Origin: a virus
Length of the DNA stretch: 64,000 nucleotides
Strand: one strand, 5' to 3'
Virus record (IMG/VR): IMGVR_UViG_3300037312_000927
In this document: positions 1 to 64,000 of the stretch, in pieces
How positions within the stretch are numbered: the stretch's first letter is position 1
How the letters are laid out: every line of letters begins with the position of its first letter
Translations under genes and position numbers: made by a program
Notes under the pieces: model-generated
Seen by the model: only the letters and a program-made list of their open reading frames with translations
Database searches by the model: none
What the model was told of the DNA's origin: nothing

Positions 1-348
1 GTCGGCATTGTCGTAATCGGTTGGCGTAGCCGTGTTATCGAAATAGATTGGTCCGATACCGACATCTATTTCAACGATGAAAAGCCGATCACCAAAGACG
101 AGGTGACCAAGACCAATACCTACGTCCACGCCTATGGTCTTACTAAAGCGGTCGAGTACCTCACGGCCCTTCGGAAGGAATTTTCCTCAGTGAGTCCTTA
201 TACTTATAGAGGTGAACGGCCTGAGGTAAAGCACGCAATATTTACCATGCGTGGGCTAGGACGACAGGCTCGTTTGAAAGTGATGCGTGAATTCTGCCAG
301 GTCTGCGGAGAATACAAAGCAGAGCACGGTGAAATGTGCATTGAGTAA
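1..348 (+). CDS. hypothetical phage protein, 5'-truncated at window edge
   Basis: Frame of ORF 103..348 is open back to base 1 (VGIVVIGWRSRVIEIDWSDT...); followed by hairpin + T-run terminator. Confidence 0.75.
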   Translation, partial: VGIVVIGWRSRVIEIDWSDTDIYFNDEKPITKDEVTKTNTYVHAYGLTKAVEYLTALRKEFSSVSPYTYRGERPEVKHAIFTMRGLGRQARLKVMREFCQVCGEYKAEHGEMCIE

Positions 349-402
349 TTCAAAGGTCCCTGATTCATTTCGGGGATTTTTTAGTTCAATAACTCAACTG
401 TA

Positions 403-413
403 TTTGGTATAAG
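403..413 (+). promoter_or_regulatory. early-type promoter motif TTTGGTATAAG
   Basis: Recurrent motif upstream of ORF 442; resembles extended -10 TGnTATAAT. Confidence 0.7.
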
Positions 414-441
414 AAAAGTATCTAAACATATTGAGGTTTTC

Positions 442-684
442 ATGGCTACGACTGTTAATGGTGTTACTTACATCCCCTTCCGTATCTTCGTTAGTGGTAC
501 CCAACACGAAATCTGGTTATCCGAAGCCACCCACGGGAGGGATCTAAGTTCTTGGTTTAGCGGAGATTACCCTCTGAGTGGATATCACATTGAACCGAAC
601 GGCAGGCATACTCAGTTAGGTTATCGTATCACCTTGGGTAGGCACGTCGGTGCCTCAGCAGTCGTGTATTACCCTGAGGATTAA
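442..684 (+). CDS. hypothetical protein (80 aa)
   Basis: GAGG RBS, own promoter motif and terminator. Confidence 0.7.
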   Translation: MATTVNGVTYIPFRIFVSGTQHEIWLSEATHGRDLSSWFSGDYPLSGYHIEPNGRHTQLGYRITLGRHVGASAVVYYPED

Positions 685-750
685 CCCTCAATAACTACTG
701 GTTAATTCTAGTAGTTTTTTAGCCATGAAAAATTCAATATTTTAGAGATC

Positions 751-761
751 TTTGGTATAAC
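751..761 (+). promoter_or_regulatory. early-type promoter motif (TTTGGTATAAC)
   Basis: Motif variant upstream of the Ubl gene. Confidence 0.65.
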
Positions 762-845
762 AATATTGTAAGGGAATGCATATATTATGCTGACTCTTAC
801 ACCCATCTTTTTACTAGTAAAACTTTAGCTAAGGAAACTAACCAT

Positions 846-1271
846 ATGACTACCGTCGCTCAAACCGTCCTGATCGTTACCTCGACCGACTCCGAATACA
901 CCGTCCCGGGCGACATGACCGCTGCTCAGCTGGTCACCGCTTACTCGTCGCAGATCCCGGGCCTGTCGAGCATGACCTCGACCGAGCGCTATGAACAACG
1001 TGCCATCGGCCAAGTCCGCATCGTCACGTTCAGCCCCCGCACGGGCACCAAGGGTTCGACAGGTCCGGTTGCTCAGACCGTCCTGATCGTCACGTCGACG
1101 GACTCGGAATACACGGTTCCGGGCGATATGACGGCTGCCCAACTGGTGACGGCTTATTCGAGCCAGATCCCGGGCCTGTCGAGCATGACCTCGACCGAGC
1201 GTTATGAACAGCGTTCGATCGGCCAGGTCCGTATCGTCACCTTCAGCCCCCGCACGGGCACCAAAGGCTAA
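846..1271 (+). CDS. tandem di-ubiquitin-like protein (two PRTRC protein C / Prok_Ub-like units, each ending TGTKG)
   Basis: Two ~67-aa units identical except one A/S, joined by STGP; C-terminal TKG typical of PRTRC-type Ubls; AAGGA RBS; adjacent E2/JAB/E1. Confidence 0.85.
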   Translation: MTTVAQTVLIVTSTDSEYTVPGDMTAAQLVTAYSSQIPGLSSMTSTERYEQRAIGQVRIVTFSPRTGTKGSTGPVAQTVLIVTSTDSEYTVPGDMTAAQLVTAYSSQIPGLSSMTSTERYEQRSIGQVRIVTFSPRTGTKG

Positions 1272-1287
1272 TCAGCCTTAAGTAGTG

Positions 1288-1322
1288 AAACAGCCAGGTT
1301 TCAACTTGGCTGTTTTTTTTAG
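1288..1322 (+). terminator. intrinsic terminator after Ubl gene
   Basis: AAACAGCCAGG/CTTGGCTGTTT stem then T-run + AG. Confidence 0.8.
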
Positions 1323-1345
1323 TTAACGTAACTTAGGGGAACACT

Positions 1346-2251
1346 ATGCAGAAAACACGAAGAGTGAACATCCTCAGTGGACTGACTCGTATCGTGGGTG
1401 AGATCCAGGCAGGCGTGAATAAGAAGTTTCAAGACTTCTATTTGAAATGTCTGCTTCAGCTCGGTTTGGTGACAAAGACGTTTAGCTATGATTTTGTGAT
1501 AGGGAATAATGGTTCCAGCTCCCATCGTAGATCGTTGAACAAACTCACCGGTCTCATTACAAAACAACTTCTGAAACTGAACCCGGCCGCAAACTTCGTG
1601 ACAGGGTCGTTTATTGATGGTAAACCCTCTGATCAATTTAAGATCAGTATCGGTGATACGGGATGGGTAAAGGATTACCCGTCATGGCGTCATGATAAGT
1701 TCGAGAAAATGAAGGCGAAGTTTCCGGAACTGTATGGTGACGCTCAAATAAACCATTTGTCTCTCGTTCACGGAACTTCCTTCGTAGAAATGTGGGCTCG
1801 TCTGAGCGACAAGTTCGGATGGGCGTATCGTTACTGCTCGTATCTAAACTATATGCTCAGAAAGCATTCAATCCCCCTACAAGCCAGTGTAGTGATCTCA
1901 GCGGATTCTGACTCTACCACGGACGAAAACGGGGTCAGGGTGCATCTATATAAACTCAATGCAACTATCATCTTCACTACAATGCAGTGGAGATGCAGGG
2001 ATTCCGACTCGGTAGCTCGGTATCGAGAAGTGCTCAACGGTGCGGAAGATGATTCACTTTTCTCAAATGATAACCTCTGGACTTCGGTTAATTTGCCCAA
2101 CAGCATTCGCCCAGGTTCGAGCAATTTCATCTATCGGAAGTTCCACATCAGTAAGGTGTTCATGCACCTGGATAAATCCCTGAAGATTTTGGAAACCTTA
2201 CTTAGGAAGGCAGATTATGGTGTTGGAGCATATACTCTCAGAGCTGAATAA
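1346..2251 (+). CDS. hypothetical protein within Ubl cassette (301 aa)
   Basis: Long ORF with GGGGA RBS between Ubl and E2; no motif recognised. Confidence 0.7.
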   Translation: MQKTRRVNILSGLTRIVGEIQAGVNKKFQDFYLKCLLQLGLVTKTFSYDFVIGNNGSSSHRRSLNKLTGLITKQLLKLNPAANFVTGSFIDGKPSDQFKISIGDTGWVKDYPSWRHDKFEKMKAKFPELYGDAQINHLSLVHGTSFVEMWARLSDKFGWAYRYCSYLNYMLRKHSIPLQASVVISADSDSTTDENGVRVHLYKLNATIIFTTMQWRCRDSDSVARYREVLNGAEDDSLFSNDNLWTSVNLPNSIRPGSSNFIYRKFHISKVFMHLDKSLKILETLLRKADYGVGAYTLRAE

Positions 2252-2480
2252 TTCGGTTTCCATCTCGGAACCTTATGAAAAGCTGTACAATCGGCACATC
2301 GCATTGGGACCCATTGTGGACGAGGAAAGCCTCGATGACCTAATCGATTTTGCCTGTGAGGCCCTGAATTTTAAAGGGTCAGATAATCTCCCCATTGTTG
2401 ATCTGAAGCTCATTGGGGTTCAGATCAAAGTTGCAAGAACTTTCATTAACACTGATTCTGAAGAGGACTTTTTCATATGA
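2217..2480 (+). CDS. hypothetical protein within Ubl cassette (87 aa)
   Basis: Overlaps both neighbours (ATGA coupling with the E2 gene). Confidence 0.6.
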   Translation: MVLEHILSELNNSVSISEPYEKLYNRHIALGPIVDEESLDDLIDFACEALNFKGSDNLPIVDLKLIGVQIKVARTFINTDSEEDFFI

Positions 2481-3337
2481 ACGAAACCGAAACTATGGAA
2501 GCAGTTCAGCTTACCCCAATCGTCCAGGAAACTGAACCGGCAGCCGCTCCAGCAGTCCCGACTTTCGAACAAGCCGTGGAGGCTCAAGCCGGAGGTGCCT
2601 CTACGGTCGATGTTCTGAAACTGGAACTATTCAAAGACTACGCTGAAATCGACATGGGCAACAAGATCAAGAAGCAGATCTCCCATGAGACGCTACGAGA
2701 CATACTGAACAAAACCCTGAACACGGCTCAGCCCCAATCGGAAACGATTAAAGGTATGCTGATGCCGAGTAATGTGTTCTTCATGAGTCAGACGGCTAAC
2801 CGCCTCCATTTCAATACGTATTATTCCGGTGGTAAACGTAATATGTTGTACGGTGAACGCAAGATGGAAATCATGGCGCCGAACATCATCATCTCGTTTA
2901 CCCTCCGTAAGGATGGTTCGGACTGGATCATCGATTCTGAAGCTACGAAATACTTCTGTACCGATCTTCCGCTGAACAAACTGCCGAAGGACTTCATCAA
3001 CCAGATCAGTCATAAAGATGGTATCTATCTTCTTCCGATGAGTAACACCTATGACGAAGGTAAGATGTGCTACGGCAGTAACTCGATGCCTGCACGTTTT
3101 AAGGATAACAACTTCCGTGGCCTGGACTGGTATTTCCGCTATCTGTGGGAGACGCCGTTCAACAGCGATCTGGGCATTCGTGCGGTAGGTTCGATCGGAG
3201 TCAGTGATTGGTACGATCTTCTGGCTCGTACGGCTAAGGATAATAAGACCTTCCCGTACCGTGATCTGCGTGGCTGGAGAGAGATTGATGGTGCCATCCC
3301 TAGCACCTCAGAACTCGGCCGTGGCCGTGATCGCTAA
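2477..3337 (+). CDS. prokaryotic E2 family D-like protein (PRTRC protein B-like)
   Basis: LPMSNTYDEGKMCYGSN and LWETPFNSDL match the P-x-x-N-x-Y-x-x-G-x-x-C-W/Y-G ... F-N/S pattern; context with JAB and ThiF. Confidence 0.75.
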   Translation: MNETETMEAVQLTPIVQETEPAAAPAVPTFEQAVEAQAGGASTVDVLKLELFKDYAEIDMGNKIKKQISHETLRDILNKTLNTAQPQSETIKGMLMPSNVFFMSQTANRLHFNTYYSGGKRNMLYGERKMEIMAPNIIISFTLRKDGSDWIIDSEATKYFCTDLPLNKLPKDFINQISHKDGIYLLPMSNTYDEGKMCYGSNSMPARFKDNNFRGLDWYFRYLWETPFNSDLGIRAVGSIGVSDWYDLLARTAKDNKTFPYRDLRGWREIDGAIPSTSELGRGRDR

Positions 3338-3351
3338 ATAAAACGTAGTAT

Positions 3352-3362
3352 TTTGGTATAAG
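3352..3362 (+). promoter_or_regulatory. early-type promoter motif TTTGGTATAAG
   Basis: Upstream of JAB gene, followed by an 8-bp hairpin. Confidence 0.7.
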
Positions 3363-3419
3363 AGCTAGGAGATGACCTCTCCTAGTTAATTTTAGTTAAC
3401 CCTTTATTTTGGAAAAATT

Positions 3420-4745
3420 ATGCACATTTTAGCACCTTCGATGAGCTGCATCTGCTTCCCTGGCGAAGTGCAAGACGCTATGGCACAAGGTTACAAACAA
3501 ATCTACGTTGCCACGACGCAAGGCATCTTCAAACATCACATCCTTCGTGGCGAGGGTCGCTATGTCCGTGTGAAGGTCGATAAAATCCCGGGCTACGAAG
3601 AGCCGAAGATCGAAGAAGCCATGAACTTCCTGCCGGCTGGTAAGGTCCCGTACGAACTGTACGAGCAAATTCTGGCCTTCTTCAAGAAAGTCATGGAAGT
3701 GAACACCTCGGAAGTCGAGGCAATGATTCACGTGCTGTACAATCCTGAGCAAGGTTATCACCTGGGCGTTCCTCCTCAGAAAATCAGCAAGGCAAGCGTA
3801 AGCTATGACTGGAACTACGTTCCGGCTGGCACGAGTATCGTGGTTGACATTCACAGCCACAATACGATGGGAGCCTTCTTCAGCGGCACCGACAACCGTG
3901 ACGATGCCCACAACATTTCGTACTCGGGTGTCTTCGGGAAGCTGAAAGATGCGGAACCTATGACTGTGTGGCGTTTCAACTACATGGACAAGAAATACGA
4001 GGCGAAAGCGTCCGATATTTTTGATACTCCCGCACGACCGGAAGTAGAGGTTCCTAAAGAATGGCTGGACAACGTTAAAGTGGAATCGTATCAATCCCAC
4101 TATAACGGAGGTTACAGTAACCGGGGAAACGTCGGAAAGTGGCAGGGTCACTCCGTGAGTGGTCCGAGCAATACTACCCTGACGAAGAACTCGTTACCAC
4201 AGGCAAAAAACGTAAGCCAAACCGTAAACAACAACGGAAAGGTAAATGAGGCTGTTTATTATCCCGGTCAAGATGAACTCGGGCTGGAAGGAGGTGGGTT
4301 CAACAGCTGGTCTGACGACGAGCTCGAAGACTACTTTCGTAACATTGGCCGGCGCGGTGTTTCTCATGCGTATGGAGTTAACGAAGCTCGGGGTATCATT
4401 CTTCCCGACGATGTTCCCGATCCGAATACTACCGTAACGGAAGATCCGGAGGCTGACACCTTGGGAAAGTCGAAGGGGGAGGGAGTGACCCCAAACAGCA
4501 TCATCTCCACTGATCCTGCTTACCTTGCCACGGCTGTCAAGTATGGTACTGACGTTGCTGATGCCTGGTATGATATCGGCAATTTGATGTGCAACCTCGA
4601 AGGTAAAGATGAACTTCTTAGTGAACTGATCCAAGATATGTTCGGTTTGACTTCCCCTTCCGAGCAACTCAAGGTTCTGCACTTGATGTACGATAACATG
4701 GATCCGGCCAGCCGGGAGAAGTTGGAAACCCAAGGGTTTGCTTAA
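3420..4745 (+). CDS. JAB/MPN metalloprotease (PRTRC protein A-like) with long C-terminal extension
   Basis: EAM ... VDIHSHNTMGAFFSGTDNRDD = JAB E...HSH-x7-S-x2-D motif. Confidence 0.85.
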   Translation: MHILAPSMSCICFPGEVQDAMAQGYKQIYVATTQGIFKHHILRGEGRYVRVKVDKIPGYEEPKIEEAMNFLPAGKVPYELYEQILAFFKKVMEVNTSEVEAMIHVLYNPEQGYHLGVPPQKISKASVSYDWNYVPAGTSIVVDIHSHNTMGAFFSGTDNRDDAHNISYSGVFGKLKDAEPMTVWRFNYMDKKYEAKASDIFDTPARPEVEVPKEWLDNVKVESYQSHYNGGYSNRGNVGKWQGHSVSGPSNTTLTKNSLPQAKNVSQTVNNNGKVNEAVYYPGQDELGLEGGGFNSWSDDELEDYFRNIGRRGVSHAYGVNEARGIILPDDVPDPNTTVTEDPEADTLGKSKGEGVTPNSIISTDPAYLATAVKYGTDVADAWYDIGNLMCNLEGKDELLSELIQDMFGLTSPSEQLKVLHLMYDNMDPASREKLETQGFA

Positions 4746-4795
4746 TAATCAATGTGAGGCGGGGTTCCCGCCCCGCTTCATTTGAAAGGATTTAA

Positions 4796-6154
4796 ATGTT
4801 TAGCTTTACCTCTAGCATAATTCCGAATAACGTCTTCGTTATCGGTGCGGGTGGAACAGGTGGTCGCTTGATCCCCTTGCTCAGCCAGTTCATGCGAAGC
4901 ATTACTCGTGGGGTGAGCCCTATGGGTTGGCTGGAATCTCCTAGAATCTGGCTGATCGATGACGACGTTGTGGAGCAGAAGAACTTGCTTCGTCAAAACT
5001 TCATTGACCGTGACGTCGGCAAGTACAAGGCTGCAGTTCTGGCCGAACGTTACACTCGGGCTTACAACGTTCCGGTGATCCCGATCATTCGTCGTATCGA
5101 AACGGGTTCGGCCCAAGAGTTCTACAAAGATGTGAACGACAACCTGTTCGTCATGAACGGTAACATCGACACGGTGAAGTTTAACAACATCATCGGCAGC
5201 AGTGTCGTCATCATCTGCGTCGACTCGGTCGAAGCACGTCGAGATATCCTGAACGTGTTTGTCACCGGCGATCAGCCTAATAAGACTATCTTCATCGATG
5301 CTGGTAACGAAGATAGTTTCGGCCAGGTGAGTTTCTTCACCTCATCGATTCTGCTTAGCCACAAGACGACCAGTGCAGCCCAGGAAATTCCGAAGCTGTG
5401 TCCGGTGTCAGCTGACGTTGATTTCATCCCGATCGACGTGGACTACTACCGGGGCCTGGTGGACACGCCGGCTCAAGGTAGCTGTGCGGATCTGAATCAA
5501 ACCCTGGCGATCAATGCTATCATGGCAACGACGATTATGGGCGTGGTGCAGAACTGCTTCTACCGTAAGCCTATGACCTATAACAAGGTCAGTATCAGTC
5601 TGGACGGGGGTAATCACACGACGTACAACACGTTCAACAATCTCAACAATGCCGGCATCTCTAAAGAGACCTGGCATAATGGGCGTAACGGGAGTCTGTA
5701 TTCCGAAGAACGTGAAGGTCGTCGGAAGTGTCTGGGGTTCGTCGGTCGAGCTCAGACACACGAGGCACGTGATCTGCGACAGACTCTTCTGGATAAGATG
5801 GAAGAGATCAATCGTCAGGCTGAACTGGCACGCCGTAAGGCTGCTGAGGAAGCTGAACGGGCAGCAGAGCAAGCTCGTATCAAGATCGTTGCCGATCGTA
5901 AGCGTGAAGAGATCCGTCGTATGGTAGAGGCGGCTCGTCAAGCACGGGAGACTCCGGTTGCCCCGACCTTGGCTGATGCAGTAGCGGTTGTGGCTAGTGC
6001 GGCAAGTGTTGTTGAGGTCCCGGCAGCTCCTCCTCCGCTGACTCCGGTTCGTCAACGTACCCGCCGAGTTGTAGAACTTGCTTTACCTCCCGCTGATGCA
6101 TATGTGGAGGGTGACGAGGACGACAACGAAGTGGATGAAGACGATCCTTATTAA
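4796..6154 (+). CDS. ThiF/E1-like activating enzyme (PRTRC ThiF-like) with coiled-coil/acidic tail
   Basis: IGAGGTGG, DDDVVEQKNLLRQNF, CVDS, DAGN, candidate catalytic Cys in QGSCADL, QTLAIN. Confidence 0.9.
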   Translation: MFSFTSSIIPNNVFVIGAGGTGGRLIPLLSQFMRSITRGVSPMGWLESPRIWLIDDDVVEQKNLLRQNFIDRDVGKYKAAVLAERYTRAYNVPVIPIIRRIETGSAQEFYKDVNDNLFVMNGNIDTVKFNNIIGSSVVIICVDSVEARRDILNVFVTGDQPNKTIFIDAGNEDSFGQVSFFTSSILLSHKTTSAAQEIPKLCPVSADVDFIPIDVDYYRGLVDTPAQGSCADLNQTLAINAIMATTIMGVVQNCFYRKPMTYNKVSISLDGGNHTTYNTFNNLNNAGISKETWHNGRNGSLYSEEREGRRKCLGFVGRAQTHEARDLRQTLLDKMEEINRQAELARRKAAEEAERAAEQARIKIVADRKREEIRRMVEAARQARETPVAPTLADAVAVVASAASVVEVPAAPPPLTPVRQRTRRVVELALPPADAYVEGDEDDNEVDEDDPY

Positions 6155-6156
6155 TG

Positions 6157-6191
6157 AAAAACCCAGGTTTCTATGCCTGGGTTTTTTTTAG
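6157..6191 (+). terminator. intrinsic (probably bidirectional) terminator
   Basis: AAAAACCCAGG/CCTGGGTTTTT stem between convergent genes. Confidence 0.8.
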
Positions 6192-6193
6192 CT

Positions 6194-6601
6194 TTACGAA
6201 GTCCGTTCTCGACTTGCAGTAGTCAAATTTTCCACTACATCAAAACTTGCTAAAGGAGTACCGTCTTGTCTAATCATATCCAACTTACCAAGTTGTTTAT
6301 CCCAAATCCAGCTGCCTAAGGCTTCATCTTCAAGATTTTTAAGAGAAGAATATATGCTCTTAGTAACCACTTCGATAAACGCTACTAAGTTATTGTTAAA
6401 GATGACACATTGACGACCTGTTATAGTAGGGTTGTATGTGACAATATAAATACCTGGGGTTGAAGATTCTACTACCGTAGTAGTAGCACTATCTACTACA
6501 GTGCCGTTATTAAGAACTGTTAACCCTGGATTAACCAATCCTGGATCGGCTTGGAAGTAGAGTTTTATAGTTTCGTTTATGGTTGCACTTGTATTAATCA
6601 T
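6194..6601 (-). CDS. hypothetical, probable virion protein
   Basis: Beta-rich 135-aa ORF ending a coupled minus-strand operon. Confidence 0.6.
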   Translation of the reverse strand: MINTSATINETIKLYFQADPGLVNPGLTVLNNGTVVDSATTTVVESSTPGIYIVTYNPTITGRQCVIFNNNLVAFIEVVTKSIYSSLKNLEDEALGSWIWDKQLGKLDMIRQDGTPLASFDVVENLTTASRERTS

Positions 6602-7131
6602 AACTCGTCCATGTATTTGACGTATATTTCAATAGCCTTACGCTTATCATCTGTTTCTTGAGGAGTTTGACCCGGGACTAATGCATTAGCTGGCACAAAC
6701 GTAAAGGGATATACTGGCTCTGAATAACCTTCTTCTCTAAGTAGATAGGTTACGACCTCTACGATATCACTATTAGGTTCATTGAAACTACCTTTAGGCA
6801 CTTCCAAATTCTTAGACTCTTCAATGGCATAGGCCAATTCAAGGCTAGTAGGCAGTGGCAGGAACTCAAAGTCAGCGACCTTGTTATTCATTACATCTAC
6901 TGCGTGAAGAAAGAATGCCATATCACTATACAGAAGTTCAGGATCCTTTTCGATAGCCTGCAGCAAAGAGATCTTGTCACGGGTTAGTTCATCTAGAACG
7001 AGGCCTAACTCCAGGCTGATAGTTTCAAGTTCCCAATCCTTCCACATACCCGGCCCGAAGAGGCGATCAAGATTTCCCTTAATGTGGTGCAGGGGCGCAA
7101 GCCCCATGCTGTTATCTGAATCTTTAAACAT
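6598..7131 (-). CDS. hypothetical protein (177 aa)
   Basis: Translationally coupled in minus-strand operon. Confidence 0.65.
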   Translation of the reverse strand: MFKDSDNSMGLAPLHHIKGNLDRLFGPGMWKDWELETISLELGLVLDELTRDKISLLQAIEKDPELLYSDMAFFLHAVDVMNNKVADFEFLPLPTSLELAYAIEESKNLEVPKGSFNEPNSDIVEVVTYLLREEGYSEPVYPFTFVPANALVPGQTPQETDDKRKAIEIYVKYMDEL

Positions 7132-8032
7132 TTCTCACCAGGTTGGAAAGTACATGTTGCATGTCCAACGGGAGGGTCTCTACAACATTCTTGAAGTTCA
7201 TCGGCCCACTGTCCATCTCCTTAGCGATATCCGATCCTAGATAGCTAGCAATTTTGCTACGGCCAACACGTTCTAGGTTCTCGTAAGGAATTTGTTTACC
7301 TGCGACCTTAACCATCAAACTGCTCTTGTAAGCGGCTTCTTTAGTATGGAAAACTTCACGGTGGAAGTTATGACCTTTGAAATGTAGACCTGCTTGTTTA
7401 TCGAGTTGAGCAACAGTATCTGCCAGGAAACTTTGAAGATCCGAGGTCATATCGGAGTTGGCGTATTTTCGACCTATAACCGATGCGATCTTTACGAAGC
7501 TGTCGTCTTTTGTTTCATGATAACGTACTGCCAGAGATTTAACCGCAGCTTCTTTATCCAGATAGGCGTTACCACTATACAGTGTAACTTCTTCAGCTGG
7601 TTCAAGACCTTTTTCTTTAGCTTCCTTATAAAGTTCTTTGGCCTTAAGACTACGGTCAACAATAGTCATATCCCCATAAGATCCGCAAAAACTTGACTCT
7701 TTCAAGAGATAAGATTCAACAGAAGAGTTACTACGATTCATCTCCAGTTGAGATGCAGCTTTAATCATAGCTTCTGAAAGTTGTTCAACTTCGAACTTAA
7801 CCCCGTAGGCTTCGACAGCAGCGGCAACCTTTTCAATCTCAAATACATCTACAGGGCTATACGCCACTTTCTCGAAGTACTTAAGCTGAAGAGCCGTAGC
7901 GATGGTGCTGTCTCGGCTGTCCAAAGGCATTTCTTTGTCTACGCTTGCTTCTTTCACCAGAGGTAGGGCTTCTGGAACATATTCCAGGATTTGTTTTAAA
8001 GTATGTGCTAGCATTGTCATATTAACCACCAA
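7124..8032 (-). CDS. hypothetical, probable head-associated protein with K-x-A sites
   Basis: VKEA, EKVA, IKAA, VKIA, DKQA, TKEA motifs as in head-module proteins. Confidence 0.6.
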   Translation of the reverse strand: MVVNMTMLAHTLKQILEYVPEALPLVKEASVDKEMPLDSRDSTIATALQLKYFEKVAYSPVDVFEIEKVAAAVEAYGVKFEVEQLSEAMIKAASQLEMNRSNSSVESYLLKESSFCGSYGDMTIVDRSLKAKELYKEAKEKGLEPAEEVTLYSGNAYLDKEAAVKSLAVRYHETKDDSFVKIASVIGRKYANSDMTSDLQSFLADTVAQLDKQAGLHFKGHNFHREVFHTKEAAYKSSLMVKVAGKQIPYENLERVGRSKIASYLGSDIAKEMDSGPMNFKNVVETLPLDMQHVLSNLVRNV

Positions 8033-8750
8033 ACATGTTTTTTCTCATTTTCTCAACTACGCTCATGAAATCCTCGTGAGACTTGTCGAATTCACGCTCC
8101 ACTTCTTCATGACTTTTACCGTCGGCAAATTCTACATCAGAGTTACCGTAATTATGAGCCATAGTTTTAAAGTAAGCTTCAGGTCCTGCCATTTCAGTAA
8201 TCTTACGAGGTATGGAATTGAGATTATTCTTAATATCACCCATACTCTTAGACGTTAAACTTCCACCACTTACTAGAGAACCTAATTGGCCTTGACGATT
8301 AATTAGAACCTTTAGCGCGTTCTCGTCGCTAGGGTCTTTCGCAACCGCATCGAAGCGAGCCGCCATAGATTTGCGATCGTTAATGTATTTACGGGCTCCA
8401 AAATAGCTACTGATCCCGGTAGCTGCGACCCCCATAGCAATAGGGATTGCGATAACGGAAGCTGGAATATTAGGGTTCTTGAAATAGCTCGCTACTTGTC
8501 TCGCCCCTGCGTACGCCAGCCCACCTGTGGTCAGACCAGACATTGCAGAATCAAGCACTACAGCCCCGATCTCTTTTTTGGTCAAAGCTTTGCTAGTATG
8601 TGAGCTAATGTGTGATGCAAATTTCTTGATCAGGTCAAGTTTGTTATCCAAAGACATATCTTTGAATAATGGATTGTCGATAACAGCCGTGACATCGATG
8701 CCCCGGGCCTTGTATTCGTCAATCAGAATTCTTATGATTTTTTCTTCCAT
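8022..8750 (-). CDS. hypothetical protein with two hydrophobic Gly/Ala-rich segments
   Basis: GLTTGGLAYAG and IAIPIAMGVAATGISSYF; TAAAATA at 8775-8781 upstream. Confidence 0.65.
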   Translation of the reverse strand: MEEKIIRILIDEYKARGIDVTAVIDNPLFKDMSLDNKLDLIKKFASHISSHTSKALTKKEIGAVVLDSAMSGLTTGGLAYAGARQVASYFKNPNIPASVIAIPIAMGVAATGISSYFGARKYINDRKSMAARFDAVAKDPSDENALKVLINRQGQLGSLVSGGSLTSKSMGDIKNNLNSIPRKITEMAGPEAYFKTMAHNYGNSDVEFADGKSHEEVEREFDKSHEDFMSVVEKMRKNMFGG

Positions 8751-8771
8751 TAATTCCCCAAATGGTTATGT

Positions 8772-16844: not shown

Positions 16845-17138
16845 ATGAACGAGAAGAAGATTGAGCAGCTGCGTAATACAATGCAAGAGCACCTTCAAAT
16901 ATCAGATCTGCTCCGACCTCTCCTTACGGAGACTGAAGCCAAGAGACTAATGGTGTATCCTGATACTATTAAAAAGATGATGGATATTCCGGAGATCTGG
17001 AAGAAAATGCAAACCATCCCTGAAGAGGAGATGAATAAAGGCCTCATGCACGGTCTCGCAGCTTTGGATGAAATCAAGAGAAACCTCCAGATCGCACAAC
17101 TTCGTGCCAGTGGAAGTATTTCTGAGAACCTCCACTGA
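16845..17138 (+). CDS. hypothetical helical protein
   Basis: Own promoter and terminator. Confidence 0.65.
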   Translation: MNEKKIEQLRNTMQEHLQISDLLRPLLTETEAKRLMVYPDTIKKMMDIPEIWKKMQTIPEEEMNKGLMHGLAALDEIKRNLQIAQLRASGSISENLH

Positions 17139-17191
17139 TAAAAACGCCCTGGAAATTACAGGGCTTTTTTTAGCCTAATCGAGGTCCAAAT

Positions 17192-17202
17192 TTTGGTATA
17201 AG
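17192..17202 (+). promoter_or_regulatory. early-type promoter motif
   Basis: TTTGGTATAAGTATAGTAC. Confidence 0.7.
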
Positions 17203-17228
17203 TATAGTACACAGAACTTTGGAGAAAT

Positions 17229-17609
17229 TTGATGAATACAGCCACGGTTATCTTTACTGAAGATTCTATGCTGATACGAAGGGACTTAACTGTTAAAAGG
17301 GTTATAGCCACACCTGGAGGTGAAGCTAGGATGCAGGAGTTAAGCGAGGGTCATAACTACGCTTATGCAATTTTAAGGGATAACCTGGAAGCTATCCTCA
17401 TAAAATCTGATAAAAATGATATTCATGGATTCGTGGCATTCGTGAATATGATCGATAAGTGTAAAACTCCGGAGGTAGTAGGAGAGCTTATTAATAAAAT
17501 ATATCGAAGAACTGATTTTCCTAGTATAAAAGTCTTTGATACAGCAACTATAATGCAGTCAAAAGACCCTAATAGTCGTTATGTATATTGGGTTATTCTG
17601 CACGTCTAA
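17229..17609 (+). CDS. hypothetical protein
   Basis: GGAG RBS, promoter upstream. Confidence 0.65.
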   Translation: MMNTATVIFTEDSMLIRRDLTVKRVIATPGGEARMQELSEGHNYAYAILRDNLEAILIKSDKNDIHGFVAFVNMIDKCKTPEVVGELINKIYRRTDFPSIKVFDTATIMQSKDPNSRYVYWVILHV

Positions 17610-17613
17610 AAAG

Positions 17614-17644
17614 AAAAAGCCCGGAATTAACCGGGCTTTTTTAG
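17614..17644. terminator. bidirectional terminator
   Basis: AAAAAGCCCGG AATTAA CCGGGCTTTTTT between convergent genes; same stem-loop at 51115-51143. Confidence 0.85.
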
Positions 17645-17645
17645 A

Positions 17646-18308
17646 TTAACCAAACGATACTGGGACCGGGCGGTCGAACTGTATTGAGATGTTCTCTGCA
17701 ATGACCGGCTGTTGAGAGGCTACTTGAAAGGAGTAACCATCGAACATACAGTATTCAAGGTAAACAGCACTCAGAACTTTACCGTATCCGTCAGTGTTAC
17801 CACCACGAGTCTTCATGACTAGCAGAAGACCGAACGGTACCGAGAAGTATTCCGAACCAAGGTTCATCATAATATCACTACCATCAGGGCCCGGAGCACG
17901 TTGACCATCCGTAGCCATCGTCGGGCGATACGCTGCGCGGCTTAGAGCTGCCAGAATGTTAGCTTGGTCAGCCAGAACTTTCGACATAGACACGACCGGG
18001 GTGCTCTTACCACGGGTGAAGAATGAACGGTTCGAACCGATTTCAAATAGACGCATCAGCTGAGCGTTATCTTGAAAAGCAATATTGTCGACCAGACCGA
18101 TAGGGATAAGATCGGCCCCACTCGACAGACCTGTGAATCTGGCCGGGCCTGCAAACAGCATAGTGGTGTCAGGGCTTGCAGAGAACTGGCTAAAACGCTC
18201 TAGCCCGTCTTCGTTTAGTTTAGAAACGTAACTACCTTTGTAGTCCCAAGACGTGGTAAAGCCACTGTCTTCTACGGTTGATAGAACGTCTGTTTTAGCA
18301 TCTGCCAT
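17646..18308 (-). CDS. probable tail tube protein
   Basis: Directly downstream of sheath; IGLVDNI...RLFEIGS tube-like pattern. Confidence 0.6.
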   Translation of the reverse strand: MADAKTDVLSTVEDSGFTTSWDYKGSYVSKLNEDGLERFSQFSASPDTTMLFAGPARFTGLSSGADLIPIGLVDNIAFQDNAQLMRLFEIGSNRSFFTRGKSTPVVSMSKVLADQANILAALSRAAYRPTMATDGQRAPGPDGSDIMMNLGSEYFSVPFGLLLVMKTRGGNTDGYGKVLSAVYLEYCMFDGYSFQVASQQPVIAENISIQFDRPVPVSFG

Positions 18309-18392
18309 TGTAATTCCTTTGTTAATTATTCGTTGTTACGATGTAGGTATTTTAATCAAATTAAAGCCCCGGTTTCCCAGGGCCTTGCTAGA

Positions 18393-21029
18393 TTAGATGA
18401 CCAAGTACAGGTTCAGGTAGTTCAGGGTCTTCGGGATCTTGATCGTCAGGCGACAATCCAGGTTGTCCTGGTTGGTTGCGTTCTGAGCCAGAGAATCGAT
18501 CACTGCTGATAGAAGAGGAGCTCCGATACGTGGTAGTTTCTGAGCTTTCAGCATTTCTGAACTAGCGTTGATCGTTTGACGAATCGTTCCGATAGTATCT
18601 TCAGTGATGTTCCACTTACCGATGAAAGCTTTCAGCTTATCCAGGAAGAAATACGACACGAAGTCCCAGTTCTTAACTTGCTGCAGTTCACGGTACTCCA
18701 GGACCGACATATCGGTCGTCAGTTCGTGTCTTACATAAGGCAGCGAACCCGTGGTTTCTTGTACGAAGAGGAACGTACCGGCTTCAGCCATCGCATTCAT
18801 TTGAGCACGAGTGAAGTAGAAGTTACTATTGTACAGGTCCGAAACACCAGCGATGCCCATATTAGTAAAGCCTTGTTGGGCCGGCATGCCTGCCACTAGA
18901 CCGGACACCGCGCAAGCCAAGTAGTAACCCGGAACAATCACTTTGCGGCCATCGACGTTAACTGCAACGGTATCAGGCTGAATATGGATAACACGGTTAG
19001 AACCGAAGGTCTTGCTAACTGCTGCCGCTGCTGCTGCACGCTGAGTCTTGGTCAAAGTACGGGTGATGTAGAAACTAACACCGGTTGCAACGCCTTGGGC
19101 TTGAACAACAATCTGCTGGTTGCTTACAACTTCCAGAACTTGCATCGTTCCAACTGGGCTAGGAGAACCTGTGCCAGCAGTGACGTTTAGGATATCACCA
19201 GGAGTCACACCATCATTGATAAACGTAGAGTTGCTCGATGTCAGAACGTACTTGCCACTTGCCACGGTGATGTTGTTGTTACCACCGTTAGCATTTACCA
19301 GAACATCAGTATATTGGCCAACTGGAGTCTTGGTCGGGATCTTGGTGTTAACCAGAGCCACACGCCAAGCAGCCTCTTCTGCGGTGCTCATTTGCTGTGC
19401 ATGCAGAGCGAAAGCTTGGCAAACGTCTTGATCTTGAGTCATTGGTACCAAACCGTAGACACGCTCACCTTCGGCCAGTTCCAGGGCATCGAAGAAACCT
19501 TGACTGTCATTGCTGCTGATAGCGATAGCACGGACACGAGTCGTAGTATTGGCCAGAGCGGTGCTAACACCTAGGGCCAGAGGATTGTCTTCCGAGATCT
19601 CTCCTAGAGTACCTTCAACTTCGCCTTGTTCGATAGCTAGAACGCTGCTGCTCAGATCAGTACGCAGAGCCTTATAAGCCATATGGACTGTACCACTGAT
19701 GATTTTACCGTAAATAACTTCCGGATTCGGATTAATAGTCACGGTTCCATCTACTGCGATGTTCGATGTTACATAGTTGCTTCCACTAGTAATAGGCTTG
19801 GCAGCTGGGACCAGTTGGTTGTTAAACAGTTTGCGGGTCTTCAGGGTAACTTTAGCCTTCTTAACAACAACTGCTCCTGCATCAACTGCAGTTACGGTAA
19901 CTGGAGAAAGACCACTAATAGTTGATCCGGTTATAGAACCAATAACAGCTTCATGGTCACTTCCGCTGGCACCTGCACCTTTAATAAGGATAGTATCTCC
20001 GGCCACAAAGCCAGTTGCAGAGGTTAGACTCAGTGTCGATGAGCTGGCAGCTATAGCGCCGCTGGCGGTAGTGGACTGACTAACGTTAGCAGGAAGCATA
20101 TCTGCCAGGGTAACCGAACTGATGCCACTTACTGCCACCACGACTAATACTGTAGAGCTGAAGGTTCTAGGGGTCGAAGTATTATCGACATATTCCAGAG
20201 ACACCTCATCACCAGCTTCCATAACCAGCGTAGAAGTAACCGAGTTCACATTGGCAATCTCAGTCTTCGTGATAGCCGTAGCAGAAACCGTAGTCGACGG
20301 AGCTACTGAAATAGTCAGGTTGTTGCCCGAGATATCCAGTACAGTCGCAGTTAGATCTGCTCCAGATACACCCGCACCCGTAATAACTACAGAATCTCCG
20401 ATACGGAATGAAGTTACATCAGCGACCGAAGCGATGGTTGCATTACCTGAGGTAACATCACCCGTTGAACTTGCTGCAAAAAAGTCAAGCTTATTGCTAG
20501 CAGGATATCCTGCAAATCCACTTGCGAGGGTTTCAACTTTTGCTTGATTGACTAGGACCTGAACCGATGACGAATCCACGACTTGGCCGGGGAGTTGGCC
20601 TGGCAGGTTGAATACGTTAGTAGCAGTGGAATCCACGATAATTCCGCGTTTGCTTACTAGGGCGTCCGTAACAGTAGCGCCCGCTACGGTATCCAAGGTC
20701 AACACAGTACCCGAAGCCGATACCACTTTACCAGACAGGTCTGCACCAGTCGAATCAGCCGCCCCTGTGACAAGAACTGTGTCACCTACAGTGAAAGGGG
20801 GGATGCTATCGAAAGTCAGATCTGCGCTGTCTTTAACCATAGACCCCCTTGCACTAGCTGCGCTGGTAGCAGCCGTTTTAACCAAGGAGGTTGCACTCCC
20901 CGGCACGTAACGTAGAACGTTGTATGCAGGACCAACAATGCAGGACTCCAGGCTCGGGGTTCCTTGAACGACCCCGCCCGCATTCTCTAATTCTTGATAT
21001 ACTAAAACACTTGGTTGAGTATACGACAT
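18393..21029 (-). CDS. contractile tail sheath protein with beta-rich insertions
   Basis: N-terminal YTQPSVLVYQE; C-terminal PGYYLACAVSGL, YVRHELTTD, ELQQVKNWDFVS, IP..LNYLNLYLVI. Confidence 0.8.
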   Translation of the reverse strand: MSYTQPSVLVYQELENAGGVVQGTPSLESCIVGPAYNVLRYVPGSATSLVKTAATSAASARGSMVKDSADLTFDSIPPFTVGDTVLVTGAADSTGADLSGKVVSASGTVLTLDTVAGATVTDALVSKRGIIVDSTATNVFNLPGQLPGQVVDSSSVQVLVNQAKVETLASGFAGYPASNKLDFFAASSTGDVTSGNATIASVADVTSFRIGDSVVITGAGVSGADLTATVLDISGNNLTISVAPSTTVSATAITKTEIANVNSVTSTLVMEAGDEVSLEYVDNTSTPRTFSSTVLVVVAVSGISSVTLADMLPANVSQSTTASGAIAASSSTLSLTSATGFVAGDTILIKGAGASGSDHEAVIGSITGSTISGLSPVTVTAVDAGAVVVKKAKVTLKTRKLFNNQLVPAAKPITSGSNYVTSNIAVDGTVTINPNPEVIYGKIISGTVHMAYKALRTDLSSSVLAIEQGEVEGTLGEISEDNPLALGVSTALANTTTRVRAIAISSNDSQGFFDALELAEGERVYGLVPMTQDQDVCQAFALHAQQMSTAEEAAWRVALVNTKIPTKTPVGQYTDVLVNANGGNNNITVASGKYVLTSSNSTFINDGVTPGDILNVTAGTGSPSPVGTMQVLEVVSNQQIVVQAQGVATGVSFYITRTLTKTQRAAAAAAVSKTFGSNRVIHIQPDTVAVNVDGRKVIVPGYYLACAVSGLVAGMPAQQGFTNMGIAGVSDLYNSNFYFTRAQMNAMAEAGTFLFVQETTGSLPYVRHELTTDMSVLEYRELQQVKNWDFVSYFFLDKLKAFIGKWNITEDTIGTIRQTINASSEMLKAQKLPRIGAPLLSAVIDSLAQNATNQDNLDCRLTIKIPKTLNYLNLYLVI

Positions 21030-21150
21030 TAACTACTCCTATTATATTTTTCGGTGTTACCCGCTGTTCAACAACAACGGGCGAAATACTTTTAAGGTAA
21101 CGATGTTACTATGATTGTATTTTAACCCCGATTAAGTTTATTATTTTAAT

Positions 21151-21783
21151 TTAAGAGACTTTAGACTGACCTATCCTGGCTATCAAACGCTCGGGGATAT
21201 TATCAGTCTTGATGCTAACGTATATACTCTTGAATGTTATTGCGTCAAATTTGACCATCCAGCTATCTTCACAACGATATGGGACAGAGATAGAAACCTT
21301 AAATTTTTCGATATCTTCCTTGTCTGGTTCACAGGAGCTTACAGACATGTCTAAGCCAAATTCGTGAAACCCCATTTCATTACATATAAATGGTCTAGTA
21401 GCTGCAATGAAATGCGTAACCATATCAGTGATTAGCTCGCAGGTACCTTCCTGACTAGTCTCGATGATGATCTGAGCTACGCCGTTTACGAAAACTAAGT
21501 TAGTTCGTTCGCTCTTACCAAATACTTCTTTTATACCCGGAGCCGAAGCCATGTTGTCAGAAAGCCCGGTTTTTGTTATAGAATAATTACCTCTACTCAC
21601 AAGTATTCTAGGCTTAGTCTGGATTGGTATTTTGTGGAAGTCGTTTACTGTACCTATCTCTATTTTTGTCACCTTTTCATCCGGATCCCAAAATAACCCA
21701 TCTTCTGTCTTGGGAAACTGACTAAAAAAGTATCTCAAAGGCTCGACTATCATAGTCGTTAAATATAATGGGCTGAAATACAT
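21151..21783 (-). CDS. probable tail completion/neck protein
   Basis: Position upstream of sheath and size; function inferred only. Confidence 0.45.
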   Translation of the reverse strand: MYFSPLYLTTMIVEPLRYFFSQFPKTEDGLFWDPDEKVTKIEIGTVNDFHKIPIQTKPRILVSRGNYSITKTGLSDNMASAPGIKEVFGKSERTNLVFVNGVAQIIIETSQEGTCELITDMVTHFIAATRPFICNEMGFHEFGLDMSVSSCEPDKEDIEKFKVSISVPYRCEDSWMVKFDAITFKSIYVSIKTDNIPERLIARIGQSKVS

Positions 21784-21784
21784 A

Positions 21785-23239
21785 TCAATCGCTCTTTATT
21801 AAATCTTTGATCTTCCTAGTTACTTCATCTTTGTTGTCACTATTAACACTTAGATACTGGTCGATTGTTTTACTTTTGTTTTTTCTACCTAAAAATCCAG
21901 GCCTGAAAGTAGAGTGGAAGTGCTGGATCTTAACTTCTCTCTCCTCTTCCGGCAGGTGATCATGACTCTTATATCGAGCTCCTCGACCTATTACTTGGTC
22001 AATCTTACTCTTATTGAAGTGGGGTTCCAGGACCTGTATGAGCTTAGTGCCTTTCAGATCGAGCCCCTCGGCTCCACTAGAACTAATGAGAAGCGTAGGA
22101 ACTTCCCCTGAATTATACGCAGCCACTGCAGCATCTTTCTCCTTCTTGCTTAAACCACCGTGATATAGAGTATGTTTAATACCTTTCTCGTTCAGGTGAT
22201 TTGAGTAGTCTTCTAGCCCGGCTTTCAAATAATTAGAATATACAACTCCACGATAATTCTTATCATCCTTCATATGTTTCTTCAGCTCATCTACAGCTTT
22301 CTGAATTTTAGGGCTTAACTCGTGCTTATCACCGGCGATATAGGGCTTGGTACTATTGCTGACCTGACGTACCCCTGTTGAAAAGGCGTTTAGCTGTGCA
22401 CTTTCTTTTTTATCCAAGGGTAGATTATGCCGAATCTTCATACGAATGATGAAGGGGATATTACCTTCAAGAAACTTATACATTCTCTCCTGTTTCTCGT
22501 TCATATGAACTTCGTGAGTCTCATGGACTTTACGAGGAAAGTACTTCTCCGATTTAGGATCATCCATCACATCATACTTATCAACGTATTTGTTCAGTAC
22601 TTTAGAGAGTTCACCTTTGTTCTTGATAGTGGTCTTAACTCCAGGTTTTTTACCTAAAAGAAACTGAGCAACAATACCTGGATCAGAAACCGTTTTAGTT
22701 ATATAACGATTTTCAAAATCAGATTTATTCACAGGCAGAAGTTTTTCTCCACTAACGAGATTGACCAGGGGACTAATATCTTCAGGAGAGTTGTAGATAG
22801 GGGTTGCAGTAGCCAGGAGCTTATGGTCTGCTCCAGCTACTAATTTTTCCAGACCTTTAAAACGTTTAGTATCGGTATTACGAAGTTTGTGGCCTTCGTC
22901 CATTGCCACCAAGGAGTATTTATTCTTCAGTAAGCGGGGTAAATCATTAATAGCCTTTTCGTAGCTGATAACTTCCATACGCTCCGGATCAACGTCGATA
23001 CCATGCTTCTTATGGTCTTTTTCGATATTGGTAGTCAAACTGGCTGGAGTGATAACCAACTGCTTAGAGTCTTTGTCAAGTTTCTGAATACGGCTAACGG
23101 CCTCATTGATAGTACGAGTTTTACCTGACCCTGTGGAATGAGCAAGGATAATGCCTTTATTCTCAAGCAGCTTTTTAACGCTTCGATCCTGATGTTTTTG
23201 AAGGGCTTCTTTAGCTATCTTTACTAAATATTTATTCAT
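21785..23239 (-). CDS. SF2 (SNF2-like) helicase with N-terminal NKYLVKIA motif
   Basis: HSTGSGKT, MDEGH, LATATP, GAEGLDLKG, QVIGRGAR. Confidence 0.9.
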   Translation of the reverse strand: MNKYLVKIAKEALQKHQDRSVKKLLENKGIILAHSTGSGKTRTINEAVSRIQKLDKDSKQLVITPASLTTNIEKDHKKHGIDVDPERMEVISYEKAINDLPRLLKNKYSLVAMDEGHKLRNTDTKRFKGLEKLVAGADHKLLATATPIYNSPEDISPLVNLVSGEKLLPVNKSDFENRYITKTVSDPGIVAQFLLGKKPGVKTTIKNKGELSKVLNKYVDKYDVMDDPKSEKYFPRKVHETHEVHMNEKQERMYKFLEGNIPFIIRMKIRHNLPLDKKESAQLNAFSTGVRQVSNSTKPYIAGDKHELSPKIQKAVDELKKHMKDDKNYRGVVYSNYLKAGLEDYSNHLNEKGIKHTLYHGGLSKKEKDAAVAAYNSGEVPTLLISSSGAEGLDLKGTKLIQVLEPHFNKSKIDQVIGRGARYKSHDHLPEEEREVKIQHFHSTFRPGFLGRKNKSKTIDQYLSVNSDNKDEVTRKIKDLIKSD

Positions 23240-24138
23240 ATATATTCTTGCGGGAAATCCGGTATGTCTTTGGCTAAAAGCTCGTATTCTATGCTGCTTC
23301 TGCTCAGTTCTGTTAGCTGCAGTAACTGTCTTACAACTTGGCTTTGGAGTTCAGTTGTTGCGACGTTCTCCACTCGGTAAAGATCCCACTCCCCGTGCCG
23401 AATAATTATATCATCAGGCATTATATCTGGGAGACTGATAGTCCATGCTGCCATTTGATTTGGTTCAAATATCCCGAAGTAAGTCTTTATATTTGAATTA
23501 GGGGAGGGGTCGTACTGTACGAACGTAGTGTAGCATGGGAAATACCCCCCTTTAAAACTGGTACCTAAGCAGGTGCTACAGTTATCTTTCATAACCTTAC
23601 CTACCTTGGCATTCCAGCATTCTGGACAACGTTCTCCATAGGTCATTTTGCGGAATAGATAAGTCTTGGTCCCTGTAAATTTGCTCAGCAGTAGCCACTC
23701 TCTACGTTGAATTTCTCTACTGCGTAGTTCAACCCAATGAGTCTGGGTAGTATACCAGCTCTGAGGTTTTGATTTTATGCTTACGCTATTTTTATCTAGG
23801 AGTATCGCCTCTACTATATAGTACCCTTTATTGAACTTGCTGTATTCCTGAGTCGTTGTATCAGCAAGATGATTGCTATCAATAGGGGCAGCATTCAGCC
23901 TTTGGAAAGGGCCATCACTGGTAGGGCCAAAGTATACGTTGAACAGACAGCTCCCCCAATCTGCAGGTACGGACCAATCCACCACCACGTGTTTATACCA
24001 ACGCGGATATAGATTGACTTTGATATTTCCTGAAACGTTAGTCGTAAGCGGCTGTGACTTTACGTTATCGTCAGCGTTCTTGCTGTAAACATTAGTTTGT
24101 AGGAGATGGCCTACTGAAAAGGAATAGTTGAATGACAT
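23236..24138 (-). CDS. probable head-tail joining/neck protein with Zn-finger insert
   Basis: CPECW...CSTCLGT; virion module; TAAAATA-N5-ATG start. Confidence 0.5.
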   Translation of the reverse strand: MSFNYSFSVGHLLQTNVYSKNADDNVKSQPLTTNVSGNIKVNLYPRWYKHVVVDWSVPADWGSCLFNVYFGPTSDGPFQRLNAAPIDSNHLADTTTQEYSKFNKGYYIVEAILLDKNSVSIKSKPQSWYTTQTHWVELRSREIQRREWLLLSKFTGTKTYLFRKMTYGERCPECWNAKVGKVMKDNCSTCLGTSFKGGYFPCYTTFVQYDPSPNSNIKTYFGIFEPNQMAAWTISLPDIMPDDIIIRHGEWDLYRVENVATTELQSQVVRQLLQLTELSRSSIEYELLAKDIPDFPQEYI

Positions 24139-24217
24139 GAAAGTATTTTAGCCGTAGGTAATAAAAAAGCCCTACTACATATTATGTTAGTAAGGCTTAT
24201 AAATAAAAGATAGCGTT

Positions 24218-24228
24218 TTTGGTATAAG
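24218..24228 (+). promoter_or_regulatory. early-type promoter motif driving an ORF-less unit
   Basis: TTTGGTATAAGTATAGTAC. Confidence 0.65.
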
Positions 24229-24235
24229 TATAGTA

Positions 24236-24388
24236 CAAATTAACTACGATTTTCCACCAATACCAGGTCATCCCCTTCATAGTTTCACCGATTAACCGAA
24301 TAACCCTGGGTGGGTTACACAGTTCCGACGGTCTCCACCGGTCGGGATTTTGTTACAGGATAACCTCCCTATCCTGTAACTTTTTTTT
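24236..24388 (+). ncRNA. candidate structured small RNA (~150 nt)
   Basis: Promoter motif, no plus-strand ATG, two hairpins (24301-24317, 24325-24345), 11-bp terminator stem + T8. Confidence 0.5.
24352..24388 (+). terminator. intrinsic terminator
   Basis: GTTACAGGATA/TATCCTGTAAC + T8. Confidence 0.85.
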
Positions 24389-24821
24389 ACCATACAGGGA
24401 ACATTGCTTCATCAGAGCTGACTGAGCCCCAGCCAGATTCCATATTCAGCTGGATCTTCAGGGCCTTAGCAGTTTCTGTAAACTGTGATCTGAAGCTATT
24501 GGCTAAGCCTAGATAAAGCTCAGCCCTTTCTTCTACGGGAATCTGTAAGCCCCCGTCGGAGTACTGCATAGTGTTTCTTGCTAGCAAGGTGGCTTTACCC
24601 AGATACATCTGCCAGCACGTTGCAAGTAGGAGTAAGAATTTGCTAGGAAAGTTATCTTCTGTGTAAAGAGTTTTCGGGGACATCATATTGAACGAATCAA
24701 TCCCCAGGGACTTACACAGAGAAATATAAGTATCAGTGAACTCCTCTCCATCGATAAGATAGTTATTTGGAGCGTAATCACTTACGTATTCACGTACTTC
24801 TTCAATGGAGAGACTAGCCAT
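24387..24821 (-). CDS. probable head-tail adaptor
   Basis: Helical 144-aa protein (EEVREYVSD...YSDGGLQI) in virion module; inferred. Confidence 0.5.
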   Translation of the reverse strand: MASLSIEEVREYVSDYAPNNYLIDGEEFTDTYISLCKSLGIDSFNMMSPKTLYTEDNFPSKFLLLLATCWQMYLGKATLLARNTMQYSDGGLQIPVEERAELYLGLANSFRSQFTETAKALKIQLNMESGWGSVSSDEAMFPVW

Positions 24822-24823
24822 AT

Positions 24824-25189
24824 TTATTTAGCTTTGCGAGTTTTTGCAGGAGCAACTTCTACAGGAGTTCCGGTAGCTTCAGCAGGTTCGGCGTCCTTCT
24901 CTTCTGCAGCAGCAGCTTTAGCGGCTAGCTCTTCCTTTAGTTCTTCTTCGGTAAGACCCTCATATGGCTTGGTAATCTCGACTTCTACTTCAGGTTTCGC
25001 AACTGCTTTAGCCTTCGGTTCCGTGTCTGAGATCTCAGCCCAGTCACGCATCACGGCGTATACAATGGTAGCTTCATCTACTTCAGTGTGATGAATTGCG
25101 TGGGAGCCGCCTGGGGGGATGCTGACGTAACCTGCTTTAAGGACCAGCTCCGAAGGGAGTTTATTGATTAGATATTTTTTAGTAGTCAT
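24824..25189 (-). CDS. hypothetical protein with Ala/Glu-rich tail
   Basis: Coupled in late operon. Confidence 0.65.
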   Translation of the reverse strand: MTTKKYLINKLPSELVLKAGYVSIPPGGSHAIHHTEVDEATIVYAVMRDWAEISDTEPKAKAVAKPEVEVEITKPYEGLTEEELKEELAAKAAAAEEKDAEPAEATGTPVEVAPAKTRKAK

Positions 25190-25212
25190 AGTTTTAATTA
25201 CAATTCTTAAAT

Positions 25213-25563
25213 TTAAGCGCCCTCGCCAGGCGTGTTGTTATTATAGTACATGCTATTGATTCTGGCTAGGATCTTTTCGTCTTTATGTTGGTGGTACTTA
25301 TGAAGTCCAAGGAAACCGGTAGTCACCCCTACCCCAGTACCTAATGCAGTCTTTACTCGGGTTCTCGTGGATTTGGCTCTAGCAACGTCATAGAGCCTCT
25401 GAGCACGATTTATCGTAGCTTCTGGCACGCCCCTAGGACCAACCTTTTTAAAGCGCTTCAGAGACTCTACATCGGATTTATAACGACGAGCAGAGACTCC
25501 GGCTAGTTCATCTCCGAACTTCACTACCTTAGATAGAAGCTTTTGTTTATTTAGAAGTGGCAT
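25213..25563 (-). CDS. basic protein with Gly-rich hydrophobic segment, probable virion internal protein
   Basis: TALGTGVGVTTGFLG; TAAAATA at 25588-25594. Confidence 0.6.
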   Translation of the reverse strand: MPLLNKQKLLSKVVKFGDELAGVSARRYKSDVESLKRFKKVGPRGVPEATINRAQRLYDVARAKSTRTRVKTALGTGVGVTTGFLGLHKYHQHKDEKILARINSMYYNNNTPGEGA

Positions 25564-25619
25564 AATCCGTTCTCTTAACTGATATCCTATTTTAACAAGG
25601 ATTCACGATTTTCGCATTT

Positions 25620-25630
25620 TTTGGTATAAG
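25620..25630 (+). promoter_or_regulatory. early-type promoter motif
   Basis: TTTGGTATAAG upstream of the macrodomain operon. Confidence 0.7.
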
Positions 25631-25677
25631 GCTAGTAGACAGAGCTATTAGCTCTTTTTTATTTAAATGGAGTTAGT

Positions 25678-26172
25678 ATGGCTTTAAAAACACATTATGA
25701 TGACCTTCTAAAAAATGTCAAAGATGGCATCATCGTACACGGCTGTAACGCACAAGGTAAGATGCGTTCCGGATTCGCCAAGCAACTAAGGGAGATGTAT
25801 CCCAGAGCGTACCTGGACTACTATGCATCTTATAAAAGGTATGGGTTGAGGACGGGGAAAGTTGTGATTAGTCCAGTGCCTCCCCATGAAAATAAATTCG
25901 TAATTGCTAATGCCATTACTCAGGAATTCTATGGATATGACCGGGAGACAGTCTACGTAGATTATGAAGGGGTGGCGAAATGCTTTAAAGACATTAGCGA
26001 ATACGCTTTGAAAAACGGATTTAAAGAGATTCACTTTCCCAAGATCGGCGCTGGCCTGGCTAATGGCAACTGGGACCGAATCATAAAGATCATCCAAGAT
26101 GCTGTTGATCCAAGCATCGAACTTAATCTCTGGATCAAACCTGAAACCTCTCAACCACTTGTAAAGGAATAA
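25678..26172 (+). CDS. macrodomain (ADP-ribose hydrolase) protein
   Basis: IVHGCNAQGKMRSGFAKQL, NAITQ, FPKIGAGLANG. Confidence 0.9.
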   Translation: MALKTHYDDLLKNVKDGIIVHGCNAQGKMRSGFAKQLREMYPRAYLDYYASYKRYGLRTGKVVISPVPPHENKFVIANAITQEFYGYDRETVYVDYEGVAKCFKDISEYALKNGFKEIHFPKIGAGLANGNWDRIIKIIQDAVDPSIELNLWIKPETSQPLVKE

Positions 26173-26175
26173 AAC

Positions 26176-26469
26176 ATGGCTTCTCGTGACGATATTAAAG
26201 TAGGTACCGTATGGTCTGACAGCAGCTCAGACCGCCCCCTCACTGTTACCGATGTGGATGACGAAATCGTGGAATACGGTTACCCGCACATCGATCAGGT
26301 TTTTTACCTCACCAAGGGTACTTTTCTCGGTAACTTCAACCCATATAAAGGAAATCTGTCAGGCCAGAAAGACCAACTTTTGGGAGAACTCCGTCAGACA
26401 TTGATCGAACTGAAGACGATGGGCTACGGCGACAACGTCTACGAACTCCTGGACCAGATGGGCCTGTAA
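26176..26469 (+). CDS. paralogue-array protein 1
   Basis: Shared C-terminal helical module (LGELRQTL...VYELLDQMGL). Confidence 0.7.
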   Translation: MASRDDIKVGTVWSDSSSDRPLTVTDVDDEIVEYGYPHIDQVFYLTKGTFLGNFNPYKGNLSGQKDQLLGELRQTLIELKTMGYGDNVYELLDQMGL

Positions 26470-26516
26470 TTAACGACGGGGTACTATGTACCCTGTTTTT
26501 TTAGTTAGGGGTAGAT

Positions 26517-26876
26517 ATGCACAAGCATTATACTTTGGATGAAATAGAGAAACTTCCGATTTGGGTCGCTATAGACGGCCGTCAATCTAACATTGAGAAC
26601 AGAGATATATACCAAACCAGGGTAAGTAAGGGCGGTAAGCTAGATGTAAGGCATGCGGGTACCGAGTCTCTACTGCGGGGTAAGCTTCTCGATTTGGAAA
26701 GTGAACAGTTTAGTTGGTATAAAGACTACGGAATTGAGAGTTGGAATAACAACTTCAGACCATACCCTCCTGAACACGAAAGAATTTTGAGGAAGCTTAA
26801 GGGTATCATTTTTCAAAGTTCAGATTTCCTGAATAAGGAAGAACTTGGTCAAGTCCTGGTTGAACTTGAGGTTTAA
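26517..26876 (+). CDS. paralogue-array protein 2
   Basis: ILRKLKGII...ELGQVLVELEV. Confidence 0.75.
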   Translation: MHKHYTLDEIEKLPIWVAIDGRQSNIENRDIYQTRVSKGGKLDVRHAGTESLLRGKLLDLESEQFSWYKDYGIESWNNNFRPYPPEHERILRKLKGIIFQSSDFLNKEELGQVLVELEV

Positions 26877-27218
26877 ATGATTCTAAGGCTTGATGAACAT
26901 TCAGATGGAAAAGACTTGATAGGACGAGATCTTATCTATCTAGGAAGCCCGTCCCGTAGAGAGTACTATGTCTGCAGAGACATACAGAAAGTCCGCTACG
27001 GCAGTCACATGGAGGCACGGCTCTCTGATGCTACTTACGAACGGGGCCCTGTAACGGATACTTTCGGATTTAACCTGGGATCTACTTTCGAAAGTTTTGT
27101 ATTTCGCCCGCCAGAATACTACCGTAAACTTGCTCAGCTGCGGGCTACGTTAACACAACTTCAATCCACATCCAAACCCGTGGAAATATATGAAGTTGTA
27201 AACAGTCAGGAGATTTAA
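26877..27218 (+). CDS. paralogue-array protein 3
   Basis: PEYYRKLAQLRATL...EIYEVVNSQEI. Confidence 0.75.
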   Translation: MILRLDEHSDGKDLIGRDLIYLGSPSRREYYVCRDIQKVRYGSHMEARLSDATYERGPVTDTFGFNLGSTFESFVFRPPEYYRKLAQLRATLTQLQSTSKPVEIYEVVNSQEI

Positions 27219-27539
27219 ATGATAGTTAGACCTAATAAAGACCTTCAAGATTTCGAAGGCCGAGATTGGATTTATACTTACTCAAAAACTTACGATAACT
27301 ACTTTTACAAATGTGTTAGAGATGAGGGGCATGAGTTAAGGCTTCAGGGCCATGACCGTTACGGAGGCCATAAAAGGGATTCCTTTAATTATGATAAAAA
27401 GGAATTCTACGGAAAGTTCGTTGAAAATCCCAATCCTGTAGATAGGAAGATTATTCGTCTCAAAGGCATTATCTCCGTTCTCAGAGAATTAGTCGATGTC
27501 TCAGAGATTCATAACTTACTAGTAGAAATGGATATATGA
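27219..27539 (+). CDS. paralogue-array protein 4
   Basis: PVDRKIIRLKGII...EIHNLLVEMDI. Confidence 0.75.
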   Translation: MIVRPNKDLQDFEGRDWIYTYSKTYDNYFYKCVRDEGHELRLQGHDRYGGHKRDSFNYDKKEFYGKFVENPNPVDRKIIRLKGIISVLRELVDVSEIHNLLVEMDI

Positions 27540-27865
27540 TTAAACAAGTTCCGGATATTATATCTAAAGGTTCAGTGTTCGTTTATAAAGACGCCAGATC
27601 TTTATCTAGTGTGGGTAGTCTATTCATCGCCGATGAAATACGGGGTTCTGATAAGAGGCAGCGTTTCATCGGGGGAAGAGGTAACTACAATGGAGAAACT
27701 TATCACTTCGACAGAAAAGATATCGATACTAATCTAGTTCCGCTGATGGACGATTGGGAACGGAAGTTAACCCAATTAAGGTCCATCCTCAGCCAACTTG
27801 GACTTGTTTACGTGGGCGCTTCTCCAAGAGATATCTATAAACTCTTGCTTGAACTGGAGATCTGA
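27536..27865 (+). CDS. paralogue-array protein 5
   Basis: WERKLTQLRSIL...DIYKLLLELEI. Confidence 0.75.
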   Translation: MIKQVPDIISKGSVFVYKDARSLSSVGSLFIADEIRGSDKRQRFIGGRGNYNGETYHFDRKDIDTNLVPLMDDWERKLTQLRSILSQLGLVYVGASPRDIYKLLLELEI

Positions 27866-28191
27866 TGATTAAGAAACTGCCCGACATTTTGTACCCTGGA
27901 ATGACGATGGTTTATAGTACCCCTACGAGAGCATTAAAGGCAGGGTCTCTGTTTACTGTAAAAAAACCACTACCAGGAAATAGGTACGAGATAGAAGGAG
28001 GGGATGGGCATTATTATGGGAATAATTATAGCTTCACGTACAACGCTATCAATGGACAATTCGTCCTGCTCAACGAACCGTGGGAAACCAAGCTCTCCAG
28101 ATTGATCGCTATCACGCATCAGATGAAGAACTTGTACGGAGAGGGGTTCACTGAGGAATTTAACAAACTCCTTATTCAATTGGAAATTTGA
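27865..28191 (+). CDS. paralogue-array protein 6
   Basis: PWETKLSRLIAI...EFNKLLIQLEI. Confidence 0.75.
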   Translation: MIKKLPDILYPGMTMVYSTPTRALKAGSLFTVKKPLPGNRYEIEGGDGHYYGNNYSFTYNAINGQFVLLNEPWETKLSRLIAITHQMKNLYGEGFTEEFNKLLIQLEI

Positions 28192-28520
28192 TGATTAAAT
28201 ACGCCGTAGATGAGGAAGTTGAAGTAGGATCTCTTTGGATGAGTCAATATAGACGTAGCAAAGTCCCCCTTGATTCCATCGGGACTTCTATCTTCCGAGT
28301 AGAAGAGATTAGGAACTTGGAAATTTATACCAAAAGGATTGGACTATTATATCAGGACCTTACCCCCTTTTCGGATGATGAATTTCGAAATACATTCATC
28401 AAAATACCCCCAGAATACTACCTTAAACTATCCCGGCTCAAAGTTCTTTTACATCAGTGCATGGAAGACCAGGTTTCAAAAGAAAGTATTTATAACGTCG
28501 TTTTTGAGGCGGAACTATGA
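28188..28520 (+). CDS. paralogue-array protein 7
   Basis: PEYYLKLSRLKVLL...SIYNVVFEAEL. Confidence 0.75.
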   Translation: MMIKYAVDEEVEVGSLWMSQYRRSKVPLDSIGTSIFRVEEIRNLEIYTKRIGLLYQDLTPFSDDEFRNTFIKIPPEYYLKLSRLKVLLHQCMEDQVSKESIYNVVFEAEL

Positions 28521-28867
28521 TTCATTATAAGAAGGGATTATTGCCAGGTGCACTGTGGCTTAACAGGCGTAGACATCGTGTGGTTGATTACGTTTATAGA
28601 GTCACCCGTACTAATATATCTAAAAAGGGTATGCAGTATTCCAGCGCATGGCTACAATATATCGGCAGAAGTGTTACTGACCCGGAGCTCTTATCTGGGC
28701 ATGGAGAGTCTAACGCTTTCAAAATGTTCCCTCTCCTTGAAAATTTCGTACCGCATATCAGCGATACTGACAAAAAGATATTCAAAGCGAAACAGTGTAT
28801 AGCCGGACTTTATGGTCTCGGGGCAATCACTGATGTTCATGACCTTTTAATGGAGGCGGAGGTATGA
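28517..28867 (+). CDS. paralogue-array protein 8
   Basis: DTDKKIFKAKQCI...DVHDLLMEAEV. Confidence 0.75.
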   Translation: MIHYKKGLLPGALWLNRRRHRVVDYVYRVTRTNISKKGMQYSSAWLQYIGRSVTDPELLSGHGESNAFKMFPLLENFVPHISDTDKKIFKAKQCIAGLYGLGAITDVHDLLMEAEV

Positions 28868-29211
28868 TTAACAGAGAAAGGATGTTCGGCCCAGGCGCTC
28901 TTTGGAGATATAGATACGGTAATTCAGTAAGAGGCGATTACTACCGTATTGTAAAGTACAAAGAAACCTCTAATCTTGCCGATAAAAATATAACCTTCTA
29001 TGGTTTAGGATCGAATCCAAAACGAGATCCTGGTTATAAAAATTCCAATAATTACGTCTATAGTGTGGAAGAATTCACTCAAGAATTGGCATTAGTTATA
29101 GATCCTGTGAACCGTAAATTGACAATGTTTAAACTTAAACTCTTGAGTTTTGTAAACATGAAAGCAGACGTGGACGAGCTCCGGGAGATGCTGGTAGAAT
29201 TAGATATTTAA
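28864..29211 (+). CDS. paralogue-array protein 9
   Basis: PVNRKLTMFKLKL...ELREMLVELDI. Confidence 0.75.
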   Translation: MINRERMFGPGALWRYRYGNSVRGDYYRIVKYKETSNLADKNITFYGLGSNPKRDPGYKNSNNYVYSVEEFTQELALVIDPVNRKLTMFKLKLLSFVNMKADVDELREMLVELDI

Positions 29212-29214
29212 GGA

Positions 29215-29487
29215 GTGTCTATGAAATTAAGGACAAGAGTAAAACTAGAAGTAGGGTCCTATAGCAAGTCCTTTCACTATTGTGTAATCGGTGAACCTAA
29301 CGATTACTATTTGTGGCATAAAGAACCGGGTATGAAGGGTAGGAGCTCTGAAATATTCAATGGCCCTGACGCTTTCAAGCATTATGAAAGGATGAGGCAA
29401 TTACTTCAACACGATGGTGACAGAGCTGGTTTCATTGCTTATCTAACCGATCTTTTCAATAAATCGTTTGAAGTTCCCAGAGTCTGA
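29215..29487 (+). CDS. hypothetical protein
   Basis: AAGGAG RBS, last gene of the operon; lacks the shared C-terminal module. Confidence 0.65.
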   Translation: MSMKLRTRVKLEVGSYSKSFHYCVIGEPNDYYLWHKEPGMKGRSSEIFNGPDAFKHYERMRQLLQHDGDRAGFIAYLTDLFNKSFEVPRV

Positions 29488-29493
29488 AAAAGA

Positions 29494-29525
29494 AAAAGCC
29501 CGGTTTATGCCGGGCTTTTTTTTAG
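29494..29525. terminator. bidirectional terminator
   Basis: AAAAGCCCGG/CCGGGCTTTT between convergent genes. Confidence 0.85.
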
Positions 29526-29543
29526 CTTAATTCAGCTTATCGA

Positions 29544-30437
29544 TTAGAAGTCGACGACAATTGCACCGTTGACGTTACCGATACCCGAACCGATTGCTTC
29601 ATACGTACGGAACGAGATTTGGTCGCCTTCAGTCTTCAGGAACACGGTCGGTTCTTGCAGGCTGTAGAATTGACCCAGGTAATCCTCCGGAGCAAAGATG
29701 ATCGCACGGTTGGTCGGCAGGATGTCGGCCTTGTTCGTGGTGATAATCTTGTAGCCGAAGAAGTTGTTCAGGCTTTCTTCGCCGGTGAAGAACGCACCAG
29801 CCTTGTTGCTACCGATGGTCGTTGCCGGTTGAGCCAGCAGATCAGCGTACATCGATTGGGTCATCAGGATGCAACCAACCGGAAGTTTCTTAGCCAGCAG
29901 CTTTTTAACACCGTTCATCAGGTTGGGGATCGTGAAACCACCGGCGATGGTCGATACGTTGCTGTTAGCAGTAGCGATCGAAACGATGTTGTTGTAGAAG
30001 TTTTTATCTTCTTGCTCTTGCAGGTCCTTGACCGAGTTCTCTTGCAGGATCGTACGGATGTCAGTACGGTACGTAGCAAGTTCGAACTTCGACTTGGTGA
30101 AGGTATCCGACTCGATCTTCTGGAACGTCACAGGATAACGGGATCCGGTGAAGTAACGCAGTTTACCACGGCCCAGGAACGGCATGTTAGCTGCGACAGA
30201 GTCGATCTCTTTCTCAACGATAACAGTAGGTTCTTCAGTCAGTTGGCGATCCAGTTCCGAAGCAGTGATTTGAACCGGCTTCAGAATTTTACGGGTGAAA
30301 CCATCTTCACGCAGCTTTTGGCGAACGAAAGCCGACATTGCAGCGCCAGCTTCTTTAGTCATGCCTTGGTCAATTTTGTCCAGGAACGACTGGTTCAGGA
30401 ATTGGGTGTTGATACCCTCAGTGTTATATCCGCTCAT
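29544..30437 (-). CDS. major capsid protein (probable HK97 fold)
   Basis: Size, strong codon bias, AGGAG RBS, position after decoration/scaffold genes; VRQKLREDGFTRKIL, QELQEQEDKNF-like helix, RTYEAIGSGIGN. Confidence 0.7.
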   Translation of the reverse strand: MSGYNTEGINTQFLNQSFLDKIDQGMTKEAGAAMSAFVRQKLREDGFTRKILKPVQITASELDRQLTEEPTVIVEKEIDSVAANMPFLGRGKLRYFTGSRYPVTFQKIESDTFTKSKFELATYRTDIRTILQENSVKDLQEQEDKNFYNNIVSIATANSNVSTIAGGFTIPNLMNGVKKLLAKKLPVGCILMTQSMYADLLAQPATTIGSNKAGAFFTGEESLNNFFGYKIITTNKADILPTNRAIIFAPEDYLGQFYSLQEPTVFLKTEGDQISFRTYEAIGSGIGNVNGAIVVDF

Positions 30438-30452
30438 TGTATAATTCTCCTA

Positions 30453-30875
30453 TTACTTAACAAGGACCACTAGATGAGCGGTATCAGTTGCGCTAGCAGT
30501 GACCACATCCAGAACAGAACCGACGATAGGATCGGTACCCTCAACGCCTAGTGCCAGTTGACCATTTTTAGCGGTGAGAGGCGAACCTGGAACGTAAGCG
30601 CCAGCAGCGTAGTTCTGAGTAGAAACGATGAAGTTACTCCACAGAACAACTGCCAGACCGGTATTAGCAGCCGAAGCAGCATCACCGTTGCCAGATACAA
30701 CTAGACCGACCTTGTTACTTGCGGTAGCGCCGACTTTGTCAACAGTACCGTCCGATTGTTTAGCAACCCAGTCACCGTTGACCAGAGTCACGCCAGCTTT
30801 GATCGGTTCGACGCGGTCTAGGGCACCTTCATTCGGCCAGCCACGACGTACCATTGCTGTATATTCCATCTTCAT
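30453..30875 (-). CDS. probable capsid decoration/cement protein
   Basis: 140 aa, beta-rich, immediately upstream of MCP; TAAAATA at 30980-30986. Confidence 0.6.
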   Translation of the reverse strand: MKMEYTAMVRRGWPNEGALDRVEPIKAGVTLVNGDWVAKQSDGTVDKVGATASNKVGLVVSGNGDAASAANTGLAVVLWSNFIVSTQNYAAGAYVPGSPLTAKNGQLALGVEGTDPIVGSVLDVVTASATDTAHLVVLVK

Positions 30876-31040
30876 ATTTGAAGTTCCTTTTATTTATTAT
30901 TTGTTTACTACTTTTACCCAGCAGGTTTACAAGGCTCAGCTGGGTTGGTTATTCATTGTTACTGTGCTGTAACTAAATTTATTTTAATGCCTAATTTGAT
31001 TAGTGGTTTGAAATTAATAAAAATTTCAACTAATTAGACT

Positions 31041-31313
31041 TTAAGCAACCATCTTAGGATTAATCAATTTAGCATCACGGCCAACTGGAGAAGACGCGTC
31101 AAAGACGTGAGATGTATTAGGTTTAATTGCACGACCGAATACACTACCTGCAACTCCGCCTGCAGCAGCGCCTGCTAAGGCACCTTTGATTCTATTATCC
31201 TTGCCGCCTACGATTGCTCCACTTACGCCACCAATTGCAGCTCCACGAACAGCATTGCGTCCGATTGGGCCTAAATTCATTCCTGCGATTTTTTCTAGAT
31301 ATTTATTTGACAT
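31041..31313 (-). CDS. NKYLEKIA-family virion protein with glycine zipper
   Basis: MSNKYLEKIA; GAAIGGVSGAIVGG. Confidence 0.7.
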   Translation of the reverse strand: MSNKYLEKIAGMNLGPIGRNAVRGAAIGGVSGAIVGGKDNRIKGALAGAAAGGVAGSVFGRAIKPNTSHVFDASSPVGRDAKLINPKMVA

Positions 31314-32061
31314 TTTCTTTCCTATGGAATCTTAATGCTCCAAGAGTAGCACCTACGATGGCTGCCCTTACTAAACGACGTCCTGTTAGACCATGAACGG
31401 CACCTTCTAGTCCTTTACCCACGTTCTCTAAGGCATCGTATCCCCCTGGAACTTTAGGCATTCTCTTATGATATTTAGCAGCGGCTTCTACTCCATCGTA
31501 CACGGCCCCGCCTAGAACAGAATAAGCAGCGCCTTTCCCAGCGTTCTTTAAACGTTCTTTAGTATTAGAACTAGCGATCTTTTCTAAATAGCGATTATGC
31601 GCACTAGCGTACTTGTATTGATATTCTTCGTTTTGAGCTCTACGTCTAGCACCGCTATACATACTCCCCGCAGCCACGCCTGTAGCCAATGCAGTCCCTT
31701 TACGAGTGGCATCCCGAGCTGCAATTGCAGAGTCTACATGTGCTTGAGTGGTATGAGGAACTTCTTTAGTAGCAGCGTTTCTCATCTGGTCCATACCACT
31801 TTTTTTAGCTTGAACCTTAGCTTCTCTGTTGAGGAAAAACTCACCCATATTTTTCTTAGGGCCGTTTCTACTCATAGTGTCCTTAAAGGACTTATTCATA
31901 GTCTCAGATGAGTGAGCAGCAGCATCCATGCTTTTATGCAGATTAGCAGCCCTCTGAGTTTCTCGTACGGTTTCGCCAGTCAGATTCTTGGCGTACTTAC
32001 CGACGATTTTACCCAGAGTTCCCCCGAATCCCGAGATTTTTTCGAGATATCGATTTTCCAT
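31303..32061 (-). CDS. NKYLEKIA-family virion protein (two motif copies)
   Basis: MENRYLEKIS and internal HNRYLEKIA. Confidence 0.7.
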   Translation of the reverse strand: MENRYLEKISGFGGTLGKIVGKYAKNLTGETVRETQRAANLHKSMDAAAHSSETMNKSFKDTMSRNGPKKNMGEFFLNREAKVQAKKSGMDQMRNAATKEVPHTTQAHVDSAIAARDATRKGTALATGVAAGSMYSGARRRAQNEEYQYKYASAHNRYLEKIASSNTKERLKNAGKGAAYSVLGGAVYDGVEAAAKYHKRMPKVPGGYDALENVGKGLEGAVHGLTGRRLVRAAIVGATLGALRFHRKENVK

Positions 32062-32062
32062 A

Positions 32063-32656
32063 TTAACTAAACAGGAATTCTGTCAGAGGATCGGTTTTCG
32101 GTCTAGCCATTCCAGAAGCACTACCCATGCTCCAAGGTTCATCCATTGCACTAGCAATCTTGCTCAGGAGGCCTTGGTCAACCTTTTGCAGTTCAGCTAA
32201 ATCTTCATTGGTAAAGGCACCGACACTAGCAGCTTTAGCGATAGGCTCCGGTAGTTCGATTTCATTGATAGATCTAGCTTGCGCAGCTTTTTCCATCTGT
32301 GCAGTCATTTCTTCTTTTAGGTGCTCGACTTCAGCTTCCAAAGCTTCGATATAATGGGCAGCCTTAGTCAGGAGATCAACACTGGGGTGAGCCTCTTCAA
32401 CTTCAGGAGCGTAGGTTACTAGGTCTTTTAGGTTTACGCCGGCGGCCTTAACCATGGATACAGCTTGTTCAACATCGACGCCTGCTTGGACCATAGCTTC
32501 CGTAGCAGCTTTTTCCATGAGGTGTTGGTCGACCATCGCACGTGCTTCGATTTCATTGTATCCAGCTTGTTTCAGATGCTCAACGGCGCCTTCAGTCGGA
32601 GAGCTAAGACGAATATCTTCAGCTGCTTGTAATAGAACTTGTGATAGTTGTGACAT
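32063..32656 (-). CDS. probable scaffold/internal head protein
   Basis: Acidic helical, EKAA/VKAA sites, G-V-D-V repeat. Confidence 0.6.
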   Translation of the reverse strand: MSQLSQVLLQAAEDIRLSSPTEGAVEHLKQAGYNEIEARAMVDQHLMEKAATEAMVQAGVDVEQAVSMVKAAGVNLKDLVTYAPEVEEAHPSVDLLTKAAHYIEALEAEVEHLKEEMTAQMEKAAQARSINEIELPEPIAKAASVGAFTNEDLAELQKVDQGLLSKIASAMDEPWSMGSASGMARPKTDPLTEFLFS

Positions 32657-32665
32657 TATTATTCC

Positions 32666-33661
32666 TTATTTCTTTTTCTGAGTATTAATAACGTTAGCAA
32701 GTCTGCCGTCGTTAATCTGATTTCTAATTGATTTTAGGCGACCATCATAGTTGCCTTTAACTGCACCTATAGCACCCCCTACTGCTACACCGCCAAGAGC
32801 CCCGACCATAGCTCCTCCATCAGCACCTAGGTTAGGATTACTAAAGAACTTATGGACTCCCTTAGGATCGTGTTGAGCTATTACGTTTAGGAGCTGGCCA
32901 GGCTTAACTCTCTGAGCGCCAGGCTTACTTGCGTTATATGCGAAAGCTGCGGCCTGGGCACCTTTATTAGCAATGAATCTACCTACACGTTCATTACCTA
33001 ATTTCTTACCAATCAGCTTACCTGCGTAAGCCCCTAAGGTTCCTGCGGCCAATCCGTATCCAGTCCCCTTAGCCAGGGCGGTAGAGGTAGCACGGGTTTC
33101 TTCGTTAAATGCACCTTTAAGGTCTCTGCCTGCAGCACCATGAGCAACGTATCTAGCTGCAGATGAAGTAGCTCCGGGCAAGAACGTAGAGGCGTAATCG
33201 GCAGCAGTATTTATCTTGGCAAGCCGAGTATCTTTAATACCCTTGATTTTATATTCCTGGACATTGCTGGCAATTTTTTCTAAGTATTTATTACCATCTT
33301 CAGCCTTCTTTTCAAGGGCCTTGTTTATTTTAATGGCAGCATAGTCCCCTAGAAGACTTACTCCTCCGCCGATAGCACCAACTTTAAGTCCCCGTTTGAA
33401 GCCGGAACTTCTAACAGTTTTTCCAATAGTGGATACTGGATTTTTAAGGAAGCCACCTAGTCTCTCTGCAATAGGCACTGCAGGTGCTTTTAGGGGACGT
33501 GCTCCGTTCAGACCAATCTTAGTTTGAATATGGTCTGATATAAGATTCGATCCTACCCCTACCGCACCGATAACTCCGGTATCACGCAGTTCTTTCTTGG
33601 TATCTTCTGCTTCCTTAACCATACTAATGTTGTGTTGTAGTTGTGTCAAATATTTATTCAT
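32666..33661 (-). CDS. NKYLEKIA-family virion protein with glycine zippers
   Basis: MNKYL..., internal GNKYLEKIA; GALGGVAVGGAIGAVKG. Confidence 0.7.
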   Translation of the reverse strand: MNKYLTQLQHNISMVKEAEDTKKELRDTGVIGAVGVGSNLISDHIQTKIGLNGARPLKAPAVPIAERLGGFLKNPVSTIGKTVRSSGFKRGLKVGAIGGGVSLLGDYAAIKINKALEKKAEDGNKYLEKIASNVQEYKIKGIKDTRLAKINTAADYASTFLPGATSSAARYVAHGAAGRDLKGAFNEETRATSTALAKGTGYGLAAGTLGAYAGKLIGKKLGNERVGRFIANKGAQAAAFAYNASKPGAQRVKPGQLLNVIAQHDPKGVHKFFSNPNLGADGGAMVGALGGVAVGGAIGAVKGNYDGRLKSIRNQINDGRLANVINTQKKK

Positions 33662-33717
33662 AAGTGTTCAGTGTGGTTAAGAAAACAGAGGGGCGAACCC
33701 CTCTATCTTTAATGATT

Positions 33718-34527
33718 TTAATCGCCGTACAGTTCCTGGGCTTTGGAATCTACAAGATCAACTGCAGTATCAAAGTCAATACCCTTATCGACCAGTGAAT
33801 TAACCGCTGCCTGCTTCTCTTGATGAATGGCATCATGAATTCTTTTAGCTTTGGCGATCTCTTCCGCTTCATCTTTTGCACGGGTTTTTTGACCGTATTT
33901 ATGAGCTCCGTAGATGCCTGCGACAGAAGCTAGTGCCGCTACGCCCGGATGTACTCTGTGCTGCAACATTTGACCGTTGATCACGTCACCAACCAGTCCG
34001 ATACCCGCCCCACCCCAACGGTGATCTTTACCCCCGGCAACTGCTCCACCGATAGTGCCCCAGAGTGCTACTTTCTCCATTACCAAATCAGCGGCGGTTT
34101 CAAAGTCCACACCTTGATCGATCAACATATTGACAGCGTGTGCTGCCTTTTCTTGATATTTCTTTTCCATTGCTTTTCCTTGCCTATGATATGAATGCAG
34201 TTTACCGGCCTCGTGCCCGATTAGGTAGGAACCTAGCCCTGTGCCAATGGCAAATTTGTGAGCCCTAGTTATGTTCGTGGCTCCATGATTCAACGCTCTC
34301 TGAGCTAGGGCCTTAGCGCCTTTAAAGCCCAACGCCCCCGCTGCAATTCCGGTGACAGCACCTTCTGCATGTGCCTTGAGAGAAGAGCCGATATCCCTCC
34401 CAACATCACCCCAGAATGTATCTTTAGGCCCACGTTGTCCATGTTTTTTAGCTATCTTACGCTCTACCTCGGAGGCACCTTCCGACCATATTTTGAAGGC
34501 ATGTGTAGCTTTCTTTTCTATTGTCAT
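33718..34527 (-). CDS. probable internal head protein with G-x-D-F repeats
   Basis: LIDQGVDFETA, LVDKGIDFDTA; EKKA/EKAA/EKVA/EKQA. Confidence 0.65.
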   Translation of the reverse strand: MTIEKKATHAFKIWSEGASEVERKIAKKHGQRGPKDTFWGDVGRDIGSSLKAHAEGAVTGIAAGALGFKGAKALAQRALNHGATNITRAHKFAIGTGLGSYLIGHEAGKLHSYHRQGKAMEKKYQEKAAHAVNMLIDQGVDFETAADLVMEKVALWGTIGGAVAGGKDHRWGGAGIGLVGDVINGQMLQHRVHPGVAALASVAGIYGAHKYGQKTRAKDEAEEIAKAKRIHDAIHQEKQAAVNSLVDKGIDFDTAVDLVDSKAQELYGD

Positions 34528-34617
34528 TATAATTCCTAACGTACAAAAAAATAAAGCCTTTATTTCTAAAGGCTCTATTTCATAGTCTATATCACCTTAA
34601 AAGGTTGACTAGTTAAA

Positions 34618-35643
34618 TTACATTTGTGAGACGTAGGCTACGGCTTCATCGAAGTCAATACCGTTTTCGATCAGGGCATCCAGAGCAGCTTTCTTCTCTT
34701 GACCTTTCTTATAGGCATAACCTGCGGCACCGGCAGTACCAGCAGCAGCGGCACCGATCGCTACTTTTTTACCCATGCTCATACCTTTTTTACCTGCAAC
34801 AGCAGCGGCACGTCCGCCAACTGAAGTCAGGGCACCTGCTTGCTTAACCATGGCAACAGCTAGGTCGAAATCAACGCCTTGGTCCAGCAGTTCGTTGAAA
34901 GCAGCTTGCTTGATCTGAGCTTCTTCTTCAGCTTCGATCTCTGCGCTAGCAGCTTTAACCATGTCGATAGCAGTGTCGAAATCGATACCGCTGTTAACCA
35001 GGGCAACTGCAGCAGCCATTTTCTCTTGGCTTTCGTCAACTTGGACTTGAGCCGGAGCTTGGTTATTGATAGCGCCTTCAGCCGAAGTCGAAGGGGTTTG
35101 GGCGATGGTAGCAGCATTAGTGCGAGCTTGTGCATCAGCGACGATTGCATCAAAGATCTCATTGATAGTACCGCCATTACCTTTACCGTCAGTACCCGGA
35201 GTAGGCTGGAACGAGTTGTTATGCTCGGCTACTTGTTGAGCCAAGTCAACTTGAGTCTTGTTAGGAACAACACCAGCCGGGATGCCGTTCTCAGTAATGA
35301 CGTCGCCAACACCAGCCAGCTTAGTCAGAAGTGCTTGTGCCAGAGCTTTACCGGCGTCAGATGCTTGTTTGTTCATTCCTGTATCCTTGTTAGTTTGTTC
35401 GATTTTAGTTGATGCTACTTTTTCCATGATTTCTTTGGCGAGGTCCGATCCAGTTTTGAAAGATGCCGACTTTTCTTGTTCGCCTTCTTTCTTTTCCTTC
35501 TCTTCTTTTTTATCTTCTTTCTTGTCCTCGTCCTTCTTACCTTCGTCGTCGTCTTTCTTCTTAGCCTTATCTTCATCAGATTCCGGCACGAAGCCCGCCT
35601 GCTTTTCCAGGTCGGCTACCAGACTTTCGAGTGTCAGTCCCAT
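34618..35643 (-). CDS. probable scaffolding protein
   Basis: Charged low-complexity N-terminus, many K-x-A sites, three G-I/V-D-F repeats, follows the protease gene. Confidence 0.6.
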   Translation of the reverse strand: MGLTLESLVADLEKQAGFVPESDEDKAKKKDDDEGKKDEDKKEDKKEEKEKKEGEQEKSASFKTGSDLAKEIMEKVASTKIEQTNKDTGMNKQASDAGKALAQALLTKLAGVGDVITENGIPAGVVPNKTQVDLAQQVAEHNNSFQPTPGTDGKGNGGTINEIFDAIVADAQARTNAATIAQTPSTSAEGAINNQAPAQVQVDESQEKMAAAVALVNSGIDFDTAIDMVKAASAEIEAEEEAQIKQAAFNELLDQGVDFDLAVAMVKQAGALTSVGGRAAAVAGKKGMSMGKKVAIGAAAAGTAGAAGYAYKKGQEKKAALDALIENGIDFDEAVAYVSQM

Positions 35644-35713
35644 TGCATATCCTTTATTTTATTAAATTTTAGGCAAAGTAAATTTTACCTAGGTCCAAAT
35701 TCGTTGTCAAATC

Positions 35714-37204
35714 CTATTTCTGAGTAATCACTCTAGCCATGTCAGCCTGTGCCAGTTTATAGGACACCTTTAGATCTGAGGCAGATTTAACTAAATGTAT
35801 TTTAGCATCATAAGTACGAGTTGGCTCTACCTGTTTCATTTTTTGTTCAAGTGCACGGGTAATATACCATTTAGCAGCCAGAGCTGAAGCACCTATAGCC
35901 ATAATGATTTGAAGAGTTTTATATAAACCTTGCTTACCTGTCTCTTCAGGAAGATTTTTTTCACGGAATAACTCATAAGCCGTAGGTTCAATCTTAGGGC
36001 CGTTCCCTACATACCCGACATTAGTTGCTTCCATGTATGCCCTCTTCTCTACGTACTCTGGAAGAAGACTACTAGTAGACACATAGGGCATTAAAAGATG
36101 AGCGATGGTATGAGAGGAATCCCCTTCTACAGCTTCATCACTAGGCAATTCTAAATGGCCAGCACCTACATGGGATACTGTATTTGCAGCGAGAACACCA
36201 ATTCCTCTAGCCATTTCACCTAAGGTTTTTCTACCTATGAGTTCTGCCAGGAAGGTAATACTGGGACTGATGCCTAGATCCGCAAGAGTATTGTAAATTT
36301 CCGTCAGCTTAAAGTTAACCAAAATATCAATCAACTTGTGATCAGGATCACTTACTTTGGCCAGTAAAGGTTCCAAGGAATTAGAAACATCGAGTACAAC
36401 GCCGCCTTCAATCTCCTTAATGAATTCAGATAGCTTTTGAATAGCCGCTTCTTTAACTACGCCTTCTTCCAGTAATCCTTCAGCAGCAGCACTATCAGCA
36501 GAACCTATGATAGGGTCTACGGAAAATCCTTGTTGAGATGCTACTTTTTGAAGTACAGAACTTGTAACGTCTGCGGGACGAACCACGATAGACATATCGA
36601 AGAACTTTAAGGGAGCAATGTTGAGAGCTGCTACTTTACGCCCATCAGGGTAAACCTTTCCCAGCTCATTGTTTAAGTGGCTACAATACTCTTGACGAGT
36701 ATGCGCTTCGTTACCACAAATAGAACAGACGTCATATGGGGTTTTACAAGCCATCGAAGTTGCAGGAAAATCTCCACGTTCGATACGTTCTACAACGTCT
36801 GGGGCTTTGTCTTTCTCGATATAAGCAACCACCTCTACACGATGCATACGGTGATTATAAATCGAGAAGATGACTTTGCCAATAGCAATGGCCGGATCCT
36901 TATTTACGTGGTTGCGGAAAATATGAGCCGGGCTAGTTTCAAAGGTTTTATGGCACTCGATAAGGTTAGATTCGGGGAAATAGTCTGCGTTCCTATTGGC
37001 ACCGTAGTATTCCCCGGCACCCATTGCCAGTATGTGTACGAAGATCTTGTCAGGCTCTGGAGTAATCTTTGAGATGAACTCTTGGACTCTGGAATCCGCC
37101 GCCTGCTTAACTAGACCCTTAGTATTTCCAATATCCAAAATTGAGATTGTAGCCTCGTCCGGGCTAAAAAAAGAACTAGAGTCCACTAATTTTATCAGTG
37201 ACAT
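35714..37204 (-). CDS. probable prohead (maturation) protease
   Basis: HIFRNH, SMACKTPYDVCSICGN, FFDMSIVVRPAD resemble phage prohead-protease cores with Zn insert; position in head module. Confidence 0.6.
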   Translation of the reverse strand: MSLIKLVDSSSFFSPDEATISILDIGNTKGLVKQAADSRVQEFISKITPEPDKIFVHILAMGAGEYYGANRNADYFPESNLIECHKTFETSPAHIFRNHVNKDPAIAIGKVIFSIYNHRMHRVEVVAYIEKDKAPDVVERIERGDFPATSMACKTPYDVCSICGNEAHTRQEYCSHLNNELGKVYPDGRKVAALNIAPLKFFDMSIVVRPADVTSSVLQKVASQQGFSVDPIIGSADSAAAEGLLEEGVVKEAAIQKLSEFIKEIEGGVVLDVSNSLEPLLAKVSDPDHKLIDILVNFKLTEIYNTLADLGISPSITFLAELIGRKTLGEMARGIGVLAANTVSHVGAGHLELPSDEAVEGDSSHTIAHLLMPYVSTSSLLPEYVEKRAYMEATNVGYVGNGPKIEPTAYELFREKNLPEETGKQGLYKTLQIIMAIGASALAAKWYITRALEQKMKQVEPTRTYDAKIHLVKSASDLKVSYKLAQADMARVITQK

Positions 37205-37207
37205 TAT

Positions 37208-37684
37208 TTATCCTAAATCATTTGCAGGGATAACTGCGGCATTTCTAAGGTTTCTATTGATGGATTGCAATGTTTTAAGGCTACGTTCTTCCAATGATGA
37301 ATGATGTTTCTTAAGTACTCTGTCATCATAAACGTTTTTAAGTTTACCAGCACCAATCAGCATACCTCCACCGATACCTAGCTGTGTAAGAGGCTCTGCT
37401 TCTTTAACATTTTTAAGTAGACGTGTGCCCCAGGATTTAACTGAGGACATACTTGCTATCTTTTCTAAATAAACATTACTCGCCAATTTGGATATCCCTC
37501 CCCCACTACCTACACCGGTGTTACCCTGGCCGTTATCTTTATCTTCAGTTTGGTTGTACTGATACTGACTATTAAGATTACCGGTTACGTATCTATTATC
37601 AGGGATTTCTGTAGCGTAGGCCCCCTGAGGAGACCTACTATCAGCGGCCCTGATCTTTGTAAATATATCTTCTTTTTTAATCAT
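37208..37684 (-). CDS. virion protein with internal NVYLEKIA motif
   Basis: SKLASNVYLEKIAS; TAGAATA-N5-ATG start. Confidence 0.65.
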   Translation of the reverse strand: MIKKEDIFTKIRAADSRSPQGAYATEIPDNRYVTGNLNSQYQYNQTEDKDNGQGNTGVGSGGGISKLASNVYLEKIASMSSVKSWGTRLLKNVKEAEPLTQLGIGGGMLIGAGKLKNVYDDRVLKKHHSSLEERSLKTLQSINRNLRNAAVIPANDLG

Positions 37685-37698
37685 GCCGCTATTCTACC

Positions 37699-38268
37699 TT
37701 AGGTGTACGACTTCGGGTTAAACGTAGTATTACCAGAGTAACGGGCTTCGATGTCCGTCAGCATCTTGATGGTGTCAGGATAGATACCCTCGCCGTGGAT
37801 AGCGTTAGCAAGAACCGAACTCAGGATGTTAGCATCGGTAGCGATGTTAGGAGCGAATTTGAAAATCGTTTCAGCGTAACGGAGAACTTTTTCCCTGTCT
37901 TCTTGAGCCAGGATACGATTGGTTTTGTATGCTTGTTCCAAGGCTTGCAGGAATTTGCTATGCAGAGCCATGTTCTTAGCGACGTTGAACATCGAACCGG
38001 CAGCGGTAGCACCCAGACCCACAGCCAGGCTACCCAGGCCTTGACCCATGGAGTTACCAACGCCACGGGCAATGGTATGGCCCATGGTTTCCGGTGGGCG
38101 TACATTACCTTGTGTAGTGCCCGCACTAGTATGGGCGTTCAAGAATGATTTCAGGACATCATTTGCAGAGGCTTCTTTCATGAACCCGTCAATGAAAGCT
38201 TCGCAAGCTTCTTGATCACCTGCAAACTTCTCCATGGCGTATTCTACGATTTTTTCGTTGTAATTCAT
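37699..38268 (-). CDS. probable internal virion protein
   Basis: MEKFA, MKEA; Gly-rich hydrophobic segment. Confidence 0.65.
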   Translation of the reverse strand: MNYNEKIVEYAMEKFAGDQEACEAFIDGFMKEASANDVLKSFLNAHTSAGTTQGNVRPPETMGHTIARGVGNSMGQGLGSLAVGLGATAAGSMFNVAKNMALHSKFLQALEQAYKTNRILAQEDREKVLRYAETIFKFAPNIATDANILSSVLANAIHGEGIYPDTIKMLTDIEARYSGNTTFNPKSYT

Positions 38269-38283
38269 TGTTATTTTCCTAAA

Positions 38284-39366
38284 TTAAATATTGGGTTCAC
38301 GTTGAAGTGAAGTCCACACATCTTTACTCCTGCCGGTCGTCTTATCTACGCCAGGACTGTACATAACTGCATCTCCTGCTACGGCAGCTGCACCCATTGC
38401 GGCGGTGCCTAAAGTTAGGCTACGGGCCGGGAGCTTTGCTGGGATAGGTTTAGGGGCCTCTCCTGCCATGTTTCTGAAAACGTTACCCATCTGGGTAGTT
38501 TTTCTCTGTGCAAAGTTAGTAGCGTTATTCACAGTAGGAGCGCCGATTTTACCTACAGCTTTGGCAGCCATAGCAGCAGTGCTACCAATAACTCGTCCGA
38601 TGCCGGATCCAATTGCACCGATGAATGCTTCTTTCAGAAGTTCAGCCTTTTTATCAAGGGCTTCACGGGATTTAATTTCCGCTACCAGAGCCTCGGCTTG
38701 TTTCAGCATTCCTACCAGAGTTTTAGCCTCCTTAAGATCAGCTTCCTTGAAAATTCCGTCATCGGTATATTTCTGAGGAACACCATAAACTAATGCTGTC
38801 ACTTTGTCAAATTCAGTGCCGTTAGTTACAGTAGCCAGTTTCTCAAGACCTTGAGAATCCTTACGGAAATCACTAGCTGCTTTTAGCAGTTCAGGTCCGA
38901 GATGCATCTCTCTGTCCTTCAGTTCACCAAGCTCTCTCTTATTTTGAGCAGCCATTTTGATGAAGTAGACTTGTTTCTCTGCGTCGTTAAGTTCTGGTTC
39001 TGAAGAGGTTTCGGAAGCTGCCTTCTCAAGGGCTACTTCTTTACCACGTACGAAACCGAAAATATCAGTTCCAGGAGTTTCAACTGAGGCCGACTTAGTG
39101 ATAGTATCAGGGATCGACAGAGTTTCCATAACCTCTGCGTACTTGCAAAGAGGGAACTCCACCGTTCTGTCATCAGCCAGACTTAGAACTTTCAGGTACG
39201 CAATCGAGTTAGTGGCTTCGACAGCTCTGTGGATTTGTTCCGAGTTTAGATTTAGATCACTAGCGTACTTAGCCAAACCGTCACTTAATGGAACTTTGCC
39301 ATTAAGAAAGTTTTCTACAGTCTTAATGGAAATATCTCTAATTTGATCTGAGGTTATGAATGGCAT
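38284..39366 (-). CDS. probable internal virion protein
   Basis: TKSA, EKAA, IKMA, LKAA, LKEA; GAIGSGIG segment. Confidence 0.65.
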   Translation of the reverse strand: MPFITSDQIRDISIKTVENFLNGKVPLSDGLAKYASDLNLNSEQIHRAVEATNSIAYLKVLSLADDRTVEFPLCKYAEVMETLSIPDTITKSASVETPGTDIFGFVRGKEVALEKAASETSSEPELNDAEKQVYFIKMAAQNKRELGELKDREMHLGPELLKAASDFRKDSQGLEKLATVTNGTEFDKVTALVYGVPQKYTDDGIFKEADLKEAKTLVGMLKQAEALVAEIKSREALDKKAELLKEAFIGAIGSGIGRVIGSTAAMAAKAVGKIGAPTVNNATNFAQRKTTQMGNVFRNMAGEAPKPIPAKLPARSLTLGTAAMGAAAVAGDAVMYSPGVDKTTGRSKDVWTSLQREPNI

Positions 39367-39440
39367 ATTGTCTATTCTTATGTTATAAAAGCGAACTCTA
39401 GATATACTAGGTTCGCTTTGTTTATTTTAACGTCGTGTTA

Positions 39441-40118
39441 TCAGAGGGGGTAATCGTCTTTTAGTTTTGAATGAGCTCGACTTAATGCATGTGCAAGTAA
39501 CGCTCCTCCACCTACTAACATTGCAGCACCTTTGCCAGCCCTGGTCCTGCCTGCGGAATTACCGTAGTAACTTTCTAAGTGGCGTTTCTTAAGAAATGCA
39601 AATGCCCCTTTGCTACCTTTACCCCCTGCTACGAATTGAGGTTTGATATCGTGGGTAGTAGTAGCGGCGGTATCCTTAGATCCGAACGCTCCTGCAACGT
39701 CGTCGTCCCTCTTGAAGCTCTTCCACATTTTATCGCTGACCCGTGCCTTGACCATACCTGGTTGGGTATTTCGTCTAGCAGCTTGGAATCCAGCGAATTG
39801 TCCAGCTACAAATGGGTTTTTAGTAACGTGAATCTTACCCTTACTTCTCTCTGTGAACACTTCCTTGGACGTCTTCGAGGGATGAGCACTACTTGCCCCG
39901 TGCGCCCCTCCACCGTGCTTAGTTTTAAAGCCCTCCTTACGGATAGCCTCGGCATTAGCCTTGCTGGTCCCATGATAGACCGTGTGATATCCCAGGAGTC
40001 TTTGAGGAGCCCCCTTTGCTAACCCGGCACCTACAGCTCCTTCAATGGCCATATTGCCGTATTTGTCGTCGCCTGTAGCGGCGGCGATCTTTTCTAAATA
40101 TTTATTCATCTTTGTCAT
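39441..40118 (-). CDS. NKYLEKIA-tagged protein with ADP-ribosyltransferase-like motifs
   Basis: YHGTSKANAEAIRKEGFK and GKIHVTKNPFVAGQFA match the H-G-T ... G-x-(Y/H)-x-T pattern of ART/PARP-like folds. Confidence 0.55.
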   Translation of the reverse strand: MTKMNKYLEKIAAATGDDKYGNMAIEGAVGAGLAKGAPQRLLGYHTVYHGTSKANAEAIRKEGFKTKHGGGAHGASSAHPSKTSKEVFTERSKGKIHVTKNPFVAGQFAGFQAARRNTQPGMVKARVSDKMWKSFKRDDDVAGAFGSKDTAATTTHDIKPQFVAGGKGSKGAFAFLKKRHLESYYGNSAGRTRAGKGAAMLVGGGALLAHALSRAHSKLKDDYPL

Positions 40119-40842
40119 TCTCAGAAAACATGTCGTCCAAGCTCATGGTACTTAGCGACGGCAACTCATCGGACGCTTCTAAGTTTGTACCCTTGTTCAT
40201 TTTTTCGATATCTTCTTCCAAAGTATCAAGTCCGGTGAATGAAGGGTTAACACTACGAAGTGCGATCTCGATATCGTGTTTTGCTGCAGCAGAGTCCAGA
40301 ATCCACACTTTCAACAGGCGTGCGAGGTCCATAGCAAGTTTGATGTATTTTGTACTCTCTTTACTTGCTTCGGTAGCATTGCCATTGAACATGGCTTCTT
40401 TACTTTTATATATGCAGGTAGTAAACAGATCTTGGAGTCCTTCGACGGGACTGATATCGACCTGATTACCAATACGCCAAGAGATGAAATTAAGGCCCTG
40501 ACTCAAGGACCACATCTTCAAAGTTCTCTCAGCAGGGTCGGAAACATTCATCAGATCCATTTTAGACAAGCGGTCCAGATCTGTGACGTTATAATAGACG
40601 TCCCTATACATGGTAACCACCTCTACCGGAATTTCCAGTAGGGTGGCTATCTTGTCTAGTTCTTTTGATGCCAGAAGAGACGATTCTAGGTATTGTCTCT
40701 TCAGCGTATGGTTGAAGATTTTTTGAGCTTTGGCGAAAATTACTGCCTCTGCACTGTCATCACTGGCTAATATTTTATCGACCAGGTCATCAGCGCCGAG
40801 AGTTTTCTTTCGTATTAAGATGGCTCTGGCGTTTACAGTCAT
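40102..40842 (-). CDS. hypothetical protein (246 aa)
   Basis: Coupled in late operon. Confidence 0.65.
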   Translation of the reverse strand: MTVNARAILIRKKTLGADDLVDKILASDDSAEAVIFAKAQKIFNHTLKRQYLESSLLASKELDKIATLLEIPVEVVTMYRDVYYNVTDLDRLSKMDLMNVSDPAERTLKMWSLSQGLNFISWRIGNQVDISPVEGLQDLFTTCIYKSKEAMFNGNATEASKESTKYIKLAMDLARLLKVWILDSAAAKHDIEIALRSVNPSFTGLDTLEEDIEKMNKGTNLEASDELPSLSTMSLDDMFSENDKDE

Positions 40843-40845
40843 AGG

Positions 40846-42720
40846 TTAGTTCTTCTCGTTAGGTCTCAGTGCTAATAGTTCCTGCAGCTTAACTACGTTG
40901 TCGCCAAGCATGCGATAAACAGATTTCAGGTTTGCCAGGAATCCAAAGACCGAATCGGTGTCGTTGTTTTCACTCAGCTGATTGATATGTACACGGCTCA
41001 GGAATAGAATTCTACCAAGTTTATCAATGCACTCTTCGATATCCGGAATGTATTCCTGGATCAAATCAAACATGTTAGGCGCCTGTAGCAGTTCCGAAAT
41101 AATCGTCGCTTCAGTAACCTGTGCATCGCTAAGAGCTAGACTTTTCTGAACACTAGGAATAAACGATCCGTTAAGTCCTAGTTTTCCTTGAGGCTGAGGT
41201 TTTTCACCGAACTCGGCAATCTGACCAGCTTCAAAACGTTGACCCGCCTGTTTACTAAGGTAGATCGTCGTTACTTTTTTCTCTTTAGCCTGCTTGATAA
41301 AACTTTTAGCCAGAGTAGGATCAATGCTTTCTTCTACAACGAGACGTTGCATTGCCGCTTTTTCTTGACCTAAAATTTCGCCGTTAGCAGAGAATTCTAC
41401 ACCATCGAATGAAAGTTTTAAAGTGTCTCCAAGCAATTCTTTTTGACTGATGCAGTGCTTGATACTGGCAGCATTAGCGGTAACCTCAATATCTGAACTC
41501 AGATTTGCACCCAGTTTAATAACCAGAGATGAATACGGAATATAGATATCACGGCCTTCTTTTTGAGGAGCCATACCGTAGTTACGATATGCGTGAATTT
41601 TAACAACCCCGGCCATAGGGCCAGCAATTACGCTTACGTCCATCTCTACGCCAAGGTGATTCATCATCACTTTACGTGCAGTGAACACTCCTAGTAGTTC
41701 TGCGCTACCGTTGATGATAGCAAAGGTATCATCAATCGTCACATCCCGGGGCAACACTGGAGGGTTATATTCAAAGATAGTATTCAGAACTTCTTTTCTA
41801 GCCAGTTTATCGCCTTTGACGACAAACTTATTTGAAACTGCATAATCACCGCTGGTGAAAATAGCTACTGAACCTGCTGAAGATCCCAGGCTTTGACCGA
41901 TGTCCATCAGCCTAGGGACAAATGCTTCTTTAGTAGATGCATTTTGCATTACCACTTCGTAATCACTATCACCATCAACATCACTGATGGTCGTGAATTT
42001 ACCATCGTTTTGATCTTCTAGGGTAACTGCGACCCTATTAATATCAGGTGCACCTCTGACTGAGTATCCGTTTTCAAGGATGGCTTTGATCTCAACCGGG
42101 GTCAGACCCTCATCCTTAATAGTGATGATTTGTACCGGTGCAAGGTTACCGACGGTCGAGGCCGGGCTCTTTACTGCACGAGATTTCAGAGCTGCAAATA
42201 AGTCCTTGATAGAGAACATCTTATGAAGATTCTCATAGACCGTTTTCTCTTCCGAGATTTTTTCCAGGGTGAAGTCTTTGAGATAATCAGGCATAGATGC
42301 CATGAAATCACCAAGTCTGCTTGTGGAAGCGGAAACGAATTTACCGGTTCTAGGGGGATTAATTAGCTGACTTACATCAGGGTTCAGGTTAGCAGAGGTC
42401 GGGATTTTCTTACCTCTACCTTGGTCCATTTGACTGGAGCTTACGATCGTAGCAATAGTCTTCTTAGTGATGGGGAAGAACTTCTGTCTTGAAGCAAAGA
42501 AGATGCTATCGATTGGATATACGTTATCCATTTTCGATACGACTGGTACATAGAATACCTCCGCTCCCGATTTAAGAATGAATACGCCGACCTTCATATC
42601 GGATTCTTCCTGGAGATCATCAGTGATGTCTTTGAAACTCAGGATCAATCCACCCAGTTCAGGGCTAGTAGCCAGGAACTTTGAAAGTGCGATGTCATTA
42701 AAATCTTGATTTTGGTCCAC
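40846..42720 (-). CDS. large hypothetical virion-module protein (624 aa)
   Basis: GTG start, AAGGA RBS, TAAAATA upstream; IKQA/SKQA sites. Confidence 0.7.
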   Translation of the reverse strand: MDQNQDFNDIALSKFLATSPELGGLILSFKDITDDLQEESDMKVGVFILKSGAEVFYVPVVSKMDNVYPIDSIFFASRQKFFPITKKTIATIVSSSQMDQGRGKKIPTSANLNPDVSQLINPPRTGKFVSASTSRLGDFMASMPDYLKDFTLEKISEEKTVYENLHKMFSIKDLFAALKSRAVKSPASTVGNLAPVQIITIKDEGLTPVEIKAILENGYSVRGAPDINRVAVTLEDQNDGKFTTISDVDGDSDYEVVMQNASTKEAFVPRLMDIGQSLGSSAGSVAIFTSGDYAVSNKFVVKGDKLARKEVLNTIFEYNPPVLPRDVTIDDTFAIINGSAELLGVFTARKVMMNHLGVEMDVSVIAGPMAGVVKIHAYRNYGMAPQKEGRDIYIPYSSLVIKLGANLSSDIEVTANAASIKHCISQKELLGDTLKLSFDGVEFSANGEILGQEKAAMQRLVVEESIDPTLAKSFIKQAKEKKVTTIYLSKQAGQRFEAGQIAEFGEKPQPQGKLGLNGSFIPSVQKSLALSDAQVTEATIISELLQAPNMFDLIQEYIPDIEECIDKLGRILFLSRVHINQLSENNDTDSVFGFLANLKSVYRMLGDNVVKLQELLALRPNEKN

Positions 42721-42791
42721 GTGTTAATTCCTTAAAAATATACTCTATTTTAATGCTTGCAATAATACTTACTATTTTACTGCATATTATA

Positions 42792-43589
42792 TCAGCATCC
42801 TACTGGACCTCTATTATCCCCACTAGCTTTAGTCGTAGTAGGTCCACTTACTAGGTTTCCACTGTTATTTCCGGGCATAGCAGCACCCGGTCCATTCGCT
42901 ACTCTATACGAATCTCCATACAGAATTGAAGTCGCATATGCTTGAGGTGTTGAGTTGAACTTATCCATACCTTTACCGAGGTATAGTCCGAATGTAGCCA
43001 TAGTTCGGTTCGAATAAGGCTTAGCTCCGGTAGGCGGATTGCTGACGTAACCCGGTGCTATTTTATATTTATCTTCAAGGATTATAAGTCCCGCTAATAT
43101 CTGGTTAGTTATATTATCAGGACCTAATACCGTATTAATATCAACACCAGGCTCAACTATCAGATCACCCGCCAAATCTGCCCTCATGCGTAAAAGCTCG
43201 CTAGTCCCGTTAGAGTTGGCCCCTTTTATAAGGTACCAGCCAGTGGCCTGCATGAGTCCAAAGCCTGCTACGGAGTTTCTAAGATTAACACGCTCTTGCT
43301 GAGTAGTAGCAGGATTTCTCATTTTCGCTGCTATACTTGGAAATCCTAGGAATTTCTTCAGTTGGGCCTCTCCGTGTATGCCTGAGTTAGCGTTAGGATT
43401 GAACGCACTTTCTTTATAAATACAAGCCATTACTAACTTTGTTATATCCTGTATTGTACCCAAAGTCGATGAAAAATGTTTTTTTATAAGTTCATCAACT
43501 TCAGATCTAATGGCCTGGGCAGAGGAATAAGACTTTGAAATAGCACTAGGTTTACTATTAGATTTTGCTAGCCCTACAGTGGTTGACAT
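42792..43589 (-). CDS. lytic transglycosylase (SLT-like)
   Basis: CIYKESAFNPNA catalytic Glu; GLMQ; A...Y...Y late motifs. Confidence 0.8.
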   Translation of the reverse strand: MSTTVGLAKSNSKPSAISKSYSSAQAIRSEVDELIKKHFSSTLGTIQDITKLVMACIYKESAFNPNANSGIHGEAQLKKFLGFPSIAAKMRNPATTQQERVNLRNSVAGFGLMQATGWYLIKGANSNGTSELLRMRADLAGDLIVEPGVDINTVLGPDNITNQILAGLIILEDKYKIAPGYVSNPPTGAKPYSNRTMATFGLYLGKGMDKFNSTPQAYATSILYGDSYRVANGPGAAMPGNNSGNLVSGPTTTKASGDNRGPVGC

Positions 43590-45415
43590 TAGTATTTCCC
43601 GTCTGCGCCTTCACCAAACTCTGTGCCCATAATATATGGAGCAATAGGGTCCGTGGAATGAATAGGACTTTCTTCGTGAAAAGATGCGGCTTGAGTAATT
43701 GTATCTTTCAACTTTGCAAAACTTAACTTACTGATCCAATTTTTATCCAGTAACTTAGCAGTCTGTAAACCTGGGACAATAGGAGTAACTCTCAACCTTG
43801 TCGGGCTCACAAAGATCTTAGTGATACCATGATCGGTTAGCTCTTTTACGTGATTAGAGTCTAAGAGCGTGCCCGGGGTCAAATTAAGGATTGGCTTAGC
43901 AAGTATCTTACCTGCACCATCCTCAGTGGAAATTTCACCCTCGGTATGTTGTAGGTATTTTGCAATAGCATTGATCTCTACTTTATCGCCCGGAAGAAAT
44001 GGACTTTCACCCGGATCTGTTACCTGTACATACCGGATCAAATTCTTAGCAATGATCTCAAAGTGACGTGGATCTAAGCCACCGCCGTAAATATTACGAA
44101 GCTCATCTGCCAAATAACGTCTACCTGCACCCATCCCACGAAGAGCTACGAGTTTACGAGGATTAATAACGCCATCGCTCAGTCTATCCCCTTGTAAAAC
44201 ATTGTCGCCTTCTTTGATAACCAGAGGCTGAGAGATGGGTACGAAGTGTTTAATACCATTGACATAGACGTTACTATCACCGAGGCTGGTTGTTTCGATT
44301 TTGTTAACCTTACCGTTCAAGGTAGAAATTGTCGCCTCGTCCTGGAAGTTTTCAGTAGGATTATTCAGAAGATTACTAGCTTGTTGATAGGCGTTACCTC
44401 TACGTTCTCCGACCGTTGCCTTGTGCTTAGTACCAAGCATAGCCTGAGTAAGGACTTCTGACACAGATTGTGCAGCGATAACTCCAACGTTCTCTCCGGT
44501 CTCTGGCATCTTACCATTACCCATCAGTCCATGGCACTTTTTACAGATACCATCTGGCGCTTCACAAGTCATAGAACTACGAACTTTGACTTCTTTTTTG
44601 CCGCTCTGTACAAGTTCATTCAGATAGGCTTCGTCAATGAGTTTATTGGTACGAGCTTCAAATCTACCAAGAACGGCTTTTTTATCGTCTGTTCTCTGGA
44701 TGATACCGTTGCGGGTACCACAGTCATCGATGGTGATAACTTCATGAAAGACGGTAGGAGAAATACGCTTGAATAGGGCTCCAGGAAGGGCTGTGGAGAG
44801 CTGAGACAGCACGGTGCTACCCCTACCCATGTATGACAGCGCAAGAGCCTCAGCGGGGCTCATACCTTCTGCAAACGAGTGTTTGATAACGATAGGGACC
44901 AGATTACCCGACATGTTCGCCGACATCAGTGGAGTAGAGGTTGCAGTACCTAGCTGGGCCGGGTTACCACGGGCGCCAGTTTGAGCCATACGAGCTGCCA
45001 TAGATCCCTTTGGAACAAGGTATTCAAGGTTTTGTTTCTCGATGATTTTGTTGTACTTACCAGTAAGTTCTGCCAAAGCCGAGTTCAGTTGGGTCTTGTT
45101 TTTGATCTTAGACTTGAGATCAGTGACTTTGTAGTCGTATTCCTTAATAATGGCTTGTCTTTCATCACTATCATTGATGTAATCGCTTAGGGGTGTAGAT
45201 GCACCAATCTCATACGCTTTGGTAAAGAACGTCTTTCCAAGATCATTGATAGTTTCGTGGGCTTTATCCCCACCCTTACTCAGCAGCATGTTAACAAGTT
45301 TAGACATACCAGGTTTGTCTAGCACTTGATGAACGTCATATGCTTTTTTCGCTTCTTCAGTAGGCATGGAGTGCTTCAACAGCAGGCTTCCAGCGGTTGT
45401 ATAGTTAGTAGTCAT
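43589..45415 (-). CDS. rpoC: RNA polymerase beta' subunit, C-terminal part
   Basis: DDCGT, VRSSMTC...GICKKCHG Zn site, GVIAAQSVSEVLTQ (bridge/trigger region). Confidence 0.9.
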   Translation of the reverse strand: MTTNYTTAGSLLLKHSMPTEEAKKAYDVHQVLDKPGMSKLVNMLLSKGGDKAHETINDLGKTFFTKAYEIGASTPLSDYINDSDERQAIIKEYDYKVTDLKSKIKNKTQLNSALAELTGKYNKIIEKQNLEYLVPKGSMAARMAQTGARGNPAQLGTATSTPLMSANMSGNLVPIVIKHSFAEGMSPAEALALSYMGRGSTVLSQLSTALPGALFKRISPTVFHEVITIDDCGTRNGIIQRTDDKKAVLGRFEARTNKLIDEAYLNELVQSGKKEVKVRSSMTCEAPDGICKKCHGLMGNGKMPETGENVGVIAAQSVSEVLTQAMLGTKHKATVGERRGNAYQQASNLLNNPTENFQDEATISTLNGKVNKIETTSLGDSNVYVNGIKHFVPISQPLVIKEGDNVLQGDRLSDGVINPRKLVALRGMGAGRRYLADELRNIYGGGLDPRHFEIIAKNLIRYVQVTDPGESPFLPGDKVEINAIAKYLQHTEGEISTEDGAGKILAKPILNLTPGTLLDSNHVKELTDHGITKIFVSPTRLRVTPIVPGLQTAKLLDKNWISKLSFAKLKDTITQAASFHEESPIHSTDPIAPYIMGTEFGEGADGKY

Positions 45416-45467
45416 GGTGTTATTTTAGTTTCACTATATTCGCAGATTTTACACTATGCACATAGTT

Positions 45468-45478
45468 TTTGGTATAAG
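45468..45478 (+). promoter_or_regulatory. early-type promoter motif
   Basis: TTTGGTATAAG divergent from the rpoC late motif. Confidence 0.7.
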
Positions 45479-45574
45479 AATTATGCAGTCAACACATAGT
45501 TAACTGCTTAGAACGCAGTACGAAAGTACGAGCATGTTTATATAAGATTTTAATAACCACCCAGAAGGAAAATT

Positions 45575-46204
45575 ATGAATACCCAAACCAATAACGACGC
45601 CACTAACGACCAACTTCAAGGCCCGATGCAGGCAGGTATCCGTAAGGCCAACGATACTCATCACCCCAAGCGTGTTGTCGGCAGAGAGGTCTCGTTGCTG
45701 AATACATCACGGGCTATCTACGAGTTCCTGGAAAAAGAAACGACCGGCACATTGGTTGCGGAACTTCAAGACGCTTTGGAGCCGTTTGGGTACCATGCTG
45801 CTTCGGTTGCAGCTGCGGTAACAAACATGTATAAGGCCGGCATGTTGACCCGTACCCAGAAATCCCCGTATGCCTACATGTGGAATAAGCAGGCTACGCC
45901 GCCGGATACCTCGATGGTCAACATCGTCGTGGCTCCGACTCGGGCACAGCAGAAGGTCAAGGACCGTGCGATCAGGGCGGCACAGGAGGCTGGAGAGAAT
46001 TCTTTGCCGAAACGTCGTGAGGTTGACAAACAATCGACTGAACAGCTCCTCCAGGGTCTGGCTGAAAGTATGGAGAACGGTGATATCCGTAATCTGGAGC
46101 ATAGTGTCCAGTTGATCAAGAATCATCTTGACAGCATTGTTCGTGGGGTCAAGACGGTGCATGCGGTATCTGCAATGATCCGGGCCAACGGCAAGATCGG
46201 GTAA
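45575..46204 (+). CDS. probable winged-helix DNA-binding protein
   Basis: RAIYEFL...TLVAELQDAL...SVAAAVTNMYKAGMLTR...YAYMW wHTH pattern. Confidence 0.55.
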   Translation: MNTQTNNDATNDQLQGPMQAGIRKANDTHHPKRVVGREVSLLNTSRAIYEFLEKETTGTLVAELQDALEPFGYHAASVAAAVTNMYKAGMLTRTQKSPYAYMWNKQATPPDTSMVNIVVAPTRAQQKVKDRAIRAAQEAGENSLPKRREVDKQSTEQLLQGLAESMENGDIRNLEHSVQLIKNHLDSIVRGVKTVHAVSAMIRANGKIG

Positions 46205-46211
46205 TACCCGG

Positions 46212-46240
46212 AAAACGAGGCATTGAACCTCGTTTTTTAG
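46212..46240 (+). terminator. intrinsic terminator
   Basis: AAAACGAGG/CCTCGTTTT + TTAG. Confidence 0.8.
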
Positions 46241-46244
46241 CCAA

Positions 46245-46879
46245 GTGTCCAAAAAACTGGACACCTGTCCAAAATTCCAGGACATGTCCAATTTCTATAA
46301 TCTCAGTGATTTATAACGTTTTGGAGCGAAGTGTCCAAGGTGTCCAAAAACGCTAAAAAAAACTGGACACCTATTTCATTTATAAATATTGGTGTTATAG
46401 GCCAAATGTCCAGTTTTTCGCCGTTTTTTGAAAAACATACACCCACCTTTATAAAAAATCTCTCAGAATTTTTGGAAAACTGGTATTTGAAACATTCCGT
46501 TACAAGTCAAGAAACTGCGTCATATTATATATATTTATATATATTTATTATTTATATATTATATATTATATATATAGAGAAGTAATAAACACTGGAGAGA
46601 TAGCTGATTCCATAAAAGTAGATTTGCTGAGGGTAGGGTAGGCTGTGAGAATTTCTCCTCGTTCCTCTCTATAAAGGTCGGTGTATGTTTTTCTAAAAAT
46701 CGCAAAAAACTGGACATTTGAGTTGTAAGCCCAATGTCTACAGTTGAAAGAGGTGTCCAGTTTTATTTTGACCATTTTGGACAATTGGACAGTAGTGTTT
46801 ATACAATCAATATTTGTTGGTATTTTAAGATAAGACACTTTTAAATAAAAATGGACACTTGTCCAAGAAACTGGACACC
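46245..46879. repeat. palindromic iteron-rich element, copy 2 (inverted relative to copy 1)
   Basis: 46505-46580 is the exact reverse complement of 9878-9953; same GGACAC iterons and arms. Confidence 0.85.
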
Positions 46880-46959
46880 TTTCATTAATCCTCCCATTTT
46901 TGGTAAAAGATATATGTAGAGCATTATTTTTTTATCAACCTATTTAGAAAGGTAGAAAT

Positions 46960-48213
46960 ATGATCAATCAAAGCGCTGCTCTTGCACACTTCACCGCTAG
47001 TACCGGATTTGTAACTGCCAATATCGGGCGCCAACGGTACATCGAGTCTGCTGAAAACATCCGTGCAAACCTGTCCCGTCGGTCCGGAATCCATACTAAA
47101 TATACTCAAACCGTTATGCCAATTCCAGATGGCAACATGAAACCATCTATCGATATTCTGGTTAAACGTGAAGCTTGGCCTACCGAGTGGATGAACCAAA
47201 TAGGACGTAAAGGTCTAATGACTGAACAATATTCAAAACTCCCCGATGCTGATGTGTACTCTTTCAGATGGATGGACCATGTGGTGAATATGCATCTCGT
47301 TGACGAACTTGAAGCTGCAGGGTTTTACTATAGATATCATGGTATCAGCGAAATTATCAATGAGATTATCAAACCCTTGGATTTCTCTTTTGGTGAGGGA
47401 GGTCTTTCTTTGAATATCGAAGGCTTTGGCCCCAAGCTCTTGAGTTCCAATCCGTCGGTTATCGGGGCAATGATAGGGCTGGACCTCAGCTCGTATTATC
47501 ACGGAGTTAATAATAAGAGGGATATCTGGATTATCCTTGCCCGCATGTCCGTGTACAATAAGAGTACGTTTGCAGCGATTGCGGCAGCTTCTCCTATCTC
47601 TGCTACAGAAAGGCCTCTCCTAGCAGAGTTCGCAGCATATTCAGCGGCATCATCTGATATGATTATGTTCGACCCCAATAAGTACAATGGCCATAATTGG
47701 GCTAATAACTTCCGTAGCCAGTTCCCAGAAATTGTCGGGAAGATTGTTTCGATCAAGGAATCTACCGATTTCAAGAATCTTGTGAAAACGAAGTTTAACG
47801 AAACGATTGTATCCGAAATCACAGGCCTTTCAGGTGAGAACCTTAATCAACTCATGAAGACCTACGTAGATAGCTTCAAGAGTGAAAATGAGTTTAATAC
47901 CTATGTTTTGTCCAGTCTCCCGGACACGGTCAAGACTTCTCTCCTCGATCTTAAGACAAAGCTTTACCCGGACGGGATCCCCACCCCAGCATCAGAACAG
48001 GTAGAACAGGATCCTGTGAAGGAAGAGAAAGCTAAAAGAGTTCGTAAGACTAAGAAGGCCGCAGGAGAAAAGGTGAAGAAGGTTGTAGAAGAGCGGCCTA
48101 AGAAAACCCTTCCGAAGAAAAAGGCTGCTCAAGCCGTAGAAGAAGCGATGGATATTTTGACCCCCATCCCCGCTTCTGACTGGCCTTATCCAGGTCATGC
48201 ACGTCCAGCTTAA
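46960..48213 (+). CDS. possible Pol-beta-superfamily nucleotidyltransferase-like protein with charged tail
   Basis: KPSIDILV (degenerate GDxD), FSFGEGGL, IGLDL..Y, FNETIVSEITGLSGENL resemble a phage NTase-like family. Confidence 0.45.
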   Translation: MINQSAALAHFTASTGFVTANIGRQRYIESAENIRANLSRRSGIHTKYTQTVMPIPDGNMKPSIDILVKREAWPTEWMNQIGRKGLMTEQYSKLPDADVYSFRWMDHVVNMHLVDELEAAGFYYRYHGISEIINEIIKPLDFSFGEGGLSLNIEGFGPKLLSSNPSVIGAMIGLDLSSYYHGVNNKRDIWIILARMSVYNKSTFAAIAAASPISATERPLLAEFAAYSAASSDMIMFDPNKYNGHNWANNFRSQFPEIVGKIVSIKESTDFKNLVKTKFNETIVSEITGLSGENLNQLMKTYVDSFKSENEFNTYVLSSLPDTVKTSLLDLKTKLYPDGIPTPASEQVEQDPVKEEKAKRVRKTKKAAGEKVKKVVEERPKKTLPKKKAAQAVEEAMDILTPIPASDWPYPGHARPA

Positions 48214-48233
48214 TCTCCGTTCGTAAGAACGTT

Positions 48234-48262
48234 AAAAACAGGGCTTAACCCCTGTTTTTTAG
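48234..48262 (+). terminator. intrinsic terminator
   Basis: AAAAACAGGG/CCCTGTTTTT + TAG. Confidence 0.8.
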
Positions 48263-48272
48263 CTTAATGTGG

Positions 48273-48279
48273 TAAAATA
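48273..48279 (+). promoter_or_regulatory. late-type promoter motif TAAAATA, 5 nt before ATG
   Basis: Same motif occurs on minus strand before virion genes (8775, 18347, 21118, 24144, 25588, 30980, 39423, 42746, 45421, 62471). Confidence 0.6.
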
Positions 48280-48284
48280 TATTC

Positions 48285-49544
48285 ATGCCAACACTATCAC
48301 ATAACCAAGAAGTACTACTAACTCGTCAAAGACACGAGGCCGAAAGAATGGGCCTACACTTCGATTATCGAATCGTTGTAGGTGACAAAGCTTTTTCATG
48401 GGCAACTAAAAAGGATATGCCGGGCGTTGGCTCGTCTATCATTCTATGGGAACAGCCTGTGCATGATAGTGCATACGCATTGAGTAAAAAAGTCATCATT
48501 CCTACTGGTCAATACGGCGCCGGAGTTACTACTTTGGATTGGGTTAGAAAAGGCACGGTTAACAATCCTGGAGAGGACCCGGAGAAATTCACATTAACCA
48601 CTAAACGTGGAGAACGATATCTCTTCAAGAAGCTTCCTACCAAGTACGGCGAAAAAGCGTGGTTGTTTAAAAATCTAGGATCCATTCAAAACGAATTTCT
48701 AGATAAAACCGCCAGCCTTATAGGAGGAGCTTTAGGTACTCACATAGCTCAAAACATTGCTACCAAAGCTGCTCTGGGGCATAAGGGGATTAGTAGATAT
48801 CTTGCTAACTCGTTCTCGGAAGGCGTCCATGGGGTAGTAAATACCAGTCTAGGTTCTAGGGCTAAAAAATTCCTATCAGGAGCAATTTTACCGGACATTG
48901 CAGTAGCCCACAGGAAAGCCCATGATTTTGGACGTGCTATGAACCCAGTTATATCGATGGCAGACAAGCGGCAAAAGGTTGGGTTACGTATGCTAAGTGA
49001 AGGTAGGATTGAGGACCTTAAAAAGCACAAACTACACCTAGATCCCATCATTCAAAAAGCCCACGGAATAGCTAAGGAACATATGGAAGACTTACCGGCC
49101 CTAGACTCGGTCTTGGATAAAGGTAAATCCATTCAAAAGATATTCAACGATAAAGCTCATCCTCTAGCATCCAATATTTTGAAGAATATTAGTAGGGGTA
49201 ATAAACCGGTAGGTCCTCAGTTTAGACTGGCAGCCCCACGATCTACTCTACCTGTAGTTGGATCATTATCAAGTACCCTAATAGATCCCTCGGGTGGTGT
49301 CATTAACTCTGCCAAGACTTTGATGTCTAGTAAGACTTTTAGTAGCACTAGACTTGGTAAAAAGATAAATGATTCCCTGGAAAAACATCTTGTAGTTAAG
49401 CCTATTAAATCAGGCTTATCAGGAGGAGCGCCTGTTACTAAAAAAGATAAGCTTAAACACACCGCAGCTGAAGTCTTGGTGAATCCGGTGTCTGCAAACC
49501 TAAAAAGAACATCGGCTGCTATCACCGATGCTCTTAAGACCTAA
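48285..49544 (+). CDS. LigD-type 3'-phosphoesterase domain fused to virion-type domain
   Basis: QRHEAERMGLHFDYRI...SWA..K, HDSAY, IPTGQYGAG match LigD PE; then NEFLDKTA motif and basic region. Confidence 0.75.
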   Translation: MPTLSHNQEVLLTRQRHEAERMGLHFDYRIVVGDKAFSWATKKDMPGVGSSIILWEQPVHDSAYALSKKVIIPTGQYGAGVTTLDWVRKGTVNNPGEDPEKFTLTTKRGERYLFKKLPTKYGEKAWLFKNLGSIQNEFLDKTASLIGGALGTHIAQNIATKAALGHKGISRYLANSFSEGVHGVVNTSLGSRAKKFLSGAILPDIAVAHRKAHDFGRAMNPVISMADKRQKVGLRMLSEGRIEDLKKHKLHLDPIIQKAHGIAKEHMEDLPALDSVLDKGKSIQKIFNDKAHPLASNILKNISRGNKPVGPQFRLAAPRSTLPVVGSLSSTLIDPSGGVINSAKTLMSSKTFSSTRLGKKINDSLEKHLVVKPIKSGLSGGAPVTKKDKLKHTAAEVLVNPVSANLKRTSAAITDALKT

Positions 49545-49684
49545 TTCTTTTTATCCCCGAATCTTACGGTAGTGACTTTAATTGCTAGCGCCGCCACTAA
49601 TGTACAGAACACTATCGGATGCTCTTCGAAGTACACGAATATAGGATTTGTGTAATAACTCAGATAGAATAGTGCAGTATCCAT
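49541..49684 (-). CDS. 47-aa putative membrane protein (not in ORF track)
   Basis: MDTALFYLSYYTNPIFVYFEEHPIVFCTLVAALAIKVTTVRFGDKKN*; AAGGAG RBS; minus-strand early motif at 49713-49723. Confidence 0.65.
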   Translation of the reverse strand: MDTALFYLSYYTNPIFVYFEEHPIVFCTLVAALAIKVTTVRFGDKKN

Positions 49685-49712
49685 TATAAACTCCTTTATA
49701 TATGGTGTATAT

Positions 49713-49723
49713 CTTATACCAAA
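49713..49723 (-). promoter_or_regulatory. early-type promoter motif (only minus-strand copy seen)
   Basis: Reverse complement TTTGGTATAAG. Confidence 0.65.
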
Positions 49724-49748
49724 ATTGGGGTATCTAACTTAGAATAAT

Positions 49749-50192
49749 ATGAATAAATATTTAGAAAAAATTGCAAATTGGCATGAAGTAGAACCTGGGC
49801 TACACTATGACTACTCTAGTGGACGTTACCATATATCTCAAGATAAAGAAAACTCCATTAACTCTACTCTAGATAAACGACACGTTACTGCAGGGGCAAA
49901 AGTTTTTGGAGGACTGGGCGCTGTAGGGTTAGGTGGACTAGGGTTAGCAGTAGGGGAACGATCTATATTCGGTGCTCCTAGAAACCTATCTCATAGGTTA
50001 TCACGTGGACTACGAGGAGCAATTATAGGTGGTGGATTGGGAGCTGCGACTGGAGCCTTATTAGCCCAAGGCGGTAATAACCAGGTCCATGCAAGTGGTA
50101 GAACTTTAGAACGCAGGTTACATAGTGAAATTGCCTCAAGAGCAGGAGATTATAGAAGAACTACGGCATATCAAATGCTTAATGGTGATTAA
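49749..50192 (+). CDS. NKYLEKIA-family protein with glycine zippers
   Basis: MNKYLEKIA; GGLGAVGLGGLG, GAIIGGGLGAATG. Confidence 0.7.
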   Translation: MNKYLEKIANWHEVEPGLHYDYSSGRYHISQDKENSINSTLDKRHVTAGAKVFGGLGAVGLGGLGLAVGERSIFGAPRNLSHRLSRGLRGAIIGGGLGAATGALLAQGGNNQVHASGRTLERRLHSEIASRAGDYRRTTAYQMLNGD

Positions 50193-51112
50193 TGTACGAA
50201 CGCGCCAAATATAAAGACACTGGTAAATTAGACTATCGTGATATACCCGACCCCGTTGCAACGTTAAAACGTGATGGCGCTCACTTCTTTCTCCAAATCG
50301 ATAACGAGGGTAACCAAAAGTACTACTCTCGTAGGCCTTCGGTAAAGGGAGGTCATCCGGAAAGGTCCGCACAAATCCCTCATTTATCCGAAAAGAAATT
50401 ACCTCAATTTGCAGGCCAGGTATTCAGCGTTGAGCTCATCCACACCGGTCATCTTAAAGAAACACCAGAGTCTCACACGGCTACTAGTGGTATATTGAAT
50501 TCATTACCTCTCAGGGCTATTCAAACCCAAAAAGACACTGGGCCAATTCGGGCTGCCCTTATCGATGTTATTGAACCTAAATTACCAACGTATAAAGATA
50601 AGCTAGTCCATATGAAAACGTTGGAAAAGCACTTTGGTAACCCTGATTTAATGTTTGTTGATGATCCTGCTATCGGAGTAAAGAACATCGAGAAGCTCAT
50701 CGATTTTACCAAGAGGCAGCAAAGGGAGGGCGTTATTGTAGCGAGCCTAACTCGACCAGAATATGATAATCCAAGATCGAAAATTAAACACTTTTATACT
50801 TTCAACCTGAGAGTTAACAGGGTCGTTCAAGAATTCGATAAGAATGGTAAACCAAAAGACTCGATGGGGGCCTTGGAACTTACGGATTCAACTGGCAGAG
50901 TTGTAGGTATGGTTGGTACAGGATTTTCAAGACCATTACGTCAGGAGATTTGGAAAAATCCAAGGGAATGGATAGGTCGTCTTATCCAGGTTAAAACGAT
51001 GGGATTAAGTATCGAAGGAGGTAGACTCCGAGCCCCTGTATTCAACGGTGACGCTGATGGGGACATTGACAAAGTCGAATACGGGGTATACGATAAACTC
51101 CATATTAAATAA
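50192..51112 (+). CDS. minimal ATP-dependent DNA ligase
   Basis: LKRDG (KxDG), VEL, EGVIV, KIK, OB-fold GMVGTGFS, LRAPVF. Confidence 0.85.
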   Translation: MYERAKYKDTGKLDYRDIPDPVATLKRDGAHFFLQIDNEGNQKYYSRRPSVKGGHPERSAQIPHLSEKKLPQFAGQVFSVELIHTGHLKETPESHTATSGILNSLPLRAIQTQKDTGPIRAALIDVIEPKLPTYKDKLVHMKTLEKHFGNPDLMFVDDPAIGVKNIEKLIDFTKRQQREGVIVASLTRPEYDNPRSKIKHFYTFNLRVNRVVQEFDKNGKPKDSMGALELTDSTGRVVGMVGTGFSRPLRQEIWKNPREWIGRLIQVKTMGLSIEGGRLRAPVFNGDADGDIDKVEYGVYDKLHIK

Positions 51113-51114
51113 AG

Positions 51115-51143
51115 AAAAAGCCCGGAATTAACCGGGCTTTTTT
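51115..51143. terminator. bidirectional terminator
   Basis: AAAAAGCCCGG AATTAA CCGGGCTTTTTT. Confidence 0.85.
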
Positions 51144-53049
51144 ATAGCTTCCTAAACATATTTCTAAAATAATGTTTTAGTTTTTCAGGACCTGAACCAT
51201 TAATATTTAACAATAAAGACTTGCCAGTTAAGTATAATCCCCCGGTACCTAGTTCTAGTTCCCTGAATAACATATTAGTTACCGTTTTCAAATCAACAAT
51301 GAAATTGGCTGATGTCACTCCTAACTGCCTCCCTAATTTACCCTGAGATTCACCAGAACCTATTACATACTCAGTAGAGCCTAGACTCATTTTTCTAGAA
51401 TTTGTAGTTGATATAGGATTCCCATTTAGGTAGTACTCACCGGGTACTACATTAAACTCTGTAGAAAACTTAGAGATAACCCCGCTATACGATAAATTGT
51501 ATTCTCCCGCATAGATATATAAATCCCTTACAACAGGCCCTCCGGAGCCAGGATTTTGATTGTATTCTAGTATACTTGAGTAAGGATTTACGGAGAACGA
51601 ACCCTTTGATATCTGCAGAAGTCTATTTAAAGACTGGGTTAAGCCGCTACCCGATAGTACTACAGAACCCGTGCCAGTTTTTAACGCTGAAGCTAGATTT
51701 AATTTAGTGTTATTAGAAACTAACGTAAATCCTGCATATTGGGCGTTGAAGGAATATCCTCTGAAAAACCCTACCGAGTTAGTACCGGTAGTAAAAGTAC
51801 CACTAGATAGATTCTTAAGTAGAGATCTTGTAAAACCCGTAGCACTACCTGTTATGGAGAAAGATCTAGAGCTAGTTACTAAAGTCTTCCCTGCAAAAAA
51901 ACCTACTGACGAGGGGTTTATACCAAATGCCGACGAACTGACAGTCAGATTTCTATTTAAATATAGATTAGAATTTAAGTACTGAGCAACAACTGTTCCA
52001 ACTATGCCTACAAGTTTTCTATTAAAGAAGACACTTGCATTTATACTACTTAAATTTAAACTCCCCGTATTACCATATATATTTCTACTTACATTCAGAT
52101 TAGGATTGATAGCTAGTAAATTATAACTTCCCGTATTTAAACTTAGAAGTTTATTCAAATTTAATGCTACGGGTTCTCCAATTAAAGACATGGAGTAACT
52201 AGTCAACCCTAGTCTAGGACCATATGATAATTTGGCCTGAATTTGGGATAAGCTAAATCCGTATTGAGTTGCGTTTAGAGTATATGAAGAACTAGATACT
52301 GGTAAAAATAGCCTTAGGTTTTTAGATAATGAGGTATCCCTGAATAATTGCCAGGGATTATCAGCTAGAGACTTCATCTCAGCGTCTGTGAGGGATCTAC
52401 TCCAGCCTATTACCAGGCTTAGATTTCCTGTAGTCCAAGCTTGAGCTTGAGTTGAAGTTCCATTAGTTTTTCTACAACCTATCCAGAAAGTTCCGCTAGG
52501 GCCACGGGGTGCCCCAGCAGTCGTGGATGCAGCAGTCTTAGAACCATTTTGGAAAATTGCTGTACTAGACGGAGAACATACCGCACCCATGGTAAAACCC
52601 CGTGCAACGTCCGTAGAGGACATAGCTGTTGGGGAAATAACCTGTCCAGTTGTCGTAGAATCATTAAAAAATGGGATAAACTCAACTTTTCCTGAGTTTA
52701 TACGAAACTGGAATCTTCTATTTCCGGTCGCACTATCATCATCATCAATAGAACTCTGTATACCAGAGGTAGTGCCGGTCCCATAGGCGAATAAACTATA
52801 AGTATTCGTAGTAATGGAGGTACTGCCGGTATCTATTATACGAGTCAGAGATGAACTGGCCTTTGTACCCAGTCCGATAGGAGTTGAATTTGACGTACCC
52901 GCTACGAAAGGGGTTTGCACAGGTTTTGTAGAAATAAAACCTGCTGCCCCACTACCACCTAAAACATAGATAAAAGCTATACCAGCCGTAATAGGATTTG
53001 TTAAGTCTAGCTGAAGTCTTCCCTGAGGCTGGTACCGCATCATTGCCAT
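51142..53049 (-). CDS. tail fibre-associated protein with N-terminal LamG/ConA-like domain
   Basis: RRFQFRINSG, TAIFQNG, FWIG, LVIGWSRSLTDAEM..L..NPWQ; repetitive beta C-terminus. Confidence 0.65.
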   Translation of the reverse strand: MAMMRYQPQGRLQLDLTNPITAGIAFIYVLGGSGAAGFISTKPVQTPFVAGTSNSTPIGLGTKASSSLTRIIDTGSTSITTNTYSLFAYGTGTTSGIQSSIDDDDSATGNRRFQFRINSGKVEFIPFFNDSTTTGQVISPTAMSSTDVARGFTMGAVCSPSSTAIFQNGSKTAASTTAGAPRGPSGTFWIGCRKTNGTSTQAQAWTTGNLSLVIGWSRSLTDAEMKSLADNPWQLFRDTSLSKNLRLFLPVSSSSYTLNATQYGFSLSQIQAKLSYGPRLGLTSYSMSLIGEPVALNLNKLLSLNTGSYNLLAINPNLNVSRNIYGNTGSLNLSSINASVFFNRKLVGIVGTVVAQYLNSNLYLNRNLTVSSSAFGINPSSVGFFAGKTLVTSSRSFSITGSATGFTRSLLKNLSSGTFTTGTNSVGFFRGYSFNAQYAGFTLVSNNTKLNLASALKTGTGSVVLSGSGLTQSLNRLLQISKGSFSVNPYSSILEYNQNPGSGGPVVRDLYIYAGEYNLSYSGVISKFSTEFNVVPGEYYLNGNPISTTNSRKMSLGSTEYVIGSGESQGKLGRQLGVTSANFIVDLKTVTNMLFRELELGTGGLYLTGKSLLLNINGSGPEKLKHYFRNMFRKL

Positions 53050-53050
53050 A

Positions 53051-53422
53051 TTAAACTCCCGTTATAGCTTGTAGGTATGCCTCTACCGTAACTGGTTGAA
53101 CCGTATTTGCGTATGCTATGATTCTTACATACATAACTCCTACATCCAGCTGGATAGTAGAGCTATAGATACTGGAATTGACAGTATCTCCACTAGCGGT
53201 GTAGTAATCATACCAATTAGTACCATCCATAGATGTTTGAAAAGTAATGGAAATAGCTACCGTAGGGGCCGTTGCTCCATTAGTAATTTTATATACTAAA
53301 TCTCCACCGTAGTAGGATCTGCAATCTATAGAGGTCCCCGAGAGGGGAGCACTTTTAGTATAAGTACCGGCAGAGACTGAAGTGGAGGCTAGTAAAGTAA
53401 CTGAAGTTTTAGTTATTGCCAT
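53051..53422 (-). CDS. tail-cluster jelly-roll-like protein
   Basis: FQTSMDGTNWY...VMYVRI. Confidence 0.55.
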   Translation of the reverse strand: MAITKTSVTLLASTSVSAGTYTKSAPLSGTSIDCRSYYGGDLVYKITNGATAPTVAISITFQTSMDGTNWYDYYTASGDTVNSSIYSSTIQLDVGVMYVRIIAYANTVQPVTVEAYLQAITGV

Positions 53423-53844
53423 TATTTTTCTGATCCATCATCGTTGAACATAATATTTGATATTTCCTGAGCAGAATATTCGTAGGATTCCATACCTAAA
53501 TCGCATATGGCATCTGCCTGTTCCTGGGTTAATACAGCGGGCACAAATGCTTGAACTGCGGCTTGTGCCTCAGGAGCCCCTATCAGGAATCTACCAGTTT
53601 CAAGTAAAGGGCGAACATATCTGTATACATCATTAGAATTTATAACATCAAGAAATGCACTCCCTACGGTTATCCCTAGTACTTGTAGAATTCTACCATT
53701 ACCAATTTCATAATCCGTAGGGCGTTTAAGCCCCACGGACATGATTTTAGCTATAGTGAACGGATCTTTTGCCGTAATATAAGGTGCGCAATCAGGGTTC
53801 GCCTTTATCGCATTCCTTAGATTAATCTCTTCTTCAGACGTCAT
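53422..53844 (-). CDS. hypothetical tail-cluster protein
   Basis: Coupled in cluster. Confidence 0.6.
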   Translation of the reverse strand: MTSEEEINLRNAIKANPDCAPYITAKDPFTIAKIMSVGLKRPTDYEIGNGRILQVLGITVGSAFLDVINSNDVYRYVRPLLETGRFLIGAPEAQAAVQAFVPAVLTQEQADAICDLGMESYEYSAQEISNIMFNDDGSEK

Positions 53845-53856
53845 AAGATTACCTTA

Positions 53857-54276
53857 TTAAGTTAGTGTCAACACGCCATTAGTTTGATCAAAGTTCACAT
53901 TCAAGGAATCGCCATCATTTAATGTCAATGCCGTTCCATAATCATAAAAACCTATGAGATTACCGGAGGCAGGGGTACTATTAGCAACTACTACATAGCG
54001 GAAAGGTCCCACAGCTCCACCCGTAGCAGTTAGAGTAGTGTTTGCAATTACCAGCTTGTAAACACCTCCTGTTTGCGCCGAAGAAGTTACGGTGAGATTA
54101 CGGGATGAACAGTTTGTATACGTAATCTGGGTAATATCAGAAGTAACCGAACTTCCAGATGCAGTAGGTGCAGTATTAGTCAGTAGTAAAACTAGTTGGT
54201 CATTTTGAAGATTGTGAACTTTTTCAGCAAGAGCTTCAGTAAATGCATTGAATTTTTGAAAAGTAGCGGTAGCCAT
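53857..54276 (-). CDS. tail-cluster protein (FQKFN...LIGFYDYG family)
   Basis: FQKFNAFTEAL, GPFRYVVV, LIGFYDYG, GVLTL typical of phage tail accessory proteins. Confidence 0.65.
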   Translation of the reverse strand: MATATFQKFNAFTEALAEKVHNLQNDQLVLLLTNTAPTASGSSVTSDITQITYTNCSSRNLTVTSSAQTGGVYKLVIANTTLTATGGAVGPFRYVVVANSTPASGNLIGFYDYGTALTLNDGDSLNVNFDQTNGVLTLT

Positions 54277-54320
54277 TATTTAGTCTTTCTTTAAAAAGGT
54301 ATTTCTTATTTATATTACCG

Positions 54321-55007
54321 TTATATCCATCTAAATTTAGGATTACCGGTCATTGCTGTTACATAGAGTCTTTGGCCTCCTGCCAGGTTTTCATCCCAGT
54401 TTGGACCTGTAGTAATGCCAGATATAGTAAAAGTACTAGGAGGTGGTGATTGTGGCTGTGAACTTGAAATGGTGAAAGTCAAACTATCATTTTCACTCAG
54501 ATAAAGTCGCACGCCAGTAGCATTGTCAGGTGGAATTCCTAGAAGAGCCCCGTTAGGTGTAGAAGTAGGCACATCTAACAAATCTCCTATACCTACTACC
54601 GCAGCCACCTTTAATACTTCGTCCCCTAATGTGGGGAATCCGCTAGAATTTGGGCTCAACCCACTACGGATAATAGTAGATAACCCTTTATACATTAATT
54701 TTGTGGTACCAGATGGGAACGTGATATACAATCCGTAAGAGCCTGAACCCCAGTTCGTATTAAGGACGGATAACCACGGGATATGGACATCAACAGTTCC
54801 CAGAATACCTCCCACTACAACGTTACTACTAGTAGACGAATTAAATATAATGGGTGTAGTTAGATATTCAAATTTTATTGTAATGTAAGCCGTAGCATTA
54901 GTAAGGTCTAAAGGTAAGCCCGTAGAGCTATCAGTACATTCGAAAGTTTGATAAAAATCAAGACCTTCTTCAATTTCTAAATTAAGAGTTTGAGTTACAA
55001 AAGCCAT
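54321..55007 (-). CDS. BppU-like baseplate/tail adaptor protein
   Basis: LEIEEGLDF...PLDLTNATA...G.YGLYITFPSG...LMYKG. Confidence 0.55.
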   Translation of the reverse strand: MAFVTQTLNLEIEEGLDFYQTFECTDSSTGLPLDLTNATAYITIKFEYLTTPIIFNSSTSSNVVVGGILGTVDVHIPWLSVLNTNWGSGSYGLYITFPSGTTKLMYKGLSTIIRSGLSPNSSGFPTLGDEVLKVAAVVGIGDLLDVPTSTPNGALLGIPPDNATGVRLYLSENDSLTFTISSSQPQSPPPSTFTISGITTGPNWDENLAGGQRLYVTAMTGNPKFRWI

Positions 55008-55011
55008 CGTA

Positions 55012-56184
55012 TCATCCTATTGTGATTGGGGTATTTTCTTTAATAGTCCCATCCTTCAGGGCTTTCAAAGCTTCAAGTTCAGTTTTAAAATGCACTGGTT
55101 CCTGGGTCATATCCGGCTGAGTCATATGAACACTGCCGATAATAGCTTCGTGGCCAGGTGCAACCATACTGCTGTTCAACCCTTTACGATAATCGTGAAT
55201 GTGGTGTTCTGGCAGAAGTTTAGTCCTAGCTTCCAAAACCGCTTCAGGTGTCATCGGTACTTGCAGGGTAAGCGCGTCACCATCGTAGTCACCTGCGTAT
55301 AGTGGTAGGTGCAAAGGGTTAATACCGATAGTTTTACCCTTAATAGGCACTGGGTAGTGAGCGGTAATGTTAGTTCTCATCAGGGTAGGTGCACGGTTTA
55401 GCAGCACTGGAATCTGTTTGATGAGTTTGTTAAAACTCGCCCTAGCTGCAGGACTTCTTTCTGCAACTGCTCGCTTAGCACTTACGTAGTCGTAACCTTG
55501 TCTGACCAGGTCTCGGGTAATATGGAAAGCGTATGTTACCCAAATCATGTCTTCAGGGATAGCGGCTTCGTTAAACCCTAGATTAGGCTCAGCATAAATA
55601 GTGCCTCGTCCTGAGAAGTCCAGTTTCTTACTTAGCAGCTTGCTATGGAAGAAACCTTGCTTAGGACCGGAAGTACCTGAGATCTGGCGGATATAACCCT
55701 TCAAATTCTTACCACGGCTTGAACCTGAGATTGCGTCTCCGAGTCCAAAAATAGCTTTGGCACCGTCGTATAGGGCTTTTCTCTCAGCTACCATCATATC
55801 GTCCGTCATGTAGTCTTTAATTCCTTTAAAGGACTCATTAACGGTCATGTGGTCTTTATAAAGCTCGTTGGCATCAGCATATTCGATGTTATTATTACCC
55901 ATAATGGTAATAGGTCGAGCTAGCGGAGGGGCCACCGGCATATGCCTAATGATGAACGCTTCATCTGGCTGTAATTCATTCTTGATTAACCCATCTACAT
56001 ACTTCAATTTCTTGATAAGCGTATCCCTTTTACTAGGGCTTTTAGTAGACAGAATTTCATCTTTCAGGCTTTTTGCTTGAGCTTGAAGATTTACACGGGA
56101 TAACATTTCCTCCAAGGCAGGACCACCTACCTTTAGGATGCCTGGATCCACTGATGTATTTTTATTCGCAGTTGAAGTAGTCAT
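55012..56184 (-). CDS. rpoC: RNA polymerase beta' subunit, catalytic central part
   Basis: LLSKKLDFSGRG, LLNRAPTL, YAGDYDGD catalytic motif. Confidence 0.92.
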   Translation of the reverse strand: MTTSTANKNTSVDPGILKVGGPALEEMLSRVNLQAQAKSLKDEILSTKSPSKRDTLIKKLKYVDGLIKNELQPDEAFIIRHMPVAPPLARPITIMGNNNIEYADANELYKDHMTVNESFKGIKDYMTDDMMVAERKALYDGAKAIFGLGDAISGSSRGKNLKGYIRQISGTSGPKQGFFHSKLLSKKLDFSGRGTIYAEPNLGFNEAAIPEDMIWVTYAFHITRDLVRQGYDYVSAKRAVAERSPAARASFNKLIKQIPVLLNRAPTLMRTNITAHYPVPIKGKTIGINPLHLPLYAGDYDGDALTLQVPMTPEAVLEARTKLLPEHHIHDYRKGLNSSMVAPGHEAIIGSVHMTQPDMTQEPVHFKTELEALKALKDGTIKENTPITIG

Positions 56185-56219
56185 GATAATAGTTTAACTC
56201 TCGGCTATATTTGAATATT

Positions 56220-56245
56220 AAAAAACCCGGACTAGCCGGGTTTTA
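56220..56245 (-). terminator. terminator between rpoB and central rpoC piece
   Basis: AAAAAACCCGG ACTAG CCGGGTTTT. Confidence 0.7.
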
Positions 56246-56253
56246 TTTTAAGC

Positions 56254-59200
56254 TTACGCTTCCTCGTGTTCCTCGGGCTCCGGATCATCCACGTGGTCAA
56301 CAAGGCTGCTTACCCTTGTATCTATCACCTTCAGCTTTTTGCCACTGCTGGTATCGTGGAGATGGAAAATGCCGTCCTTAACATGAGTGATACCGATAGA
56401 TCCTTGAACAATACCTGTATACTCTTTAGTATTCAGGCCTAGTAGGCTCTTGATAGGTCTTTCGAAAGCCGGGTTAGCAATCGGTTCAGCCAATCTGTAG
56501 TGAGTCCATTTGGTTCCTCGGATACCTCCGGTAAGAGCACTGTCAAACAACCCGCCCTTTTCAGGTTCCAGATTCTTGGCATTAAGTCTGGTAGGTTCTT
56601 TAATTTCACCATTACTCATCTCCATGATATCTCTATCAGTTAACGGGCTAGCAGTGATATTACCTTTATCAAACGAGGTCTTGATGCCACTCGCAGTTAG
56701 ATAGTTGAAGAACTTTTCAGTCGCAAAGGTCGTCTTAGGCTTCGGGAGAGGCTGACCAGTTAAGAACTTCTTCCAGTAGTCACTATTCTCTTCACTCTTC
56801 AGTGTTGTAATCTCTTTAAGATTCTTACGGGCATCTGAACCGAGCAAACCAAGCATCTCCATGTAACCGACACTCTTGGAACCTTCTTCGCCACCCTTAG
56901 TAGGTTGCATCGTATTATCATAGGCGCCGACGTTACGAGCACTCCAGTTTTGGTCAGAGGTCTTATAAAGCTTAATCATGTACTGAGGCCCAGTTAGGAT
57001 CTTGCCTAATTCCTTGCCAGTTTTCGGATCCACAAACACTTCACTATCTTCTATGCCGTGGCTCTTAAGCTCTTTGTTAATATCTACAATGTTAGAATTC
57101 TTCGAGAAATTGTGAATTCTATAAGGTTGCCCCGTCTTCTGAGCAATTTTACCAGCTGCGGTCTCCATCAGCTGACCCAGATTAATACGGCTGGTAACTG
57201 ATGCAGGGTTCAATAGAATATCCGCAGGTTTACCGGTTTCCTTGTTGAATGGCATTTCATGATCTTCCAGAATCAGCGAAACGATACCTTTGTTACCATG
57301 CATACCTGTTAGTTTATCGCCGACTTCTAGTTCCTTGACACTACGGATCAGGATGCGAATTGCTTTACCTTCGGTATGGGCGTCGACTACTACACCAGGC
57401 TCATCGTGGTGCCAGACCTCTGTAACGGCTCTATATGGGTTCACGAGGTTCTTATGGAGTCTACCTAGCATCTTGTCTTCAGGAGTTGGTTCACGCTTCT
57501 CTAGGACGATATAGACGGGATCTCCGTTAACAAGCTTAGTGCCGATCAGCGGGAATCCTTTATCATCCAGTTTTTCAAGTTGCTCTTTAGTGAACTTGCC
57601 CGGGAAATAACGAGGGATTAGGCTCTTCTTCAACAGAGTTGTAGGCTGTACATCATAGTCAACTTTATAAGCATGGTGGCTGCTCAGGCTTTGAGCACAA
57701 CTTCTGCTAATAACAAGTCCATCCTCGTGGTTATAACCCTTATATGGCATGTACGCTACTTGAAGGTTTTTACCTAGAGCCAGTACGCCGTCTTTGGTGT
57801 AATTGTTATCAACAAGTACTTGTCCAGCTTTTATCTTATCGCCGACTTTGACCAGAGGATGTTCATCATCATAGAAACCCTTCATATTAAACGGAAGATT
57901 TTTAACCAAGGTGATGGTGTGGTCTTTACCGCTTTCATCAGTTAGTACGATAGCTTTGTTCGTGATCGATTTCACAGTACCGTTGACTGGCGAAGTAGTT
58001 TGAGAAATGACTTTAGCCAGAGTTTCAACGAAGGCTCTACCGTGTTCATCTACAGTTCTGACCAGAGGTGCTTCACGGTCTACCAGAGACAGCGCTTGTG
58101 GAATAGCCTTACCTGCCATGGTTAGGCGACCCGGATGGTTGCTGTTAAGGAACGGTACAAGATTAGTTGTAACCGTGTACAAGTCCGTAGCACTATTCAG
58201 CCAGTAATCGACTTTTGAAGCAGGAACTTCTCCTAGTTCACCTTTGATTTGAGCCTGGACAATATTCTTACCTTCTTGGTTAGGAAAACCGATTATGGAG
58301 TTCATCACTTCACCAACACTCAAGTAGACTTCCTTACCGTTCTTATCTTTCATACGTGCGTACAGATTACCTGCTTTGTCACGATGAGCTGCAATGGTGA
58401 AGCGTTGGTCAATACCAGCGTGGCCCGATTCCGGAGTACGGGATGGGTCAAGGATACCTAAGTGGGATGGATCAATATCTCGGGCGCTCATAGGGACGCC
58501 GCGATCTGAACTGATACCACCTTCCAGGCCACCAAGCACAGTTACCTTACCAACGTTTTCCAGTGACTCGATCGGGTTAGTTTCACTAGGAGTGGTAACC
58601 AGGTTTGATTCGATGATGTAGCTGGAGAACAGTTTGTTGAAGGGTTTACTGGCCACCGATCCACGGATTTTAATAGGCTGACCACTTTTCTCCGCTTTAT
58701 CCAAAGCATAGGTAATACGGCTCTTAAGCGTGGATGTTAAAAGCTTCTCTTTCTTGAAACGGGTTTCCAGAAAGTCTGGCAGGTTCTGAACAGCTTTAAA
58801 CTGCAGAGAGTCTCGGTTATCTTCAGGCTTACGACCGGCGTGAACTTCAACAAGGTTATGCAGAGCCAGCAGCACCGCTTCATGCGTTACCGTGGCTAAG
58901 GGCTTACCGAGAGTGATCTTAGTCGTGTTGACGTTCAACTGAGAGTTTTCAAGAGCGAGACGCAGAGCTGCGATCTTTTCTTCTAGAGTGTTAGCTGGAG
59001 TCTTACGAGTAGTCAGGCGAGTGTATAGATCATTGATGATCTTCTCTTCTTTACCCGAGGTAGCCTTGAGGTTATCGTTCCAAACCGATTCAGGGATGTA
59101 CATCGATACTTCTTTAGGGCCAACGCCGAAAACCCTGGATAGCAAAGGCGCCAGAGGGATGCGGCTAGATGCCACTTCGACATAAAACATACCCGTCTGG

Positions 59201-59667
59201 GGTTCTAGAGTAATGGCAAAGCTTCTACCTGAGCCAGTATTCAAGTGTGCTTCAAGTTCTCCTGTTTCACGGGAGCGGGTATACACTCCTGGACGGAGCT
59301 GAAGCTGGTTAGCAGCAGCATAATTACTCCCTTTATACAGCAAAGTGCTTTTGCCAGTTAAATAAAAAGAGTCCATCAGGTTAAAATTCGCCTGCTTGTC
59401 TATGACATTACCGGTTACGTTATCAGTAAGCGTTAGGGTTCCCGTAATAGGGTAAGTCAAGGATCTCCCTTCAAGGATAGCTTTTTTCTCGTCCTCGTGA
59501 GTATATTCAATTCTTTTAGCATGAACGTCTGACAGGCTTAAAGTGTACTTTTTTGTGGATATAGGGAACTGGAGGGTAAGACCATTAATGAGAGCTTGAT
59601 CGACCCTATCATTAGTCTGCTTGGGTGAACTAAAAATAGGAGTTAATTCTTGTGCAGTTGCTGGCAT
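56254..59667 (-). CDS. rpoB: RNA polymerase beta subunit fused to the beta' N-terminal segment
   Basis: RLTMAGKAIPQ, GKNLQVAYMPYKGYNHEDG, GDKLTGMHGNKGIVS, NPASVTSRINLGQLME, YMIKL; C-terminal SNGEIKEP...LEPEKGGLFD...HYRLAEP is beta'-like. Confidence 0.92.
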   Translation of the reverse strand: MPATAQELTPIFSSPKQTNDRVDQALINGLTLQFPISTKKYTLSLSDVHAKRIEYTHEDEKKAILEGRSLTYPITGTLTLTDNVTGNVIDKQANFNLMDSFYLTGKSTLLYKGSNYAAANQLQLRPGVYTRSRETGELEAHLNTGSGRSFAITLEPQTGMFYVEVASSRIPLAPLLSRVFGVGPKEVSMYIPESVWNDNLKATSGKEEKIINDLYTRLTTRKTPANTLEEKIAALRLALENSQLNVNTTKITLGKPLATVTHEAVLLALHNLVEVHAGRKPEDNRDSLQFKAVQNLPDFLETRFKKEKLLTSTLKSRITYALDKAEKSGQPIKIRGSVASKPFNKLFSSYIIESNLVTTPSETNPIESLENVGKVTVLGGLEGGISSDRGVPMSARDIDPSHLGILDPSRTPESGHAGIDQRFTIAAHRDKAGNLYARMKDKNGKEVYLSVGEVMNSIIGFPNQEGKNIVQAQIKGELGEVPASKVDYWLNSATDLYTVTTNLVPFLNSNHPGRLTMAGKAIPQALSLVDREAPLVRTVDEHGRAFVETLAKVISQTTSPVNGTVKSITNKAIVLTDESGKDHTITLVKNLPFNMKGFYDDEHPLVKVGDKIKAGQVLVDNNYTKDGVLALGKNLQVAYMPYKGYNHEDGLVISRSCAQSLSSHHAYKVDYDVQPTTLLKKSLIPRYFPGKFTKEQLEKLDDKGFPLIGTKLVNGDPVYIVLEKREPTPEDKMLGRLHKNLVNPYRAVTEVWHHDEPGVVVDAHTEGKAIRILIRSVKELEVGDKLTGMHGNKGIVSLILEDHEMPFNKETGKPADILLNPASVTSRINLGQLMETAAGKIAQKTGQPYRIHNFSKNSNIVDINKELKSHGIEDSEVFVDPKTGKELGKILTGPQYMIKLYKTSDQNWSARNVGAYDNTMQPTKGGEEGSKSVGYMEMLGLLGSDARKNLKEITTLKSEENSDYWKKFLTGQPLPKPKTTFATEKFFNYLTASGIKTSFDKGNITASPLTDRDIMEMSNGEIKEPTRLNAKNLEPEKGGLFDSALTGGIRGTKWTHYRLAEPIANPAFERPIKSLLGLNTKEYTGIVQGSIGITHVKDGIFHLHDTSSGKKLKVIDTRVSSLVDHVDDPEPEEHEEA

Positions 59668-60316
59668 TATATTCTTCTATGTCAAATTTATTGTATTTTG
59701 TTCTGTTCTCGAACCTAGATATGACGCGTAGGTTCTCGTGCACATGTAGGCCTGATACTAATTCACCCTTTAAGGGTATTATGTGATCAACCTCATGAGG
59801 TATCCCTGTCTCGGAACTCGTCTTTTCGCATAATTCATAGGTATCTTTAATTTTAGTTTCATCAGCCCATTTAGGGGTTCTTAGAAGTATCTCTGCACGT
59901 CTTTTGGTAGCCCTTATTTTATAAGGCACTGGATTTTTATAGTAATTAACTAAGGCCCACTTACGTACCTTATCTGAATTTTTCTTAGAATAATCCTTAG
60001 ATTTATCACACGAACACTTCATACAGGAATGGTCGGTCACTTGTCTTTCACTAAGATGACCCTTATGACAGGGGACTCCGGTGTAATATCGAGTCTTGCC
60101 TTGAGCTATAGCTGCGTCCCGGGTAATTATCCTAGGATCCGCATAGAGTTTTAGTCTAAGCTCGGTACCTTTTATACCTTCTTTTCTATAATGGCACCCT
60201 ACACAATTTTTGCTTACGGTGAACCTTTCGGATACATGCCCACGTTTGCACGGCTTACCTGTAAAGTATCTTTTAAGGCCTTTTTCCAAGGCCTCGTCCC
60301 TACTTAGGATTTCCAT
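59630..60316 (-). mobile_element. free-standing HNH homing endonuclease
   Basis: HEVDHIIPL...GLHVHENLRVI...N; two N-terminal RD.A...G..RY.TG.PC..GH..ER repeats; overlaps rpoB start. Confidence 0.85.
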
Positions 60317-60612
60317 TAAACCTGCTGAATTTTCTCAAGATAGGTAACAACCATTATGTATTTGTCCATAAAGGTAAACTTATCTTTCGTCAACACTACG
60401 ATTTCTTCACCCTTTAGACCCTTCGTCTCCACTATTTCGAGCTCAGCTAAGGCCCCCATGTCATCCAAATCATACTTACCGTAACGCACACGGAAATCAA
60501 CCGGGTTAAAGGCCGAAGCCCCAGCCCCAGGGCCGAAGCCCGGGAGAGAGAGAACTTCAGCCTTTAAAGGAATCGAAGCAGCCATTGCTGCTGCACTATT
60601 ATTTTCTGCCAT
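60316..60612 (-). CDS. hypothetical protein
   Basis: Coupled between portal and HNH. Confidence 0.65.
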   Translation of the reverse strand: MAENNSAAAMAASIPLKAEVLSLPGFGPGAGASAFNPVDFRVRYGKYDLDDMGALAELEIVETKGLKGEEIVVLTKDKFTFMDKYIMVVTYLEKIQQV

Positions 60613-62438
60613 TATTCTTTTTCGCTATTAGGTTTTTTGGGAGATGCCGAATCCTGTTTAGCTCCAGCACCGTCTTTTTTAGGTTTACCGCCGGAGGGGC
60701 CAGAGCCCCCACCTTGCTCACCCGCTGCTTCTTGCTGCATCGAAGCAGTCTGGGCATTCATCTGGCTCTGCTCTGCATACTCTGACAATAGTTGAGAGAC
60801 CATTAGGTACATAGAGTAGTCGGTAACTCTCAACTCACCCATGACTGCCATCTGCTGTTTCTCATCAGTCATAGCAAATAATTGCTGAGCAATCGCTTGA
60901 CCTTTAGCAAGTACCGTACGATAGTCCGAATTATTATCGAATCTATCAACCACTTCCTTACCTGCAACAAACACCGCCTGATCAACTGCAAACTTGGTAC
61001 GAACATCTGAAGTGGCCTTGAGAATAGCAGCTTTCTCTTGGGATTTCAACTCATCATCATACTTCATACCGAAAGCTTCGAACAGAGTTTCCGGGCTGCA
61101 TTCCTGGGTAGCATGTAACTGCAGGAGCATCTGTCTAAGAGCATCATCATCAGTAAGTTTGAACGGAGTTAGAGTGACTTTACAGGTTTCAATACCTAGA
61201 TACTTACTCACCCGGGTCATAACCCAATTCAATAGTTCTTCAATCTGACTTGTATAAGTATTCATGGTATTCTGCAGCAGCCTCAGGCCAACCGTAGAAC
61301 TACTCCAATTAGTAACACCAGATAGAAGTTCTTTACTTACACCCAAACTAAGCAAGATACTCTCCTCAGCTTGGGCGATTTCCTGACTTACCAGTAAGTT
61401 TCTTCCTTCTCCACTGATAGCTTGATACCCAATAGGCACTGGGGCTACTAGAACATGGTTTCTATCTCGTTTATGTTTGATAAAAGCTTCGGTCATGTTG
61501 GATACGAAGTTCCTCATAGAGATAGAAACTACAGGATCACTATTACCAGTCTGCGGAGTAGGATACACAACCCTCATAGGATTCATGAAATCCGTAGAAA
61601 TGCTTTCATTAGCCTTTCTCAGAGTGGCTTGGTAAAATACCAGCCCAAACAAACTAATCAGAGGGGGAACTGCTATACCATTGATCTGATGACCGGCACT
61701 GATATTTTTCAGATGGAAGATATTACCTCTATCAAATTTGAAGTCCTGGTTATTTTGAATTGCTTTAACCATGCTCCAAGGTATGCTATCTACAAATAAT
61801 CTATCTCCGATCTGTACTCGTTTTTTGATATCGTTAGGGATTTTATAGAAGTATTCACTCTCACCCGTGATTGGGTTATGGTTAACTGCTATATTCGTAG
61901 GATCCCATTTGATGAGATTCATGTTCTCAATGGATAGGTCCTTTTTATCGGCCACTTTCAGCGGCCCTTTATAGTTACAAGCCGGGCATTCACCTTGAAA
62001 TTCATAGTTTTTAAAGGTAACCCAATTACAGTTCTTAGCAAAGTACGAAGTATTGCAATGGGCGCACTCCAAGTTCCTGTGCACAGGAAAATAGATGCTT
62101 ACAAAAACGTTACCTACAGTGTAATACTCAAACCCCACATCGTGTAGGGCCGGTTTCAGTCTAAAACTTTCGAATACAGCTTCGTATTTCTCTTTTATTT
62201 GCTGGCTAGTAGTATTTACAACGAAGTCCGTAATGGGATAAGTACTCAGTTTTCTGATAACTTCTGTCACTACTGGACTTTGAGTCGTGATATACCGGGA
62301 CCACCTGATGACATCATGAAGGTTACGAGGTAGGAACTGATTCGCAACCGTGAAATATGGATTAGTTGTAGCTGCATAGGATCCTCCTGGAAGGGCAGAA
62401 GTGCCAGGAATTGGAGGAGGGTTAAAGCTATCGTACAT
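60612..62438 (-). CDS. portal protein (with Zn-ribbon insert)
   Basis: Portal-like order: EVIRKLSTYP, EYYTVGNVFV, WDPTNI, IFHLK, LSLGVSKELL; CAHC/CPAC insert; low-complexity tail. Confidence 0.7.
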   Translation of the reverse strand: MYDSFNPPPIPGTSALPGGSYAATTNPYFTVANQFLPRNLHDVIRWSRYITTQSPVVTEVIRKLSTYPITDFVVNTTSQQIKEKYEAVFESFRLKPALHDVGFEYYTVGNVFVSIYFPVHRNLECAHCNTSYFAKNCNWVTFKNYEFQGECPACNYKGPLKVADKKDLSIENMNLIKWDPTNIAVNHNPITGESEYFYKIPNDIKKRVQIGDRLFVDSIPWSMVKAIQNNQDFKFDRGNIFHLKNISAGHQINGIAVPPLISLFGLVFYQATLRKANESISTDFMNPMRVVYPTPQTGNSDPVVSISMRNFVSNMTEAFIKHKRDRNHVLVAPVPIGYQAISGEGRNLLVSQEIAQAEESILLSLGVSKELLSGVTNWSSSTVGLRLLQNTMNTYTSQIEELLNWVMTRVSKYLGIETCKVTLTPFKLTDDDALRQMLLQLHATQECSPETLFEAFGMKYDDELKSQEKAAILKATSDVRTKFAVDQAVFVAGKEVVDRFDNNSDYRTVLAKGQAIAQQLFAMTDEKQQMAVMGELRVTDYSMYLMVSQLLSEYAEQSQMNAQTASMQQEAAGEQGGGSGPSGGKPKKDGAGAKQDSASPKKPNSEKE

Positions 62439-62515
62439 TTATATAGTCCTTACGTAGAATATCGTTCCCTTATTTTAAGGGAAAGTGTGTAATTAGTCAA
62501 TTTTTAACCTTTAAA

Positions 62516-62526
62516 TTTGGTATAAG
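62516..62526 (+). promoter_or_regulatory. early-type promoter motif
   Basis: TTTGGTATAAGTATAGTA. Confidence 0.7.
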
Positions 62527-62576
62527 TATAGTATATAAAACTATATCTCTATAACATTTTCACGAAGGAAAATATT

Positions 62577-62783
62577 ATGAGCATGCAACAACCGAAGGAT
62601 CCCCAAATGGAATCTCAACGTCTAGACAATATCGAGCAAAGACTCGAAAAAGTTGAAAAACTGGTCGGCAAAACTCGGACTTTGGTCGGTATTGCCGTTG
62701 TAGCATACATTGCAGGTGCAGTCCTCGCCAAAAGGACACCTCCCAAGTACCTGATCATGGAGTCTCGCGGCTCTGAATCGTAA
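62577..62783 (+). CDS. small single-TM protein
   Basis: AAGGA RBS; LVGIAVVAYIAGAVLA. Confidence 0.7.
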   Translation: MSMQQPKDPQMESQRLDNIEQRLEKVEKLVGKTRTLVGIAVVAYIAGAVLAKRTPPKYLIMESRGSES

Positions 62784-62825
62784 TATAGGGCTTTAGCCCA
62801 TAAGTCTTTTACAGGAATACGAATT

Positions 62826-63089
62826 ATGGAAACCTTTCAAGCTCAGAAGAAAACTGCTCAACTCGAAGCAGAGGACCTTCTGAACCGTCTGCGTTATGGT
62901 AATACTCGTAATGGCTTTAAAAGAGATTTCCAGGACGTGCCATATGACGGTAACGACCGGCGTGCGGAAATTGACCGTCGTCGACTTGCGGCTGCTTCGT
63001 CAAGACCCGGCGTTGGGGTAGTAGTTTTAGGAGTCTTAGGAGCTCTCGCTACCGGCGCAGGATGCGCTATAGTGAGGGATAAGCTGTAG
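62826..63089 (+). CDS. small C-terminal-TM protein
   Basis: VGVVVLGVLGALATGAGCAIV. Confidence 0.65.
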   Translation: METFQAQKKTAQLEAEDLLNRLRYGNTRNGFKRDFQDVPYDGNDRRAEIDRRRLAAASSRPGVGVVVLGVLGALATGAGCAIVRDKL

Positions 63090-63111
63090 AAATTAAATAT
63101 TACCTAATCAA

Positions 63112-63122
63112 TTTGGTATAAA
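63112..63122 (+). promoter_or_regulatory. early-type promoter motif (TTTGGTATAAA)
   Basis: Upstream of 63191. Confidence 0.6.
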
Positions 63123-63190
63123 TAAAGTGTAGAGAAATCTGTACCATACAGATCTCGACATTTCAACCCACCTCAACTAGGAGATTTACA

Positions 63191-63409
63191 ATGGATACCA
63201 ACAACAACGGCGTGGCACAAGATCCGGCACTGGCTGCAGCAGCTCGTGCAGAGAAGGCGGCAAAAATGAAAGGCATGGCCATCAGCAGCGGTAAAGCAAT
63301 CGGCTTCATGGCAATCGGTGCCGCCCTGACGGTCGGCGTCGGCAAACTGCGCGGCAGCCGCAAGACTACCACCCAGATCGTCGAGGCAGCGCCGGCCGAA
63401 ATGGCGTAA
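63191..63409 (+). CDS. small Ala-rich single-TM protein
   Basis: AGGAG RBS; AIGFMAIGAALTVGVG. Confidence 0.7.
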   Translation: MDTNNNGVAQDPALAAAARAEKAAKMKGMAISSGKAIGFMAIGAALTVGVGKLRGSRKTTTQIVEAAPAEMA

Positions 63410-63470
63410 GCATTAAACGGGTAGAGGATCCTGGGAGGGTCCCTGCCCGCATTAAATAAGTAGTCACCCG

Positions 63471-63481
63471 TTTGGTATAAG
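63471..63481 (+). promoter_or_regulatory. early-type promoter motif
   Basis: TTTGGTATAAGTATAGTA. Confidence 0.7.
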
Positions 63482-63562
63482 TATAGTATAGAGAAACACA
63501 CTTCCCTGTATGCTCTATACGTGCAGGTATTTCCCAATTAACCTAGGCTCAGGAGAACAAGA

Positions 63563-63928
63563 ATGTCGAATACCAATCCTAACAAATCTGCTGGTTCCGA
63601 ACCCGGCCTGTCGTCCTTGTCCCAATCGGATATCGACCGTATCGCAGGCGAAGCGGTCTCGGCTGCAAAGACGGCTGCAACCACAGCTGCAGCTGAAGAA
63701 GTCGCAAAGCGCATGGGCGACGTCGAGATCACGGCAGCAAAGGCAGCGGCAACCGCAGCAGCGGCGGCATCGGCCGAAGCGATCGCCCGTCAACAGAAGG
63801 CAAACAAGATGAAGGAATACGGCACCATCGCCGGCATCTCCCTCGGCACCTTCGCCCTCGGCACACTGGGTATGGCCGGGTACGACCGTTTCCGCAACCG
63901 CAACAATCCGGGTAATCATCACCAATAA
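63563..63928 (+). CDS. Ala-rich coiled-coil protein with C-terminal TM
   Basis: AGGAG RBS; GTIAGISLGTFALGTLGMAGY. Confidence 0.7.
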   Translation: MSNTNPNKSAGSEPGLSSLSQSDIDRIAGEAVSAAKTAATTAAAEEVAKRMGDVEITAAKAAATAAAAASAEAIARQQKANKMKEYGTIAGISLGTFALGTLGMAGYDRFRNRNNPGNHHQ

Positions 63929-64000
63929 CCCGGAAGTACTCTGGAGCACGTACAAGTTATAGGAGAACACGTGCTCCAGTAGTAAGAACTAAAGTTCTCC

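Follow-up and report, generated by a model that had tools for sequence, protein, structure and literature searches.

A predicted ubiquitin-like conjugation cassette with a tandem tag precursor in a soil phage

The genome of a ~185-kb soil phage (184,920 bp; IMG/VR record IMGVR_UViG_3300037312_000927), of which a stretch of 64,000 nucleotides (the window) was analysed, encodes at positions 846-6154 of that stretch six genes, all in the same orientation, for a tandem ubiquitin-like protein (Ubl), two conserved proteins (orf301 and orf87), and proteins of the E2, JAB and E1 families. The best explanation of the locus is a working phage Ubl-conjugation system, of a ParB-less branch of the PRTRC cassette of plasmids, with host proteins as its most likely targets; judged from sequence, this reading taken as a whole merits about even confidence. 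That the cassette would be functional conjugation machinery is considered highly probable. A preliminary description had recognised the Ubl, E2, JAB and E1 genes and located the enzyme motifs correctly (GKMCYGSN in E2; HSH..S..D in JAB; GAGGTGG, RQNF and SCA in E1), but had missed the two further conserved genes between Ubl and E2 (1346-2251 and 2217-2480); its term 'jumbo' is not apt, the genome being just below the 200-kb convention. All six frames are open, and the features of the locus are as follows.

751-760, + strand: promoter-like motif TTTGGTATAA (class I), 86 nt 5' of the Ubl gene
846-1271, + strand: gene for a 141-aa precursor of two Ubl units in tandem (unit 1, 846-1055; unit 2, 1056-1268)
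1287-1316, + strand: intrinsic-terminator hairpin, 13 bp plus U-run (z -3.96), directly 3' of the Ubl gene
1346-2251, + strand: orf301, accessory protein, conserved but evolving fast, located where PRTRC has protein F
2217-2480, + strand: orf87, small conserved protein gene overlapping both neighbouring genes
2477-3337, + strand: E2-like protein (Prok-E2_D, Pfam match) with candidate catalytic Cys198
3352-3361, + strand: second class I promoter-like motif, 5' of JAB and E1, followed by a hairpin at 3363-3387
3420-4745, + strand: metallopeptidase of the JAB/JAMM type, extended at the N-terminus and with a long region at the C-terminus
4796-6154, + strand: ThiF-family adenylyltransferase resembling E1, with Cys230 as candidate catalytic residue and a charged, variable C-terminal tail
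6156-6187, + strand: terminator hairpin at the end of the cassette

The tag precursor

The Ubl reading frame, confirmed in place with TKG before its stop codon, consists of two complete beta-grasp units in tandem, each ending in TGTKG, and is detected as a tandem repeat of period 213 and 1.9 copies (TRF). The two units are nearly identical as proteins while their synonymous sites are close to saturated (dN 0.024, dS 0.67, dN/dS 0.036; a single substitution in 67 aligned codons), and in a related locus (L011) the unit proteins are identical at a dS of 1.33. Thus, both units are under strong selection, their protein sequence having been kept despite this synonymous divergence. All 25 homologues that were aligned, out of 51 short ones, end in ...PRTGTKG, and the number of repeats in relatives is 1, 2, 3 or 5, with linkers and cap residues in some of them; precursors of 2, 3 or 5 units with linkers and caps would demand endoproteolytic release after the Gly.

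On the question of fold, which the preliminary description had raised, the AlphaFold2 model of the Ubl is confident (pLDDT 91.5) and has the bb-a-bb topology of a beta-grasp domain; its best structural matches are MoaD, ubiquitin, Fubi, SUMO and FAT10 (Z 4-5). The Ubl can also be aligned with PRTRC_C, at the G-x-K-G tail of the latter (E 9e-5). The 'KG remnant' that had been suggested for detection of conjugates by mass spectrometry is incorrect for trypsin, because cleavage falls after K69 and would leave a single Gly.

Enzymes and accessory proteins

The assignments of E2, JAB and E1 held up in profile searches, each product scoring above its Pfam family threshold. The E2 product matches Prok-E2_D with 27.1 bits (cut-off 25) over only the C-terminal half of the model; eight of nine relatives also match Prok-E2_D (best E 5e-9). 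In alignments of phage relatives, of which 8-9 were used for each enzyme, C198 is the sole invariant Cys of E2; it lies 8 residues from N190, as Cys does from HPN in UBC enzymes, and its motif is aligned with that of PRTRC_B (hhalign). The JAB product (34.7 bits to Prok-JAB, cut-off 25; E 1.3e-18 to PRTRC_A; hhalign probability 97.6 and E 3e-12 to PRTRC_A) has a complete JAMM motif, with E100, H145, H147, S155 and D158 invariant among relatives. The E1 product (45.2 bits to ThiF, cut-off 28.1; E 2.9e-23 to PRTRC_ThiF) retains intact ATP-binding motifs and the invariant Cys C230, the motifs conserved throughout being GxGGTGxR, D55, NLxRQNF, K78, CVD143, DxGNE and SCADL; its family profile matches the structures of ThiF, MccB, UBA3 and Uba1. 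By these alignments, the invariant residues of the enzymes are those expected for catalysis.

The 301-aa orf301 is syntenic in relatives at 17-24% identity. Family profile searches gave no match to it, a structure search with its AlphaFold2 model (pLDDT 64.8) gave no fold match, and hhalign detected no similarity to PRTRC_F. The 87-aa orf87 has a counterpart of 81-95 aa at the same position in four related loci (L004, L017, L018 and L030), Salmonella phage Arash and Vibrio phage D69. Together, orf301 and orf87 would probably provide a specificity or adaptor component, a role that for orf301 is a guess.

From these components we infer the following order of events. Translation would yield a two-unit tag precursor, which the JAB metallopeptidase would cleave after each TGTKG, freeing unit 1, while unit 2 already ends in Gly; the same enzyme may also strip conjugates. 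E1 would adenylate the C-terminal Gly of the tag and then hold the tag on Cys230, from which it would move to Cys198 of E2 and be joined to lysines of target proteins.

Expression, genomic setting and possible targets

The sites at 751 and 3352 that had been proposed as promoters are both copies of TTTGGTATAA, a promoter-like motif with 17 exact copies in the 64 kb, of which 14 are on the + strand; most copies lie in gaps 5' of small ORFs. Allowing up to one mismatch, there are 28 copies against 6.2 expected. The large minus-strand operons bear a different motif, TTAAAATA (12 on the minus strand, none on the plus), so that by motif class the cassette belongs with the small-gene clusters and not with the large-gene operons. 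This small-gene class is probably the early class, on the assumption that class I means early, and expression of the cassette early in infection is accordingly somewhat favoured on the evidence of promoter class. A terminator had been noted right after the Ubl gene; the hairpin and U-run at 1287-1316 recur in the window, in Arash and in five related loci, all seven that were folded. The Ubl excess over enzymes that had been proposed is supported by this conserved terminator, by the 2, 3 or 5 units of the Ubl and by raised GC3 in its gene: the tag gene is duplicated, has a promoter of its own, is followed at once by a terminator and uses GC3-rich codons, so that the tag would outnumber the enzymes. 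Contigs from RNA libraries of a relative 90-95% identical span both Ubl units, JAB and E1, although transcription is not proven thereby. The E1 and E2 homologues of Arash carry the GenBank label 'structural protein', and since such labels were given in the Arash paper from mass spectrometry of virion preparations, both proteins would be translated if that is the origin of the labels.

Synteny of the cassette holds in 17 of 17 related loci, to the extent that each covers it, at protein identities of 23-53%, and in every Arash-like locus examined that reaches these genes, Salmonella phage Arash and Vibrio phage D69 among them. The cassette is kept in phages with Salmonella, Vibrio or soil hosts. 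Such synteny fits a core function of the phage lineage, and the presence of the cassette in culturable phages of Salmonella and Vibrio makes the targets of phage tagging testable now. That conjugation is directed at host proteins, for takeover or counter-defence, rather than at virion parts, is our tentative preference, held with slightly less than even confidence.

An unlikely but live rival retains the same enzymology and places the tag on virion proteins of the phage itself (tail, baseplate or head), or has it chaperone their assembly; the cassette would then be an extended version of the tail-assembly pair of lambda and T1, TAPI (Ubl) and TAPK (JAB plus NlpC/P60). The occurrence of Ubl and JAB in phage tail-assembly clusters is documented by Iyer 2006 (PMC1779556). 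It is live because the locus lies between blocks of large genes on the opposite strand, of which the downstream one is in part annotated as structural in Arash: the cassette always adjoins a convergent block (d135/d177) that in Arash continues into proteins annotated as structural and a PAAR spike. The 'structural protein' labels of the Arash E1 and E2 homologues also favour virion assembly, as does the inclusion of cassette-range gene products in the Arash virion mass-spectrometry table. However, membership of that list is weak evidence, because the Arash 'structural proteome' comprises 116 of ~270 proteins and includes ribonucleotide reductases and kinases; moreover, transcription of the cassette runs against that of the large-gene blocks on either side, and its promoter-like motif is that of the small genes, not TTAAAATA.

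Less likely again is a phage-carried exclusion or defence system that, like Bil, would tag proteins of competing phages or plasmids and guard the infected cell for the resident phage. In its favour, the bacterial E1/E2/JAB systems that have been characterised, Bil and type II CBASS, act against viruses, and PRTRC is carried by mobile elements; but PADLOC defence models gave no match to the cassette except weak ones to the E1 Arg-finger segment, and its position is fixed across a deep phage lineage, whereas defence islands are variable. Integrase, repressor and other lysogeny genes were absent from the results of the family searches run, and phage Arash has none according to the Arash paper, which also speaks against this rival.

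Conjugation of the tag to proteins is preferred to a still more improbable scheme in which E1 would adenylate and thiocarboxylate the Ubl, as with ThiS and MoaD, for cofactor or nucleoside modification. The simple ThiF/MoeB type of the E1 and the presence of MoaD among the top structural matches of the Ubl are compatible with a sulfur carrier, but the E2, conserved and with its Cys invariant, a JAB peptidase and multi-unit precursors with linkers and caps argue against it, and family searches flagged neither a rhodanese domain in E1 nor a sulfur-donor enzyme in the cassette. It is very unlikely that a PRTRC cassette was once acquired and is now decaying as a remnant without function, as the low scores against PRTRC models might suggest, given six open frames, catalytic residues invariant among relatives, a dN/dS of 0.036 between Ubl units and conservation across phages of Salmonella, Vibrio and soil hosts.

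Comparison with known systems

Among known systems, the PRTRC cassette of plasmids and ICEs, classed as operon type 6d by Iyer, Burroughs and Aravind (2006, PMC1779556), is related to the phage cassette by gene order and profile matches, the phage form being divergent and without ParB. For PRTRC, no experimental test of function was found in the literature searched. The likeness to PRTRC that had been proposed is borne out by the phage order Ubl-X-E2-JAB-E1, equivalent to PRTRC C-F-B-A-ThiF (NCBIfam TIGR03734-03742; example plasmid, Cupriavidus pauculus NZ_CP033971), by profile-level similarity to PRTRC A, B and C, and by PRTRC B, A and ThiF being the best NCBIfam matches of the phage E2, JAB and E1. 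The JAB proteins are clearly homologous, and the E2 Cys motif and Ubl G-x-K-G tail align. Unlike PRTRC, the phage lacks ParB (there is no ParB_N domain in the entire 184.9-kb genome; the preliminary description had stated its absence from the locus), its cassette matches neither the PRTRC E nor the D model, its middle protein falls outside the alpha-hel2 family of PRTRC_F, there is an additional gene of 87 aa, JAB and E1 are ~2x as long, all scores are far under the NCBIfam equivalog cut-offs, the Ubl is multiplied head to tail, and the carrier is a large phage without lysogeny genes in the searches run rather than a plasmid.

Bil (BilABCD), type II CBASS Cap2/Cap3 and Bub (class 6e) follow the enzyme logic predicted for the phage cassette, in which an E1 adenylates, an E2 forms an intermediate, a peptidase of JAB or another type is present and the C-terminus is that of a Ubl or resembles one; they differ in being host antiphage systems, whereas the phage cassette is phage-carried and has no PADLOC match bar the weak E1 segment ones. 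The multi-domain Ubls of Bub are not sets of identical releasable units, and Bub uses oxyester chemistry whereas the phage E1 and E2 both retain an invariant Cys. The lambda/T1 pair TAPI/TAPK resembles the cassette as a phage-encoded Ubl with a C-terminal Gly beside a JAB peptidase, near tail genes, but lambda has no E1 or E2, TAPI has a C-terminal domain behind a Gly-rich linker, and no sequence similarity between the pair and the cassette was detected.

Eukaryotic polyubiquitin precursor genes consist of head-to-tail repeats, each ending in the mature C-terminal Gly. Although no sequence relationship between them and the phage Ubl is detectable beyond the shared beta-grasp fold, and the phage differs in its TGTKG tail (versus LRGG), in linkers between units in some relatives and in its presumed processing enzyme, a JAMM peptidase of the same cassette, the precursor architecture is much alike: phage units are arranged head to tail and each end at Gly, copy number differs among relatives (1, 2, 3 or 5), one or a few cap residues follow the last unit in some relatives, and identity between the unit proteins is kept up though their synonymous sites diverge.

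Gene order, source genome and candidate conjugation enzymes

The window corresponds to positions 22566-86565, minus strand, of a 184,920-bp IMG/VR record assessed as complete by CheckV, and DNA runs place the phage in soil and rhizosphere metagenomes. The preliminary description had called it a jumbo phage; at 185 kb, the genome is slightly below the usual 200-kb line for that term. A large RNA polymerase beta-like protein shares 51-54% identity with its counterparts in Salmonella phage Arash (180.8 kb) and Vibrio phages D69, D181 and D148 (about 187 kb), and the same phages hold the best matches to the E1 protein. The cassette DNA had no megablast match among 50,697 phage records, and PHROGs gave no match for any cassette protein or for five downstream genes. 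The next-best E1 relatives (27-33% identity) are encoded by a 215.9-kb non-mobilizable 'plasmid' of Bacillus amyloliquefaciens (NZ_CP071971) and by Bacillus phages KLEB27-3, WH1 and Edson, and thus sit in jumbo-phage-sized Bacillus replicons. The ThiF neighbourhood of the 'plasmid' was rejected as a related cassette, since Ubl, E2 and JAB were not recognisable there by Pfam.

Six ORFs, all in the same orientation, occupy 846-6154:

ORFs of the cassette (window coordinates, strand, description)
846-1271, plus: ubiquitin-like protein (Ubl), 141 aa
1346-2251, plus: accessory gene orf301
2217-2480, plus: accessory gene orf87
2477-3337, plus: E2, family D-like
3420-4745, plus: JAB protease
4796-6154, plus: E1, ThiF family

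The enzyme assignments of the preliminary description were borne out by profile searches: E1 matched Pfam ThiF (PF00899) with 45.2 bits against a cut-off of 28.1, JAB matched Prok-JAB (PF14464) with 34.7 bits against 25, and E2 matched Prok-E2_D (PF14460) with 27.1 bits against 25. The Prok-E2_D match spans model positions 88-169 only; the same model was matched by 8 of 9 E2 relatives, with a best E value of 5e-9. Single-sequence searches of the PDB with E1, E2 and JAB returned nothing meaningful, and profile searches of the PDB with E2 and JAB were also empty.

Each enzyme was aligned with its phage relatives (8 or 9 sequences each, window included). The cysteine proposed earlier as catalytic in E2, C198, is the sole invariant cysteine; it lies within G-x-M-C-x-G-x-N, with an invariant asparagine eight residues before it, and the HPN-to-cysteine spacing of UBC enzymes is likewise eight residues. 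JAB has the full JAMM motif, with E100, H145, H147, S155 and D158 invariant. The E1 invariants are GxGGTGxR, D55, NLxRQNF, K78, CVD143, DxGNE and SCADL, which include the glycine-rich ATP loop, the arginine finger, the catalytic aspartate and a cysteine of the crossover region. This cysteine, C230, is placed immediately ahead of a helix, and MoeB and ThiF carry their crossover-loop cysteine at the corresponding position; judged by its position, C230 would be catalytic. The cassette is real, intact and under selection.

Three further observations concern the enzyme genes. The loci L008-L016 have two additional small ORFs between JAB and E1 (L011:11909-12202 and L011:12322-12531), one of them encoding a zinc-ribbon-like protein of 69 aa with the pattern CxxC...CxxC; the window has neither ORF, and they could supply the cassette with an accessory factor that is optional. 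The E1 homologue of D69 (L003:6971-7945, OZ195729) aligns from locus position 7001, glycine-rich ATP loop included, and the deposited CDS begins at 7190, with a 29-aa reverse ORF annotated across the missing part; the annotated start is probably too far downstream. Finally, at 4591-4716, in the JAB C-terminal region, a 124-nt segment is swapped for a diverged sequence of equal length in a 90-95% identical relative from RNA libraries, and the flanks remain alike, making this a local hypervariable patch.

The accessory genes orf301 and orf87 were seen in all related loci that reach that part, and both are fast-evolving. The orf301 protein (17-24% identity among relatives) has few invariant residues; its conservation is limited to the first third of the sequence, an R-Y motif near the centre and a helix at the C-terminus, and its variable middle is missing in two relatives. 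Only 8 homologues were found among 5.8 billion proteins. Pfam, NCBIfam, PHROG and PADLOC gave no match to orf301, ESM Atlas gave nothing usable, and neither Foldseek nor a VIA-wide search produced a credible fold for its weak AF2 model, which is predicted to be mixed alpha/beta (pLDDT 64.8). With its conserved frame, variable centre and position adjoining the E2 gene, orf301 might, as a guess, encode a specificity factor.

The Ubl tag and its multi-unit precursors

The TKG ending noted in the preliminary description proved to be a family tail. The Ubl ORF contains not one but two head-to-tail units, with a period of 213 nt and 87% nucleotide identity. Among 51 shorter homologues of 64-74 aa, 25 were aligned, and all 25 terminate in F-S/K-P-R-T-G-T-K-G. 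Each unit has a single lysine (K69, in the tail) and no cysteine. The beta-grasp fold anticipated earlier was recovered in an AF2 model built from the homologue alignment (pLDDT 91.5), which has a predicted bb-a-bb order and a free C-terminal tail. The best 50 VIA structural matches to this model were nearly all Ub, SUMO, MoaD or Urm1-type chains (Z 3.8-5.1), headed by TINCR Ubl (Z 5.1), MoaD (Z 5.0 and 4.9) and Fubi (Z 4.7), followed by ubiquitin, FAT10, SUMO, ISG15 and Urm1; Foldseek returned weak rows with weak E values. The modelled beta-grasp fold is therefore supported, not proven, the Z values being middling, as expected at 70 residues. Pfam Prok_Ub (PF14454) did not match the window units and matched 5 of 25 family members weakly (best E 1.4e-3), and a scan of 185,579 prokaryote genomes with the Ubl-tail motif found no relative.

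The number of units varies from one to five among related phages:

Ubl units per precursor
One unit: Arash, L004, L007-L010, L017, L018
Two units: window, L011-L016
Three units, with linkers and a five-residue cap: Vibrio phage D69
Five units: L030, a 172-kb viral contig, in which the same cassette comes after

A Ubl profile search of 1.84 billion representative proteins gave 135 clusters, with at least two matched stretches in about 40 and five in about 11. One example comprises five perfect repeats ending AGTKG with a single cap residue after them; a second has five RTGTKG units with linkers between and a one-residue cap. L028 and L029, which came up with the five-unit protein P0089, were rejected as carriers, having a weak match within a 528-aa ORF. 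Every unit keeps a complete tail, and the units are therefore releasable modifiers. A head-to-tail tag of one to five units with cap residues is the polyubiquitin gene design, independently reinvented.

The two units of the window differ synonymously at 23 codons and by one amino acid inside the domain (NG86 dN 0.024, dS 0.67); those of the related locus L011 are identical in protein over 67 compared codons, with dS of 1.33. Orthologues of these two phages are only 43% identical, and so the near-identical units either arose by duplication in each phage independently or were kept alike by selection. Gene conversion fits poorly, as near-saturated synonymous sites would not remain; recombination between the repeats may in addition be selected against.

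Two side observations were made on individual tag genes. In Arash, the Ubl is a 66-aa ORF ending RRTGTKG (L002:107-307; OQ632216 complement 180513-180713); GenBank annotates the same stretch in another frame as gp251c, of 72 aa and without Ubl features, so that public annotation lacks the tag gene of a phage that can be cultured. The 199-aa protein P0120 has a single Ubl ending PRTGTKG and then 134 further residues of helical-looking sequence; it looks like a Ubl fusion precursor, by analogy with ubiquitin-ribosomal protein fusions.

Promoter-like motifs, terminators and expression

The promoter-like sites reported earlier at 751, ahead of Ubl, and 3352, ahead of JAB-E1, are copies of TTTGGTATAA, and a third copy is at 403. 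This motif, often lengthened to ...GTATAGTA, has 17 exact copies in the window (14 on the plus strand), nearly all in gaps upstream of small ORFs, and resembles the extended -10 element TGnTATAAT. The plus-strand block that holds the cassette starts about 830 nt ahead of the window, at a further motif copy, with large opposite-strand genes on either side. A second motif, TTAAAATA, has 12 copies on the minus strand (among them 18355, 21149, 39430, 42753, 56251 and 62478) and none on the plus strand; they lie mostly upstream of large-gene operons, with genes for RNA polymerase subunit-like proteins and a head protease-like one among them. In addition, TTGGTATAA is present in 15 plus-strand and 4 minus-strand copies. 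Judged from the motif distribution, the phage, which encodes RNA polymerase subunit-like proteins, may have two promoter classes that differ in timing. Carrying TTTGGTATAA and not TTAAAATA, the cassette is a member of the small-gene promoter class, which is probably the early class; early expression of the cassette itself is fairly likely on these motifs.

The terminator placed right after Ubl in the preliminary description is a strong hairpin with a U-run, and was kept in all seven loci folded, window and Arash included. As orf301 starts 30 nt past this hairpin and lacks a promoter-like motif of its own, orf301, orf87 and E2 would depend on read-through. GC3 is 0.77 in the Ubl gene compared with 0.57 in the E1 gene (whole-window GC 0.44); the G+C of the Ubl gene is above that of its locus in all five relatives checked, and GC3 is clearly raised in three. 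Together with the multiplication of the gene, this composition would fit a design yielding far more tag than enzyme. Behind the U-runs of the terminators comes a conserved TAGTTA or TAGC-like tail (TTTTTTTAGTTA), at 1308-1322, 3388-3400 and 6180-6192 and also in L002, L004, L007, L011 and L017; this tail may act in termination or processing as a signal peculiar to the lineage.

In root RNA-seq libraries (one study, four runs), contigs of a 90-95% identical relative span both Ubl units, JAB and E1, with a 9-nt deletion precisely at the junction of the Ubl units. This shows that the tandem Ubl persists in a diverged strain; contigs from RNA libraries are no proof of transcription. No contig at least 90% alike was found in these libraries over about 1740-3093 (orf301 to E2), which may reflect divergence or assembly; neither this gap nor the depth of the contigs is taken as evidence on expression.

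Possible roles and relation to known systems

From its sequence, the most plausible interpretation of the cassette is a Ubl conjugation system of PRTRC type, encoded by the phage and with a precursor resembling polyubiquitin, and it probably conjugates proteins. Host proteins could well be the targets, an assignment that is tentative. A service in virion assembly would agree with the neighbourhood, where d135 and d177, convergent opposite-strand genes directly downstream, are syntenic in all relatives and in Arash run on to proteins annotated as structural and as a PAAR spike. GenBank labels the Arash E1 and E2 homologues 'structural protein', and the Arash paper lists 116 proteins in a virion preparation, with gene numbers in the cassette range among them; the list also includes ribonucleotide reductases and kinases, and is therefore taken to show that the proteins are translated, not that they are located in the virion. 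Two real features, the cassette's fixed place beside virion genes and its membership of the small-gene promoter class, have differing implications. A virion assembly role is judged unlikely. The small genes upstream of the cassette vary, those of D69 and L004 having no counterparts in the window, so that the RecBCD-inhibitor neighbour in D69 is not transferable to this phage.

Returning to conjugation onto host proteins, the full proposal is that the whole lineage of Arash-like large phages of Salmonella, Vibrio and soil bacteria tags host proteins via a Ubl system fed in polyubiquitin style, for example disabling host defence or redirecting host proteolysis; taken as a whole it is somewhat unlikely. 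If true, protein conjugation would for the first time be seen on the viral side of the arms race between phages and bacteria, and the fast-evolving orf301 would be a new kind of substrate-selecting (E3-like) factor. Arash and D69 are in culture, so that the targets and purpose of phage tagging are open to experiment now, and JAB peptidase activity could be assayed directly on the repeat-unit precursor. Literature searches turned up neither a phage E1/E2/JAB/Ubl cassette nor a phage poly-Ubl, and no functional study of the PRTRC/6d class. What is added here is the series of poly-Ubl precursors, the recoding of their units at synonymous sites, the conservation of the terminator behind Ubl and the division of the promoter-like motifs into two classes; the frame of the Arash Ubl gene is also corrected in relation to public annotation.

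The likeness to PRTRC, the plasmid and ICE gene set (NCBIfam TIGR03734-03742), that had been claimed stands for gene order and best NCBIfam matches, but scores are below the equivalog cut-offs and the F family differs. E1 matched PRTRC_ThiF best (E 2.9e-23; 82.4 bits against a cut-off of 144.75), JAB matched PRTRC_A (E 1.3e-18; 67.2 against 101.8) and E2 matched PRTRC_B (16.7 against 131.45). By hhalign, JAB aligned with PRTRC_A (probability 97.6, E 3e-12), the E2 cysteine motif with that of PRTRC_B (E 3e-3), and Ubl with PRTRC_C over TF..G.KG (probability 59, E 9e-5), NCBIfam itself giving no match for Ubl; the PRTRC_C tail, G-A-K-G, has eight further residues after it in the plasmid protein. 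A Cupriavidus conjugative plasmid (NZ_CP033971) has the order ParB, E, C (77-aa Ubl), F (379 aa), B (E2), A (JAB), ThiF, and for homologous genes the phage order Ubl-orf301(-orf87)-E2-JAB-E1 equals C-F-B-A-ThiF. PRTRC_F scores 315 bits on the alpha-hel2 family (PF14456), whereas orf301 has no Pfam match and no similarity to PRTRC_F by hhalign (probability 0.1). As stated earlier, ParB is absent: ParB_N (PF02195) had no match across the whole 184.9-kb genome.

Operon class 6d of Iyer et al. 2006 (PMC1779556) comprises a Ubl, an unknown protein, a cysteine-bearing E2, a JAB with an N-terminal domain and an E1. The phage likewise has a small Ubl with a conserved C-terminal glycine, an E2-like protein with a conserved cysteine, an adjacent N-terminally extended JAB and an E1 without rhodanese; the middle protein of class 6d is largely alpha-helical with conserved polar residues. 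For orf301, the model of low confidence (pLDDT 64.8) is mixed alpha/beta, and few residues are invariant. Among the defence models of PADLOC 2023, which include type II CBASS (Cap2/Cap3) and may lack Bil, a 37-residue E1 segment around the arginine finger weakly matched E1-E2 models (E 2.5e-4 to 7e-3), and the other five proteins matched nothing. The described multi-domain Ubls of Bub and Bil are unlike the releasable units of the phage precursors. The characterised bacterial E1/E2/Ubl pathways (type II CBASS, Bil and Bub) are all host-side and antiphage, whereas here a set conserved throughout the lineage is carried by large phages.

Follow-up and report, generated by a model that had tools for sequence, protein, structure and literature searches.

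Tandem ubiquitin-like units in a conserved phage cassette: a possible viral counterpart of polyubiquitin genes

An uncultured phage with a large genome was found to carry a gene for two near-identical, head-to-tail ubiquitin-like (Ubl) units, and we consider it somewhat probable that its product is a polyubiquitin-like precursor. In this reading, the JAB metallopeptidase of the same gene cassette would cut after each Lys-Gly (KG) end to release a phage Ubl modifier, with the cleavage itself being inferred. The repeat, its pattern of selection, the predicted fold, the cassette, the variable number of units in relatives and the conservation of the unit ends were all computed.

The window analysed, a stretch of 64,000 nt, is the minus strand of G000:C1:22566-86565 and comes from a 184,920-bp IMG/VR virus record with a completeness rating of 100%; the features of the gene and cassette are located on it in Table 1. 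Tandem Repeats Finder placed the array of the poly-Ubl gene at 858-1264 (period 213, 1.9 copies, 87% matches, no indels, score 646). Compared over 67 aligned codons (855-1055 against 1068-1268), the two units were 98% identical in protein, with a single amino-acid difference (A53/S124), and differed at 27 of 201 bases, 2, 1 and 24 of these falling at codon positions 1, 2 and 3, respectively. A preliminary description of this DNA had reported one Ala/Ser difference, many third-position differences (ACC/ACG, GAC/GAT, TAC/TAT and TCG/AGC, each of which was found) and units that both end in SPRTGTKG and are linked by STGP, and all of these readings held in the alignment and translation. Its further claim of strong purifying selection, for which it proposed a dN/dS comparison of the units, was borne out: the Nei-Gojobori method gave 23.5 synonymous differences (Sd) in 53 sites and 3.5 non-synonymous differences (Nd) in 148 sites (dS 0.67, dN 0.024, omega 0.036), with a neutrality probability of P = 3e-10 for so few non-synonymous changes. 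The third-position pattern identifies the plus frame as the coding frame of 846-1271 and, together with the high GC of the gene (62%), marks a 105-aa antisense ORF at 825-1142 as a by-product. Gene calls on 9 contigs gave the identical 141-aa protein, which rules out an assembly artefact as the source of the repeat.

Table 1. Positions of the poly-Ubl gene, its expression signals and the cassette genes in the window.
Feature	Position	Strand	Remarks
Promoter-like motif TTTGGTATAA	751..760	+	86 nt 5' of the Ubl start codon; promoter function inferred
Shine-Dalgarno-like AAGGA	831..835	+	10 nt 5' of the ATG at 846; direct sequence reading
Poly-Ubl gene	846..1271	+	ORF, 141 aa, two head-to-tail predicted beta-grasp units
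Unit 1 (M1-G70), TGTKG end	846..1055	+	Predicted cut after G70, bases 1055/1056 (inferred)
Joint STGP (aa 71-74)	1056..1067	+	Counterpart of the MTT leader of unit 1
Unit 2 (V75-G141)	1068..1268	+	TGTKG end abuts the stop codon
Terminator-like hairpin, 13 pairs + T-run	1287..1316	+	Directly 3' of the Ubl gene
301-aa cassette protein	1346..2251	+	No Pfam, NCBIfam or PHROG match
87-aa cassette protein	2217..2480	+	End overlaps E2 start; no Pfam, NCBIfam or PHROG match
E2-like protein, Prok-E2_D	2477..3337	+	PF14460, 27.1 bits (cutoff 25)
Second TTTGGTATAA motif	3352..3361	+	5' of the JAB gene
JAB/JAMM metallopeptidase	3420..4745	+	PF14464, 34.7 bits; PRTRC_A E 1e-18
ThiF-type E1-like adenylating enzyme	4796..6154	+	PF00899, 45.2 bits; PRTRC_ThiF E 3e-23
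Terminator-like hairpin closing the cassette	6156..6187	+	Hairpin search

An AlphaFold2 (AF2) model of the di-Ubl, built on a 33-sequence alignment (pLDDT 87 overall), contained two b-b-a-b-b domains (pLDDT ~90 each) separated by a disordered joint at residues 67-72 (pLDDT < 50), and its pTM was 0.48; with such a joint and so low a pTM, no fixed interface or orientation between the two Ubl domains is predicted. The best Foldseek matches of the model in the PDB were linear di-ubiquitin (E 8e-4), ISG15 and FAT10, and VIA-align of the separate domains gave modest and tied scores for protein G B1 (Z 5.6, rmsd 2.0, 51 aligned), MoaD (Z 5.0) and ubiquitin (Z 4.8). Though modest, these scores are consistent with each modelled unit being a minimal four-strand beta-grasp. 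Searched alone, the window protein matched no Pfam family at E <= 0.1, neither Prok_Ub nor the Pfam ubiquitin family; PF14454 Prok_Ub was matched by 19 of the 33 aligned homologs at E <= 0.01 (best 2.2e-8). The C-terminal Gly of the units (G70 and G141) is invariant and the neighbourhood of E1, E2 and JAB genes is kept in 17 loci, both as required of a Prok_Ub protein. Judged by these profile matches, the poly-Ubl family appears to be a divergent, phage-borne branch of Prok_Ub, to which the window protein is linked through its relatives.

The gene order Ubl(n), ~300 aa, ~86 aa, E2, JAB, E1 was constant in 17 loci including the window, whatever the unit number, with some of the contigs in this comparison stopping before the last cassette genes. 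The E2-like protein has an invariant candidate catalytic residue, C198, together with N190, Y192, G200 and N202, in 17 orthologs. The JAB protein, a candidate for both the processing and the deconjugating enzyme, has a complete JAMM motif with E100, H145, S146, H147, S155 and D158 invariant in 12 orthologs, and in 12 orthologs of the E1-like protein G17-x-G-G-T-G22, D143 and C230 are invariant. The 301-aa protein keeps its position in 16 loci, where its sequences are merely 14-31% identical, and its AF2 model (pLDDT 77, mixed alpha/beta) had no fold match in the PDB (best Foldseek E 0.028; best Z 4.5 in a wide VIA-align search); it could be an adaptor, an E3-like factor or a substrate. An ORF of 84-98 aa fills the slot of the 87-aa protein in 16 of 17 loci, and the remaining locus, L014, has 153 aa there.

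Upstream of the cassette lies the large terminase gene, in divergent orientation, and few of the other neighbours are annotated. A 379-aa ORF (L031:1063-2202, G000:C1:87462-88601), situated just outside the window on its upstream side, adjoins the terminase gene and probably encodes a homing endonuclease, as its equivalent on the contig of P0002, the closest homolog, has a GIY-YIG domain. The expected JAB slot contained two ORFs, of 156-165 and 278-283 aa, in three loci (L009:10263-12705, L016:7885-10364 and L021:4345-5733), separated by ~1.1 kb in L009 and L016, and an HNH/AP2 endonuclease ORF was observed between the JAB and E1 genes at L030:11854-12378. The split JAB slots and the HNH/AP2 ORF may possibly represent mobile insertions in the cassette.

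The class 6d operon described by Iyer, Burroughs and Aravind (2006; PMC1779556) comprises a Ubl, an unknown protein that evolves fast, an E2-like protein, a JAB extended by an N-terminal domain and an E1-like protein. The phage cassette shares these class 6d/PRTRC parts, namely a Gly-ended Ubl, a fast-evolving unknown, an E2-like protein with its Cys, an N-extended JAB and an E1-like protein. Class 6d is the PRTRC type (NCBIfam TIGR03735-03737; Pfam Prok_Ub, Prok-E2_D and Prok-JAB), and the phage cassette is of that type. The PRTRC bit scores all lay far below the curated cutoffs (PRTRC_A 67.2 against 101.8, PRTRC_B 16.7 against 131.45, PRTRC_ThiF 82.4 against 144.75), and by this measure the cassette is a relative of PRTRC and not a member. 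Whereas the class 6d/PRTRC sets are found on plasmids or ICEs and class 6d was described with a single stand-alone Ubl, the phage cassette is found in ~180-kb phages with 1-5 tandem Ubl units. Iyer et al. described 'polyUbl' proteins in another operon class, 6e (PMC1779556).

The 10-mer TTTGGTATAA occurred 17 times in the window against 0.28 expected, a count that was reached by no shuffle, with sites at 403-412, 751-760, 3352-3361, 13421-13430 and 13 other positions, mostly shortly 5' of genes. It is probably the phage's own promoter element, resembling an extended -10, with promoter function being inferred. The copy at 403-412 belongs to an 80-aa ORF (442-684) that lies directly 5' of the Ubl gene, has no family and is followed by a possible hairpin and T-run; ORFs of 80-92 aa occupy the matching slot in the close relatives L025 and L026 and in the P0002 contig. 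A hairpin with a T-run was present 3' of the Ubl gene in 14 of 14 loci (the window and 13 relatives). The GC3 of the Ubl gene, 0.77, ranked second among 265 ORFs of the genome (median 0.44), and its GC was above that of the flanks in 9 of 9 loci measured, with GC3 clearly raised in most. Together, its own promoter motif, the terminator and the high GC3 suggest by inference that the Ubl gene is separately and strongly expressed.

The other strongest GC3 outliers both lie outside the window: L033 (G000:C1:149201-151309), which encodes a 702-aa classic-clade AAA ATPase (PF00004) with ~400 N-terminal residues unassigned, and L034 (G000:C1:138127-140001), which encodes a nicotinamide phosphoribosyltransferase (NAMPT). 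An AAA unfoldase in a phage that has a Ubl system of its own may merit attention. With an AAA ATPase and NAMPT in the high-GC3 set, codon bias alone is no proof of high expression, and the idea that these are structural genes was rejected, as the set contains no recognisable virion genes. Recent horizontal transfer as the source of the high GC of the Ubl gene is also unlikely, the gene and its synteny being ancestral to the group and the GC excess over the flanks recurring in all nine loci.

When the search was restricted by length, 36 homologs were returned, most of them with two units and 129-149 aa long. Without that restriction, 1.8 billion cluster representatives yielded 53 matches; single units of 64-73 aa made up most of these, alongside seven proteins with two units, one with five (P0047) and P0073, in which one unit carries a C-terminal extension of 134 aa. 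Three-unit forms were found twice, in P0084 and in a 263-aa protein of the cultured Vibrio phages D69, D148 and D181. Another protein, P0070 (1011 aa, 6 stretches), was rejected as a multi-unit Ubl, being a low-complexity false positive. Megablast of window positions 400-6200 against deposited phages gave no match, and scanning viral contigs with the single Ubl sequence gave nothing; the loci were found by alignment-based scans. In D69 (OZ195729.1), one of these ~187-kb Vibrio phages, the protein encoded by the poly-Ubl gene at L042:6956-7747 has a long acidic spacer, and its last KG is followed by an INYSK tail; 3' of the gene lie ORFs of 233, 95, 229, 356 and 251 aa that resemble the cassette genes in size and are all annotated as hypothetical.

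The preliminary description had proposed counting units in related phages and had held that single units alone, with no sign of selection on the copy, would speak against it. Relatives with the same cassette were found to have 1, 2, 3 or 5 units, and omega between units of one gene was 0-0.17, so that this outcome was not observed. On a tree of first units, the unit number required 12-14 changes (ML tree), at least five of them on well supported branches, and 21 of the 24 tree genes in the window's own clade had exactly two units. A clean single-unit gene, L043:3128-3325, has a product that matches unit 1 of P0031, a two-unit protein, at every residue, which means that very close relatives differ in unit number.

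The unit ends were the most constant part of this variable architecture, with T66, G67, T68, K69 and G70 and likewise T137-G141 invariant in 33 of 33 aligned two-unit proteins and [NA][RK]TGTKG retained in every unit of the three- and five-unit forms. The joint between units was variable in two-unit genes (0-5 residues) and longer in three- and five-unit genes, and the residue following KG was Ala in 36 of 55 cases. Beyond the last KG, 11 of 84 proteins carried 1-6 extra residues or the 134-aa extension, which implies that C-terminal trimming must already belong to the pathway. Tandem complete units, each with a reactive C-terminal motif and in variable number, meet the criteria for a polyubiquitin-type architecture.

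Units of one gene were far more alike than units of different genes (median identity 96%, range 73-100%, against a median of 52%, range 28-98%), and for 57 of 76 units the nearest unit was the partner in the same gene. In every gene for which DNA was available, dS between partner units was 0.6-2.5, and in more than 10 two-unit genes the protein identity of the units was 83-100%, yet their synonymous sites were near randomised. When the synonymous codons of each gene were re-dealt for 20 unit pairs, most pairs could not be distinguished from full randomisation, with three pairs, and more weakly the window, retaining residual similarity; in L029, for example, 63 of 63 residues were identical and 32 of 61 degenerate codons differed against 29 expected. 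Active avoidance of shared codons was rejected, as the number of differing codons was never above the random re-deal in the 20 pairs, and so was an always-homogenised stretch, codon identity being 0.51-0.66 along the entire unit.

Comparisons between close genes gave a more detailed picture of these changes. Between L004 and L018, dS was 0.37 for unit 1 against unit 1 and 0.85 for unit 2 against unit 2, compared with 1.4-1.5 within a gene, and between P0016 and P0018 it was 0.81 for unit 1 against unit 1, compared with 1.61 within P0016; as units in the same position are closer at synonymous sites, the two-unit state predates both splits. Between distant clades this positional signal was lost (70 against 54 pairs, 524 ties). 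Amino-acid changes were nevertheless found in both units at once: all six differences between P0016 and P0018 occur in both, some by multi-base codon changes such as TCT to AGC that resemble conversion patches; S37N between P0005 and P0004 is in both units; and T21S in L018 is in both, each with its own third base (TCG and TCC), which resembles parallel change. Likewise P0002, 92% identical to the window Ubl, has two substitutions relative to it that are common to both units. On these sequence patterns we conclude that the units evolve in concert on top of strong purifying selection, with repeated gain and loss of units, conversion and parallel selection not being resolved. The earlier picture of an old duplication under purifying selection was therefore right about the selection and incomplete about the history, since changes have spread to both units and the unit number has been repeatedly altered.

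In the mechanism that we propose, the Ubl gene would be transcribed from its own promoter motif (751), with transcription mostly stopped at the terminator (1287-1316), an arrangement that would yield more of the tag than of the enzymes encoded downstream. The 141-aa product would form two independent beta-grasp beads on a flexible joint, and JAB would cut it after Gly70 (TGTKG|STGP) into two monomers that differ at one core residue and in their short N-terminal leaders, each with a free C-terminal Gly. The ThiF-type E1 would adenylate this Gly, and the tag would then be transferred to the E2-like protein, at Cys198, and from there to targets not yet identified, from which JAB could probably also remove it. 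Two units would double the output per mRNA; since both must work with the same E1, E2, JAB and targets, selection would keep their protein sequences identical, and their DNA would be allowed, or favoured, to drift apart. Cleavage, the enzyme responsible for it, conjugation and the dosage role are all inferences without biochemical evidence.

Several results favour a cut precursor, which the preliminary description had proposed alongside a linear di-Ubl conjugated as a unit, as far as sequence comparison can do so. Every unit is complete and has the activatable TGTKG end at internal as well as terminal positions, the unit number is interchangeable (1, 2, 3 or 5) inside one conserved cassette, and the near identity of units within a gene, set against diverged orthologs, fits two copies of one product. 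The C-terminal tails, the disordered joint, the catalytic-type residues kept in JAB, E2 and E1 and the signs that the Ubl gene is strongly and separately expressed also favour it. Counting against it are the modest fold scores of the single domains and the lack of a Prok_Ub match for the window protein itself. BilC, the JAB of a related bacterial operon, cuts a linear Ubl-GFP fusion after a conserved Gly (10.1101/2023.09.26.559546) and offers a precedent, by analogy, for the cassette JAB doing likewise. A predicted complex of JAB residues 1-225 with Zn and the di-Ubl (score 0.14, mark 0.32) gave neither support nor counter-evidence.

It is also conceivable that the product stays uncut as a linear di-Ubl similar to ISG15, FAT10 or BilA, activated at Gly141 only and attached as one two-domain tag, and the dominance of exactly two units in the window's clade could mean that the pair itself is functional. 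The appearance of ISG15 and FAT10 among the Foldseek matches points the same way. In ISG15 and FAT10, however, the domains have diverged and the reactive end is on the last domain only, a criterion shared with BilA-BubA that the window protein does not meet, as both of its units have TGTKG and are 98% identical. Conjugation of intact two-domain Ubls is known from Type I Bil and Bub operons (PMC11601603); against this, the first phage domain keeps its full TGTKG end without exception and is near-identical to the second, one-, three- and five-unit forms occupy the same cassette, and the AF2 model has no fixed domain interface. We regard whole conjugation of an uncut di-Ubl as unlikely, less likely than the cut precursor, without being able to exclude it.

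Single-unit genes that end at KG bear on which enzyme would cut, because they need no processing yet keep JAB, so that the core job of JAB may be deconjugation and precursor cutting is not what holds it in the cassette. This leaves room for a host protease, or another phage protease, to cut after each KG while JAB acts on isopeptide conjugates only, which seems improbable to us given that family searches and comparison of the loci found no other conserved peptidase in the cassette and that the Bil precedent is of one JAB doing both jobs. We would give even less weight to the protein not being a conjugated tag at all, whether as an abundant repeat protein with a structural or scaffolding role or as a sulfur carrier of the ThiS/MoaD kind with E1-like neighbours by chance. 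Such a role could account for three observations: the cassette adjoins the large terminase gene and unannotated genes that are possibly structural, the codon bias suggests abundance, and MoaD is among the fold matches. It fits poorly with the constant presence of a JAB and of an E2-like protein whose Cys is invariant, with the lack of sulfur-transfer or cofactor genes in the cassette, and with the relation of the family to Prok_Ub.

In design, the gene resembles the eukaryotic polyubiquitin genes (UBB/UBC, UBI4), which, as in the phage, have head-to-tail units with no real spacer and an activatable Gly ending each, vary in unit number and in some cases carry extra residues beyond the last unit. 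In both, the units are near-identical in protein with many synonymous differences and signs of concerted evolution, and release by a deubiquitinase (DUB) is the presumed mechanism. Unlike ubiquitin, which is almost invariant and ends in RGG, the phage unit is a predicted minimal four-strand beta-grasp with a KG end, has no detectable sequence relation to ubiquitin and varies widely (median 52% identity between phages), and the JAMM enzyme that is its putative DUB is encoded next to the tag gene. The Bil/Bub operons (BilA-D; Chambers et al., 10.1101/2023.09.26.559546; Gong et al., PMC11601603) also combine a Ubl with E1, E2 and a JAB DUB, which pre-processes the Ubl by a peptide-bond cut after a conserved Gly, and their Ubls have 1-3 beta-grasp domains; their enzymes, by contrast, are of other Pfam families, for example with Prok-E2_C on the E1, and they belong to the host, as anti-phage or stress systems, and not to phages. 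In the three-domain Ubl3 of Bub, the first two domains mediate dimer and filament assembly (Gong et al., PMC11601603), distinct roles which mean that they are not repeated copies of one unit, unlike the phage units.

Taken jointly, the observations raise the possibility, which we put forward only tentatively and with more doubt than belief, that large phages carry a polyubiquitin system of their own, the plan of polyubiquitin genes having been re-invented independently in viruses. Such a system might consist of a strongly expressed gene whose 1-5 units are released by JAB, the unit number acting as a dosage dial; protein identity might be under selection, with changes reaching both units by patchy conversion or parallel substitution; and synonymous sites might be driven apart, shielding the repeat from recombinational collapse. 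None of these elements is excluded.

A literature search found no description of phage-encoded Ubl cassettes or of Prok_Ub poly-units, and what is new here is the evidence for a precursor together with the evolutionary pattern of the units, namely concerted evolution over randomised synonymous sites. To our knowledge, the ubiquitin-like conjugation systems characterised so far in the bacterial world serve the host as a defence against phages (Bil, Bub, CBASS Cap2). In the present case it is the phage that owns a complete conjugation kit, with a tag gene that has the hallmark architecture of eukaryotic polyubiquitin. With a three-unit version present in Vibrio phages that are in culture (D69, D148 and D181), the question can be tested directly, and these phages could serve as a laboratory system. 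If the precursor model is true, poly-tag genes processed by DUBs would have evolved more than once, the family would offer a small and tractable example of concerted evolution in which the protein stays identical over codons that are scrambled, and phages would turn out to invest heavily in tagging something, be it host or phage proteins.
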